Shown here: positions 1 through 64,000 of the stretch, piece after piece
Layout: every line of letters begins with the position of its first letter
Numbering within the stretch: position 1 is the first letter of the stretch
Origin: Eledone cirrhosa
Taxonomy: Eukaryota
Assembly (NCBI GenBank): GCA_964016885.1
Contig: OZ024740.1
Location: 292,578,001-292,642,000 of the forward strand
Reading direction: 5' to 3'
DNA: 64,000 bases
Program-made: the position numbers and the translations under genes
The notes under the pieces: model-generated
What the model saw: only the letters and a program-made list of their open reading frames with translations
The model's database searches: none
Told to the model about the DNA's origin: nothing

Positions 1-218
1 CTTCGCTCACGAGTTTTGTTTTGTGTTTTTTTTTTTAAACTGATGTCATGATTACTGCTAAATGAAAAAAAACTTTCAACACATTTCATTTGTTTTGTCT
101 TTATATCATACACTGTCCGCTTGTCATTCCTATGTAAATATATCAGAATCCCCAACTATTTCTTCTGGAGTAAATGGAAGTACTTTCGTGGTAAACGTAA
201 TGGTTTTTCTAACATCTA

Positions 219-602
219 CTCTCAGGTCCCAAATAATCGGGCACGGGGTGGAATAAGCGGGGGTGGCGGTAGTTTTTCTAGGTAGTTTTCGTTGATTTTT
301 TTTTCTAAAAACCAGAATTAATCGTTTAGTTTACATATTGAGATCCTCAAACGATTCTATTTATTTTATAACTTATGAGATTTCTTGTAATGTTATTTTT
401 TTGTCATGTATAATGTTTTTTTAATGTCTAAAAAGATTGTCGCAGCAATGCTACCACTTAAAATAAAATTTCGCCAGAGATTAGCAAAATTTAATAAGCG
501 GAGGTGGGGGTGGAATAAGAGTGGGAGGGGGTTGGAAAAATCTCAAAAATTAATAAACGGAGAGGGGGGGACGGGGGGAAGCATTATTCGAGACCCAAGC
601 GT
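219..602. mobile_element. Non-autonomous TA-type DNA transposon (pogo/Tc1-like MITE), degenerate
   Basis: ta|CTCTCAGGTCCCAAATAA ... TTATTCGAGACCCAAGCG imperfect TIRs; a partial second copy lies at about 4623-4790. Confidence 0.5.
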
Positions 603-671
603 CGGTAAACAGAACAACTAAATAGAAATATTGGCAAAGATGGCGCACTTATATATATATATATAAATGTA

Positions 672-971
672 CAGTGTACTCCGACATTCGCGGTCCTGAC
701 CTTCACGGTTACGGTTATTCGCGGGATTTTCCTTAGAACCTAACTAATAATTGTTCGTGGAAACCACCGCTTGTTCACGGAATATACCATATTTGCCGGT
801 CCATTGGATGTCCCTTCGCATAAGACGCTCCCTCTTTTTTTTTAAATTATATTTTACGTTATATTTTGCCGTTTATAGGCATTTTCATAGACCACATCCA
901 ATATTCGCGGTCTTTCAATCTTCACGGGTGCTCTAGGAACGTAAGCCCCGCGAATACCGGGGAGACAACTG
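672..971. mobile_element. Tigger/pogo-like MITE
   Basis: TA|CAGTGTACTCCGACATTCGCGG ... CCGCGAATACCGGGGAGACAACTG|TA; TIRs plus TA duplication. Confidence 0.7.
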
Positions 972-972
972 T

Positions 973-1004
<32 letters not shown>

Positions 1005-1685
1005 GAAGTTTGCTACAATATGGTAATTTTCAAATTAACATTACTTTGATGACTAGACCAATACATTCAAACACAGTGAGTTTCCAATTATTAGCACCTG
1101 ATTTTTTTCCCTCTTGGTAACATCTGGATTAGCAAGTAACTTGAGCTACATTCTAGTGTCAACTTATCGTAAACTTGTGAAGTTCTGTAAATGACTCTTT
1201 AACAGTATGGGTTTAAAAAAAAGAAATGGCAGTCTTTATAACTGAAATAGTTTTAATGGCGCAAGTAACCAATAAATAGACTTAACATAATATTTAACGT
1301 TTATTTTTCTCGTTGACTTCCAGATATTTTGTAACAATTTCATTCTGCCCCGCTGTTAACACTGAACATTTTATGACGAATCGATTCTTCAAATAAAGAG
1401 AAAACATGAACTAACATCTCCGATCTGGTGTCCGTTGTCAGTTATATATATATATATAATGCGTGTGTGTGTGTTTATTCTTTAAATAAAGATATAGAAA
1501 TCGGTGTACCAGTTTAGTACTAGGTTGATCCTTCCTCTATATCTCTTTCTCACTTCCATTCTCTCTCTCCCTGTCATTCTCTGGAAGAAATCTGCTGTAC
1601 TCAGACCTGGAGTAGGGATGGGCTCCGCCAGATTTAAAAATACCCGATAAAGGCCGTATGCCAATATGGGTCTATATATATATAT

Positions 1686-1799
1686 ATAGGAAAAGAGTCA
1701 GGACCCCGACGGCTGAGCTTCGGCCGTTTCGACAGCTAGATCCGAACAGTTCGGATCTAGCCAGAGCTCAGCCGTCAGGGTCCTGACTCTTTTCCCTAT
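1686..1799. repeat. Short nested palindrome
   Basis: Outer arms ggaaaagagtcaggacc(c)cgacggctgagct / agctcagccgtcagggtcctgactcttttcc; inner arms ctagatccgaac / gttcggatctag. Confidence 0.85.
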
Positions 1800-1858
1800 T
1801 ACCCACTCGAGTACTCTGGTGCGTTATGGTCCACCTGGTTTCTTATACTTTCTTTGTT

Positions 1859-2005
<147 letters not shown>

Positions 2006-2016
2006 AAATAAATGTA

Positions 2017-2116
2017 CAGGGTGTCCCAAAAAATGTATACATACTTCAACAGCATTGTAATAAATATTGCCTGTACCGGTAATCAAAGTGCATATACATT
2101 TTTGGGGGGCACTCTG
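2017..2116. mobile_element. Tc1-like 100-bp MITE; second copy at about 19201-19280
   Basis: TA|CAGGGTGTCCCAAAAAATGTATA ... TATACATTTTTGGGGGGCACTCTG|TA. Confidence 0.7.
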
Positions 2117-3702
2117 TATATATATTTAAATCGGACAGCAGTAATATTTTCAAATTGACTGCGCTTTCTAAACCTTGCCATCTGTTTCGTTTAGGACACA
2201 CCACAACAGCTATGCAATTTCTTTCACACATGTCCGTGGTCCACTTATATCTACAATGTTACTCCATATTTTTTGTTAACTCATTGGCTACTAAAAATAG
2301 AAAGATAAATCTCTCAAAGGGGTCTATGGGTTTCTATTTCACTTTGTAATTATAGTTTTCTATATTACATAACATTTTGTTTGTTCAGAATTTTATTTCG
2401 AGTATTATGAAATTTCTTTTATTCAAATTCCCTGTAAAAGGACTGTGACAAGCTGGGCAATTAATAAAACTGGCAACTATTTTTATCGGTGTCATTGTGT
2501 TGACATGCCCTAAAGAAAATATTGTGTAGTATTTTGAATGTTAGAAGATTGATCAAGGATTAAAAAAATTTCTTCTCGTTTGTGTTAATTATCCTATCTG
2601 TCAGAATAAAGATCACTTTTGTAAAATAGTATAATTATAGCTAAAGGACTATTTAATAACATTGATTTGTCTTTCACTCTTAGCTCAGATACACCACTCC
2701 ATCTCTACAAAACACAATTGAGCACACGCACACACACTCACTCACTCACTCACTCTCTCTAGAAAACCAGTTATTAAAATTTAGTTTTTCTTAAAGAACA
2801 TTAAAATAAATTTTTGTTTGATATTGTTGCATACTTTTGTCCAGATTTCCATATTATTAAAAATTTCAAAGCACCTGCTATATATATAGAAACATATCAA
2901 GAAATTCTATTTTCAAATACACTCAATGCCATCATAATTCTCATTTAACGTGAGTGTAGGACGCGTTCTCGGAGATCAAGTAAGCACTCAAGCGGAGCTA
3001 CTGATCCCTCAGATGAGCCAGGGCCCCACATTTCGCTTACATACGTTCCCGCACCCTGCCGAATGCATTCTGTCGTGGCATCAATACTAGGAAGATTATC
3101 TTTTTGGCACAGCTGCAGAGCCCTCCCAATTCTATTTTGACAGGTTGTTTACGGCTGGATGTCCTTCCTATCACTATTCCCCTCACAGAGGGAACTGATT
3201 TTCAGGGCATTTTCTACGGAAATATCTACCACGTAAAATACGTAAAAGTTTCAAGATTGCGTTTACCAGGGCATTTGACCTATTAGAAATAGCAGCCAAC
3301 CCCCCCCCCCCCCCCCCCCTCATACCTGACTATCTTAAGTAATGGAGGAACATATCAAATTTTGTGGTCCCAAGTGCACCCTGAAAAATAGATGCTGGTC
3401 ATGACAGGAATGTATTTCATCTTACGACTTCTGAATCAGAGATAACCCGCTATTAACAAGCTTAAGTCAGTGACTAGCAAATAATTTTCTGAACTAGATT
3501 GGAATTACATCATATTGTTTCCATATATCAGTAGAACAAATGTTTTATACAACCCTGCCAACCTCTAAAATCCAAAGCGGGGAGAAATGAGGCAAAATGA
3601 AGAGATTTTACATAATGAAAGCTATACCCATTTTCAAAAGAGAAGACATCTCTCACCCACCCCAAAGTGATGGGAGATCTCCCCGTCGGACGGGGAGAGT
3701 CC

Positions 3703-6006
3703 GCACATTGAACAGAGGAAATTTAAAATTAAAGTCACCCATTCATTTATAACAGTCTTTACATGGTAGCAACTAGCTCATTAGATACAGAACCAGCATT
3801 AAAAATCTTTGCAGGTGTAAAGAAGAAATTAAGTTAAATAAAGAAAATCCTGGCATATATTTCATTCTATTATTCTACAAATTCACGGTAGGTTTTCAAT
3901 GAAGTATTTCTCCACTTTATATTCACAACCCTGTAAGTGTTGCATCAACTGTTTATATTGAGTCCCATGTTTCAAAATTCCGAGTTCAAATATTTTCATT
4001 CTGCCCCATCTAGAATTACTCCTTGTATAACAATTGATCATTTGCTCACGCAAAATAAAACATTAGGGAATTCATTCTTTTGGGGCCTGATAATATACGT
4101 AATGTTTCGAGGTATATCTAACAGTCAAATAAAATGTTTAATTCTTGCGTTGGAATGTATTTCTTTCCAGGGTTTTGGTTTCTTGCTAAGGAAATGCTTC
4201 TGAACTTGAAGCTTCCCTTATCCTAGTAAACTATTAATATGTTATGGGCTGTTAAGTGTAGTATATTGGTAGAATTTGAAGAGTCTCGGATAAAATGCCA
4301 TTGCAGTATTTGTTTCGGCACTTTATATTCTGAGTTCAAATCCCGTCATGGTCAATTTTGCCTTTCAGCCTTCTAGGGACGATAAACGAAAAGACCAGCC
4401 AGATACTGGGGTTGATTTAATCAAATTTGCCCTTCCATCAATTTTGCTGGCCTCATGTCCAAGATTAGAAATCAAAATTGCAGTAGGGCATCAGATGATA
4501 GGCTTTTTTATTATTTGCTCTATATTACTAATCTAATTTCAAATCCAGCCATGGTTGACATTGCCTTCTATTTGTCCGTAGTTTCTGGGGCAATACAATT
4601 GAAATGTTTTTTTTGTAAAAATATTCCAGGGTCGCAAATGATAGGAGATTGGAAAATCGGTAATTTGTCTAGGTCTCCCTTGATTTTTTAAAAACCAGAA
4701 TTAGTCATTTAATTTACACATTGAGACCCCCGCGCCAACCCATCCTATTTATTTTATAACGTTTGGGATTTCTAGTAATGTTCTTTTTTTTTACATCTGT
4801 CTAAGCAGCAGCAATTGACCAGTTCATCATTCACTTGGACATTGCATATCTAGGACTGCATTATTTGATAGGTGTCTCTTTTTTCATGACAGCAGTGTGA
4901 AATTTAAAGGAGACTGGGTTGTTATTTCTGACATTTTTAGGAACCTTATAAAGATTGTTTCGTTGAGTTAGTATGATAGCATTGGAGCTAAGAGAGCCAG
5001 ACAATTTTACACCAGCCTAGAACGGTCCTCCTCCGTCTCCTGAATCTCAGTTTTGCATTTTTCTTTTTACACATCAATAAAATATTCGATAATATATTTT
5101 AATCAACTCAATTGACTGTAACTCTTGCAAGAGTTACAGTGTTTGTTTGTTTTTTTGCAATAATTGACTGCATCTAAGAAACAAATTGTAGTATTCAGAA
5201 GGATGCCGAAATAGCGACGAATTTTAACTTGATTAATCTAAATTCTAAATGCAACAGTTGTTTGGGTGATTTACAAAAGTCACTTATAATCCTTCATGTT
5301 GGAACTACGAAGATTTTAAATAGTTTTCCTTTTAATGAAATATTTTATTATTATTTATGAATAAAACTACTGTTTCTTATATTTTAGATACTCCAAATAA
5401 TCAACTACCAGTCTTGGAAATTGATGGTAAATTTCAAATCCCTCAAAGTTTATCCATTGCTCGATATGTTGCCAGAGAATATGGTAAGTACGATTTGCTT
5501 GTCTTTTTGCAATTATTCAAAGAGTGAGAAGGGGTGGGGAGAGAGATGGTGCGCGTGTATGTAGAGATATTGAGCATGATCATGATATTAGTCTTACGCA
5601 ACACTTAAAAAATACGGCTGTAAATTAACATCAAATTAAACTGTTATTTAATCTCTAACGATGTTTGTTGTTGACTAAAACAGACCTATGATTAAATTCA
5701 TTCCAAACTATTCTGTCCACCTCTCGGAATTGTCTCATCTAGGACTACACTAAGATATTTCTTATCTTTCCAAAAACAGTAATGTTTTAGTTAGCTGACT
5801 GCTACTTACAGCTAATCAAGTGACTACATAGATATCCATCGTTGACTTGACCTCTAGCTGTTTTTATATTAATTTTTTCGAGCTAACGATGAAACCTACA
5901 TGCGACTCAACCCACTAACAATAGCAGTCAAAAATCTCTCAAATTACGCCCTATAATCTAAAAAGGACATTAGACTATATTTGACAATGTAGATCCGAAT
6001 ATACAA

Positions 6007-6037
<31 letters not shown>

Positions 6038-6557
6038 CGGGGTTAGAACGTTTTTGGTCATAGCTCTGTCTAGACAATATAACTTTCTGGACACCACTAT
6101 GCCATTTGGGATTAAACTAAGTACTAGTAATAAACTTGAGTTAATTTATCAACTATATTCTTCACTACAAAAATTCCTTTTTTGTAGTTTGTCAAATAAA
6201 ACCAAAGACAACTGAATTTTAAGTTGTAAGGTATAAACAGGTGTTCTATTGATTGAACCTGTGATTAATAATTTACTAGTAACATTTATCACAACTGTGC
6301 CGGAAAAGAGTTGATGCAACACTTACAGGGTTGTGAATATAAAGTGGAGAAATACTTCATTGAAAACCTACGGTGAATTTGTAGAATAATAGAATGAAAT
6401 ATATGCCAGGATTTTTTTTCTTTAACTTAATTTCCTCTTTACACCTGCAAAGATTTTTTAATGCAGGTTCTGTATCTAATGAGCTAGTTGCTACCATGTA
6501 AAGACTATTATAAATGAATGGGTGACTTTAATTTTAAATTTCCTCCGTTCAATGTGC
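3703..6557. repeat. Inverted repeat pair, arms 3703-3950 and 6309-6557, bracketing GST exon 5388-5483
   Basis: The arms are near-identical reverse complements over about 250 bp (read base by base; only scattered mismatches). Confidence 0.93.
5388..5483 (+). CDS. Sigma-class glutathione S-transferase, internal exon (GSH-binding region); the more 5' exons were not found in the window
   Basis: ttttag|AT...TATG|gtaagt; 96 nt, phase 1/1; reads [31 protein letters not shown](G), which carries the GST N-domain QLP and QS motifs. Confidence 0.93.
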
Positions 6558-7245
6558 AGACAAAATAAACCTGTTTTGCATTTTTGCCAAGACAGCCATA
6601 TATTTATCATTTCAGTTTACATGTGGTTGTCTGTTCATTAAACATTATCGAAAATAATTCATGTTTTATTTTATACCCTACTCTCATACCTTAGAGTGTT
6701 TTGCTTTAAAATATACCAATAGTTACTTTCTGACATATATCAATAGATTGACCCTCATTTGAGGCACCTGGAGTTTTTGCCGGTTACAGTGTTTATTTTG
6801 CAAAAATCAGGTGAAGTTTACAATAAATGATCACGAATGTTGTTTTTTTATGTTGGTTTGTTGTTGTTGTTTTCTGAAATATAAGCTAAGACTTTATTTT
6901 CTTTAACTTGCCTTTACCATTATCACGGCATTTGTCATATAATTATCCTATGTAATCCTTTTTATCCAATTGTGACAAGATAGGAAATAAAAATGACATT
7001 TGCTACAATTATTATCATTCCTTTGACGTGTACAATATGATCTTTTCTTACATAGCGTAAGAAATCCTGGCTTACAGGGCAAATTTATATAATTTGTTCC
7101 CCTGGATTATTTGTCAAACTTCCCTTTATCTTCATTGTGCCACCTGTGGATATCAAAATGTGATTTTTAAATTTTCCACGCCGTTTATCTAAAATTAAAA
7201 ACTACAGTACATGACATTTATTATCATTATTTTTATATGCTAGTA

Positions 7246-7465
7246 GGGCGGTGGATCGGCAGTATCGGTAGAGCGTCAGACACCATGCTTTACAGCATAG
7301 TTATGGCCCTTTACATTCTGAGTTCAAATCCCGCCGAGGTTAACTTTGCCTTTCATCCTTACGGGGTCGATAAAATAAAGTACCAGTCATGCACTGGGGT
7401 CGATTTAATCGACTTTCCCCTCCCCCCAAATTGTTGGCCTTGTGCCTAAATCAGAAGCCATTATT
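7246..7465 (+). mobile_element. tRNA-head SINE with Deu/Nin-like core, tail type 1 (ends ccttgtgcc...agaa(a/g)ccattatt); other copies at about 4255-4480(+), 23318-23535(-), 50660-50835(-)
   Basis: A/B-box-like head (tcggcagtatcggtaga ... gagttcaaatccc); core ctttgcctttcatcctt(a/t)cggggtcgataaaataaagtaccag; cattatttttatat is duplicated on both sides (7225-7238, 7459-7472). Confidence 0.85.
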
Positions 7466-8325
7466 TTTATATAATGATGATGACTATATAAACGTATAAT
7501 GGAAGTTACAAATATACGCTCAGTACAACAATATGTTATTGTTACGGCTCACACCTGTATAGATTGAGACTGCCTCTCGTGAGGTTCATCACGTAGGCAG
7601 TTTCTTGGGTATTTTAATTATAGAGGGGCCGAATCCTATCATGCCATCTTTTTTTCACTGTAACAGGAGCCGGGATTTGAACTCATAACGCACAGGGCTG
7701 AAACCAATACCGCAAGGCATCCCATCCGACACTAATAATTCCACCAATTCAGTGTCGTGGGCTGGCACTTTAAACAGCCCGAAAGAATGAAAAGTAAAGT
7801 TGACCTCGGCGGTGTTTAAACTCAGAACGCAGAGAACAAAAACAAATACAACAAGGCATTTAATATTGTACTCTAACGCATTGCTTAAAAAATTTGATTT
7901 GGAGTTTTCACGTTTACCTTCATTTGGTTGATTGAAGCATTATTCCATAATGATTACCTTTCATCGACACCGATATAGTTTGGATTAATTACAGCTATCA
8001 GGCTCACTACAATGTCCTCCTTTTTTTTTCGTTTTACTACCGCCATCTTTATCTACCTATTAATTATATAGCCAATTGAATTTGGCTGACTTACGAAGCA
8101 TTGGGACATTGGACAATATATTCGTCACAATAATAGTTGATTGCTATAGATAAAGGTTCAATAAATGAGGTAAAATACCCTTATAGGTGGGAAAAAAATC
8201 GTGAGAGATGTCAAAATAAACAAGGGACTATAAGATTTACTAAAGCTTTAAAGATGGTTTGTTGCCTCGCATGGTCGTACTTGAGGTGTCTCTGTCCACT
8301 TTATCCGAATTATTCAACTATTATT

Positions 8326-9254
8326 ATAGTTATCTACATTATAGCGACTATATTTTCAAATATAAATTTCATCTATATATTTTCTTCTTGATCCCTAAAT
8401 TTGTCACAGCAGCTGCTTATTATTCTTAAAGTTCACTCAAACTAGTTGTCATTGGTGTTGTTTAACCCCTGATCAAACAGGATCAGACATACGTGAATAT
8501 TGCGGCTTTTTATTTAAATAGTGTATCTGGGCCTACATATCTCGTCCTTCATCCTTCAAAATAGTAGAATAGAATCCGAAGATTTTGCTGTTATTTCTAG
8601 CCTGGCAAATGACAATTTAGAGGTCCTCTCATTAACCCAATGAAACTTCTTAGTTGAACGTAGAGGTGATGGCCCTAGGTAATACTTCGTTAGCTTGTGA
8701 CACTGGTTTCAAACCCTCACCTACCAAGAAAATAGGAAATTTCTTTTTATTGTTTTTTCATATGAAGAGTAGTTTTTATAACTTAACGATGATCTCTCTT
8801 TCTCTCTCTTTCTCTCTCTCTCTCTGTATATATATAGTAATAAATTTGAAGACTAAAATCCAAAGAGGGCTCGATAAGGATTGATTTTTTTTTTTTAGTT
8901 TCAGAAGATCCCGTTAAGGGTGAAAGCAGCGATTCTTTGCTTAAACTTTAATCTGTTATTTTAATATATATATATATAAATAACAGCAAAATCTTCGGAT
9001 TCTATTCTACTATTTTGAAGGATGAAGGACGAGATATGTAGGCCCAGATACACTATTTAAATAAAAAGCCGCAATATTCACGTCTGTCTGATCCTGGTTG
9101 ATCTGGGGTTAAACAACACCAATGACAACTAGTTTGAGTGAACTTTAAGAATAATAAGCAGCCCTGTTTAGGGATCAAGATTTAGGGATCAAGAAGAAAA
9201 TATATAGATGAAATTTATATTTGAAAATATAGTCGCTATAATGTAGATAACTAT
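8326..9254. repeat. Local inverted duplication, arms 8326-8596 and 8978-9254
   Basis: Near-identical reverse-complement arms of about 270 bp; the right arm starts right after a (TA)n run. Confidence 0.93.
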
Positions 9255-9258
9255 GTAA

Positions 9259-9621
9259 GGTCATGCTGCAAATAAAAAAACACGCACCTGTTGGTTTTCA
9301 CTTCACTTTATTATAAATTTCCGTTTGGTTGTTTATATATTGTCAAAGAGCTTTCGTCACACATTCTGTGACGTCCTCAGTGTCTAATTTCTTATCTCTT
9401 ATGTTCTGTGCACACAACACGCAAAAACAAGATGGTGTAGGACAGAACAAAGGAGAAACACAAAATAAGAAATCAGTCACTGAGGAGGTCACAGAATGTA
9501 TAACGAAAGAGCTTTGACAATATTTAAACAACTATCTGGTTATTGAACCAACCAACCGGAAATTTATAATAAATTGAAGTGAAAACCAACAGGTGCGTGT
9601 GTTTTTATTGGCAGCATGACC
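9259..9621. mobile_element. Hairpin MITE with long imperfect TIRs
   Basis: ggtcatgctgc.aataaaaa.acacgcacctgttggttttcacttca at the left end, its reverse complement at the right end; self-complementary over most of its length. Confidence 0.75.
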
Positions 9622-9641
9622 CTCCCAAAGTATAACAATAC

Positions 9642-9675
<34 letters not shown>

Positions 9676-9718
9676 ATGTGTACATATGCACGTATGTGTG
9701 CATGTGTATATAAGCATA

Positions 9719-9922
9719 CGAGGGGGTGCTGAAAATCCCTAGCTTGATCACTGCTACAGAGGCTCAACCTTCCGAGTTCTTTTTACAGGGTATAGTGAAA
9801 CTGAAGCACCGCTGCAATAAGTGTGTGAATCTGAGAGGGGAATATGCTGACTAAAATCATAATTAACTGATCCTACTGTATTTTCTTTTACCAAAAGCCA
9901 AGAAATTTTCAGCACCACCTCG
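9719..9922 (+). mobile_element. mariner deletion derivative
   Basis: TA|CGAGGGGGTGCTGAAAAT ... TTTTCAGCACCACCTCG|TA; internal FLQGIVKLKHRCNKCVNLRGEYAD* resembles the mariner transposase C-terminus. Confidence 0.8.
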
Positions 9923-9955
9923 TATATATGTGAGCACGCGCGCCTGTGTGTGTGC

Positions 9956-10005
<50 letters not shown>

Positions 10006-11495
10006 TTCGGTTGAGATTTATAATTGTTACAATATTGTCAAATTTCCAAATCCTGAGTAATTGGGCAGTTTAATTAATTGGCGGTATTAGTGAGTTGCAG
10101 GTACAAATCAGTTTTTCTAGCTGAGCTAACTGGAGCAATGTGAATTAAAGTGTCTTGCTCAAGGAAACAAAGTGACGTCCGAAATCAAACTCACATCCTT
10201 GCGAATGCCCTAACCACAAGGATACAACACATCACCGGTCCTAGAATCGAACTCACAAACCACTAAGCAATGCGCCACACATAAAATATGTGTATATATA
10301 TATCAAATATGCTGGTTTAGTCATCCATAGTGATACATGCTGTTTAAAATAATTTGTGGGCCGAAAAATGTGATATGTCACGAAGTAGAAAATAGATAGC
10401 TTTGGGCGGAAACAGTTGAACCTGAGTTGTTTTGAGAGGTGTTTAAATCTTAACATGATTGGACCTCGGCACTGCAAACTATTGAAACGCTATCACTTAC
10501 ATTCAGACCTACAAAAGTTATATAAAACAATAAAACGATTGCAATATGATGATCCAGATAAGGCCTGAAATCTGTTTATCATATTACCAAAACTTGACCA
10601 CTCAAATTACAAAAGATGATATTTTCCCCGTACACCGACCGAGTTCGTCTTGTCTCTTTTTGAGTCTCAATAATACTGATGCAGATTAGATCAAATGATC
10701 ATACCATGCTCTGAATTGCACTTTGTACCCAATGACCAACATTTTACGTCATATTATATAACATATTTCCAGAATAGACAACAAGACAACATACCTGAGA
10801 TGAAAAACCTGTAAGCTTCCTCAAACCTTTAATACTTTGTACATTAATACAAACAACTGCAATATTGAAATTTCAATATTTTTATTTAGGTAAGTTAGGC
10901 ATGAGACATTTTAATTACACCCTCAGTAACGGAATACGAAATCTAACATCTTTGTATACTCTTCCGTTTTCACCATTGTAATAATAGTAGGGATGTGGTG
11001 AATTGGCAATCATAAGAACGTCGGATAGAATGCTTTGCGGTTCCGTCTCTCTGCGCTCTTAATTTAAATCTCGCCAATTTCAGCTTTGCCTTTCATCCTT
11101 CTCGAGATCGATGAAAAAGTAACAGTCCAGTACTGGGGGTCGATTTTTCTTCAATATCTATTTTACTTAATCTCTATTATTCTTTCTCTCTCTCCTTCTT
11201 GAAGAAATCGCTTGTTTTCTGACCGGGAGAGGAGATGGTTTCCGCTAGGTTTAAGATGACCAAGATACATCGTATGTCACTACAGCTTCATCGGGAGTTG
11301 TGGGTCCATGCAATAATAGCGAGTTCAGTTTATAAGAGAAACAAATCGCCGTTATTTTTTCAAATTCTTTCTATAAAATATGAAAGGAGTATTCAAGATA
11401 AAACCTTTACCTATTTTATTTTTCTGCTAAGATTATTTTCTGTGTACAATGTAAGTAGCATTGTTTTCTTTAGCATTCGCACTTTTTTGTTTCAG

Positions 11496-11611
11496 GGTTG
11501 GCAGGAAGGAACACTCTCGGCCAAGCATTTGCTGATTCTATTGTGGAGACATTCGACGATCTTCACGTAGAATTTGGAAAAACCCTAAACGAGAAAGATG
11601 AAGAAAAAAAG
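11496..11611 (+). CDS. Sigma-class GST, internal exon
   Basis: ttgtttcag|GG...AAG|gtacc; phase 1/0, in frame with the previous exon; (G)LAGRNTLGQAFADSIVETFDDLHVEFGKTLNEKDEEKK. Confidence 0.92.
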
Positions 11612-12478
11612 GTACCGGCAATTTCTTATTTTACATTATATGATAGAAATCTTAATTCTATAACATCTCAACTCTTTACTCTAAACCACTTATAAAATCC
11701 CTTTTATGATTTAGCTACTGAAAGTAATCAAGGGCCTCGTAAACAAATCGAATTAGGTTGTTACTCTTTTGTTTTGTTTGTTTCTTTTACACAAAAATGA
11801 GGTCTCAAATTTTCGAATTAAGGTTGTGTGGAATTAATGCCCTTCAGAAAGGTATGTAGTGGAGTCAGAGGATTGAAATATCTCAAACCAGGAATTGAAC
11901 CGTATCAAGTTTCGGTTTAATTTTCCTCGTCTATTTATTTACTTAGTTTTGTATGGCTTAGTCAGAAAAGAAGCGACAGCCGCTATGACCTATTCGCAGG
12001 GCTTCTGACTGCTATGAGAGCAAAGATATTTTAAGAGCAGGCATTGTCCGTCCACCGTATTTCCGTACAGTTTCCTCTCAGTTTTACTCACAAAACTTGC
12101 ATCAGTACGTGGCTATGTTAGAATACATATTTCTGAGGTGGCCCTCAGTTAAATTGAACATAGAAGCAGGTGATTGTAAAGTGAAGTTCTTAACCACACA
12201 GATATTTCTGTAGCCATAAGTAATCTATTATTGAAAGAGATTCATTTGTTTTCTGTGAAAGCCAAACTGGATACATTGCTTTAGATGTATCGTGGGCAAT
12301 GAATGCAGGGGCTGTCGCAATTTTTTTTTATAGCATTATTTTATAGAAACCAATTAAAAAGTACATGTCAAATACTTCTCTATCTATGTCGTTCCTTATT
12401 TCATTCATTCTTTCTTTGTCGTTCCTCCTTTCGCTATCTCTTTCTTTCTTCGTTTCTTTGTTTCTGTCTTCCCGTCGC

Positions 12479-12621
<143 letters not shown>

Positions 12622-14126
12622 TAAAAGTAATGCTATTTTTCTTGTTGTGTTGTTGTTTCACCCCACGTCAAATATATTCCAGCTATGATCATCTCGTTAT
12701 TTGAATAGCAAGGAGTATATTCTTCTTATACTTGTTCTTCGCCCACTTATTCCTGAGAGGATCGTGGGGACAGAGTCTTCAAACACTCCTTCCAGAAGCA
12801 ACTGTCTCCAACTAACCCGGCTGGATTCCCAAGCGATACAAGCAGAGCTCATGGATGTTATCCGACTATCTTGCTCAGGGTCTTCCTCTGGGTCTCCTGC
12901 CAGTTGGTTTTGCCTGTAAAATCTGTCCAGCGATTCTTTCCTGAGACAATCTAACCTTATGCCCATGTTATCTGAGCTGTGATCTCTCAAATGTAGAAGT
13001 AGCGACTTACCTGGAGTGACTCTCTGATCTTCGAGTAACGTTACTCTAAAAACCCTTCGGAAGAAGGGTCATTACCCAAAATTCGTGACCATAGGTAAGG
13101 GTTCGTACGAAAACCATTTTATTTATTTATTTTTCATTCAAGACGGCTTGGTTGTATATTTGACTGCTATTTCGAACTACCACACGAAAGACTCCTGTGA
13201 TGCAGTTGGCATAGATAGTAACATTATTTACAGTATATTAAAAGGTGTTTATGCCGTGACCATTTCATCTTTTTCAAAGGATATATCGTCACCAAATTAT
13301 TTAGTGTGTTCTTTCTTCTTTTGTGATGGGTTCGGATTTTAGAGAGATTTGGCTGTTATTTCTAGCTGGTCAGATGACCACGTATGAGATTCTTACAAGT
13401 AGATTTATGACTGAAGGGCATTCTATGAATGCTAGACCCCAACATCACTGATGATTTCTCCTGTTGATCCTGTATCCTTAACATAACAAACACTGTTTCA
13501 CGAAGACTGCCTTTCCGCTTAAGAATATATTTCAGTTTTCTACAACTATCCGTTTACAAAGCTGAGGTGTTACACACAATGATCACTGCTCCGGCATCTC
13601 AGACGTCGCAGCTACTGCACACACACCACACACCACACATGTTAGGGAGCATTAAAAAAAAATAGGCCAGCCAACTAATTGACATGAAATTGTTCACCAC
13701 GGCACTCCAATCTCTGACCCACAGACGTGCTGCTCCATCTCACTACCTTCATCACCTCACAATCTCTCTCTTTACTTTTTTCTTAGTCACAGATTTGCAA
13801 CTGTCCAATAAAAACGTTAACCACATCAGACTCCCCGGTCTCGCAGAACCTCCAATGGCCATGACTATATTCCCTTCTTTCAGACAAATCCACTAAGAAT
13901 TTCAAAAATTAAAGAAAAAATATCGTTTTGCAACTATATAAAATGTATTCGAACCAGGAATTAACTTTAATTTTCTAATCTTGCAAATTAAAAGTTACAA
14001 ACCTTATGAATTATAATTATTGAAGAGCTGGGAATGTTTGAATTTGAAAGTGCGAGGGTCTTAAACGCAGGCAATATTTGTAATAACAGACTTTAGATTA
14101 TCTCTAATGACCGACTAAGTCAGAAG

Positions 14127-14383
14127 GCTCGTTAGGCTTGTGCTTATCACGGTTTCGAGGCGTTAAGCGACTAAGAGTACAAGACTTCCCTCTGGACAGG
14201 ACCCCAGTTCATCGCAGGGTTAAACCTCCTGCTATTGATGGTACTCATTTTCAGCTGAGTATACTGGAACAACGTGAAATAGTGTTTTGCTCAAGAGCAT
14301 AACACACATCCTAGTCTAGTAATCGGACCCACGACATTATTATCGTAAGTCCAATATCTTTACCACTAAGCCACACCCCTCCA
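14127..14383 (-). mobile_element. Second tRNA-derived SINE family (CORE/V-like body); related fragments at about 10100-10270(-) and 44915-45012(+)
   Basis: Minus-strand head ggtgtggcttagtggtaaag, then cttgagcaaaacactatttcacgttgttccagtatactcagctgaaaatgagtacc, recurring in the window. Confidence 0.65.
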
Positions 14384-14728
14384 CATCTGTAGATAATAGT
14401 TGAGAAAAAATAGAGGAATTACCCGAAGAGTAGGCAACAATTTATCATTCATCTGAATGGTTGTTGTTTAACTTCAGCTCTGTTTTAATCGAGCATACCT
14501 GTAATTAAAGGTGTACAACTATTGACCATCTTAACATTTTGGGGAGTAAATTATGGTCAAAAGGCTTAAAACATTCATAAAATATAAAAAATAGTCATTA
14601 CAAATGCTTCTCTGCTCTGAGAACATCAAACACTGTCATGGAAACTGTTTAAAAAATTTATGTAGTTTTAATATTTCCTTAAAATAAACTCTGGATATTA
14701 ACAAAAAATTATAGTCAATATTTCTTCA

Positions 14729-15072
14729 CCCTAACTAAATAAGGAAGGATAGGCTAGATAACGTATTCCTAGCCAACCCTAAACTAAATAAGGACAGGCT
14801 AGGTTAGATAACGTATTCCTAGCCAACCTTAAACTAAATAAGGAAAGGCTGGGTTAGATAACGTAGTCCTAGCCAACCTTAAACTAAATAAGGAAAGGCT
14901 AGGTTAGATAACGTAGTCCTAGCCAACCCTAAACTAAATAAGGAAAGGGTGGGTTAGATAACGTAGTCCTATCCAACCTTAAACTAAATAAGGAAAGGCT
15001 GGGTTAGATAACGTAGTCCTAGCCAACCCTAAACTTAATAAGGAAAGGATAGGCTAGATAACGTAGTCCTAA
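14729..15072. repeat. Minisatellite, 50-bp unit, about 7 copies
   Basis: Unit aaactaaataaggaaaggct(a/g)ggttagataacgtagtcctagccaacc(c/t)t repeats at 50-nt spacing. Confidence 0.97.
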
Positions 15073-15604
15073 AATGAAGATGGCATGGCTGACTAAAAAT
15101 AATATTTCAAATTATTCTTGCAATTTAAGAATGCCAGTCATGTTAACTTTCGTTTAAGATTGTTCTCCTTTTCTATATTTGAAAATGATGTTATATAGTA
15201 CCTGGTCAGCCTTCTTTAAACTGGCCTATGGTTAAAGACCGTGTACCTAGGTACAATGAAATGAGGGCTATATTATCCAACGAATTCATCTTTGCTCAGA
15301 TTTGGTTACTTTTTTTTTCTAGAATGTTGAGTAATGCCATAGGGACTCCATCCTTGACTCGTATGTACCAGTCGAGTACTGGAGTTGAAATGTACAGTTG
15401 TTAGCATGGATGGCGTTTAGACCACTATCCAGTTATGTGCATCAAAATCAATTTGGAAAGACCCCTGACAGAACTTTAAAAAATCCAAACTTCATATTTA
15501 TTTTATATAAGCATCTTTGCAATTGTTTCATTTTTTTTCTTCCTATTTCAATATATCATTTTGATTATAGCTAAAACACTTTAGCTTGTAACATATTTTT
15601 ACAG

Positions 15605-15715
15605 GCTGAGTTGACGCTGCAATTCCGTAATGAAACATTACCAAGATATTTAAGCAATTTGGAAAAGGCTTTGAAACTAAATGACGGTGGATCTGGTTAT
15701 TTTGTCGGCGATTCT
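15605..15715 (+). CDS. Sigma-class GST, internal exon
   Basis: ttttacag|GCT...TCT|gtaagt; 111 nt, phase 0/0; AELTLQFRNETLPRYLSNLEKALKLNDGGSGYFVGDS, with the typical sigma NxGGxGyfVGDs motif. Confidence 0.93.
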
Positions 15716-15774
15716 GTAAGTAATTTTTACATAAATGTTAACACCTTTTTATAATTCTGTGTACTATACATATG

Positions 15775-16095
15775 AGGCGGCGAATTGGTAGAGTCGTCAG
15801 AATGATCTGTGGTATTTGTTCTGGCTCTCTGCTCGCCGAGGTCAACTTTGTCTTTCATCCTTTCGAGGTTGATAACAAAAAGTACCAGTCTAGTACTGGG
15901 GTTGATTCTTCCTCTATATCTCTTTCTCATTTCCTCTCGCTCTCACTTTCTGTCTTTCTCTTGAAGAAATCTGCTGAACTCGGATCTGGAGAGGGATGGG
16001 CTTGCCAGGCTTAAAATGCTCGAGAAACGCTGTATGTCAATACGGCACCCCTACGACTCTATCAGGAGTTACGGGGCCATACGTACATACATACT
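15775..16095 (+). mobile_element. Deu/Nin-like-core SINE with alternative tail type 2; other copies at about 1500-1670, 10990-11310, 21434-21750(+), 44700-44868(-)
   Basis: Same head and core as 7246-7465, then (CT)n-gaagaaatctgctg...cagacctgga...ccctacgactct.tcaggagttacggg. Confidence 0.8.
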
Positions 16096-16980
16096 ACATA
16101 TGGATATACTAAATATAGGCAGAGGTTTTTCCGAGATGCATGTTCTTTAATAAGAGTGTATAGGATTTTCGTGACATTGACACTACCCTCTTTGTTTCTG
16201 TATCTGTTTCTTCACTTCCCACTGTCTTAATTGATGTGTCTCCCGATTATCTTTAGGGGTTATATTTCTTAATATTTAAATGTCCTTTGATTGCACATAA
16301 ATTCGAAACCTTTGTTTCCAAGGAAAAGTTTCAATAGTCTAATAATATAACTAACTTTATCATTATTAAGCTGGTATTTCGAACAAAAAAAACTGTCATA
16401 AAATTAGTGGTGCTTTCAGGCTGTTTGGTATCAAAAGTGTTAAGGTAGTTCATACATTAGTTAGTGGTTAAGTATCCAAGACAATTATAGTTATTAATGT
16501 GGCGTGGTAAATAAATATATACATATACACCAGGTCCGAACTCCATGGAACCAAACTCCCACTGTTGCAATTATAAGCAAATGGGGGGCCATGCGCTGAC
16601 CGGCCCCGGCGGATGATGAGGAAGACGCGCTGGAAGACCATTCCAGCTCGCGAGGCTAATCAACCATAAATTCCTGAATTATTTGTTAGAAATATATCAC
16701 GAATATGAGTTTAAGTTCAGGCTGAAAGCCATATAAGTGTAAAATAAAATATAGGAAGAATATTAAAAGATATAATGATCGAAACGATGTGTAGAAAATC
16801 GATATAAAAGCTGGTGTTAATAATATAGGAAACTAACTACATTTGTAATTATAACTCATCTCGGAAACAATGGTTTAACAAAAAAAAAACCTGTTTGGCA
16901 TCTCTTTAACTCTTGCTAAACATTTTGTCTTTTACTTTAACAATATTCTTATGCATTTTTTATTTTTGTATTTTTTACAG

Positions 16981-17145
16981 TTAACATGGGCAGATTTGCA
17001 AGCTTTCCATATATTAGATATAACACTTGGTGATGATAGTGAGATCCTTAAGAAGTACCCCATGCTGGAAGGCTTGAGACAGCGGATTGAGAACTTGCCG
17101 CGCATTTCAAGTTACCTACAGACCCGCCCTCCAAGCAAAGTATAG
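16981..17145 (+). CDS. Sigma-class GST, last coding exon
   Basis: ttttttacag|TTA...TAG; LTWADLQAFHILDITLGDDSEILKKYPMLEGLRQRIENLPRISSYLQTRPPSKV*; N-capping TxAD motif and RP C-terminus; a possible AATAAA lies at 18215-18220. Confidence 0.94.
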   Translation, partial: LTWADLQAFHILDITLGDDSEILKKYPMLEGLRQRIENLPRISSYLQTRPPSKV

Positions 17146-18774
17146 ATTCTAGAGATGAAATCTCTAGAGAATATGGAACGATGATTTAGAAAGAAAGAAA
17201 TTTTCCTTTCATAATTTTTTTTTTTTTACTTGCTCACTTACCATGTCTTTTGTTCACCCCTCTCACCATTTAATGATAATTGTTCATTAAAGAAAGATTA
17301 GAACTATCACATGAATCTGTTTTACAGAAACTGTTACAGTTTTTATGTATATTATTAGGATTTAAATTTCTATCTCTTAAATTGTATTAAGTTTAATTTC
17401 ATTATAGTACAAACAAAAAAAACGGGTTTTTTTCCTGTACTGTAAATTTTTGTGCTGAAATTCTTGGACTTTGTGTACTACAAAGCAAGTATTCGTACTT
17501 ATTTTTATATACCTGATGAGACCGTGTAATCAGATTTAATAACAGTAAAACCTTAGCTTCAGACACACGCTGTTATCCATTTTAGCATCCTACTTTAAGT
17601 AACTCCCTTACCTTTTGAAATTCTGGCAAATTTGATATTTCTATCTGAAGCAAAAACATCTAACATTATATTAAACAGTGGATTAACAATTTCCAAATTG
17701 ATTGATACGACTGATAGTTGGAAAATCTTTTATTACCTTACATCAGCCATTTAAAACTTTTTTTTATAAACAAATAATGTAAACTCAGAAAATATAATCG
17801 AAACACTAACTTTGAGGAGGATTTCCGTTAGCTGTGAAATATAAATATTTCAGAAGGATCTCTGCGTTGGTTTCACAATAATACAAGATTAATACCGCAG
17901 TTGTGTGACTATATGTGTGTGTGTGTTTAGTATTATTGTTGTTGTTGTTTTTTTTCTTCTAAAATGTTTATAAATTTGTAAATGAACAAAAATCAAAGCA
18001 GTAATTTGAAAGACTTGAGTAAATGTTCGTGTATGCTTAGATACGTGTGAGATTAAAATTGACTAGTAACGGGTAGATATTTTATGTAAATATATATTGT
18101 GAAAACTGCAGTATTTGATTAAACAATAGTTACCTTGAAAGACTTAAGGAATATAGGAAATTTTTTTGTTTGATATTTGTATATATATTTGTGTGTGTGT
18201 GTGTGTGTGTGTGTAATAAATGTGACAAATGAAGTCTGGCTGTCTGAACCGAGACTATCCTCGCCATTTCAAGTTGGGCACTCCCTTTAGATCTGATCGG
18301 TCATCGCAGCAAGCAAGGGAATCACTCCTATAGCCTTGGCTGGTTTAAGCTTTTTCAGACAACGCAGTGGGCGTAGACGTTGTCTATAAGCCAACTTGGT
18401 GAAAGCGATGGACAAGTTTCATCTTATTTCCCCTTGGAAATATGGACTAAAGATGGCCTGGTAAAGGTAAAGAAATAATGTCATGTACGTCAACAAAGTG
18501 TGAGGCGAAAATGCCCGAGGGGAGTGCTCTGCATAAAGTATATATATAAATAGAATTTCACTATTTGATTATGGTGAGGAGGGGATGCTTCAATCAACCG
18601 AGACTATACTTACAATTTTAAGCCCCAAATCCCCTTTAGGTTGCGAAGCAAGTAAGGGAGATAACTATTATAGCCTTGGATGATTTAAGCTTTTTAAGAC
18701 ATTGCAGTGGGAGTGGACCTTATATAAAGTATGTGTGTATTTGTATGTTTACATGTAATTTTGTCTATGCATGC

Positions 18775-18812
<38 letters not shown>

Positions 18813-20039
18813 TTATTAGGTGGGTAACTTGTGGTTACTAGCGGCGACGCTGGTCGAAACACTCGATGCTGTTACTCTGTCCGTCTCTCGTTAGGTAGTG
18901 CTCCTGGTTTGAGGCGGCTGTAATTTGCTGAGTGTATATAAAGTGACAATAACAATTGCAGCTTTTTGTAAACTTTATTACATATTACGATTTGTTTGGA
19001 AACAAATTGTAATATGTAATAGTTTTCAAAAAGCTGCAACTCTTATTGTCACTTTAAATAATTTGTTTGTGTATGTATGCATATATATGGAATTAGATTT
19101 CGCCGTATTTTTTTTACTAGAGAAAATAGTCTGACAGGGCATATAAGCCCCCTGAACAGGAAAAAATGGGTACAATTATATAATGTATGTTGCGATTGTA
19201 TAGGGTGTTGACAAAAAATGTATACACACTTCAACAAAAAAATAATCGAATTGTGTATACATTTTTTGGGGTACACCCTGTATATGCATATGAGAGTTAA
19301 AGGTGTAAATAACTTGAAACAAAGCAATTATAAATCTGTAACGCTTGTTTCATTTTTTTAAGGCGGAGTTCCCACATGGCCTTTGCTAAGATGGCTAAAA
19401 CCAACTAAAATACACTTCAATAATTAATTATAAACTTATAATAGTCCACTTCCCCTTGTTTTATGCCAAGACAAAAACAAAACATGTTTAAAGTTATATT
19501 AATCTAATACCAAATAGTTTCAAATATTCTTGTTCTATTCAAATCACTTTCAAAAATTTATTATAGAAAATTATGCTTAATTTAAAAATCTATATACTAC
19601 CATACAATATATAATAACATATAGTAATATAACTCAATGTTGCGAAAGATATGATAGTCATATCTCGATAGTGTATTGTGGTGAAATTGGGAGAAAAAAA
19701 AACAACTGACAACTTTGAGTAGCCATCATTTTTTCTTATTTATTGTTGAAATCTGTCTGTGTGTATTTCTGTACTCTGGACATAATTTTGTTGTGAATTG
19801 GCATAATAACAATAAAAAAGGCAATTTTTGTCATTTTTCGCATAATATTTCTTTATCCCTCCAAATATTATAATGGAGATTTATTTTTTACGTATGTGTA
19901 ATGATAATGTATTTTCTCTTGTATTTATTCCTCAATCATCCTTCTAATTAGTCATATTTTAATGTTTTAATTTTGAATAATCAGTTTTAAAATAAATATA
20001 TATAATGATCTATGTTAAAGATTGTTATTTTATTTACTA

Positions 20040-20520
20040 TTTTTATTTTTCCATTTCATTTCAAAATACAATTTTATTTTTAATAAATCAATTCAAAGTT
20101 GTATAAACATTACAAATATTGATGGAAATATGAATAAAAAAGAAAAAAGGATAAAGACAAAAACCAAGCAAGGAACAGAGGGAGGAAGGGGTAAAGAAGA
20201 GCAGATCTGACTGTATAGGAAAGGGCTATAATTTGCCACAAATGAGAGGAAACAGAAGGGGTAGCTAAGGCCACAGAAGATAGGGGGAATGGGGAGAGAA
20301 TGATAGGCTCTATGTCTAGGGCGCGGAGGTGTTTCGGCTGCGCCCCTCGGACAAAACTGCAAAGGCATTTCTGCGGACAATGGCCAGCGACACTCACTAC
20401 AACAGCCACCCCACCTCGTGGGGTTCCTTCCTTAGACGGGCTGCTGACGTTCCAATTTTACGGAGGAGCTCGGCGGTCCGAGGACGCTGGTGGTCTCGAC
20501 AGCGGCTTGACGCGGGGAAA
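20040..20520 (-). mobile_element. CRE-like non-LTR retrotransposon 3' fragment (RLE tail plus 3' UTR)
   Basis: Similar to 34100-34555; shares gtttcggctgc.cc and gacgttcc.attttacgga plus a purine-rich (+ strand) UTR. Confidence 0.5.
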
Positions 20521-22429
20521 TTATGGAGAAGATAAATAACATTTTGTTTGAGAGAAACCACTGACGTTTTTCTCAAATCTTTACAAATATTTTATATCTA
20601 TTATATGTACGAAGCCGTAAATACTGGTGGAGTCGAAAGGACGTTGTCGTGACGTACGGCATATCTAGGGTACTTTAAACCTGGCGGATACCCTCCCCTC
20701 ATCAGGTCTGAACACAGTCGGTTTCTTCCAGAAAAAGAGATAGACAGTGAGAGAGCAGAAGGGAGAAAGTGAACGTTATTTGAAATTCTCAATTATAAAC
20801 AATGTAAGAAAAAGAAACTAGCTTCCAGTGGTGAGAACCATCTGATGTCTACTTACAAAAATAACTGTAAATACCATTTTTAGTAAAGATATTACGATGG
20901 GACATGTTTTTCCTCAATCACGAAATAGATACATTAATGTTCTAAGATAAATTTTAATTTATTTTAATACAAAAATTTGAAATATATACAAACATGATGA
21001 AATGGAAAAGCTTTCTTTAAAAGGGTTTGCAAGCATTATTTAAAAAAATGCCTTCGATCCAACGAGGAGGCCTTCACATGGTCACTCGGTTATTTAAAAA
21101 AATGTCTTCGCTCTGTTTGCAGCCAAATCTATTTCAAATTCTACTTTATCGTCTTACAATAACGGGGAAAATAATCTTGGATGTAATGTACCAGAAAATA
21201 AAATGGTAGGATCATAACTTGAATATTGTCCAACAATTGAGGTTCGCCAAAGAAATATTTTCTTATGTGTGGATGGCACAAAGAAAAGACGGTAATGACT
21301 GCAAAAAGTAACCCCTAAAAGGTTTTTCCAAAGTACTCATACAAAAACAATTAAACATTTCACGTACACACAGAGCAGAGTAACACTAAGTGATGAAAAT
21401 ATTAAATGCCGTTATCTCCCTCTCCCTCTCCAAGGCGGCAAATTGGCAGAGTTGTTCGAATGTCGGATAGAATGCTTTGCAGTATTCGTTTCGACTCTCT
21501 GCTCTCTGAGTTCAAATCCCACCGAGGTTAACTTTGCCTTTCATATTTTCGAGGTCGATGGTTCCAATCAAGTACTGGGGTCAATATAGAAGAAGCTCTA
21601 TATTTCTTTCTCACGCTCTCTCTATCCCTCTCTGGAAGAAATCTGTTGTATTCAGACCTAGAATGATGGACTCCGCCAAGTCTTAGAATGCCCTAGAAAC
21701 GTCATATGTCAATATGGCGCCCCTACGACTCTCTCAGGAGTTACGGGACCATTCATGCTATGCATCTCCGTTTCCAAGATCACAGTTCCATATATTTAGC
21801 AAACCCTAATGCTTCAAATTGAAATAAACCTAGTAAACAATACTAGAATACAAAATTAATGGAATAAAATAACACATTCATAGAAATCAGATTTCATTAA
21901 TACATCACAATCAAGAAAACATTTTTACAACCTCAATACAGGACAGCTATTATCCTAAATTGCAATCCTGTAATGTTAAAAAAATCATATCACCTTGGAA
22001 AAAGCCTCATAACATCAATAACGGACCTGGTGTGTATGTGTGACTGATTTATTTGTCAGATAATTATTTTTCGTTTGTTTATTGTTAATGATTAAACTGT
22101 TATGGTTTAAACAACATCGTAGGCAAAGTTGAAACTATGTAGGAGGATTGGTGTCAATCTTAGAAGCCGTTGACATTTACTGTGCTAGAAAGCTGAGAAA
22201 CTAGAAGTGATTATGGTGTAGCTTATTTATTACTTGACCAGTTTAGAAACAAAGCAATAACAACAGCTGTAGCATCAATAAAATCCTACATCCAGTACCA
22301 CTAATGATATTCACAAACTAATAGAGATCGCAATAGAAATGCAATAATTAAAAAAAGAACAATAATACGAAGCAATCTAACATAATAAATATATATAATC
22401 AAAGAAGCAATAGAGATATCTAAACTCAA

Positions 22430-23290
22430 GTATTGGGGTCAGATAAAATCACAAACACATTTTCTAGATCCTGCACTCATCTGCAACTACTCGCATCAAC
22501 ACTTCCAAATTCTCAAGCTGAGCAAGATCATAACAATTCCAAAGCCTACTAAAGACCGCAAACACTACACAGACAGATCACACACCTGTACAAACCACAA
22601 GCACCACATACATGTACAAACCGCAAGCACCACACAGACATATCGCACCCTGCGTATATCTTCAAACATTTTAGAAACTTAATCTTTCATACCACTAACC
22701 CCCGTACCCCGGCTTTCGAAATTCTACTATAGATATAGATCACTACACTCAAACACCAAAATATTCAGAAACAACTGCCCCTACATTCCATTCTAACTAC
22801 CAGCCACATAAGCAAAACCTTCGTTTCACTTCTCCGTTTATTTACAAAGCTTGGTAAAACCTGAGAAATATCGGGAATGTCACCAAGCCTATACCAAGTA
22901 CAATAACGACACACGCCATTTGCAATTTTCTCAATTGAGAAAAACAGATCGAACCTATCACCTATACATTTCAGCATTTACCAATACGACCTTCTCACAC
23001 TTTTTCAACAAATTTTTCCTCATACGCAGATGACTTCCTGCTAACAGCGTCCTACTATTTTTTAGTCATTAACTGCTTAGAAATTTGATATAAATTCAAT
23101 GTTTAAAATAGCCCTATCAAATCTACTGTCTCTTTTATTGCCAGGATGGCCAAACCAAACATCTGTCATCAAGATAAACATACAATAAACAAGATAAAAC
23201 TACTCAGAGTTACATACATTTTCTTCGCCACACTTTAAAACGAAAGTAAAACGACGCAGAAACTCAGTAAAAGCAATACAGGTAACATAT
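22430..23290 (+). mobile_element. Highly degenerate LINE reverse-transcriptase remnant
   Basis: SYADDF encoded at about 23020-23037, an LSP..F..Y-like motif upstream, and an IPKPxK-like motif at about 22535; many stops. Confidence 0.4.
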
Positions 23291-23679
23291 TTAACCAGCA
23301 GAAAAGATACAAATAATAGTTTCTGATTTAGGCACAAGACCAACAATTTTAGGGGGAAAGGGAAAGTTGATTATATTGACCCCAGTGCATTATTGCTACT
23401 TTATTTTATCGACCCCCGTAAGGATGAAAGGCAAAGATAACCTCGGTGGGATTTGAACTCAGAACGTAAAGGACCATAATTCTATGCCGTGAAGCATGTT
23501 GACCGACGCTCTACCGATTCTGCTAAACCACCGCTCTAGAGAGGATATATATAATACATTGGATATATCATTGACTATACTAGTCCTGTCTGGGCAGCTC
23601 AGGTCTCCACAGCAAACGATAAATACACAAAATATCACAAGTTACATACAGACGATCTACACAATATACTTAATACCCA

Positions 23680-24468
23680 CTTTGTTGAAACTATATGTGA
23701 GCTTTAAAATCATGTTTTAAGTCTATTAATTCTTCAAGTAGATTAAAATGATTAACGTGTGGATTAGAAAGAAATGGTTCATATTATGATTTAAGTTGGG
23801 TACAACATATCAAGTCCTATAATAGTTGCTTTTATTTGTATAACCGGAAATACTGAATAACACGTCTTGTAATGTTACTTTTGTAAAATGTTATTTTGAG
23901 GACAAAAGAATTTATAGATTCTTTAGCTTTAATGAAGGTCATATTATTTCCTTGCGATTTGTTGTTCATCTCATTTAGTTTCTAGATATCAGAGAACTCC
24001 CAGAGAAATGTCACTTCGTTTTCTTTTGTTACTGCATTAAACATTTTCTCTTCATAAAACTTTAAAAATCCCCAAAACAGTATCGTACAGATCATAAAAC
24101 ATAATGACAACATTTCCCAAAAAATGCATCTATTCATCCAATTTTCAAAACATTGTGAAAAGTTTTATGTAGTCTACTTGCTGCGATACTTTACAGTTAA
24201 ATATTACCAGTGATATAGCAGTGAATCGTAAAGATATTTGGAATTGCTTATTTTAAATGTTGGATAGATGCTGGATGGCAACCAATCATAGTAGGTACTC
24301 CATCAGTTGCCAATGCAATAACATTTGTGAGATGAATATTTTTATCGTTAAAAATCTGATCGACTATTCTTTTGTGTCAGTTTTTAAATGTTCGGTAAAT
24401 AGAAAGTCTTTTATAACTTCATGATTTGTATTTGAATAAGGCATGAAGGTCAGTAGGAGTGCCCTATG
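23680..24468 (-). mobile_element. hAT (Charlie/Buster-type) transposase fossil, downstream half
   Basis: Minus translation ALLLTFMPY...IKDFLFTEHLKTDT...NIHLTNVIALATDGVPTMIGCH...IFTIHC (the TDGAxxMxG and HC motifs). Confidence 0.75.
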
Positions 24469-24470
24469 CA

Positions 24471-25057
24471 TGTGACTGGGGGTTACGCTGAAGCAGGTAA
24501 AGAAGTCCAAGTATCTCAGAGACGTTTTCACGAGTGATGGAAAGCATGAGGCTGAATTAAATGCAAGAATTACAGGAGCTGGTGCAGTAATGCCTCAGCT
24601 TCAGCACTCGGTCATCAGAAAAAGAGAAGTAAGTGGAAAAAATAAACTCGCTATCTTTAATTCTTTGTTCGTGCCAACCCTAACTTATGTCAAGAATATT
24701 GCGTAATGACCGAAACAATACGGTAGTGAACACGAGCGGCCGAAATGGATTTCCTCCGACGGGTGTTTGGAGTAAGGTCGCTCGATAGGTCACACCTTTG
24801 AGAACCACTACTTTGCCAAATCGGGAGATCACAACTTTGATACAATGGACATGTGGTTAGAATATCTAAGGAAAGATTTGCTGGACAGATTTGACAGGCA
24901 AAACCAACCGGCAGGCAACCGAGGGATCGACCTCGAGCAAAATGGCTGGATAACATTCATGAGCTTAGCTGGTCTCGCTTGAGATCCATCCAGATCAATT
25001 CGAAATGGTTGCTTTTGAAAAGCATGTTTGAGGAGTCTGCTCCCACAACCTTCCCTG
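24471..25057 (+). mobile_element. RTE-clade (Expander/Rex3-like) LINE 3' fragment ending at (TAA)n
   Basis: LKQVKKSKYL..FTSDGKHEAELNARITGAGAVM...KLAIFNSLFVPTLTY...GHVVR...PRAKWLD. Confidence 0.75.
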
Positions 25058-27300
25058 TAATAATAATAATAATAATAATAATGGTTTCTTTATTGGCCAC
25101 AAGGGCTAACATGAAGAAAAATATTACAGACGGCACAGAACGGTACAGGACGATACAAAGTGGGTTTTGGCCGTGTAAAAAGGTTACAACAAGATAGAAA
25201 TCAAACAAATTCAAACAACAAAGATTCCCCAAAAAGGGGGAAACCTACGAGGCTCACACGTGGCGAAAACCACACAAAAGACCACGGCCACCCTGACCAC
25301 CAGGGCAAGCGCCCTCTCTTAGTTTTCCCACTCCTCAGTCTACAGGCGTATACTCAGAGCGAGCCCGTTCACTCGGACCAGACTCGCAACTTTCACCCAC
25401 CTTTCAACAAACTTACTAGAAGACAGCTCTTGCCTCTCAGCGCTGATTTTCATCTTCAAGTGAAACTTGAAAAAGTTAATCAGGGATTGGCCGGAGAGGA
25501 AAGTGTCCGTCTTCAACCCTTTCAACCTTGTCCACCACACAATCTCTTTCGCCATGGCCACCAGGCAGATGAAAACTGCCTGCCCTTCCTATTCTTTAAA
25601 GGAGGATGGCGGGGCTATCTGAACAATGGACTCAGTCGATAACCGGATCGGTCCTACACGCGACAGCAATTGTTCGACATAACTCCACAAGTCAGCAATC
25701 CTCGGGCACTGAACGAGTGCGTGCAGGACAGTTTCGTCGCCCTACGCGCATCTCGGACAGGCTCGGCTGACAGCACCTCCATGCCTATAGAACTTATCCC
25801 GAACCGGCAACGCTCCCCGGTAGCACTGCCAGGCCAGGGATTTCTGGAAGTTGTCTGTAGGCACCGGGCTGAAAGTTCCCTTGAAGAGAGCGAACAGCTG
25901 ATCGTATACGACGTCCACGGTCTCCGCGAGAACGTCGTCGCTCTTCCCCTCCACTAGCCGTCTATAAAACACCGAGGTGGATGTTCCACCGATACTAGTG
26001 CCCAGCTGGTAGAGGGTGGTGAGCGCTTGGAGACATTGCAGCTTCCAAGAGCTATCCCTCGGTCTTTATCTGATCCAGGACTGCAGCTCCGTCAAGGAGA
26101 CGAGCTGGGGTAAAGCGCGTCTGGCAAACGGCGACCGTCAAGGAAGCACCAGAGATGTCGCAGCCTCAGCGTATGTTTGCGCATCATCAGCCACGGCATG
26201 CCCAGTCCTCCACGCAGCGGGTGTTGACAGCAGAGGGATCGTCTGACCATGGGAGCACGTCCCTTCCACAAAAAGCGGAAGAGAGGGCAATTTTTTTCCC
26301 CGCATTAAACCGGGACTAACGTTATATCATCACTCCGTAGGGTCCTCGGTGAGTGCGATTTTGCTTCCTGGGTGGTAGCAAAAAGGACGTCCATGGTAGC
26401 ATATTTCTTGCCACGGGTGATGTGGGTTTTCCGTGCCCACACAATTCCCAAGGCCTTCTGGATTTGGGCCTCCGAGGCTCTCTCCACACGACTTTATTTC
26501 ATGGCAATTGTGTAGTATGACATTGTGCGTCGCTCTTGATCCTCCAGGAAGTCGGTTGGTGGTTTCAAGGACACTGAAAATTCAGTTCTGGTTACCATGT
26601 GTCTTGCGACCACCAGCTCCTCCTCTGTGATCAGGACTGTTTCTACGTTGCGAGCCACCTTTGCAAAAGAGATGGTCCCTTTTTCAGTGGCCACCACTAC
26701 TGCTGCTACTGGTCTTGTTTTGGTGCTGTTGTTGTTGCTACTGCTACAAACGGTGTTGGTGTTGTTGCTGCTGCTGCTACTACTACTGCTACCACAGGTG
26801 TTATTGTTGTTACTGCTGCTGCTGCTGCTACCTCCTTTGTTGTCAAATGCATCAGCAGCAGCCGCTTCTAACCGCCGCTTGATGAAGAGGAGAATGAAAT
26901 GGCCTTTGCCTGACTTTCACTATGTGACGACGAAGAAGACGAAAAGGAAAGTGAGACTTCACGCTGACAACTTGGTGAAGAAAGGAATTGTTGTGAGCGA
27001 AGACAAGGTAGAGAATGATAGCTTGGTGAAGGAGTAATTTTTGTGTGGAGACATGGTAGAGAAACGGATTTTTTGAATGACGCCATTTTTCTTTTTTTTT
27101 TGTGGGCGTATTTGCTAAATGCAAAGTTCAAATTAGAATTTAGCCCCGAAGGGCTAAATACCGTTTTATTTCGACCACCTCAAAAGAAGCGGGGTGTGTT
27201 TAAATACAAAACAATATAAATCTTTACAATAAGTTTGCAATAAAATCTTCAAAAATCACAAACTTACGGGAGCAAATTTTTCCTGCGACCTGTATATTTC
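25058..27300 (-). mobile_element. Tx1/L1-type LINE copy A, internally deleted (5' UTR and ORF1 start joined to the ORF2 3' end at about 26290)
   Basis: ORF1 piece ERASEAQIQKALGIVWARKT matches copy B; ORF2 pieces RGALPVRDK..RACPRC and KEIVWWTR; 3' end ccttgtggccaataaagaaacc(att)n. Confidence 0.88.
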
Positions 27301-27301
27301 C

Positions 27302-27332
<31 letters not shown>

Positions 27333-27581
27333 TTTCTTTATTAACCACAAGGGTTTACATAAAGTAGACATTAAGGTCAGTGCAGGACAATACAGGACGG
27401 TACAAATGGGCATTTCTGCGTGTAAAAAACAAAAACAGAGGATGTAACAAAAAAATAACAATGAAAAATTCCCCAATAGGGGGGAGACTTCGGAGGGACA
27501 TTTGTGGAGAAAGCCCAGTGAAAGGCCACAGTGACCCTGACCACCAAGGCAAGTGCCCTCTCCCAGTTTTCCACCTTTAAT

Positions 27582-30500
27582 TTACAGATACGTACTCAGA
27601 GTAGGCCCATTCACTCGGGCCATTCTTGCTTCTCTCACCCATCTTTCAACAAAATGCTGGGAAGAGAGCACTTCCCTCTCTACTCTGATTTTCCTTTTCA
27701 AATGAAATTTGAAAAAGTCAATCAGGGCATCACCGAAAAGGTAAGTGCTCGTCTTCAGCCCTTTCAAACGTGTCCACCATACTATCTCTTTCGCCATGGC
27801 CACCAGACAGATAAAAACTGCCTGCCCTTCCCGGCTAAAGGAAGAGGGCGGGGCAATCCTCACGATGGACTCAGATGATAGCCGGATCCGTCCTACACGC
27901 GACAGCAGGTGTTCGACATAAAGTCAGCAATTTTCGGACACTGGACGAGTGCGTGCAGGACGGTTTCGCCGCCCTGCGCGCATCTCGGACATGCCCGGCT
28001 GACGGCACCTCCATGCCTGTAGAGTTTATCCCGAACTGGCAAGGCTCCTCGGTAGCACTGCCAGGCCAGGGATTTCTGGAAGTTGTCCATAGGCCCCGGC
28101 CTGAAAGTTCTTCCGAAAAGATTGGCTAGTTGATTTTCGTCGACGCCTAGAGTTTCCCCAAGTACGTCGTCGCTCTTCCCCTCCACTAATCCTCTATAGA
28201 ACGTCAAGGTGGAGTTTCCACTGATCACATAGCCCGATTGGTCGAGGGCTGTGAGCGCCTGAAGACATTCCAGTCTCCAAGCGCTCCCTCGAGGTCTTCG
28301 CTTGACCCAGGACTGCAGCTCCGTCAAGGAGACGAGCTGGGGAAAGACGCGTCTAGCAAACAGCGACCACACCTGATCACCGTCGAGGAAGAGGTGGAGA
28401 TGTCGTAGCCTGAGCGCATGTCTGCGCATCATCAGCCACAGCATGCCCAGCCCTCCACGTAGCGGGTGTTGACAGCAGATGGACTGCCTGACCATCGGAG
28501 CGCGTCCCTTCCACAAGAAGCGAAAGAGCAAACACTCCAGCGCAGTCAGGCGAGGCTTAGGACAAGGTACGACGGTCAGGCGGTAGTAGATGACGGACGC
28601 GATGTACGCGTTAGCCACCTCCGCTCGACCTTTCAGGGATAGCTTCCTCTCGGCCCATTTCTGGGTGAGAGAAGCCACCCTGCTCGTCACCTCATCCCAG
28701 TTTTTGTCCGTCTGGAGGTCCGGACCGAACCAGACCCCTAGCAATTTAACCGGTCCGTCCGTCCAGCGCCCGACGACGCTGTTGGACGGCATGGACCTGC
28801 CTCTCCAGGTGCCGAGCTGCAGGCCCACTGACTTTTCCTGGTTGATCATTGCTCCTGTCACCGCTTCGTATTCTCTTAGTGTAGTGCCGATCGCCTCGAT
28901 GTGTTTGGCGTTCGACACCACTACGATGACATCGTCCGCATATGCTGACACGGATCTTCCCCATCCTAGTTCGCGCGGGACCCCCTGAACGTCTCCAATT
29001 TGTGCAGTAATGGCTCGAGAGTCAATACGTACAAGAGGGACGAGAGGGGACATCCTTGGCGGACCGAGCGCATGATATTGAACGGTTCCGAAAAGTGACC
29101 GTTCACTCTCACCACAGAGCAGATGTCGCTGTGCATGGCAGCGATCCAGCCTCTGAAGACGGGCCCAAAGCCAGCCGCCCTCAGGACTGCCTAGGTAACG
29201 ATGGTAAACCCTATCGAAAGCTTTCGACTGATCTAAATTGATCAAGGACCCACCCGTGCCAGGTTCGCTAGCTACCGTCTCCACGATGTATCGCATGAGG
29301 TGGAGGTTGTCGTGGATGGATCTGTCGGGAATGGCGCATGTCTGCGCCTTTCCCACCAGACCACCAACGACAAGCGCCAACATCTTTGCTAGCACCTTGG
29401 CCAAAATCTTGAACTCTGTGTTTAGCAGAGTTATGGGCCTGAAATTATCTATGTTATCCCCCTTGTTCGGATCCTTTCTCAGCAGCGCCACCGCTCCTCG
29501 GCTCACAGAGCTGGGAATTCTCCCGTTCTGTTGCCAGTTGCAGTAGACGTCCGCCAAGAGACCTCCGAACAAGTCTGGCATCTGTACGTAAAGTTCATAG
29601 GGCAGACCATCCAAACCAGGCGATTTACCCCTTGTGCAGCCAGTCATTGCCTCTCGTACTTCAGCGGCTGTTATCGGCTTTTCGCAACACTCCGCCTTAG
29701 TGGCCGAGAGCCGCGGCAGTCCGTCGAGGTAGACACTAAAGTCCATCCCTAGATCCGGCCCGCCGCTACCCCCGAACAGTTGAGCGAAGTGTCGCTGAAA
29801 AGCTTCACACATTTGCCGGGGATCGAGTAGCATGCACCCGTCGTGGTCCACCGAAGACCGGATCGTGGCTTTGTTGCCACGACGCGCCTCCGCCACTCGG
29901 GCCCATTGAACGGCTTTCGTCGCCTCGTGTCTGAGAGCACGCACCCTAGCTCTGACAACGCAGCCTTCGTGCTTTGCATTGAAGAATTGGTCAAGGGCCA
30001 ATTTCGCCGCAAGTACTTCGGTCGCGATGCCTTTGCTAAGCGCCTCGTCTAATTTTCTAACTAGTTCTCCCTCTGCTCTATTTTTCTCTATAGCTAAAGC
30101 CTTACTAAACCTAATGGACTCTATTCTAATCGCTCTTTTCAGAGAAAACCACCACTTGTAGTTGACGATGGCCCCCGTCAACGCCCGCTTAACTAGTTCG
30201 CTAATCCGGTCTCTGTAGGCCTTGCGCGCTGGTAAGGACGCGTTTAGCTTCCAGTAGCCGGGTCCTCGTCTATGAAGCCTATCTAAGTCAAACACACAGA
30301 TCACGAATTTGAGGTCCGTGTAGCTGACTATCTTGAATTGTGGACAGCCTATGCTAGACCTATCTATTTCCCTACAATATACTCTATCTAGATATGATCT
30401 GGATGACCCGATACAGTTTGTCCAAGTCCACATTGGCACATTCGGGAAATCCAATCGGTACCTGTAAGACAGTTCAAAACGCATGAGCAGGTTGGTGAGG

Positions 30501-30979
30501 CTCTTGCAGCCTCCTCCCTTATCCGCTAATCCCACACAGTCCCAGCGTGCATCTAAGATCCCGTTCCAGTCGCCCACTAACACTAAAGAGCGCGACGTTC
30601 CAAGAAAGGTCTCCAGACGCCGGAAGAAATCAGGCCGCCCTGCTCCTGTCGGGGCATAGACGGCCACTAGCCTGAAAGCTTGCCCGTCTCCGCTGGTCAC
30701 GTGCAGCACCACCAACTTACCTTCTGGGTCCAGGAAGATGGCCCGTATGGAGAGATCCAAACCTCTCCGAAAAAGCACAGCAACTCCTTCCCCCGATCCA
30801 GGACGGCTGGGAGATGCGTACACATCGTAGCCGCCGAAGGCCCGTGCTTCGGAGATTCTGGTCTCGCTGATGGCCACTACACCTACGTTTAGTGACCTGA
30901 GATCGTTGAGCAGGTGGCCCTGCTTCCAAGACGACCCCAAGCCACGCGCATTTATGCTGCCTATTCTGAGTGAGGTCAT
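27582..30979 (-). pseudogene. LINE ORF2 (APE endonuclease + reverse transcriptase + zinc domain), frameshifted
   Basis: SINARGL, ISET, VYAP, GDWN, YLDR (APE); KSPGLDGLP, FRPITLLN, DQSKAFDRV, YADD (RT); CPRC..ET..H; motif RQGCPLS is in another frame between about 29190 and 28980; a further shift occurs near 27920. Confidence 0.93.
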
Positions 30980-31013
30980 GTTGAAATGGAGTGGAAAAGA
31001 TGGGAAAGACCAC

Positions 31014-32926
31014 TTACCTTACTTCTCGTAGAGGAAGGATGGTTACTCCATCCTTTTCACTGCTTGTGGCCCCCTCCGGAAGGATGTCCTTATAAATCCT
31101 CCTGGAGAGTGCTTGTCGGAAGTCTCCGATGTCTTTGGGGAATTTTTGTTTTAGTGTCGTGTACGTTTTCTGTGTGATGCGAGTGATTTGTATGTGTGGA
31201 GGTGGTGTGAACTTTTGGGGTGTTGTGTAGTCTTTTTCTGTGATGCTGGTGTTGTGTTGGATGTAGTGTAATAATTGGTTGTTGTTCAAATTTAATGCTG
31301 TGTAGTGTGTACCGTTTTGGTTGTTTTGTTTTGTTTGCGTTTGTTGTGGGTTTGTTTCTGTTTCGCTTTTTGGTGACTTTTGTGGTGCTGGTGTTGGTGG
31401 TGTTGGGGTTAATGATGGTGATGGTGTTGGTGTTTGTGGTGATGGGGTTGGTGATGCTGGTGTGGATGGTGGCATAGCTGTCCTAACTTTTTTGTTTCAT
31501 AGTTTATTTGTTTCCTTCTGTATTTTGTTTTTGGAGGGGGAAGGAAGAGGATTTTTTCTTTTTTTCTTTTTTCCTGATACAGTTTCCCACTCCCCGTCGT
31601 CACAATCTGTCTCCAGTTGCGATAGGTCGGGGAGTGGAAAATCCTCCACAGGCGTTGGTTTTGGTTGTGGCGTGGTGGATGGTGGAGGCGCTGGTGCTAG
31701 TTCTGGCGCGGTGGGTGGTGGTGGTGGTGGTGGTGGTTTTGCTACAGTTGCTTCAGTTGTTGCTGCCATTTCTGCTGCTGGTGGTGTTGATGGTTGAGTC
31801 ACTGGGTGGGTAAGAGAGGTGGCCTCAACTTTTTAGCCTGAGGGCAGAAAGCCTTTAGGTGGGTTCTTTCACCACAAATGACACACCTAGGCCTTCTACC
31901 CTCGACGATTACGGTGAGGTGGCTGCTGTCAGTGAGGTCTATTACCTCTGGGATTTCCTCAATTTTTTTTTGGTCCGCTTGGATCAGGAGCTCCATCCCA
32001 GATCCGGACCAGTTCTCCTGCTTTTCTTTTGATATTTCAATTATTTTGGTGTTGGCCTCGATGCCGGCGAGGACGGCAGCCATTAGCCAGGGAATTTCGA
32101 TGGCCGGTGGAACGTGGGTCACCCTGATCTTCACGAGTCTCTGGACACAATAGCTTGGGACGAGTGTGAAGTCGTCGCTTCGTAATGGGGCCATAGGGTG
32201 CTCTCTGGCCTTCTGTGGTGTTCCAAACAACACGTTCACAGTTCCATATTTCTGCCCACGTCTGATGTCGGTTTTTTTCGCCCACACATGTCCCAAAGCT
32301 TTTTGGATTTGGGACTCGGATGCCCGTTTCACTCGGCGCGATTTTGTGTTAATCGTCCGATAAGACACGGTGCATAGGCGCCGATGCTCCATTTTATTAG
32401 GTGGGGGAGGGGGCTGACCCTGTACCCGTCTTTCTTTACCATTCTCTTGGCTTCATTTAATTCCTTCTGAGTTACCTCGATTGTTTCGCATTTCTTAGCT
32501 GCTTTGGCAAACGACACATTTGCCGTGGTGTTGATGTTTTTGTTGTTATTCTCATTGTTGTTGTTGCTGTTGTTGTTATTGTTATGTTTGTTATTGCTAT
32601 TTTTAGTTTCAGTTGTGGTGGTGGTGGCGTCAGTGGTGTTCCGTGTGGAAGAGTCGATTCTGGGTGAATCCATTTCGATGTCACGAGATAATTTTTTTTT
32701 CTTTTGTTTCTGTTGTCGCTGTGGTGGTGGTGGGGGTGGCGGCTTTAACACCTGCAGCTCTTGGTAATGGCGGAAAATGAACGTCTGCATGAGACAAATT
32801 TAAATTATTGCTACTGCTTATATTTTTAGTGTCGGCAAACGTAGTAATATTTACAATGGTGGTGTTGGTGTGAGGTGTTAGTTTGTGAGGAAGGCTTTCA
32901 GCCTGGTGTGGCTGTGAGTCGTCCAT
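31014..32926 (-). pseudogene. LINE ORF1 (gag-like, CX2CX4HX4C knuckle), split by frameshifts
   Basis: ORF pieces 32681-32926, 32329-32790, 31799-32392 (EGRRPRCVICGERTHLKAFCP), 31497-31802 (Pro-rich, WETVSGKKKKRK), 31014-31475. Confidence 0.85.
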
Positions 32927-33140
32927 GATTTTTTCAAAGAAATTTTTTGTTTGATAATTATAAAAGTTTAAATTTTGGGCTCAAGGCCCCAATCCTTTTG
33001 AGTGTCCCTTTCCGAAAGCAATATATGTGAACTTATAAACTCTTAACAACAACAATTTTCCATAAATGGCAATTTGAAACAATTGAAAACAACAAACCTT
33101 TGCGGAGCTCACGATAATACGATTTCCTACGTAGGTCGCC

Positions 33141-33460
33141 AATAATAATAATAATAATAATAATAATGATTTCATTTATTGGTCACAACCACAAGGGCCG
33201 ACATATAGGGGACAATACAAAAACTGGGACAGTGGGGGTTTACATATACAACGTGTAAACAATATAAATAACAAGAAAAAAAAAAAAAATACAAGAAAAA
33301 TTCCCCAATAGGAGGGATGACCACCCAGGGTTCACTCAGGTACCCCACCAATCCTGAACGACCCGACGGTTTGAGAGCACCCGGGAAGGGCTCCCCTCTC
33401 CTCCTCAAATTCACCCACCTACAGGCGCATGATCAGAGTAGGCCCACTCACACAGGCATT
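33141..33460 (-). mobile_element. Tx1/L1-type LINE copy C, 5'-truncated 3' end
   Basis: Last ORF2 codons, a 3' UTR similar to copies A/B/D, and an (ATT)n tail at 33141-33168. Confidence 0.85.
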
Positions 33461-34030
33461 TGCTATTGCGTCAACTGTTGTTGATACTGAACTATTGCTG
33501 GGACGAATTAGTAAAGTGAAATTATTATTACCAGAGGATAATAACAGTAAGTACAACAACGTTTACTGCTGGTAAGATGAGAATTTCACCAATAGAATCT
33601 GGTTTTCCACCCTTAGCGATTAACTTTTAAACTTTGCAGTCTATTTATGTTGTTCTTCTGGTGCGTTTAATACATCTAGTTGCTTTGCATGAGAGAAAAT
33701 ATTTTAAAATTAGGGATCGAATTCTGGCAAATCTGACAAAATTGTTGATGAATGAAGTTCTTCTTCGGTTGTGAACTGATAAGACATGACAACTACTAGA
33801 AGTGAAATCCTATTAATTAAGTCTCTGCTATTTCTAATAATGGTCTATATCGGCAACAGTTAGTTTATATGAATGTTCGATAGAAGTATTCGATAAATTC
33901 GATTGATGAACCGAGAGAATAATCTAAAGTTTTGATCCCTTGTTTGAGAGCGCGTTCTTAAATGGCTAAAATGATTTCCATGGAATATTCGTATGACTCT
34001 TTATCTCTTTTACATTTTCCAGTCGATTGG
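33461..34030 (-). mobile_element. hAT (Charlie/Buster-type) transposase fossil, upstream half
   Basis: Minus translation LIAKGGKPDSIGEILILPAV...PSNSSVSTTVDAIA resembles the Charlie motif LIAKxxKPxTIGExLILPA...PLSNxTVxRRIxxMA. Confidence 0.72.
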
Positions 34031-34099
34031 CAGCGTCTGTGTAACTTTGTATCTTCTTAAATAAAGTAAGTGTTCAAGAGAAATATACGCCATTACTTT

Positions 34100-34555
34100 C
34101 GTTTAAAAAAATCAAACAAATATAACTTTTAATGTTTACTACATTTTGGAAACAAGTTATACAATGATGGAAATATTAAAATAAAAGATAAAAATAAAAC
34201 CGAGTAAAGAAAAAACAAGAGGGGGAGGTTAAAGAAGGGCGGTATAGGAAAGTAAAGGAAAGGACTATAAATGCCATAAATATGAAGAAAAGGAGGGAAA
34301 GAGCAAGGACTATTGGGTAGCGAGAGAAAGAGAGAGGGAAGGGGAGAAGGTGACAGACTCTACACCTAGGTCGAGGCGGTGTTTCGGTTGCACCTCACGA
34401 AAGGCATTTCCGCGAACAGTGGCCAGCAACACCCGCTGGAACAGCCACACCACCCTGCGGGGCTCCGTCCACAGAAGGGCTGTTGACGTTCCGATTTTAC
34501 GGATGAGTTCCAGGACGCCTGGAATCGCGATGGCGATCGACCGGGAGTAGAACAT
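34100..34555 (-). mobile_element. CRE-like non-LTR retrotransposon 3' fragment
   Basis: LIRKIG...EPRRVVWLFQRVLLATVRGNA, resembling the CRE restriction-like endonuclease C-terminal motif LFQRxSxAxxRGNA. Confidence 0.65.
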
Positions 34556-34779
34556 TTCTTAAGTTTTCCAAGAAATGACTGAAAAACATATGCTGAATTC
34601 TCTCTTTCTAAAACAACTATTCTCTGATAGACAACATCGTTAATGTTTAAGTGTCACTCACAAATAGATAAATAATTGTTATAAATAATCTCCGTATGTC
34701 ATAATAGAAGAAAAGTACGTCATTCTCTGAGTTATATTCTTCTTCTTGGTTGTCCATCGTAAACGATGATGACATCTTC

Positions 34780-35455
34780 TTTATTGTTGTTCCCGTCTGC
34801 CGTGGGCACGAAGGTGGCTGTGGAGGCCGATCCTTGACTTGCAGGTCCGGAGACAGTGGGAGTAGGGGAAGAGACCGGAGTCAGACTGGCAACTCCCAGA
34901 GGTTACCTCCACCTATCGCCCATCGCCGCAGGGCTTTGGGAGTGCACGCTAAAGAAGAAACCTGTGCGGGAAAGGTTTATAGTGGGAGGGCCAGTGCACA
35001 GTGACGGTCCCACTCACTCGGCCGCAGAAGCCAGAATCCGGTGGTACGGAGGACCGTCATGACCAGGGACTTCCTTGGCTGCAGTGGATGGCCACGACGT
35101 CTGTAGTGCCTTGCCGTGCCCTAGCGCTCCACACCGCTTGCTGTCGCTGCCTTCGTGACCGTTGGGACGATGTTGTCCTTCTCCACTCACTCCGCCGGGT
35201 CCAGTCTTCGCATGCAGGGGCAGGCATCCCTTATCTAACTCATCGGGGGGTTTCAGACCCGTCCGGCTACCCTCAACCTGGTTAGGCCTGCTAGCCAAGG
35301 CGGTTCACCGGGGTGTGGCCGCTGTCGCATGCTACAGCTTCTTGGAGCCACATGTGAGAGTTGAGTGTCAGGTGGGACCCAATGCAGGACGAGCTGTCCT
35401 GAAAAGGGCATGGCTAGCTCTCCCTACAGAGGTACATGCCCCTCCCTGACACCCC
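34780..35455 (-). mobile_element. GC-rich repeat, probably the 5' region of an RTE-type LINE
   Basis: Sharp GC island with no long ORF; minus-strand ctctcacatgtggctccaag...cagcggccacacccc resembles RTE 5' UTRs. Confidence 0.35.
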
Positions 35456-35459
35456 AGGC

Positions 35460-36880
35460 ATATACACACGCATATACATATACATACATATGTACATGTG
35501 TATATACATATTTACACATTTTTGGATGGCCGTTGACTCTTATGAGTTCTTCTGCTCTTTTATATATATATATATATATATGGTGGCTGCCAACTCGTTT
35601 TCGAGTACGGCCACTACTTTATATCCATGTAGGAGAACCCCTACCGATGCGCTGAACGAGTGTGACTTTTTAGTCCAGCCAGCGACTTGAAAACTCTGGT
35701 ACAAACACTACACTTGTGACAATTATTGACACATAGTGCTGGGCCCATGGTACCATGTGACGACAAGTGCAGAGAGATCTGCAGATATAAAGCAATGCCT
35801 GTGCCGTGAAGCTTTTATAGTGAGCAAAGGCACTGCACAAAGCCAGTCCCACTCTCTTAACCAAGATGATATTTACCAAAAAGAAGAACAAGTCAACATC
35901 ATTGGATACCATCAGGGTTGCAGGTGTTATATCAGAGTTTTCCTTCTCTTAGAATTCTGCCTTGACAAAGGCTAAGGGGTCATCTCTCCCGGTGATTTTG
36001 GATGGCCATTGACTCTTAAGAACTCCATTGCCCTTTGACAGGTTTTGTTTTTAGTCCTGCAGGATGTCCAAAGTCACCCTCCTCACCAAGAAACCTTGGT
36101 GGGGTTGCCAGTTTAGTCGCCAACGACCCGACCATGAGACAGGTTGTACTGGGATACATGTTACCAGTAGCACCAACTGGTGACCTGACATATATATATA
36201 TATATATATATACACATACATACACACATACATACATAGATTATATATATATATGATGGCTGCCCCCTCGTTATCGAGTATGGCCATTGCACGATATACC
36301 ATTATTAATAATTATTAATTAAATCTATCGTGCAATGCCTGTGCGGGAAGATATTTTTTTAAAGTGAGGAAAGACTGTGCACTGAGTCAATCCCACTCTC
36401 TGAGCGACAGTAGCTATAACCCGAAAAGAAGAAAAGATCAACATCATCGGTAACTACTGAGCCGCAGGTTTTATATCGGATTTATCCCAGTTTCCTGAGT
36501 TGCTTTCTCCTAGAAGAATGCCCTGAGAAAGGCTAGGGGTCCTTCACCCTCAATGGTTTAACCGCGCGATCGGGTGTCCAGCCCGACTATTTCTATGTCC
36601 CCGCGCATATACATACACATGCACCCATGTCTCTGCACATATACATATACATACATATGTACATGAGTATATACATATTTATACACTTTTCGCTGGCCGT
36701 TGACTCTTATGAGTTCTTCCGCACTTTGTCAGGTTTTGTTTTTTGTCCTGCAGCGTGTCCAAAATCACCCTCCTCACCAAGTAAACTTGGTGGGGTTGCC
36801 GGTTTAGTCACCGACGACCCGACCTTGCGACAGGTTGTACTAGGTTACATGTTACCAGTAGCACTCAAGAGTGACTCGAC
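35460..36880. repeat. Diverged local duplication of dispersed-repeat modules
   Basis: 36000-36190 resembles 36693-36880, and 35790-35990 resembles 36330-36545; ggcc(g/a)ttgactctta occurs three times. Confidence 0.7.
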
Positions 36881-36934
36881 ATAATATATATATATATATA
36901 CACACACATACATACATAGGTTATATATATATCC

Positions 36935-37372
36935 TGATCCAAGCTGCTCTCACCCACTCCCGTGAAACAGACCGCACCACAGCCCTCTAATCACAACCCC
37001 CGCCCTCCCAACACCCGCGTTCCTTTCCTTCTCACCTACCACCCCATCACCCTACCACTCCGGCGACATATCCTCCGTTCCTTCAGCATCCTCTCTTCTC
37101 GCTTTTTTCCAAACCCACCCATTACTGCTTTTAAGCGACCCTGCAACCTCCTGGTTCGCAGTTCCTTCTCGTCTTCTCCCACGACTCCATCCGGCTCTCA
37201 TCCTTGTTCCCGTTCCAACACTTGTCCCTTCATTTCCACCCTCACCACTCTTACACGCCCTAACGGGTCTTTCTGTATCCACCACTCGTTCACTTGCACA
37301 TCCACCCACGTTGTCTATGCCCTCCGGTGTTCCCTTTGCGGGTCTTTATATATCGGGCAAACGGGGCGCCGT
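36935..37372 (+). mobile_element. Penelope-like element, GIY-YIG endonuclease fragment
   Basis: RVPFLLTYHP...PPITAFKRP.NL...FTCTSTHVVYALRCSLCGSLYIGQTGRR. Confidence 0.85.
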
Positions 37373-37384
37373 ATGGGGGGTGTA

Positions 37385-38350
37385 GCGCCAGATATGACTG
37401 CACAAGTGGGAGTGGGGATACTCACAAGTCCTCGGTTGTCAGAATGTGTTATTGAGTGGATCCCATTGGGAGTGGGTATTTGCCTCTTGAAACTCAGGCT
37501 GAAAGATAGGTCTCAACGGGTGGTGCAAGTTTATGCGCCAAACAAAGTGTCTAAATACAAGTTCTACTTTAGATAAAGGTACGACTGAGTCATATATCCT
37601 GATGGGAGACTTCAATGCACATGTTGGCCCTGACCGCCTGACATGGAGAGGTGTGATTAAAAGGAACAGTGGTCCCGATCTAAATACGAATGGAGAGGCC
37701 TTATTAGACGTCTGTTCTAGCAATGGACTCTCTATTATGGACACCTTCTTCCAGCACAAAGACATCCCTAAAGAGATCAATAATTGATTTTGTTATTGTC
37801 TTTGAGCGCTTCGATTCTGTGCTGGATGTTCGTGTTAAGAGAGGAGCTGAGCTGTCAACTGATCACCATATAGTTATCCTTAACTTGTAACTACCTAAAT
37901 TCAAGAAAGGTTACAAAACTGGCTGGTCCAGGTGGACCTACAGAATAAAGTGGGAAGCGTTGGCGGATAAGGAAATCAGGTTGAAGTATGCAGATACTAT
38001 AGCGTCTAAATTCACAAAACTCCCTGAGCAAACTCAGGATGTCGAAACGGAGTGGATGGAGACTGTTTAGCTCGGCAGTTTCTGCTCCAGCTGCGGGTGG
38101 AAGCGGCTTGGCGGAGTATCAGGTGGCAGGAGGAATCCTTGGTTCAATCAAGAGTTCAAAGATGCCACCCAAGCAAAGAAGCGGAGGCCTACAAATCTTG
38201 GACTGGTAATAAGTCTATCTTCATGCACTTGTAGTACAAGCAAGAACAAAAGGCCACAGCAGAGACAGTAAAGGCATCAAAAGTTAATGCATGAGGGGAC
38301 TTTGGGGTTAAGCTGGAATTCGAATTTACATCAGCAAATAAAGCTGCCAT
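37385..38350 (+). mobile_element. RTE-clade LINE APE endonuclease fragment
   Basis: GVGILTSPRL...VVQVYAPN...[11 protein letters not shown]...DTFFQHK...IDF...VLDVRVKRGAELSTDHH. Confidence 0.82.
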
Positions 38351-39679
38351 CTGCTGACTTCGAAATACGATGTCCTCGTCCAACCTGATATCAGGAATGC
38401 TTCTGGGGTTCGCTTCTCTTCGGAGAGGTGCATCTGTATCGAATGGAGATATAGCGAATTTGAAGTGTTGAGTTGTGAAGTTGAATTGTGTAGCACAATT
38501 TAATGTTGTTGAATAGATGTAGCGATGGATGAATTGGCTTGGTGTTTGTTGTTCTTCATTTGAGCGTGGCAGAGTTTGTAGTAGTAACTGTTGTTGGTTT
38601 GCTGGCTGATTATGCATCAGATAAAAAGTGTCCTAAATATAAGCGATGTGGAGAAAATGCCGAGGAATCAACAAGACACGGTCGGTACATAAAGAATTTT
38701 TATTAAGACAATAGCTTACTTCGAACCTGTTGTCGATAACTCAGGAAAACAACAAAGAACCGAGTGAATTGTGTGTAATATTGGTTTGTGTGAATGTAGT
38801 AGTAATCTGACCAGATGTATGAACTAATCTTTATCGAAGTAGTCCAACCCTTACGACTGGGCTGGAGTGTTTGGCTAAACGCTACATCTCTCTACTACTT
38901 GAAATCTTATCTACAACTCGAAGTGATCCTTCTCTTCCGTAAAACCAGAGTGGAATGACTTGGAAAAAAACTTATCTCATTTAACCTCAAGTTGAGATCA
39001 ACCGAAGATAAAGTGAAACAGCTCTGCCGTGTCGTTTGGAGATCAAGTTTGTTGGTGGTCGTTTAATAGGTGGAATGAAACCCTGTTGAAGAGAGTATCA
39101 AATTACTGCTACACATCCTCGTGAGGTGGATAGAATACTTTGCTGGTTTCCTAAACCCGGTCACAACAGCATCTTCTGATGTTTGTTTTATCTTCAATTC
39201 GAAATCTCAAATTGTTCATAAATTTCTTTCAACTTTGAAACTGTTTCGATAAATTAAAAGAAAAGTAAAATGCTAAAAATTGTAGGAGCCAATGTAGTCC
39301 CTCGACCTGATAAATCTCTCTCAAATCACACAGTCATCTTAAACAAGGGAGGGCATTTTAGATAATGTAGTCGGGGAAAAGACGTAAGGGACACGGGTGT
39401 AACGCTCGTTTACGGTTGACCGGGTGCGAAACAATAACTTTTTTAGTCATTTAAAATTTCTATGAACCAAAAAAAAAAATTAAAAAATTGAATCGATTAT
39501 AAAGGTAAATAACTCTACAATTAGTTAGATTTACTTCCCTTGATATACTTATTTAAATGGTAAACAAACTTCCCGGAGAGCTGGATATAGGTATTTCGAC
39601 CTTTAAGTCCCACGATAGATTTAATGTTACCTACGTTCCATGCATAACCATCGAGTCCTTTTATATATCCAGAACTATT

Positions 39680-40047
39680 CTGTCCTTTTTTTTTAAGACT
39701 AAAGGGCGTGAATGCATAAATATTTGGCTGATGGTTTTAACAAGTCAAACGACTAAGTGTATACATAAAAAGCTAAGCTGTAGTTCGAAGAGGGCAAACT
39801 ATCGGCCGATCTCTGATTGGTTTGAGACTTCTGGCATTCTTGGCCTCCGGACCACATACCTGCTCACTACTATCAGACCGGAGTTGGCTGCCCACAGGTG
39901 CAAGCCCTACGAGTTGGAGGGACTGTTCCAGCGCGTCTCCGTCGCTGTCCTCCGGGCCAATGTCTTCTCCATCCTGTCGGCTGACGGGACATATAGTCGG
40001 AGGGTAACTTAGTTGGAGGTAGAGAATACTCGTTCGGACGTCACACA
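39680..40047 (+). mobile_element. CRE-like non-LTR retrotransposon RLE fragment
   Basis: FETSGILG...LFQRVSVAVLRANVFSIL. Confidence 0.65.
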
Positions 40048-40120
40048 TATAATAATAATAATAATTGTTTCTACTTTAGGCACAAGGCCAGCAATTACCC
40101 AGTGCATTACTGGTACTGGG

Positions 40121-41060
40121 TAATAATAATAATAATTTCATTTATTAGCCACAAGGGCCGACATGTAGGGGACAATACAAAGACAGGGACAGTGGGGGTT
40201 TACAATAAGGTCGAGTAAAAGTGCACAATGGCAAGACTAATTTAACAATGAAAATATAAAAATATAAAATAAACTATGCTTAAATATAACAAAATAAATT
40301 CCCCGATAGGGGAGTGATTCGGGTACCCCACCAATCCTGAACCACCCCTCTCCTCAAGTTAGCTAGCCTATAGGCGCATGGTCAGAGTAGGCCCATTCAC
40401 ACAAGCCATTCTCGCACCTTTTAGCAAATGTACTGGGGGGCAGCACTTCTCTCTCCACCCTCACCTTCCTTTCCAGGTGAAACTTGAAGAAGTTGATGAG
40501 GGATTGGCCGAAGAGAAAAGTGTCTGTCTTTAGTCCTTTCAACCTGGTCCACCATATAATCTCTTTCGTAACTGCCACCAGACAGAGGAAAATTTCCTGC
40601 TCTTCCTGACCTAAGGAAGGCGGTGGATCGATCTTCACTATGGACTCGGCCGATAGCCGGATTCGTTCCACACGCGACAGTAGCTGTTCGACATAACTCC
40701 ACAAGTCAGTAATGCACGGAAATTGGACAAGTGCGTGCAGAACGGTTTCGTCGTTCTGTGCGCATCTTGGGCAGGTCCATCTGACAGTACTTCCGTGCCT
40801 GTAGAGTTTATCCCGAACCGGCAGTGCCCCCCGGTAGCACTGCCAAGCGAGGGATTTCTGGAAATTGTCCATCGTCCCCGGCTCAAAAGTCCTCCGGTAC
40901 AGACTGGTCAGTTCGACTTCGTCGAGGCCCAAAGCTTCTCCGAGTGCGTCATCGCACTTGCCCACCACTAATCCTCTATAGAACTCAAGAGTGGAAGTTC
41001 CACTGATCGCATTGCCCGCTTGGTAGAGGGAAGTGAGTGCCTGGCAACATTCCAGGTGCC
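40121..41060 (-). mobile_element. Tx1/L1-type LINE copy D, 5'-truncated, flanked by a direct duplication of about 67 bp
   Basis: ORF 40363-40968 is the ORF2 C-terminus; flanks 40050-40117 and 41061-41127 are the same SINE-tail sequence. Confidence 0.88.
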
Positions 41061-41163
41061 ATAATAATTATAATTGTTTCTACGTTTTGGCACAAGGCCA
41101 GCAAATACCCAGTGCATTACTGGTACTTTATTTTATCGACCCCGTAAGGATGAAAGGCAAAGT

Positions 41164-42292
41164 TTATTGTGTACAGTGCTCAGGTGCACTACAACTCGTC
41201 AAAGGTGCATGTATAGTACATAGAATAATATACAAATGTCAGGGAAGTGAATAGTGTATGAGTTATGATATACATGTGTGCGTGTGTATGGAGGGGGAAT
41301 ATTAGGTGTAGTGTTGGCGAATCTCAGGAAGCATGGAGATTTTAAAGGATGCAGTGTCTCGGCAGCTAACAACTGATGCAGGTAATTTGTTCCATGCTTC
41401 AACAACTCTGAGTGTGAAAAAATGTTTCCGAAAGTCATGGGAACTGTGCTGTTTTCTGACTTTGTGGGCATGCCCACGTGTGTTAGACACATGGAAATCA
41501 AAAAGGTACTCAGGGTTGTTGTTGGCAAAATGGTTAATAATTTTGTGGGTGTTTACCAAGTCAGTTGCCAGGCATCGGAGCTTCAATGTATCCATGCCCA
41601 GGGAAGCAAGGCGTTCAGAGTATGGTAGATGCCTGATGGAGGGTATTTGCTTGGTTGCACGTCTCTGAACAGTTTCCAGGCGGTCAATGTTCTGAGCAAG
41701 ATAGGGGTTCCAGACTGGTGATACAAATTCTAAGTGTGGCCGCACCATAGATATCTACAGCTTTAAATAGATAGCTGGAGAGCGGCTGACAAAGGTCTTG
41801 CTGAGTGATGCTAAGACATCCTCGGCCTTCTTGACAATTTTAGAGACGTGCTTCGTCCAACGCAAATCGATGCTGACCATAATGCCCAGGTGACGTTCAC
41901 AAGAAGACTTCTTGATATTAGTGTTGTGGAGGGAGCATGTGGACGCTGGGTTTTTACTCCCAAAATGCATGGTGGTACACTTGTCCACAGCTAGCTTGAG
42001 TTGCCAGTCTGTGAGCCATTGTTGCATTGTGTCCAGGTCAGATTGCAGGCAAGATCTATAATGTTCAGGATCTGTCCTTATTATCTCAAGGTACAGCTTG
42101 ATGTCATCTGCATATTTCAGTACTGTGGCATTTTTTAAGTTGGCATCTATGTCATTAATATATGGCACAAACAAAAGGGCGCCAAGAACATATCCCTGTG
42201 GTACACCAGATGACATCTCATATGGTGAGGAATGCTATCCTAGAACCGCGTCTACCTCTCTTCGATGAGATTGAAGGACTTCAACCAGTTGA
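41164..42292 (-). mobile_element. CR1-clade LINE 3' fragment; another 3' tip at about 47838-47886(+)
   Basis: SGVPQGYVLG.LLF..YIND, YADDIKLY, VRPHLEF..PVWNPY, LETVQRRATK, RKHFFTLRVVEAWNKLP. Confidence 0.92.
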
Positions 42293-42355
42293 TATACACA
42301 CATATACACAAAATAGATAAAAACCCACGACATATTAATGGTTTCCTACACAATC

Positions 42356-42450
42356 GATGATGAAGACGAAGGAAAAGATAGTTTCATTGCTTAGGTGATA
42401 TACAGATTCACCTAAGCAATGAAACTATCTTTTCCTTCGTCTTCATCATC
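42356..42450. repeat. Perfect hairpin, 43-bp arms, 9-nt loop
   Basis: gatgatgaagacgaaggaaaagatagtttcattgcttaggtga / exact reverse complement at 42408-42450. Confidence 0.95.
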
Positions 42451-42949
42451 ATCGCCGTTTAACGTTTTATTTTCCATGCTTGCATTGGTCAGATGGGTCG
42501 TTCACGTTATGAGGCAAGTATGGCCAGTTGGTCGCACCACACCTTGCTCAAATGGAACTGCATTTTGTCCGACTTTTTACAGTTAGATGCCCTTCTCAAC
42601 ACAATCCACTTTTACAGTGTGTAACTGTGTGGTACCGTTATGCGGAGGGTCTGACCATTTGGCTGCGCTGTACCTTGCTCAAACGGAACTGTATTTTGGC
42701 CGTTTTTTTTTTTACAGCGAGATGCCCTTCCTAACACCAACCACGTTTACAATGTAGAACTGGGTGGTTCCATTATGAGGGGTCAGGCCTATTGGCCGCG
42801 CCATACCCAGCTCTTAAGCGGATCCGTATTTGGGATTTGTGTGGACCCGTAATGAGGTAGGTCTCACCAGTTAACCTCGCTCATATAAACAATTAAATAA
42901 AACAGTGTGAGAGAGGGAACTTTCAATGCCTTTGGTGATAGTGTGTGAT

Positions 42950-43149
42950 CCGGGACTTTATACGGGGTTTTCACCCCGAATTACTCTAGGTAGGGTTTTT
43001 TTCCCCCCAATGGGGAATTTCTATAGCTCGAAAATTTATTATTACATTTATTGTTTTTATTATTATTTTTTTTGTTAGTTCCGGACGTTTTTACTCGGTG
43101 TAAACCGCACCTTGTGTTACCATTCTTGCTTGTATTGTCCCCAATGTCT

Positions 43150-43183
<34 letters not shown>
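42950..43183 (+). mobile_element. Tx1/L1-type LINE 3' UTR remnant (copy E) ending in (ATT)n
   Basis: ccccccaatggggaattt motif, T-rich stretch, and tgtattgtcccc.atgtc as in copies C/D. Confidence 0.6.
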
Positions 43184-43184
<1 letters not shown>

Positions 43185-43913
43185 AGGGCGGTGGATTGGC
43201 AGTATCGGTAGAGGGTCGGACGCCATGCTTTCCAGCATACTTACGTCCCTTTACGGTCTGAGTTCAAATCCCGTTGAGGTTAACTTTGCCTTTCATCCTT
43301 ACGGGGTCGATAAAATAAAGCACTAGTATCGTACTGGGGTCGAGTTAATCGACTTTCCCCTCCCCCAAAATTGCTGGCGTTGTGCCTATATAAGAAACCA
43401 TTATTACTATTATTATAAGGGTAGCGGATTGGCAGTATCGGTAGAGCGTCGGACAATATATTTTGCAGCATATAGTTACGGCCCTTTATGTTCTGAGCTC
43501 AAATCCTGTTGAGGTTAGCTTTGCCTTTCATCATTTCGAGGTTGATAAAATAAAGCACCAGTAAACATTGGAGTCGATTTAATCGATTTTCCCCTCCCTT
43601 TCAAATTGTTGGCCTAGTGCTTAAAGTAGAAACAATTATCATTATTAAAGTGTGGATTGGCAGTATCGGTAGAGGGTCGGACGCCATGCTTTCCAGCTAA
43701 GAGTTACGGCCCTTTATGGTCTGAGTTATGCTCTCATCTATATAGAAAGAGGGCGAGCGCCAGGCGAGGGGCATTTACATAGATAGAGAGAAAAGGGTAT
43801 GAGTTTAAATCCCGGCGAGGTTAACTTTGCTTTTCGTCCTTACGGGGTCGATAAAGTACCAGTAATAAACAGGATGATTGCTGGCCTTGTGCCAAAAGTA
43901 GAAACAATTATTA
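43185..43913 (+). mobile_element. Head-to-tail array of four type-1 SINE copies
   Basis: Units at about 43185-43417, 43419-43647, 43649-43727 (truncated) and 43799-43913; the first three heads follow an ATT-rich tail. Confidence 0.88.
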
Positions 43914-44254
43914 AAGTGTGCTGGCTTTCAGATATAACAGAGCTGGTCATCATTTCAGTGGGAACCTATGGGGAATTAGAAAGATGAATCAATAATAATG
44001 ATAATATTCTGCCCTAGGTGTCTGTCATTTCTATTGTATGAAAATGACAGGGTCTATGTATAGTTGTTCAACTTTCAAAAATGACACATTAGTTAATACT
44101 ATAGTCCAGGGTACATAATTCATGAAAATATAAAAAGAAAAAGATGTCATTTACTTCTGACTGATCATGTTTGATTTGAACTTAAATCCCAATAACAATA
44201 CTTCAGAACATTTCTTAGCTCGCTGAATACTATGGTAACTTTGCTATATATCAT

Positions 44255-44479
44255 AACCCTTTAGTTACCAACCCAGCCAAGAGCAGCTCTGGTTCTATGA
44301 AATAAAACTGCCCATTTTAAAAGTTTACAATTTAAATTAAAATCTTCCAACATAATTTTATATAAGTTACTATCTTAGTAATGAAATAACTAATAATTTT
44401 AGTAAATCCTTCAAAATTTTTCATTAATCAATTAAAATAGAGTTTATTTTTCATAGAAATGTGGTCATGAACGAGTTAA
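44255..44479. mobile_element. piggyBac-like (TTAA) MITE; second copy at about 56138-56377
   Basis: (t)taaCCCTTTAGTTACCA ... TGGTCATGAACGAGttaa; the internal sequence recurs at 56138-56377. Confidence 0.6.
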
Positions 44480-45669
44480 GATATTTTAAAGTTGAAGAAA
44501 AGACAACAGATGGAATAGACAAAAAAGTGTCAAGAAATTTGAAATTTCACGAAGAAAAATGTACACACCATTTAACCAAACCAAACCGCCAAGAGTTAAC
44601 TCAGAAAGATTTCAGAGCCTTAATATACCATAGCTAACAGCTTACAAATTACATGTATTAAGATCTTTGGTATGGTATGGTCTGGTCCTGTGACTTCCAA
44701 TGGAGTCATGGCATTTCTAGCGTATGTTTAAACCTGACAAAGCCCAATCCTCTCCAGGTCTGAACACAGCAGATTTCTGGTGGAATTTGAACTGAGAGAG
44801 CAGGGAGCCGAAACGAATATCACAAAACACTATCCAACTTTCTATTGACTTTGCCAATTCGCCGCCTTATTAAAATCTTTAAGTGTGATAAAAAAAAAAA
44901 TGATTTCAAACAGAGACTTACGATCATAATGGTGTGGGTTTGATTCCTGGGCTGGGTTGCGTGTTCTTGAGCAAAACACTTCACTTCACATTGCTCCAGT
45001 ATACTCAGCTGAGACAGACTTTAGATTTGTTACAGTAAAATTGATCACCTACTAAAGAAAGTCAAACTAAAACTTCCAATTCAGGATTCTTATTGTTGAT
45101 CTCTGATTGACCAAGCAAACTTACCTATGATCAAAGACATTCCAAATGTGACTATCCAGTTTTTTCAGATTGCATACATAGGACTTCATTTAACATAATG
45201 AAGTGTAGTATAGATTTGGTTGCTATTTCTAGGTTTAGCTATTACGTACAGATATTGTTTTGGCTTGATTTCAGCTTTTTTAATTTTTTTTTAATTTTAC
45301 ATTCAGTATAATTGGCAGATCCTAAAGACATCTTTCAAGTTCAGAACAGATCGTTCAAGCAGAAGTAATATTTACAGCAAATCAAAGTCTATAATGATAA
45401 GGAGATATTTTACCACCAATTCAGGTTTATAGTATTACTTACTGTAAGTGTTCAGTTACATATCAGTTCTAGTAATATATTAAATTCCCTTAATTTTCAT
45501 TAAGCAAAGTTTCTATTTTTTTTATTAATTTGTGTATACAAAGAAGAAGTCCATTCAGATAGACAAAAAAATAAAGCAACTATAGAGGCATCAAGTGATG
45601 AACTAAAAAAAGTAACAGGACATATTTCTAAGCACAACTGATTAAGATTAGGCTCGAGAATGATTGCTG

Positions 45670-46760
45670 TTCTTTTCCTCATGAAACAACGAGAAATTCT
45701 CAGCTAAGAGTAAGTCACTGTACCTAACATTTGGTAATCTGAAGAAAGCCTTTGACAAAGCACCATGTTCTATATCTAGATATCTTTAAGGAGACTAGCT
45801 ATAGATGAATAGTTGTGAAAACAGCATAAGCCCTCGGTAAGGTGACAGTTGTCAATGAGATCTATAAAGAATTTACTATGCAGATGTTCATCAAAACTTG
45901 CTCCTCCACCCCTTTCTGTTTAATGTAGCTCCTCAGTTTAAGACAAGCTATCCATGGTAGTTATGGTATATTGATGACCGGGTTCTTATAACTGAATCTC
46001 TGGAAGGTTTGGAGAATAAATTCCTGATGCGGAAAAACAAAATTCAAAGGACTAAGAGTAAACTAAGCATAGACTGAAATTTTATTAAGTAAAAAAGGAG
46101 ACAAGACCACATTGCCATCAAGGATGTCCCATTCTTGATATGCAAAGAGATTTTCTCAAGTGGAAAGTAAATTATATGATGCTTGTATACTAGGGTGCTG
46201 AAAAGTTCCTGGCTTAAGGGTATAACTTTACAGGGGAGGTAGGACTATTGCAATGTGTGTGAATCAGAGGGGAATATGTTGAATAAAATCATAATTAACT
46301 GATCCTCCTGTATTTTCTTTTACCCAAAGCCAGGAACTTTTCAGCACCCCAGTAAACAGTGTAGTATTACATAGCAGCAAGACACAGGCATTAAATACAG
46401 AAGGTGTACCAAATCTAGAAAGAAATGAAGTCAGCATGTTCTGCTGCATGTGTAATATGAATATACATGGATGAAGCAGTTCAGATAAGTTAAGAGAAAA
46501 ACTGCTTATAAGAGAGGAATCAGGCGTGTGCAAGAGATAAGATTGTACTGGACCAGCATCTAATGCATGTGGATGATGACAGTTGGGTAAAGAAGTGTCA
46601 GGAGTTACAAATGGAGAGAACAAGGTAGACATAAGCAGATGTAGTGAAAGCTGAATTTAGATGCTGAATGTCAGATGACAAAGAAGTCAACAAATGGTGA
46701 GCTGCTGCATTGTAGAGGTACTTGTCCAATCCTAGCAACCATGAAAAAGAATGGATACAA
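45670..46760 (+). mobile_element. Degenerate RTE LINE fragment, interrupted by a mariner MITE
   Basis: LKKAFDK, then KLYDAC|...VVLHSSKT on either side of the insert; similar to 59113-59620. Confidence 0.6.
46190..46352 (+). mobile_element. mariner-derived MITE (same family as 9719-9922)
   Basis: TA|CTAGGGTGCTGAAAAGTTCCTGGCTT ... AAGCCAGGAACTTTTCAGCACCCCAG|TA. Confidence 0.82.
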
Positions 46761-49065
46761 AAACGACAAAGATGCTGATTAAAGTGTGGGATATGTATGG
46801 TTAATGTAGATTTGGAAACTCTACATCAACCATACATATTTTCATCCATGCATACATTACACATCCAGCAGAACATGCTGACTTCATTTCTTTCCAGACT
46901 TGGCACACCTTCTGCATTTAATGCACGTGTATTGCTGCTATGTCTACATATATAAGCTTATACAGTTGATGTGGGTTCAAGTGGGGTTACGAAACAACCA
47001 ACTAAATAAGAACTCAGTACAATTATATGCACAGAGTGTTTCACCTTCTAAGAGTATTTTATGTTTGGGATTCATGACACACAGCCTAACATAAAAACAG
47101 GACCACGGTGACTATATCTGAACATTGGGGGTATTGGATTAAGTCACTTAGGTTAAAATTATTTTGGAATGCAAGTGTTACTGTGTGGTTTAGAAGAATT
47201 TCTGAGTTAAATCTCACTTTGTGGCACTTTGAGTAAGTCTTTTCTTCCATAGTTTCCAGTTGACCGATGCTTTGTAAGTGAAATTTGAAAGGAACTGTGT
47301 AGAATCCTGTATAAAAGTCATTTTAAGCCCACTTTTTCATGAAGGTATGGGTCTCACAGTCTTACCACAACCTACATTATCTAGCACACACAGCAACAGA
47401 GAAAAATAACCAACTTTGTTGTGCATGTCAGTGTAGCTTGAATGTATTTTATCATGCCACCAGCACAAGAAAAGCTGTCTGCAACAAGACAAATGGGTCC
47501 TGTTTTTCCTTGTATCAGTTCTTATTCAGAATAATGGTATTCCTAGATGGGTTGTCTTTGCTGCAGACAACATGTGAAGTTCACATATCCATTATTGGTT
47601 TAGTTGTACAGTTGGACATTTTTGAAAATGTAGGCAGCTGCTTGGAATTTAACAAAACAAAAAAAAAAATGTTTAGCCATGAACTGATAGTTCAATACTT
47701 ACCCAAAGTCAATAATTTTGATTTAGCAGTAATGCATCAACTATTAAACATCTGCTTTTTAAAACAGTTGTAACAAAGAACTGAACATTAAAAAAAAAAA
47801 AAAATTGCTATCATCATTGTACATTATTCTATGTACTATACATGCACCTTTGATGAGTTGTAGTGCACCTGAGCACTGTACACAATGATTTTCATTATTA
47901 TCATCATTTTAATGCCTGCCGTTCCAACTAGCACGGATTGGATGGAGTGCCACAAACCAAGTCAGTACTTAGAGCTACAGACCTCTCATAAGGGCCAGGA
48001 ACCTGCTTATTGCTTACATATATTCCCACACTCTACAAAGTGCATCAGCAGGTGCATTATTGTGACACCTGCACTAGTGAAGTTGTCATGTTTGACAGTT
48101 GAAGAGTCCTCCTGATCCTTTGTTTGGCAGTTTTCCTACTGTTAGATGCTCTTCCTATCACCAGCCACTTTACAGAGTGTACTGGGTGCATTTTATTGTG
48201 TTAAAAAACCCACCATATCTGATGAGGAGGAAGTGGGTAGGTAGGTCTTCTCCAGTACAGCACAAATCTTCATGGTACTTTGTTAACTCTGCCATGAGGT
48301 TCAACTTAAGGTCAGTCCTCACTATCTCATCCTATGTCTTCCTAGGTTTATTTCAACGAGTTTCATCCACTGAGATTTCTCTGCACTTCTTTATACGCAT
48401 CAGAGATCCATATTAATGCAGTCTACTTTTTTGCATACTGCAGCCAGCACAAGATAGATACATTGGTGAGGAAACTGATAAATTGATGTATTTGAACAAA
48501 AAATACCTTCAGGTATTTGTTCTATCTGAATAGCATAAACACTACCATATCACCTTCACCTTTATATATATATAATAGACCCATGATATGGCCATTGGAA
48601 ACCAATACACAACAGCATTCACAAAAAAAGCAAGATATGAAAAATAATAAAAATATTACATTAAAAACCCCCAAGATTGTGGCTTTAGTACAATTCAGAA
48701 GAATTCAATGGAGGTTGTATATATGAATTACGAGATATGTGTTCAAGCTGTAGTATTTTTGTATTTTGATGTTAATATCGAAATATCATTTTACATCTGC
48801 TTTTCTATGCCTGCATGAGTTAAAGTCTTTTTTCAGAACAGCATCCATCCACTTGTCACATTCCTTCGTAATCTCCTCTGTGAGCTTCAGTGGTTTGAGA
48901 TCAGCTCTCACCACCTTTCTTGGCACATCTTCACACATCTATCAGTTGAGATATCAATAAAACAATCTATTTTCTCTATTGATAAATCAACTGAAAACTA
49001 GCTTACCACAATAAAGCAGCCTTTACTCTGTCGCTTCACCTGTCGGATAAGGTAGCCAAATCTTG

Positions 49066-49260
49066 CTGAAATTAAACCATGTTATGCTTATAAACTGGTC
49101 ACATTAGACACTGAAATTAAACCATGTCATTCCATGTTATCCTTATAAACTGGTTACAGACACGGAAATTAAACCATGTCATCCCATGTTATCCTTATAA
49201 ATTGGACACATTAGACATTGAAATTCAACACATATCCTTATAAAATGGTCACATTAGATA
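49066..49260. repeat. Short degenerate tandem repeat (about 4 units)
   Basis: gaaattaaaccatgt...atccttataaa.tgg.cacattaga recurs. Confidence 0.75.
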
Positions 49261-50088
49261 ATGCAGTCAGAAAGAAAAAAAAAAATTCAAGGGCAGGATA
49301 GTCACAATTGGAATGGCTTTTTATACAAATCTGTTTAATCAAAGCTGTCCTGAAGCTACTGGGCAAAACATTACTTAACTTTTTGTTTCATTTACCATCA
49401 TATCTTCTACTGCATAGTACTAGCTTTTTAAAAAAAAACTTATCAAAGACAAAACAATTTTTTGGAATACTGATAACAGCACACTGATAATATTTCATTA
49501 AAATTTTAATGTAAGTAGAGAACAGAAACAGCATGATAATAATATAGAAATAATTGTAATTGGCAATTAAGACAAAACAGGATCATAGAAATGATATAAT
49601 TTGACAATAACAAATATTTGCAAATTAGCAACTACAATAGATCATAGTATGCTGAACAAAAGTTCTGGGTCAAACATAACATTGAATATATGTATATAAT
49701 GTGTGTGTGTGTGTATATATATAGAGAGATATCTGTATGTGATTGACAACTGAGAGAAATAAGTATTCAATACCAAAGTAGAGTTCTTGGCTGATGACTC
49801 AGTAACAAGACTCACTATTTAGCCTTAATAAAATGTATATACATACATATTTATATATATATAATCAAATATAGAGAAGGAAAAATTAGCTTTTAAATCA
49901 TGTTAGTTACCTTTGGTTCATATATATATATATATGTATATATATACACACATGCACACAATAGTACAAATAATTGACAAAGGACCTTTTATGGATGGAA
50001 TGTAGCAAAGCTGCTGTATTGCAATCACTATACATCAGCTAGATAGCAGCACACTGCTGTTATCCCTTCACACACAGATGCAATAGGG

Positions 50089-50120
<32 letters not shown>

Positions 50121-51180
50121 AATGAAAGACCCCTTTGAATTAGCATTGTAAATCAGAAAATTAATTCACAACTATCTTGATATTTCAGAACAGTATGAAA
50201 TACAAAGTTTACAAACGTTAATATATAACAGTAACATTTAAATTGAAAACAAGTATTCCATTTTTCTGGAAATAAAGTGAGTAATAAACTATGGAAGGAA
50301 GGATGCTTAAATTCAATGGAAACAAGACAGAGGCAGCTGTTTGGGATTTAAATTTTAAGATTTTCAAACTGCCATTACAATCAGTTTCCTTGTAATTTAA
50401 GATAAAATATGTATTCTGCTCTTATAGTATATAAAAATATGAATGTCTATATGAATACCAATATCAAAAGAAATGGTCCCTCCCCATTCAAACACAGACA
50501 CATTTATGGAAGAAAACAACTGTGATCAGGAAAGTTTAATCACTTGGGATGTGATGTACACAGCATTGCATTGAAATTGAAATTATCACCGGCTGGTTAC
50601 TCAGTAACAACAGCTAAGAACAAGGTGCCTAGTTTAGAAGTTGCAGAAAGTTTATATTGATTTTTAGCATAGGCACAAGGCCAATCATTTTGAGAGAAGA
50701 TTGATTATAATTGATCTTGGAAAGATCAAAGGCAAAATTGACTTTGATGGAATTTGAATGCAGAACGAAAAGGGCCAAAAGTGAATACAGTAAAGAAATT
50801 GTATGACGGTCTAATGATTCTGCTAGTCCACAGCAGGAAATTATTAAAAAAGAGCATGCTCCAGAAGCAGTAAAGGTTCAAAGTCAGTCCATAGTTTGAA
50901 CCTCTCTAGTGAAAAGTAAATGAGATTAAGCACAACCTTCCAGAAAACTCGGGTTCAAAAGCCAGGAGGTTATTGATACAATGCTTGCAGTAGATATTAC
51001 TGAAGATAAAGAGAGAATGTTTGCCATTGGGAAAATAGAGACAAAAAGATGTACTTATTGCAAAATGCAAAGCTGATAATCTCATTTACAAACTTGCATT
51101 TAATGGTCAAAGTTTAAACTCACTATAAAATTGTGTGATATCAATGTAACTATAACTTATCTATAACATAAGATAATTGA

Positions 51181-51338
51181 TTAACTAAATATTTAACGTG
51201 GGGAGCATTTAAACAACTAAGGTTGTTGTTAACTAAATATTTAATGCGAGGGAACGTTTAAATCGCAAAGGTCGTTAACTAAATATTTAAAGCGAGGAGC
51301 ATTTAAACAGCTAAGGTTGTTGTTAAATAAATATTTAT
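51181..51338. repeat. Short tandem repeat (about 3 units of about 48 bp)
   Basis: ttaactaaatatttaa...gagcatttaaaca.ctaaggttgttg. Confidence 0.8.
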
Positions 51339-52957
51339 TTCAATACAGCAATTCTTGTGTTCTGAAATTATATGACTTTCATAAATGAATCAAATGAAAA
51401 TATAATTCCAGAGTTTAGTAGAATGATCAGTACTCCTTAGATTTCATTTGATAGGATATCAACACCTAGAAGATATCTTTTCTACTTAATGTTTTGAATT
51501 AGAAAGAATCTAATGAATTTTTGGAAAATTCAGATATTTCTTTTAAACAACAGAACTATATAGACACAAACTAAAAATGCAGAACTATTTCATTGAACAG
51601 CTTAATAATATTATAAAACTACAAGTTTGAGAGATACCAATATATAAGTCCAGTTTAAACAATGAATTTCTGCTTTCACCCTAAAATGGGTTTCAAACGA
51701 TCTCGTTTAGCGTGAGAAAATAAATTCATAGCCTAAACTTTTAATCTGTACAAATAAATATTTGCTGTACGGGTTTATATATACATATATATTACATCTC
51801 AACAGCATATAGGTTCGAATCCCACCTGTATGGTAACTGTCATTTCTAAAAAAAAAAAAATTTAAAAAAAAAACCTTCAAATTGGTTTTTATTTAAGTTT
51901 TGTATAACAGATTTAAAATATATTATTTAATACTAACTAAAATGAAAACGAAGTAGCTAGTCTTGGTAACAGCTGCGTAATTCAGCTATGCTACTGTGGC
52001 TATTTCTGGTACAAGTTAAATTTTGAATTAAATAAAAAAATATATCTGCCAGAACCTTTACAGAACTTAGGTTAACAAAAATAAACATTTTCACTTATCA
52101 GGAAGATAATTTTAGTACGGAAAACAAAACAGATTGTCGTAAATATACTTTCAGCATACAAATGAGTGTTAAGTAAAATAAAAGTTTTTAAAATTATTTC
52201 TTGAGTTTTGTATTTCAATTCTGACACACACACACATTATTACATGTGTGTGTGTGTGAGAGACAAAACACATAAATAAGGACAATTTTAATTAAAATAC
52301 TGTTCATGAACAATCATAATGTATATATATATTATACTTTACAACTATATATATATATATATATATAATTTTGTGTCATCTATGACACAAAATTAGTTTT
52401 CTAAAGAGATAACTTGCATTTGTGCTTTCATCGTTTTTTTAATGCTTTCTTTTGTTGTTTTCAGAGTTTGTATTGCTGCGGAATAAAGTTGAGTAAAAGT
52501 TGTGAGAAACTTAAACAGTGAAAGAAAAGTTGTAGCCGTCGGCTGAGTTCGGAGACAAAACATTCAGATAGAAAGAATTTGTTGCTTATGTTATACGAAC
52601 ACGTATGAATTAAATTAGGCCGCGTTTTTGTTGTAATTACTATAATTATCAGATTTCCAGGGAGGTGTGTGGTTGTTTAAATTATGATTGGTAATCATTT
52701 CAATTTGTATTGTGACTGAACAAAAGATGGTAAAACTCTCATACTCAGAATGTTCCATAGTGTCTGGATTGCTTTGTCTGTTTGTTTAAATAACACAGAA
52801 AAGAAAAGGACGGGTCTCTTTCACTTCTTTTTTTTTCTTTCCGTCTTTGGCAGGAAGAACCAGTTCCAAACATCCAGCGATGTGTCGACTTGTTGGTATG
52901 AACATCACCACCCACTTTTACGATGAAAATAAACATTATATACACATATATAACATA

Positions 52958-53137
52958 TTACACCAAGTTCCGTTTTCTGGCATAGTAACCTAAACAGGCA
53001 CATATACCGAGAATGCCAACAACGAGACCCAAAACCAGTGCCAATGCATCACCAGCATCAAACGCTGACACTCCTGGAGTGAAAAAAGCGAAAATTATAA
53101 GAAACGATAGACACAGAGAACTCACCAGGTCAGCCAT
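52958..53137 (-). CDS. SMIM30: Small integral membrane protein 30 (microprotein), single coding exon, 59 aa
   Basis: ATG at 53137 in a strong context (aaagATGG); MADLVSSLCLSFLIIFAFFTPGVSA-FDAGDALALVLGLVVGILGICACLGYYARKRNLV; signal-like N-terminus plus TM helix; closely matches the human SMIM30 C-terminal half as I recall it (EAGDAIALLLGVVLSITGICACLGVYARKRNG). Confidence 0.92.
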   Translation of the reverse strand: MADLVSSLCLSFLIIFAFFTPGVSAFDAGDALALVLGLVVGILGICACLGYYARKRNLV

Positions 53138-53465
53138 CTTTAGATATACAATAACACGTGACACAAGCAGTAGAAGAAGGCGTGTTATGAGGAACAGCCG
53201 TGCACATGTGACAATACGTATGTGTGTGTAGGTAAGAACAGAAAGGAAGAAGGCAGGTAAAACCAGCTGGCATGGGTTTACGATTTTCAGGGAGACTACT
53301 CTCCCTGCTAGAATCAAAAGGGGACCGTTTGATGTTTGATAAATGAATAACTTATAACCAAATAAAGAGATATATGGTTATTATGGCTCTGGATAATAAT
53401 TATTGAGCTTGCTTATTGAGAAACACAATATTCTAAACATATTTGATATGTTTTGATTCATTATT

Positions 53466-53498
<33 letters not shown>

Positions 53499-53845
53499 GT
53501 GGTTACACAACAGTTAGTTCACCATGCCGAGAACAATTGTTTCACCTTAGCGGATCCTCAGCTCGGAATGGGCATGGTTATATATCATCATCATCATTTT
53601 ACGTCCGCTTTTCCCTGCTTGCAATGGTGGGACGGGAACTGATTCTGGCTTGATTTCTACACTGGATGCCCTTCCTAACACCAACCTCATTTACAGTGAG
53701 TGCTGGGTGTTTTTTGTTTTTCCGTGGCGCCTACACGTCCACTTTACAGTGTGGGCTGGGTGCTTTTTTGCCGTGGCGCCTCCACCACTTTGCAGTGGAA
53801 TGATATGGACTCCATTCCTGATAGTATCTTTATTACTATCAAAGT

Positions 53846-54527
53846 TGTAGAGTGGTTGTCTAGGAGTTGTTACAAAAAGCACACAGCCCACACTGTAAAG
53901 TGGTTGTGTAGGAGTCATGACAAAAAGCACCCAGCCCACACTGTAGAGTGGTTGTCTAGGAGTCGTGACAAAAAGCACCCAGCCCACACTGTAGTGGTTG
54001 TGTAGGTGTCACAACAAAAAGCACCCAGCCCACACTGTAAAGTGGTTGTGTAGGTGTCACGACAAAAAGCACCCAGCCCACACTGTAAAGTGATTGTGTA
54101 GGTGTCACGACAAAATGCACCCAGCCCACACTGTAAAGTCGTTGTGTAGGTGTCACGACAAAAAGCACCCAGCCCACACTGTAGAGTGGTTGTCTAGGAG
54201 TCGTGACAAAAAGCACCCAGCCCACACTGTAGTGGTTGTCTAGGAGTCGTGACAAAAAGCACCCAGCCCACACTGTAGAGTGGTTGTCTAGGAGTCGTGA
54301 CAAAAAGCACCCAGCCCACACTGTAGAGTGGTTGTGTAGGTGTCACGACAAAAAGCACCCAGCACACACTGTAAATGTGATTGGCATTAGGAAGAGGATC
54401 TAGCCATAGAAGCCAAGCCAGAAACAGTTCTGTATGAGCTAGACAATCACCTGACCCAACTTGCCTCAAAAAGGCCAACCCGTCTAACCTATGCTAGGAT
54501 GGAAAATAGATGTTAAACAATGATGAT
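53846..54527 (+). repeat. RTE-tailed SINE-like repeat with an internal 48-bp minisatellite (11 units)
   Basis: Unit gacaaaaagcacccagcccacactgta(a/g)agtggttgtgtaggtgtcac, then ggcattaggaag...atgttaaa..tgatgat tail. Confidence 0.9.
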
Positions 54528-54729
54528 ATATATGTATATATATATATGCATATATATAAATATAGTATTAATTATACTATTTATGGTTATGTAAATACAA
54601 AAACCTTTTGCAGTTATATATATTTTTTTATACAAACCCTAAATAGTGGTAGGCAGTAATATATTACTATCTTATTACCAGTAAGTTAAGTAGCTCAATG
54701 TAAAAACATCAGATGATTTACAGAGCAGT

Positions 54730-54909
54730 TATATGAAATATAAGAATCAAAGAACTGTTCAAAACATTTTTGTGCTTACAACTGTTTCCTCCAAACCGAG
54801 GTTTGGATTCTTCGGAGCAATTTATTAAGAATCCAAACCTCGGTTTGGAGGAAACAGTTGTAAGCACAAAAATGTTTTGAACAGTTCTTTGATTCTTATA
54901 TTTCATATA
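54730..54909. repeat. Perfect palindrome, 83-bp arms, 14-nt loop
   Basis: 54730-54812 is the exact reverse complement of 54827-54909. Confidence 0.97.
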
Positions 54910-55927
54910 TAAATATATATATATAAGCAGGGAAAAGCAGACGTAAAATGATGATGATGATGATGATGATATAACAGGGGTTGCTAAACTATGTTAAAAA
55001 AGGGTCAAAGCTTCTAAGTGAATGAGAGGCATTCATTAAGGACTTGTTTCTCTCAGTGCATGCAAGTGTGTGTAAGAAGGTGGCTCTGTAACCTGAAAGG
55101 TAGTCTACAGAATGGTTTAGTGAAATTAAATGACTGTGGATTTGGAGAGTGGTTATGTAGGTGTCATAACAAAAAGCATCCAGCCCAAATTGTAAAGGAG
55201 TCACGACAAAAGCTCCCTGCCCACACTGTAACGTGGTCATGTAGGAATCATGACAAAAATCACCCAGCACACACTGTAAATATGTTGTCAATATTGAATA
55301 GTTGCTCATAGAAGCAATCAACTAGATATTGGCCAATTTCAATAAATCTATGGTTTACATTAAATAAAAAAACAAAACACAAATATAAAAGAATAATATA
55401 TTTATTTCAGTTATTTTCCTAATTGCCAAAATTAGTATTCTCATCTTCTTCAGTGTCATTCTGACTTTTCATTAATCCATTAGCATTTAAACTGGCAGTA
55501 TCCGGCCAGAATTCTCTCACCTCTTTCTGTTCAAACCGGCCATAACTGGCTGCTCATACTTGTGTTAAGGTATTGTTCTTGATATTATGTAAGATAATTA
55601 TGTGAGATAGAGTGTTTAATGTGAAAATACAATAGTAAATATAGAGTAATGTAAATGATAAAAGGTTAATATGTTTGATGTAAGTAAATAAAATGCATCT
55701 TTGTATTTCTATTTCTTTCCCAATTGACACACCTGACTCATGAATTCCAGTCTCCTTTATCTTTATATAGCAAATGAAAACATAGTTCTTTGTTTCTGAG
55801 GAAGACGGATGGATTGATCAGGTATTTCGAGACTAGAAACAGGTAGCAACGTAACCACTACCTGCTAGTCGATATATCAATCTACATAAAACAATGAACT
55901 AATTAACTACTTATCTCTGACTTATAT

Positions 55928-55933
55928 TTTATT
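55928..55933 (-). promoter_or_regulatory. Candidate AGA polyadenylation signal (AATAAA)
   Basis: First AATAAA on the minus strand after the AGA stop, about 64 nt downstream. Confidence 0.45.
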
Positions 55934-55996
55934 CTCATTGTTCAATACACTCACATATATAAGTAAATAAATGTGTATTGGTAAAGTTGAGTTGTA

Positions 55997-56106
55997 TCAC
56001 AAGTGTGTACAGTTGGAACATTTTATTGTAAAAACAGTTGAGTTTTTCAATGAAGGATTTGCAACTGTATACTGAACTGATCCACCAAAATTATGACAAG
56101 CAGCAC
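55997..56106 (-). CDS. AGA: Aspartylglucosaminidase (glycosylasparaginase), last coding exon
   Basis: ttttttttccag|GT GCT GCT TGT...TGA; (G)AACHNFGGSVQYTVANPSLKNSTVFTIKCSNCTHL*; the phase fits exon 62946-63079; GAAC...C C-terminus as in AGA; this exon is not in the ORF track. Confidence 0.85.
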
Positions 56107-56464
56107 CTGGAAAAAAAACAAAAAAAAAGCAATTTTTTAACCATTTAGTTATCAACCCAGCCAAAACCAGCTCTGGTTCTATGAAATATAACCACTCATT
56201 TTAAAGGATTTCAATTTAAATTAATATCTTCTAGCATAATTTTATATAAGAACTTTACATTAAGTTACTATTTTAGTAATGAAAAAATTAAAAATTTTTA
56301 GTAAATCCATCAAAATTCTTCATTAATTAATTAAAATAGAATGTATTTCCTTAGAACTGTGGTTATTAAAGAGTGAATGACTTTCTGGCAATTCACAGTG
56401 GTATAAATAACATTACAAATTGTTTATAATTTTTACAGAATGAAAATATAAACGCATATAATAA

Positions 56465-57478
56465 ACCAGATATAGAAAAATGCGTACAGCAAAAAAAAGT
56501 AATATTGTTGGAATATAAACCTTTAAAAATACAGGACAAGAAACTAAAATAAAACTTTAAAAGAATAGGACAAGAAACTAAGATAAAACTTTAAAGAATT
56601 GGACAAGAAATAAAAAAATTTACAATAATATTAGTGGCAAAATTTTTATTGGTAAAAAATCAAGTTCCACATTCATAGGCTCTGGGTTCCACATTCAGAG
56701 GTCGTCGTCAGACCGGGGGATCATTTGATCCTTGTTTGAACACCAATTGGGCTATAACCATACCCTTATTTCATCATTCGGCGACACGGCTCATGTGTCA
56801 TGCATAATGTGAATGGGCCCATGGGCCCATGAGTACAGATCTTGAGCAGCAGCGGATGGTCTTGTCGTCCTGCTCATCCTTGATCTTGACCAACCCGTCC
56901 ATCTTCTCCTTGAGTTCAAGTCCGGCAGTCCTGATGAATGCGTGCCACAGCTTTCTGGTACAGGAAGGGGGAGCAGGAGGACTGGAGGGATGACGGGACA
57001 GAGGGAGGGAGGACCGGTGGTTGAGGGAGGTGCCGTAGTCGGTGGTCAGAGTCGACATCTTGTCCCGGTCGTCTTCTCCATCTTCGTCTGGTGTTGCGGG
57101 ACCAGAAGTGCATTCTTGGAGGAGACCTGCAGCTGCATCGGCCAATTCTTCTTGCAATGGTCATTCTGACGGAGCAGAACTGCTCAGCCAACCAACCCCA
57201 ACCAGAACCAACCGCTCAGGGGCAACGCACAATGAGAGCATGACTATTATGCACTAATCAAGAAGATACTGGATCATAGCACAGAAAACGAATAAAAAAA
57301 TTTTGCCACTAATATTATTGTAAAATTTTTTATTTCTTGACCAATTCTTTAAAGTTTTATCTTAGTTTCTTGTCCTATTCTTTTAAAGTTTTATTTTAGT
57401 TTCTTGTCCTGTGTTTTTAAAGGTTTATATTCCAACAATATTACTTTTTTTTGCTGTATGCATTTTTCTATATCTGGT
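56465..57478. mobile_element. Foldback-like element: AT-rich inverted arms of about 185 bp around a GC-rich core of about 640 bp
   Basis: Arms 56465-56650 and 57291-57478 are near-identical reverse complements, each with three ggacaagaaa(c)taa sub-repeats; no TSD is visible. Confidence 0.65.
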
Positions 57479-58744
57479 CTACTATTTTTTAAGGCAATGC
57501 AAGCAACAACTATCTAATAATTAAATGATCATAGTGAATTACTGACAAGTGATTGACATTTTAAAGTTCTTTTGAGTATAATTGCAATCTAGTTGAGGCA
57601 ACTGGCTTAATGACAAAGCTACGTCATTTCTGGATTACCTCCCCTAGCGTCACGCTTACTACTCACTCACTTGAACACAAGATTTATCAGCAAACTTTGA
57701 TTATAAACTTTTTCCCGCTGGACCAAATTTTTAGATTTTTAAGCCAAAAGATGCGTAATGATCTACTGTTCATGCTCATATAAGTTTTATCTCAGTTAAA
57801 TAAAGTAGAGCCGCGCTGTACTGTCGTAAACAGACGATTGCCAACGAAAACACGACCACAACAATATTACTAAACGGACTACCGTCCGTTTATAATAAAT
57901 ACAATTAATTATTGCTAAGAACCTCACAAATATAATGCACCAAAATATACAATCAAAGTGAGAGAAAAAACAAACAAACAAAAATAACCATTAATTCACC
58001 ATATCACAAGAGTCAACAGAAAATTTTGAGGCAAGCCAACATGTTGACAGCATTACAATGGGTGATGGCGAGGCTAAGGCACCGAAGCAACCAAGCACCC
58101 TCAGAAGCATCACCTAACACAGTAAGATGAGCTGCCAATGATGTCAAGAACTTTGCTGTAGAAAAGTTTGCAAATGTTAGGTGCCCCAAGTTAGTTTTCT
58201 GACATAGGAACTAATACCTATGGGAACAATCATGACCGTGTAGTTAGGAAATTTGCTTTGTCATCACATAGCTCTGGATTTGATTCCATTATGTGGCATC
58301 TTGTGTATCCAGTAAAGACTGTAGAGGCTTTATAGCTGTTAAGAAAATCAGAAAATGGCTTACACCTAACACTGTACTATGATGTGCAACATCAATAATA
58401 AATGTAGAGGATCTACAACTGTCATGTTTGGATTAAGTTTACCTTACCCATTGCAGCCACCACCACCAGCTGCTAGAAGTAACAGAGAAATCTTACACAC
58501 ACCTTATGCTCCTGTCTTAAAAGAGGAAAGAACACACCGGATAATATTCATAAATGACAATGGAAAACTACCCAGGCATGCTAACTATATAAAAAATTAT
58601 TAGTAAAGTGAACTAATATTCACTGATGTAATAAGCCAGTAAATATTAAGTAAAAGCATACTCTTAGACATGAGGGGGAAAAATAATTATCTAAATCAGA
58701 GGTTCTCAAAGTGGGCGCTATCCCTCCAGTATATATTATATGTA

Positions 58745-59078
58745 TCTATATATATAAAACTGATGTTGTCTGTGTGTCCTCATTTTGACTTCAAACTTGC
58801 ATTTATATATTCCTTGCGGTCTAAAGATATTAACTGCCGCTTTTCTTTTCAATTTTCTGTTATTAAAGGGTGTTAGGCGCCGGTTATCCATCTCTGTCGC
58901 GCTCTTATAATATCTGTCTGTATGCCTGGCTGTCTGCAAAACGTCATTGCTGATGTATTATCTTCACTACATACACACAGACACGCGCACGCTTGCACAT
59001 ATATATATACATATATATATACATATATATATACATATATATATAAATATACACATATATACATATACACACATATAT

Positions 59079-59113
<35 letters not shown>

Positions 59114-60474
59114 GTCAGAACTGGATGGAAAAAGTTCAGAGAGCTGATACTACTATTAGCCACTAAAGGGTTCTCCCTAAAAATGAAAGGCAGGTTGTAT
59201 GATGCCTGAATACGAACAGCAATGTTGCATGGCAGTGAGACCTGGGCATTGTGTGCAGAGGATATACGCAGACTAGAGAGGAACGAAGCTTGCATGCTCC
59301 GCTGGATGTGTAATAGTAACATATGTGAATGGCAAAGCATAAGCGAACTAAGGAAAAAATTAGAAATAAGAGGGATCAGATGTTGTTTACTCGAGAGAAG
59401 GCTACGTTGGTATGGTCACGTGATGCGCATGAAGGACGACAGCTGTATAACAAAGTGCAGGGCAATAAAGATAGACGGTAGCTACGGAGTAGGCAGACCC
59501 AGAAAAACCTGGGACGAGCTGATAAATTCCGACCTCACACACTTACACCTCTCCAAGACAATGTCACTGGACCGAGACCTTTGGCGGTACTCAGTAATAG
59601 AGAAGACCCGCCTTACTTAAATACAAAGTAAAACCTACTACAGTCAGTAGGCATCTCTAACAAAATACACCCCCGTCCCACCACCCCCACCCCATCCACA
59701 CCGCCCCTTTCAATGTAAAGTTATGTTGGTCCCACAACATCCAGGCCGAAACAAATGAGATCGTGTAGGTGTCACGACAAAAAACACACAGTCCACGCTG
59801 TAATGTGGCCGTGTAGGCAACACGGTAAAAACCTCCCAGCCCCACACTGTAAATGTGGTTGGTGTTAGGAAGGGCATCCAGCTGTAGAAAACCCGCCAGA
59901 CAGTCCTATGTGAGCAAGACAATCACTCTTGCCTCAAGTGGGAAAACCCCCGCCCAAACCCATGCAAGCGTGGAACACGGACGTTAAACGTTGATGATGA
60001 TGATGAAACACATATACACATATATAGATATACACATATATAAATATACACAAAAATATATGTATATATACACACACATATTTTTATATATATATACATA
60101 CATACATACACACATACATATATATATATGCATACATACACACACACACATATATATATATATGTATGTATGTATCTGTGTGTGTATATATATACACACA
60201 CACAAATACATTGTAGGTCGCTTTAACCCGTCTTTTATTATTCAAAAAACTTCTTGCCAATAAACATTAACCCTTTGTGCTCCATTCATCTAACTGTAGA
60301 CCAACAAATACCAAGTAAACGGAGCGTTGACAAGAATGATGGCAAATGAATCTTCGAGGTAAGCAGTTTCCTCCCGAGCTGTTAGTTCACGCGAGAATCT
60401 CTGCTACACCTTTTCGTAATAATACCGAACAACGTACTGCTGGTCACCCCTTCCTCCAAAAGCCGTACAAAGCA

Positions 60475-60518
<44 letters not shown>

Positions 60519-61761
60519 AGTAGAAGTGGTAGGTATTTAATTTGTTGGAAGTCCGACAAACATAAATGTTTATAACTGATTTAGAGCACTCAACAGATTA
60601 ATAGAGTAAATATTCAATGATATAAAATAAATGGAAACTATCCAGTGAATTTCCAACCGATAAGGTATGATTTTCATGGGTATGTCTCTATTTATAAAAC
60701 AAACTTTGTATTTTATCTGATGAAAGCGTACCAATGTTGTCTTGGTACCCTTGAAATATATATAATAAAATAAATATGGTTTTATAAATATAGTTTCCAT
60801 TTATTTAATATCATTGTATATATATATATATATATGTTATATTGTATATATATATATATGTTATAAGAACAGATTAAAGTTTAAGCAAAGAATCACTGCT
60901 TTCAACATTAACGGGATCTTCTGAAACTAAAAAATTTAATCTGTGAACGCAGAAGTAAATATTTCGAGAAACGTTGCAACCGAAGGAAAACAGGAAGACG
61001 ATATTTTGGTTCGTGAAGACGTTCCCTGGTAATGAACGAAAATAAAAAACGAGCATAATACGTCGTTATGTGGACCGAGAAGAACAATTTCATGCAAAGA
61101 CGAGACCAAGTTTATGGTATAAATGGAGTCGTTAGACTAATATTCTATTTAACATAACAGAATGATTTCCAGCCCGAGAGTTTAAGAATGATGTAAATAA
61201 AGTTGAAAACGTAAATGACAGAGGTTATTAAAATAGTAAAAGTAAATAGGGAAGATTTAGGCCAGTACATACGTATGCCCCGACGGACATACGCACACAC
61301 AAATACATACACACGCACATATGTATAAACCTTATGCATTTCTACAGTATTTTCACCAAACTTAAGACATAGGTTACCTATGTACTCCGGATGGTCATGG
61401 GCATTTTCATTTTTCCAGATATTGATTATAGGGCCTCCCGGCAGATAACCCCCTTTAACCACTTCCTTGGAGTCGACTGAAGCACTGCAGTGCAATGCAA
61501 CAAAACGTCAAAACTTCTGGAGTTCGCAACCGATTTTCACAAAACTTGACACATGGGCTACGTTTGTCCTACAGATGAATGTGAACTCTCAGAATTGGCA
61601 CATATTGAGTAGGGGACCCCTGGGGGCAGGAACCCCCTTTTTGAAAAAGCCGATGATTTTGTAAAAGTATAGTTTTCGAAGCAGCACTGAAGTATTGACA
61701 TAAATGGTATACACAACTGCTATTTAATATACGAGCAAGTTATATATAATACCTCTGCTAG
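58745..61761 (+). mobile_element. Non-autonomous Helitron-like element with further insertions
   Basis: A|TCTATATATATAAAA 5' end and CTGCTAG|T 3' end; internal ccgattttcacaaaacttg motif; the subterminal hairpin is degenerate. Confidence 0.55.
59113..59620 (+). mobile_element. RTE-clade LINE 3' fragment
   Basis: GWKKFREL...KGRLYDA*IRTAMLHGSETW...MLRWM...RRLRWYGHVMR...GRPRKTW. Confidence 0.9.
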
Positions 61762-62179
61762 TTATATATAAATTAACGATTTTATTTATTATATATTGTT
61801 TACAATTTGCGTGTAGGCATGTCTCTCTGGAAATAGGGGTTGGGGGGCGCTACTGGTATTACATAACTGTGAAGCGAGGGGGGCCAAAAGGTTTGAGAAC
61901 CTCTGATTTAAGTGATGAAATTTAGCCAGAAAATTTAGGGGAGACAACCCCAGAATTTAAATTAATTAAAATATGGAACACTGTAGAGAGTGATTCTGCT
62001 CTATTTTAGCAGTATGGTGACAAATCTGAGAACGTCTTACTAGACCTCATTAGATTAGCAAAATATAGTCTAACTATTACACTATGTAACAAAAATTTTA
62101 CTTTGTTTTTGTCTTTGGTCAACAAGTGCTATTTCCTGCTTTCTTCTGCCTAGAAACCACAGGAAAAGACTATTATTCT

Positions 62180-62690
62180 CCTCTAAACTTTGCTTTTGTG
62201 GCTTATGAAACAGTTTGTCACAGCTCTAGATAAAGAGTAGGCAGCCTTCAAGTACCTTCGAAACTTCTTCCTTAAGCTGCCTGAGGCAAAAGAGAAACTC
62301 GGTGTCTTCGTCGGACCACAAATAAGGAAGATCATGGAGTGCAAGGAATTCCCCAGGAAGCTCAGTAAGACAGGAAGCAGCGTGAAACAGCTTTGTTGCA
62401 GTAGTTCGAGTCTTCCTGGGGAATCACAAGGTCGAAAATTATGTGGAGCTTTATTGAGACTCTGGTGAAGAACTTTGGGAAAAGGAGTTGCAGGATGTCC
62501 CTCAAAGTACATATCCTTGACGTTCATCTTGATAAATTCAAGGGACATGGGAGCATACTCTGAAGAACAAGGCGACTTTGAACGTCACTATCAGGGGTCA
62601 TATAATGAAAACATGATGGAGACTATATATAGGGGCTGATTCATGAAATCAATTTGCAGCTTAAGGATAAATCTCGAAAATCCACTCATG
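62180..62690 (+). mobile_element. CMC/Chapaev3-type transposase C-terminal fragment
   Basis: LMKQFVTALD...GVFVGPQIRKIM...FLGNHK.ENY...MSLKVHILDVHLDKF...GAYSEEQG...ERHYQG; stops and frameshifts present. Confidence 0.8.
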
Positions 62691-62945
62691 AATGTTGGTC
62701 TTGATATTTAGCCCCATGTTAGTCTAGATCAAGTAGACCAATGACTACAGGCAATCCAGTTAGGACCACCTTATCTTTCTAGGACATAACAATTACATTT
62801 TGTAATGGGTTATTTTCTTATTTAAAATGGTAGAATGTGGTTTGAAGGGGACATGGTTATTGTTTCTAGTAAGTTGAATGATTGCAAAGAGATTGGCAAG
62901 TAAGCTAATGTATGAATACTTGTATATGCCTCAAATCCTACTTAC

Positions 62946-63079
62946 CATGTTCACCAGTAATGGAAGTAGCAACAAGTGCCCCAGAAAAATTGGGGTATCT
63001 GTTAATAATTGGAAGTAAAGCTTTTCTAGTTGCTAGTGTTGGACTCAAATGATCTTGCATCAGTTGAACTGCATGGAAG
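62946..63079 (-). CDS. AGA: Aspartylglucosaminidase, penultimate coding exon
   Basis: ttctttcag|C...CATG|gtaag; 134 nt; (S)FHAVQLMQDHLSPTLATRKALLPIINRYPNFSGALVATSITGEH(G), aligning to human AGA as I recall it ([46 protein letters not shown]). Confidence 0.88.
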
Positions 63080-63139
63080 CTGAAAGAACAGAATGGAAAA
63101 AAATTAACATTGTGGCTATACAAAATATATTTACATTTC

Positions 63140-63712
63140 GTGTAGACAAAAAGCACCCAGCCCATGCTGTAAAGTGGTTGTGTAGGAGTCACAACAAAAA
63201 GTACCCAGTCCTCACTGTAAAGTGGTTGTGTAGGTGTCATGACAAAAAGCAATCACCCCACACTGTAAAGTGGTCGTATAATTGCCATGACGAAAAAAAC
63301 TCAGCACACACTGTAAAATGGTCATGTCGGAGTCACAACAAAAAGCACCCATTACACACTGTAGAGTGGTTGTGTAGGAGTCATGACAAAAAGCACCCAG
63401 CCAACACAGTAAAGTGGTTGTGCATGAGTCACGACAAAAAGCACCCTGCCCACACTGTAGAGTGGTTGTGTACGTGTCACGACAAAAAGCACCCAGCCCA
63501 CACTGTAGAGTGGTTGTGTAGGTGTCACGACAAAAAGCACCCAGCACACACTGTAAATGTGATTGGCATTAGAAAAGGCATCTAGCCATAGAAGCCAAGC
63601 CAGAAACAGTTCGGTATGAGCAAGGCACGGTCACCTGACCAACTTGCCTCAAACAGGTCAACCCATCTAACCCATGCTAGCGTGGAAATGGATGTTAAAT
63701 GATGATGATGAT
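63140..63712 (+). repeat. Second copy of the RTE-tailed repeat with the 48-bp minisatellite (9 units)
   Basis: Same unit and same downstream body as 53846-54527. Confidence 0.9.
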
Positions 63713-63715
63713 ATA

Positions 63716-64000
63716 CAGGGTGCGGACAATATTTGTTCGCAAGATTACTGTCTAAGAAAAAATAACACAGTAGTTTTATTTTTAAAGATATATTTATCAA
63801 ACTTGGGTCAGTTTGTCTTCATGACTTGTTCTTTCGATCTTACTTGATAAATCCACCATTGGCTTTGATGACAGCCTCGGAACTGGCTACAGCCCTTCGT
63901 CACTGTCCCCCGACTTAGGCCCCTAAAGGCACTTCTGATCCTGGCCTTCAGATCGTCTTTCGTATTGCAGCAAGATCTGTTGGTGTCTCATTCCACTGCA
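63716..64000 (-). mobile_element. Tc1/mariner element end (runs off the window)
   Basis: TA|CAGGGTG terminus; the minus strand encodes EAVIKANGGFIK*, a Tc1/maT-like C-terminus. Confidence 0.6.

Follow-up and report, generated by a model that had tools for sequence, protein, structure and literature searches.

The window, a 64,000-nucleotide stretch of Eledone cirrhosa, contains an array of three dead, diverged copies (A, B and C) of one APE-RT LINE lineage. On the minus strand the order is C, (ATT)9, B, (ATT)9, A, (ATT)8 and the 3' end of an opposite-strand element (Table 1). As proposed in the earlier note, the three copies have the same orientation and are joined without host DNA, being separated only by (ATT)8-9 tracts. 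The whole array, together with the opposite-strand fragment, is nested within an old element which we take to be hAT-like from its transposase motifs. The opposite-strand fragment is presumably RTE-like, a label taken from its translation and not from a library match.

Table 1. Features of the array and its surroundings (positions in the window).
Feature	Position	Strand	Description
C-terminal part of the hAT-like element (same element as below)	23700..24470	-	about 90-100 bp absent with respect to paralogue L062
Old LINE, RTE-like	24458..25057	+	5'-truncated 3' end; 74% to nearest copy compared
(ATT)8 tract	25058..25082	-	serves both as tail of A and as (TAA)n tail of the opposite-strand element
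Copy A	25083..27303	-	head (family GTGGAAG) and 3' end both intact, with a large deletion between them
(ATT)9 tract	27304..27330	-	separates B from A
Copy B	27331..33140	-	full-length, dead; head GGCGACC
(ATT)9 tract	33141..33167	-	separates C from B
Copy C	33168..33457	-	290 bp, 5'-truncated 3' end, C-type subfamily; nearest copy compared 90.5%
Decayed hAT-like transposase, N-terminal part	33457..33800	-	interrupted by the array
5'-truncated SINE inside the tail of D	40049..40117	-	98.5% to a SINE elsewhere, 94% to the piece upstream of D
Copy D	40137..41061	-	5'-truncated, C-type; own tail 40121-40136
ATT-tailed SINE, 3' piece	41062..41164	-	upstream of D

Copy B shows a broken ORF1 (about 32926-31014) with one CCHC knuckle and a frameshifted ORF2 (about 30979-27585) with APE, RT and zf-RVT domains; identity to the nearest copies compared is 96.4% at the 3' end and 93.9% at the 5' end. 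In copy A, the deletion fuses the middle of ORF1 (26287) to about residue 823 of ORF2 (26283), the 5' UTR and the start of ORF1 being found at 27303-26287, and the corresponding identities are 88.9% (5') and 85.9% (3'). A and B are 77.9% alike across the last 1.2 kb and therefore do not represent a simple tandem duplication, in agreement with the earlier note. The 5' junction of B reads ATT|GGCGACC, as had been described, and the merging of the tail of A with the opposite-strand (TAA)n tail was also confirmed. The head of A, previously placed at 27300, is located at 27303: other copies read ATT|GTGGAAG, mutated to ATGGAAA in the window copy, so that the junction of A is in the same phase as that of B.

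The junction between copy C and the hAT-like host shows AATG microhomology, with neither ATT nor a duplication. This exception, already pointed out in the earlier note, is likely explained by loss of tract and host, because about 90-100 bp of the hAT-like host are missing between the outer junctions and other truncated copies also join their neighbour with the tract lost. A search for the empty site with the hAT-like flank found one 73% paralogue, which sizes the missing piece but cannot rebuild the site. Among contigs of four sequencing runs placed on 23600-34150, other copies of the family dominated, and no spanning piece and no empty allele appeared. Copy D starts after ATT, as stated before, although this ATT is the degenerate tail of a SINE piece. 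The 67-bp repeat flanking D corresponds to two independent SINE copies, which rules out a long target duplication.

The lineage has two ORFs: ORF2 is full in eight of 13 young copies, and ORF1 is also full in six. The Pfam domains Exo_endo_phos, RVT_1 and zf-RVT scored above cut-off in B and in the intact copy L228, the APE catalytic motifs align with those of human L1, and the human L1 endonuclease is the best solved-structure match (E 2e-5). Since APE, RT, zinc finger and a separate ORF1 are common to L1, this organization is not diagnostic of Tx1 alone. In a quick tree of 66 rows, built without Repbase references or vertebrate L1, the octopod rows cluster together (99) and lie within a 51-row group (94, unstarred) which includes the Transposon TX1 149 kDa protein and turtle and fish proteins; 12 other L1-like rows and two Dong-like rows lie outside it, the Dong-like rows far outside. 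In this tree the lineage groups with Tx1-type elements. The 51-row group also holds elements flanked by U2, 5S or U1 genes according to Rfam, and U2 is the target of Keno (PMC4494074); no Rfam match was found in the intact copy L228. A metagenome scan gave distant relatives only (25-42%), and no ATT tail was seen among the 25 metagenome loci inspected. The APE hairpin-loop region is identical in 40 of 66 genome matches, in which overlapping loci are counted repeatedly, and varies in outside relatives; in the L1 endonuclease this loop influences target choice (PMC1950540). We infer that the endonuclease itself confers the (ATT)n specificity.

Genome-wide, 1564 of 1604 heads of the young sister subfamily E and 579 of 621 exact B heads are located directly after ATTATTATT, in phase. 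The background for this motif, taken from 59 evenly spaced 10-kb stretches, was 20 of 209,877 G positions (1e-4). The 5' flanks are thus about 10,000-fold enriched in ATT, and the proposed targeting survives the comparison of 5' flanks with background that had been set beforehand as a refutation test. Between 93 and 98% of exact heads share the ATT flank; target preference in Tx1 elements has been defined by more than 20% of flanks of one type (PMC4494074). The base-precise phase is kept in 97.5% of the youngest E copies (98-99% alike) versus 93.2% of the older B. Among A heads, 21 of 30 are in phase and 25 of 30 show at least four ATT within 30 nt, versus 0.9%. Eleven C-type loci were extended: eight reached the head, all after ATT (seven in exact phase), and three were truncated. 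When loci were chosen by their tail alone (n=20), a head was found in 19, and all 19 follow (ATT)6-41. The E 5' tracts have a median of eight units, with at least six in 51 of 53, and tracts after tails have a median of 13 (n=40; p 0.009). Copies of the lineage are dispersed in the thousands, and its three ORF2 lineages carry at least nine different 5' heads, all with an ATT target.

At least two ATT are present in the last 24 nt at 19 of 34 truncated copies versus 11% in the background, and the remaining 15 have fewer than two upstream; four of 38 rows (L050, L034, L166 and one L168), likely internal deletions or repeats, were left out of this count. No target sign was found at several truncated copies: C, L069, L167, L176, L179, L242 and L248. 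Clear duplications, 15-18 bp long and with ATTAT as their first bases, were identified at six copies, all of them truncated and of the older C-type, and none among B/E-type truncated copies. The automated duplication test was weak, with nine of 34 positive versus 8.7% in the null, and three of these positives were only ATT-like.

An abundant ATT-tailed SINE (85 tails in 590 kb), which likely uses the same LINE machinery, inserts where no more than one or two ATT units are present, so that the minimal target of the enzyme may be far shorter than a microsatellite. Furthermore, two families occupy the same ATT tracts on the opposite strand; we take them to be Dong/R4-like from their single ORF with RT and a C-terminal CCHC plus PD..D motif. 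The ATT lineage itself does not belong to Dong/R4, having an N-terminal APE and two ORFs, nor does it show a Kibi/Koshi-type target: its junctions are ATT, and the (CTT)n present in a few compound tracts (3 of 30) always lies farther upstream.

Arrays of two to four unit-spaced copies recur genome-wide which, together with the flank enrichment, supports the proposal that the LINE inserts at (ATT)n, renews the target with its own tail and builds head-to-tail arrays. Heads following a family tail were 29 of 90 by script and 31 by eye, and family tails represent seven of 28 random long ATT tracts (Fisher p 0.49). These shares match and most stacking therefore needs no self-recognition; with all subfamilies taken together, no extra preference for own tails was detected. 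Among the 99 gaps between consecutive E heads, 13 equal one unit with both heads on the same strand, 17 are on the same strand and up to 7.1 kb, and none joins opposite strands within 7.1 kb. This E-E adjacency of 13%, versus 1.6-4.6% expected with even tract use, is a three- to eightfold excess (binomial p 1e-8 to 7e-4). In 10 of 11 adjacent E pairs (two of them not unit-spaced) the neighbours are not nearest kin, which rules out tandem duplication, and the adjacent copies are independent insertions; one E pair is 0.2% apart and mutually near-nearest. Seven heads lie inside 120 kb near C1:55.4-55.5 Mb. At four of 17 loci a young E is found upstream of older B, F or H heads, so that insertion order cannot be read from the layout, and the description of each copy as starting in its neighbour's tail stands as geometry but not as order. 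In the window, the site was likely seeded by the opposite-strand element through its (TAA)n tail; B is the youngest copy and was likely the last to insert.

The array very probably arose by independent insertions of a Tx1-like LINE with heads in phase after (ATT)n and (ATT)n tails, each insertion likely renewing the target and thus extending the stack. Because heads start after ATT and copies end in ATT, each new copy likely creates the next landing sites. The endonuclease would nick the AAT strand, cutting first at a T|A step of (AAT)n close to the tract's upstream edge, and the AUU-repeat tail of the RNA would prime reverse transcription at the nicked strand. If the second nick fell 15-18 bp downstream, this would account for the rarity of 5' tracts shorter than six units, and each insertion would probably leave a tract on both sides as the next target. 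Completion of a full-length 5' junction may require a target that ends in ATT, perhaps because the head is preceded in the RNA by one or two AUU units; joins at short sites would give truncated copies or tract deletion.

Besides targeting, tandem E-E units could come from one event, in which the template jumps from the RNA end to the next AUU tail. R2 yields head-to-tail products that way (PMC11371274), and the excess of E-E adjacency and the pair 0.2% apart fit such jumping; however, most stacks mix subfamilies of differing age, as A, B and C do, and fresh pure tracts or regional hot spots such as the seven clustered heads can yield an equal excess, and we consider it rather unlikely. A doubtful reading is that the 5' (ATT)n belongs to the element as a leader of about six AUU units, acquired by read-through or by a start inside the tract, with an enzyme for which a short ATTAT suffices; in that case the flanks would show what the element brings and not its landing site. 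A single locus underlies this idea, L207, where a SINE seems to contain a 20-bp duplication with (ATT)12 after it. The sharp lower edge at six units, the fixed phase, and the SINEs and truncated copies at short sites are compatible with it, as is the formation of R2 5' junctions by cDNA annealing to the upstream target (PMC11371274). A general leader is nevertheless not supported: no further duplication-plus-leader case was seen by eye among 53 copies printed with both ends, none of 17 further E copies interrupts a repeat without a tract, tails too are followed by long tracts, and six units equal the 15-18 bp duplication length.

Passive accumulation, by broad insertion and survival in ATT-rich repeats or by tracts growing at heads later, was proposed for Drosophila Waldo-A and Waldo-B near CA repeats (PMC3812793) and would agree with the truncated copies in which ATT is missing. 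The E and B head counts contradict it, the base-precise phase is higher in the youngest copies than in older B, and duplications begin exactly with ATTAT, which makes it highly improbable. A tandem duplication or an assembly artefact is hardly credible as the origin of the array: although no long read or single contig across it was seen, A and B differ in their heads as well as in sequence, each belongs to its own genome-wide subfamily, and the same junction types occur at many other loci.

Insertion of LINEs by independent events into (ATT)n, our preferred reading, has several known parallels. Human L1 and Alu insert into older A-tails, and L1 resembles the ATT lineage in a tail similar to its target and in duplications that begin with tail-like bases; however, L1 is promiscuous, and its full-length heads are not in a fixed repeat phase. 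Human L1/Alu insertion involves a TTTT|AA nick and a poly(A) tail (PMC1950540). Among Tx1 elements, Kibi and Koshi of teleosts target (TC)n and (TTC)n, and crocodilian families are found in (TTCC)n/(TTTC)n (PMC4494074, PMC3812793). Kibi, Koshi and the crocodilian families share with our lineage an APE-type, Tx1-like nature and a microsatellite target called from flanks, whereas here the target is (ATT)n, the host a mollusc, and copies and heads are as numerous as given above. Dong, of the R4 clade, sits in TAA repeats of silkworm, mosquito and the snail Biomphalaria (PMC3812793), the same microsatellite which Dong/R4-like families share here; these have a restriction-like endonuclease, one ORF and the opposite strand, whereas the ATT lineage combines APE with two ORFs and an ATT tail. 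Tandem insertions were described for SINEU-3 (Tx1-mobilised) and Utopia-1_NVit (PMC4494074, PMC4640811), with sequential insertion at a renewed target giving head-to-tail copies. In those cases the duplication renews the target, which is a transposon or U2 site, whereas in the ATT lineage the own tail is also the target, and tails account for about one in four long tracts. In Octopus vulgaris, 13 recently active L1-Tx1 families have been annotated, probably of the same or a related lineage, and the accessible part of that study contains no target analysis (PMC13282606). Microsatellite-targeting Tx1 elements and tandem insertion are therefore already known, and the ATT target is apparently new: in the literature searched, no ATT-targeting Tx1 or cephalopod target analysis was found, and a prior record is possible in Repbase Reports, which lay outside the search.

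With this finding, (ATT)n joins the targets of APE-type LINEs that insert into microsatellites. The mechanism by which such LINEs find their targets was called 'not well understood' in a 2013 review (PMC3812793), and intact, nearly identical copies and more than 1,600 counted insertions are now available for testing it. In practice, many ATT markers in these animals will fall within retroelement junctions, and stacked families will end up merged in repeat libraries. The finding also offers a likely partner LINE for a very abundant SINE, and a source for much of the ATT microsatellite load and the composite repeat arrays of the genome, and an example of two unrelated endonuclease types that exploit one repeat from opposite strands. 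As a tentative wider picture, a still-active Tx1-like lineage may run a self-feeding (ATT)n cycle: it would make a quarter of the long tracts, prefer fresh ones, borrow the last AUU units of the target as RNA start, so that full-length copies arise only in register inside a tract, mobilise the most common ATT-tailed SINE and share its tracts with unrelated opposite-strand Dong/R4 elements, and ATT tracts would thus be hubs of composite retroelement arrays in octopods.

We found the genome-wide pattern of the LINE heads (element 5' starts) to agree with the array in the window, whose features are listed in the table. The earlier note had described the copies as joined without host DNA, and between C, B and A the minus strand shows only (ATT)9 tracts. 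Copy B has a frameshifted reading frame with APE, RT and zf-RVT domains, and A lacks the segment from mid-ORF1 to about residue 823 of ORF2. The 3' ends of A and B are 77.9% alike and their heads are unrelated, which upholds the view that this is no simple tandem duplication. The starts had been read as ggcgacc after (att)n for B and ggaaat after (att)n at for A; both heads do adjoin ATT, but A's true head is GTGGAAG and therefore A and B both begin in the phase ATT|G.

Features of the window. Minus-strand order of the array: hAT-like DNA, C, (ATT)9, B, (ATT)9, A, (ATT)8, 3' end of the opposite-strand LINE, hAT-like DNA
Feature	Position	Strand	Remark
Copy C	33457-33168	minus	then (ATT)9
Copy B	33140-27331	minus	then (ATT)9
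Copy A	27303-25083	minus	then (ATT)8
Old LINE, 3' end	24458-25057	opposite to A/B/C	hAT-like DNA beyond
GCTCCCGTAAGTTT in the A head	27260-27270		
Three ATT-tailed SINE copies	43152-43727	plus	head to tail; (ATT)10 before the first
LINE 3' part, presumably CR1/L2-like	41179-42260		RVT_1 match; directly upstream of the SINE preceding copy D
Minisatellites, 48-bp/50-bp arrays	53846-54383, 63145-63565, 14728-15071		48-bp array recurs in two places

The 5' flanks of genomic copies, a check proposed in the earlier note, were tabulated across the 3.0 Gb genome and bear out the ATT target. By exact whole-genome count, ATTATTATT stands directly before 1564 of 1604 heads of E, a young sister subfamily of B, and 579 of 621 B heads. 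The background rate, taken from 59 evenly spaced stretches of 10 kb (60 requested, one nonexistent), is 20 in 209,877 G positions. In-phase ATT precedes 29 of the 30 best B heads and 21 of the 30 best A heads, and 25 of these 30 A heads have at least four ATT in the 30 nt upstream (background 0.9%). A head was present in 19 of 20 loci picked by tail alone, every one of the 19 preceded by (ATT)6-41, and one was reached in 8 of 11 extended C-type loci, with ATT before all eight. Six more head types were found after ATT, the first base being nearly always G.

Of 38 rows of truncated copies, four were set aside as repeats or internally deleted; 19 of the remaining 34 carry two or more ATT within the 24 nt upstream, versus 11% of the background. 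Six show clear 15-18 bp duplications, which open with ATTAT where they adjoin the tail and finish at the 5' junction, while the automated duplication test is weak (9/34 versus 8.7%). By eye, four or five abut, without a gap, an ATT-tailed neighbour that lacks its tail, and about seven lack a target sign. In standard target-primed reverse transcription, a duplication starting with ATT, as seen here, would mean priming on the AAT strand at a T|A step. Tracts have a median of 8 units before E heads (six or more in 51/53) and 13 after tails; a nick near the upstream edge of the tract, with an 18-bp duplication within it, would fit these lengths.

The earlier note had also proposed that a target renewed by the element's own tail builds head-to-tail arrays. 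A family tail lies upstream of 6/30 B, 11/30 A and 12/30 E heads, and family tails make up 7 of 28 random tracts of at least five units (p 0.49 against the heads after family tails). Roughly one in four of its long targets is thus supplied by the family itself, and this alone accounts for the overall stacking rate. Arrays of E do occur: among the first 100 E heads listed on C1 (contig OZ024740.1), 13 of 99 gaps separate same-strand heads by one unit, with four such heads in succession in one place and three in another, and gaps of up to 7.1 kb are same-strand in 17/99 and opposite-strand in none. Even tract use predicts 1.6-4.6% E-E adjacency; the preference for fresh neighbours is thus 3-8 fold and could be due to the purity of the tract, to the region or to template jumping. 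The nearest kin is not the neighbour in 10 of 11 E pairs, and E precedes older heads of B, F and H (F and H being further head types) in 4/17 loci, so that both flanking tracts serve as sites. Candidate pure E arrays lie at C1:114792134-114810533 (four unit-spaced heads) and C1:118955054-118967333 (three).

Subfamily E was reached by a search with B's tail. Its copies are 98-99% alike, and among 13 examined eight have a full ORF2, six of them a full ORF1 too. E and B are 96% alike in ORF2 and differ in 5' UTR and ORF1, with no match over the first 2 kb (comparison of L221-L240 with the window's B). The genome combines no fewer than nine unrelated 5' UTR/ORF1 modules with three ORF2/3' lineages, which points to repeated module exchange. 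One A-type copy (L060:320-1700) has its ORF1 region expanded into a 48-bp tandem repeat.

The nearest named relative of the RT is an Argonauta hians protein (74%), and the best named full-length match is the Transposon TX1 149 kDa protein (32%). The APE catalytic motifs can be aligned with human L1 EN; of 66 matches in the Eledone cirrhosa genome, 40 have an identical hairpin-loop region, which is variable in outside relatives, and a study of L1 and Tx1L chimeras reports that this loop affects nicking (PMC1950540). A quick tree, made without a completed thorough search and with no vertebrate L1 or Repbase rows, places the lineage with the TX1 protein and elements flanked by U2, 5S and U1 genes (support 94); the Tx1/L1 assignment of the earlier note is retained as probable Tx1 membership. 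Metagenomic Tx1-like elements are flanked by U2 (L299, L301, L306, L300, L302), 5S (L305, L310) or U1 genes (L321, whose 3' end carries part of a U1 gene).

Identity to the nearest copy, among a limited set of loci, is 96.4% for B, 90.5% for C, 86-89% for A and 74% for the opposite-strand LINE. Judged from these values B is the youngest copy in the window. Between the outer junctions the hAT-like element lacks about 90-100 bp that the paralogue L062 has; no empty allele of the window array was seen. The (TAA)n tail of the old opposite-strand LINE likely seeded the site, A and C would have followed in either order, and B was probably inserted last, between them. That C abuts hAT instead of ATT had been a caveat: its junction does run through AATG into hAT-like DNA, but C likely lost its 5' tract with a deletion on insertion.

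Two families, which we take to be Dong/R4-like, have a single ORF with RT and, at its C-terminal end, a CCHC plus PD..D motif; they occupy the same ATT tracts in the opposite orientation. Long open frames in some of them (972-1216 aa in L074, L092 and L196, two from the evenly spaced sample) suggest recent activity. The head of these elements shares GCTCCCGTAAGTTT with the A head (L074 minus, about 5680), and GTAAG lies 35-50 nt downstream of the start in several heads; these sequences are possibly a common promoter or splice-donor-like signal. Other copies of the CR1/L2-like LINE have ATT tails and are used as targets (L003, L177).

The ATT-tailed SINE shows mostly ATTAT-initial duplications (19/47 versus 2.7%). 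Its last 34 nt resemble the ends of A, B and D (equalled by 3-9 of 1000 shuffles), unlike CR1-like or RTE-like ends (182 and 654), and it was likely mobilised by the present LINE lineage. SINE target sites hold one or two ATT units, so the machinery may need only a short target, and the strict phase of full-length LINE heads calls for an explanation. A long 5' ATT leader carried by the LINE RNA would explain it and agrees with one locus, but none of 17 further loci supports it. We prefer, giving it about an even chance, an RNA start a few bases within the tract, with a cDNA end that has to pair with ATT.

In the parts of the literature consulted, Kibi, Koshi and crocodilian Tx1 families target TC, TTC and TTCC/TTTC repeats (PMC4494074), whereas the present LINE lineage lies at ATT; tandem insertion is on record for SINEU-3 (PMC4494074) and Utopia (PMC4640811), and the Dong target is TAA (PMC3812793). 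Octopus studies list L1-Tx1 and Dong families, with target analysis absent from the parts examined (PMC13282606, PMC8967140, PMC9115989, PMC10294476, PMC4758252). No ATT-targeting Tx1 was found in the literature searched; a 2004 survey, a 2015 supplement and Repbase Reports, outside that search, may bear on novelty. Microsatellite-targeting Tx1 elements and tandem insertion are already known; a LINE lineage that follows ATT and stacks is well supported as real.
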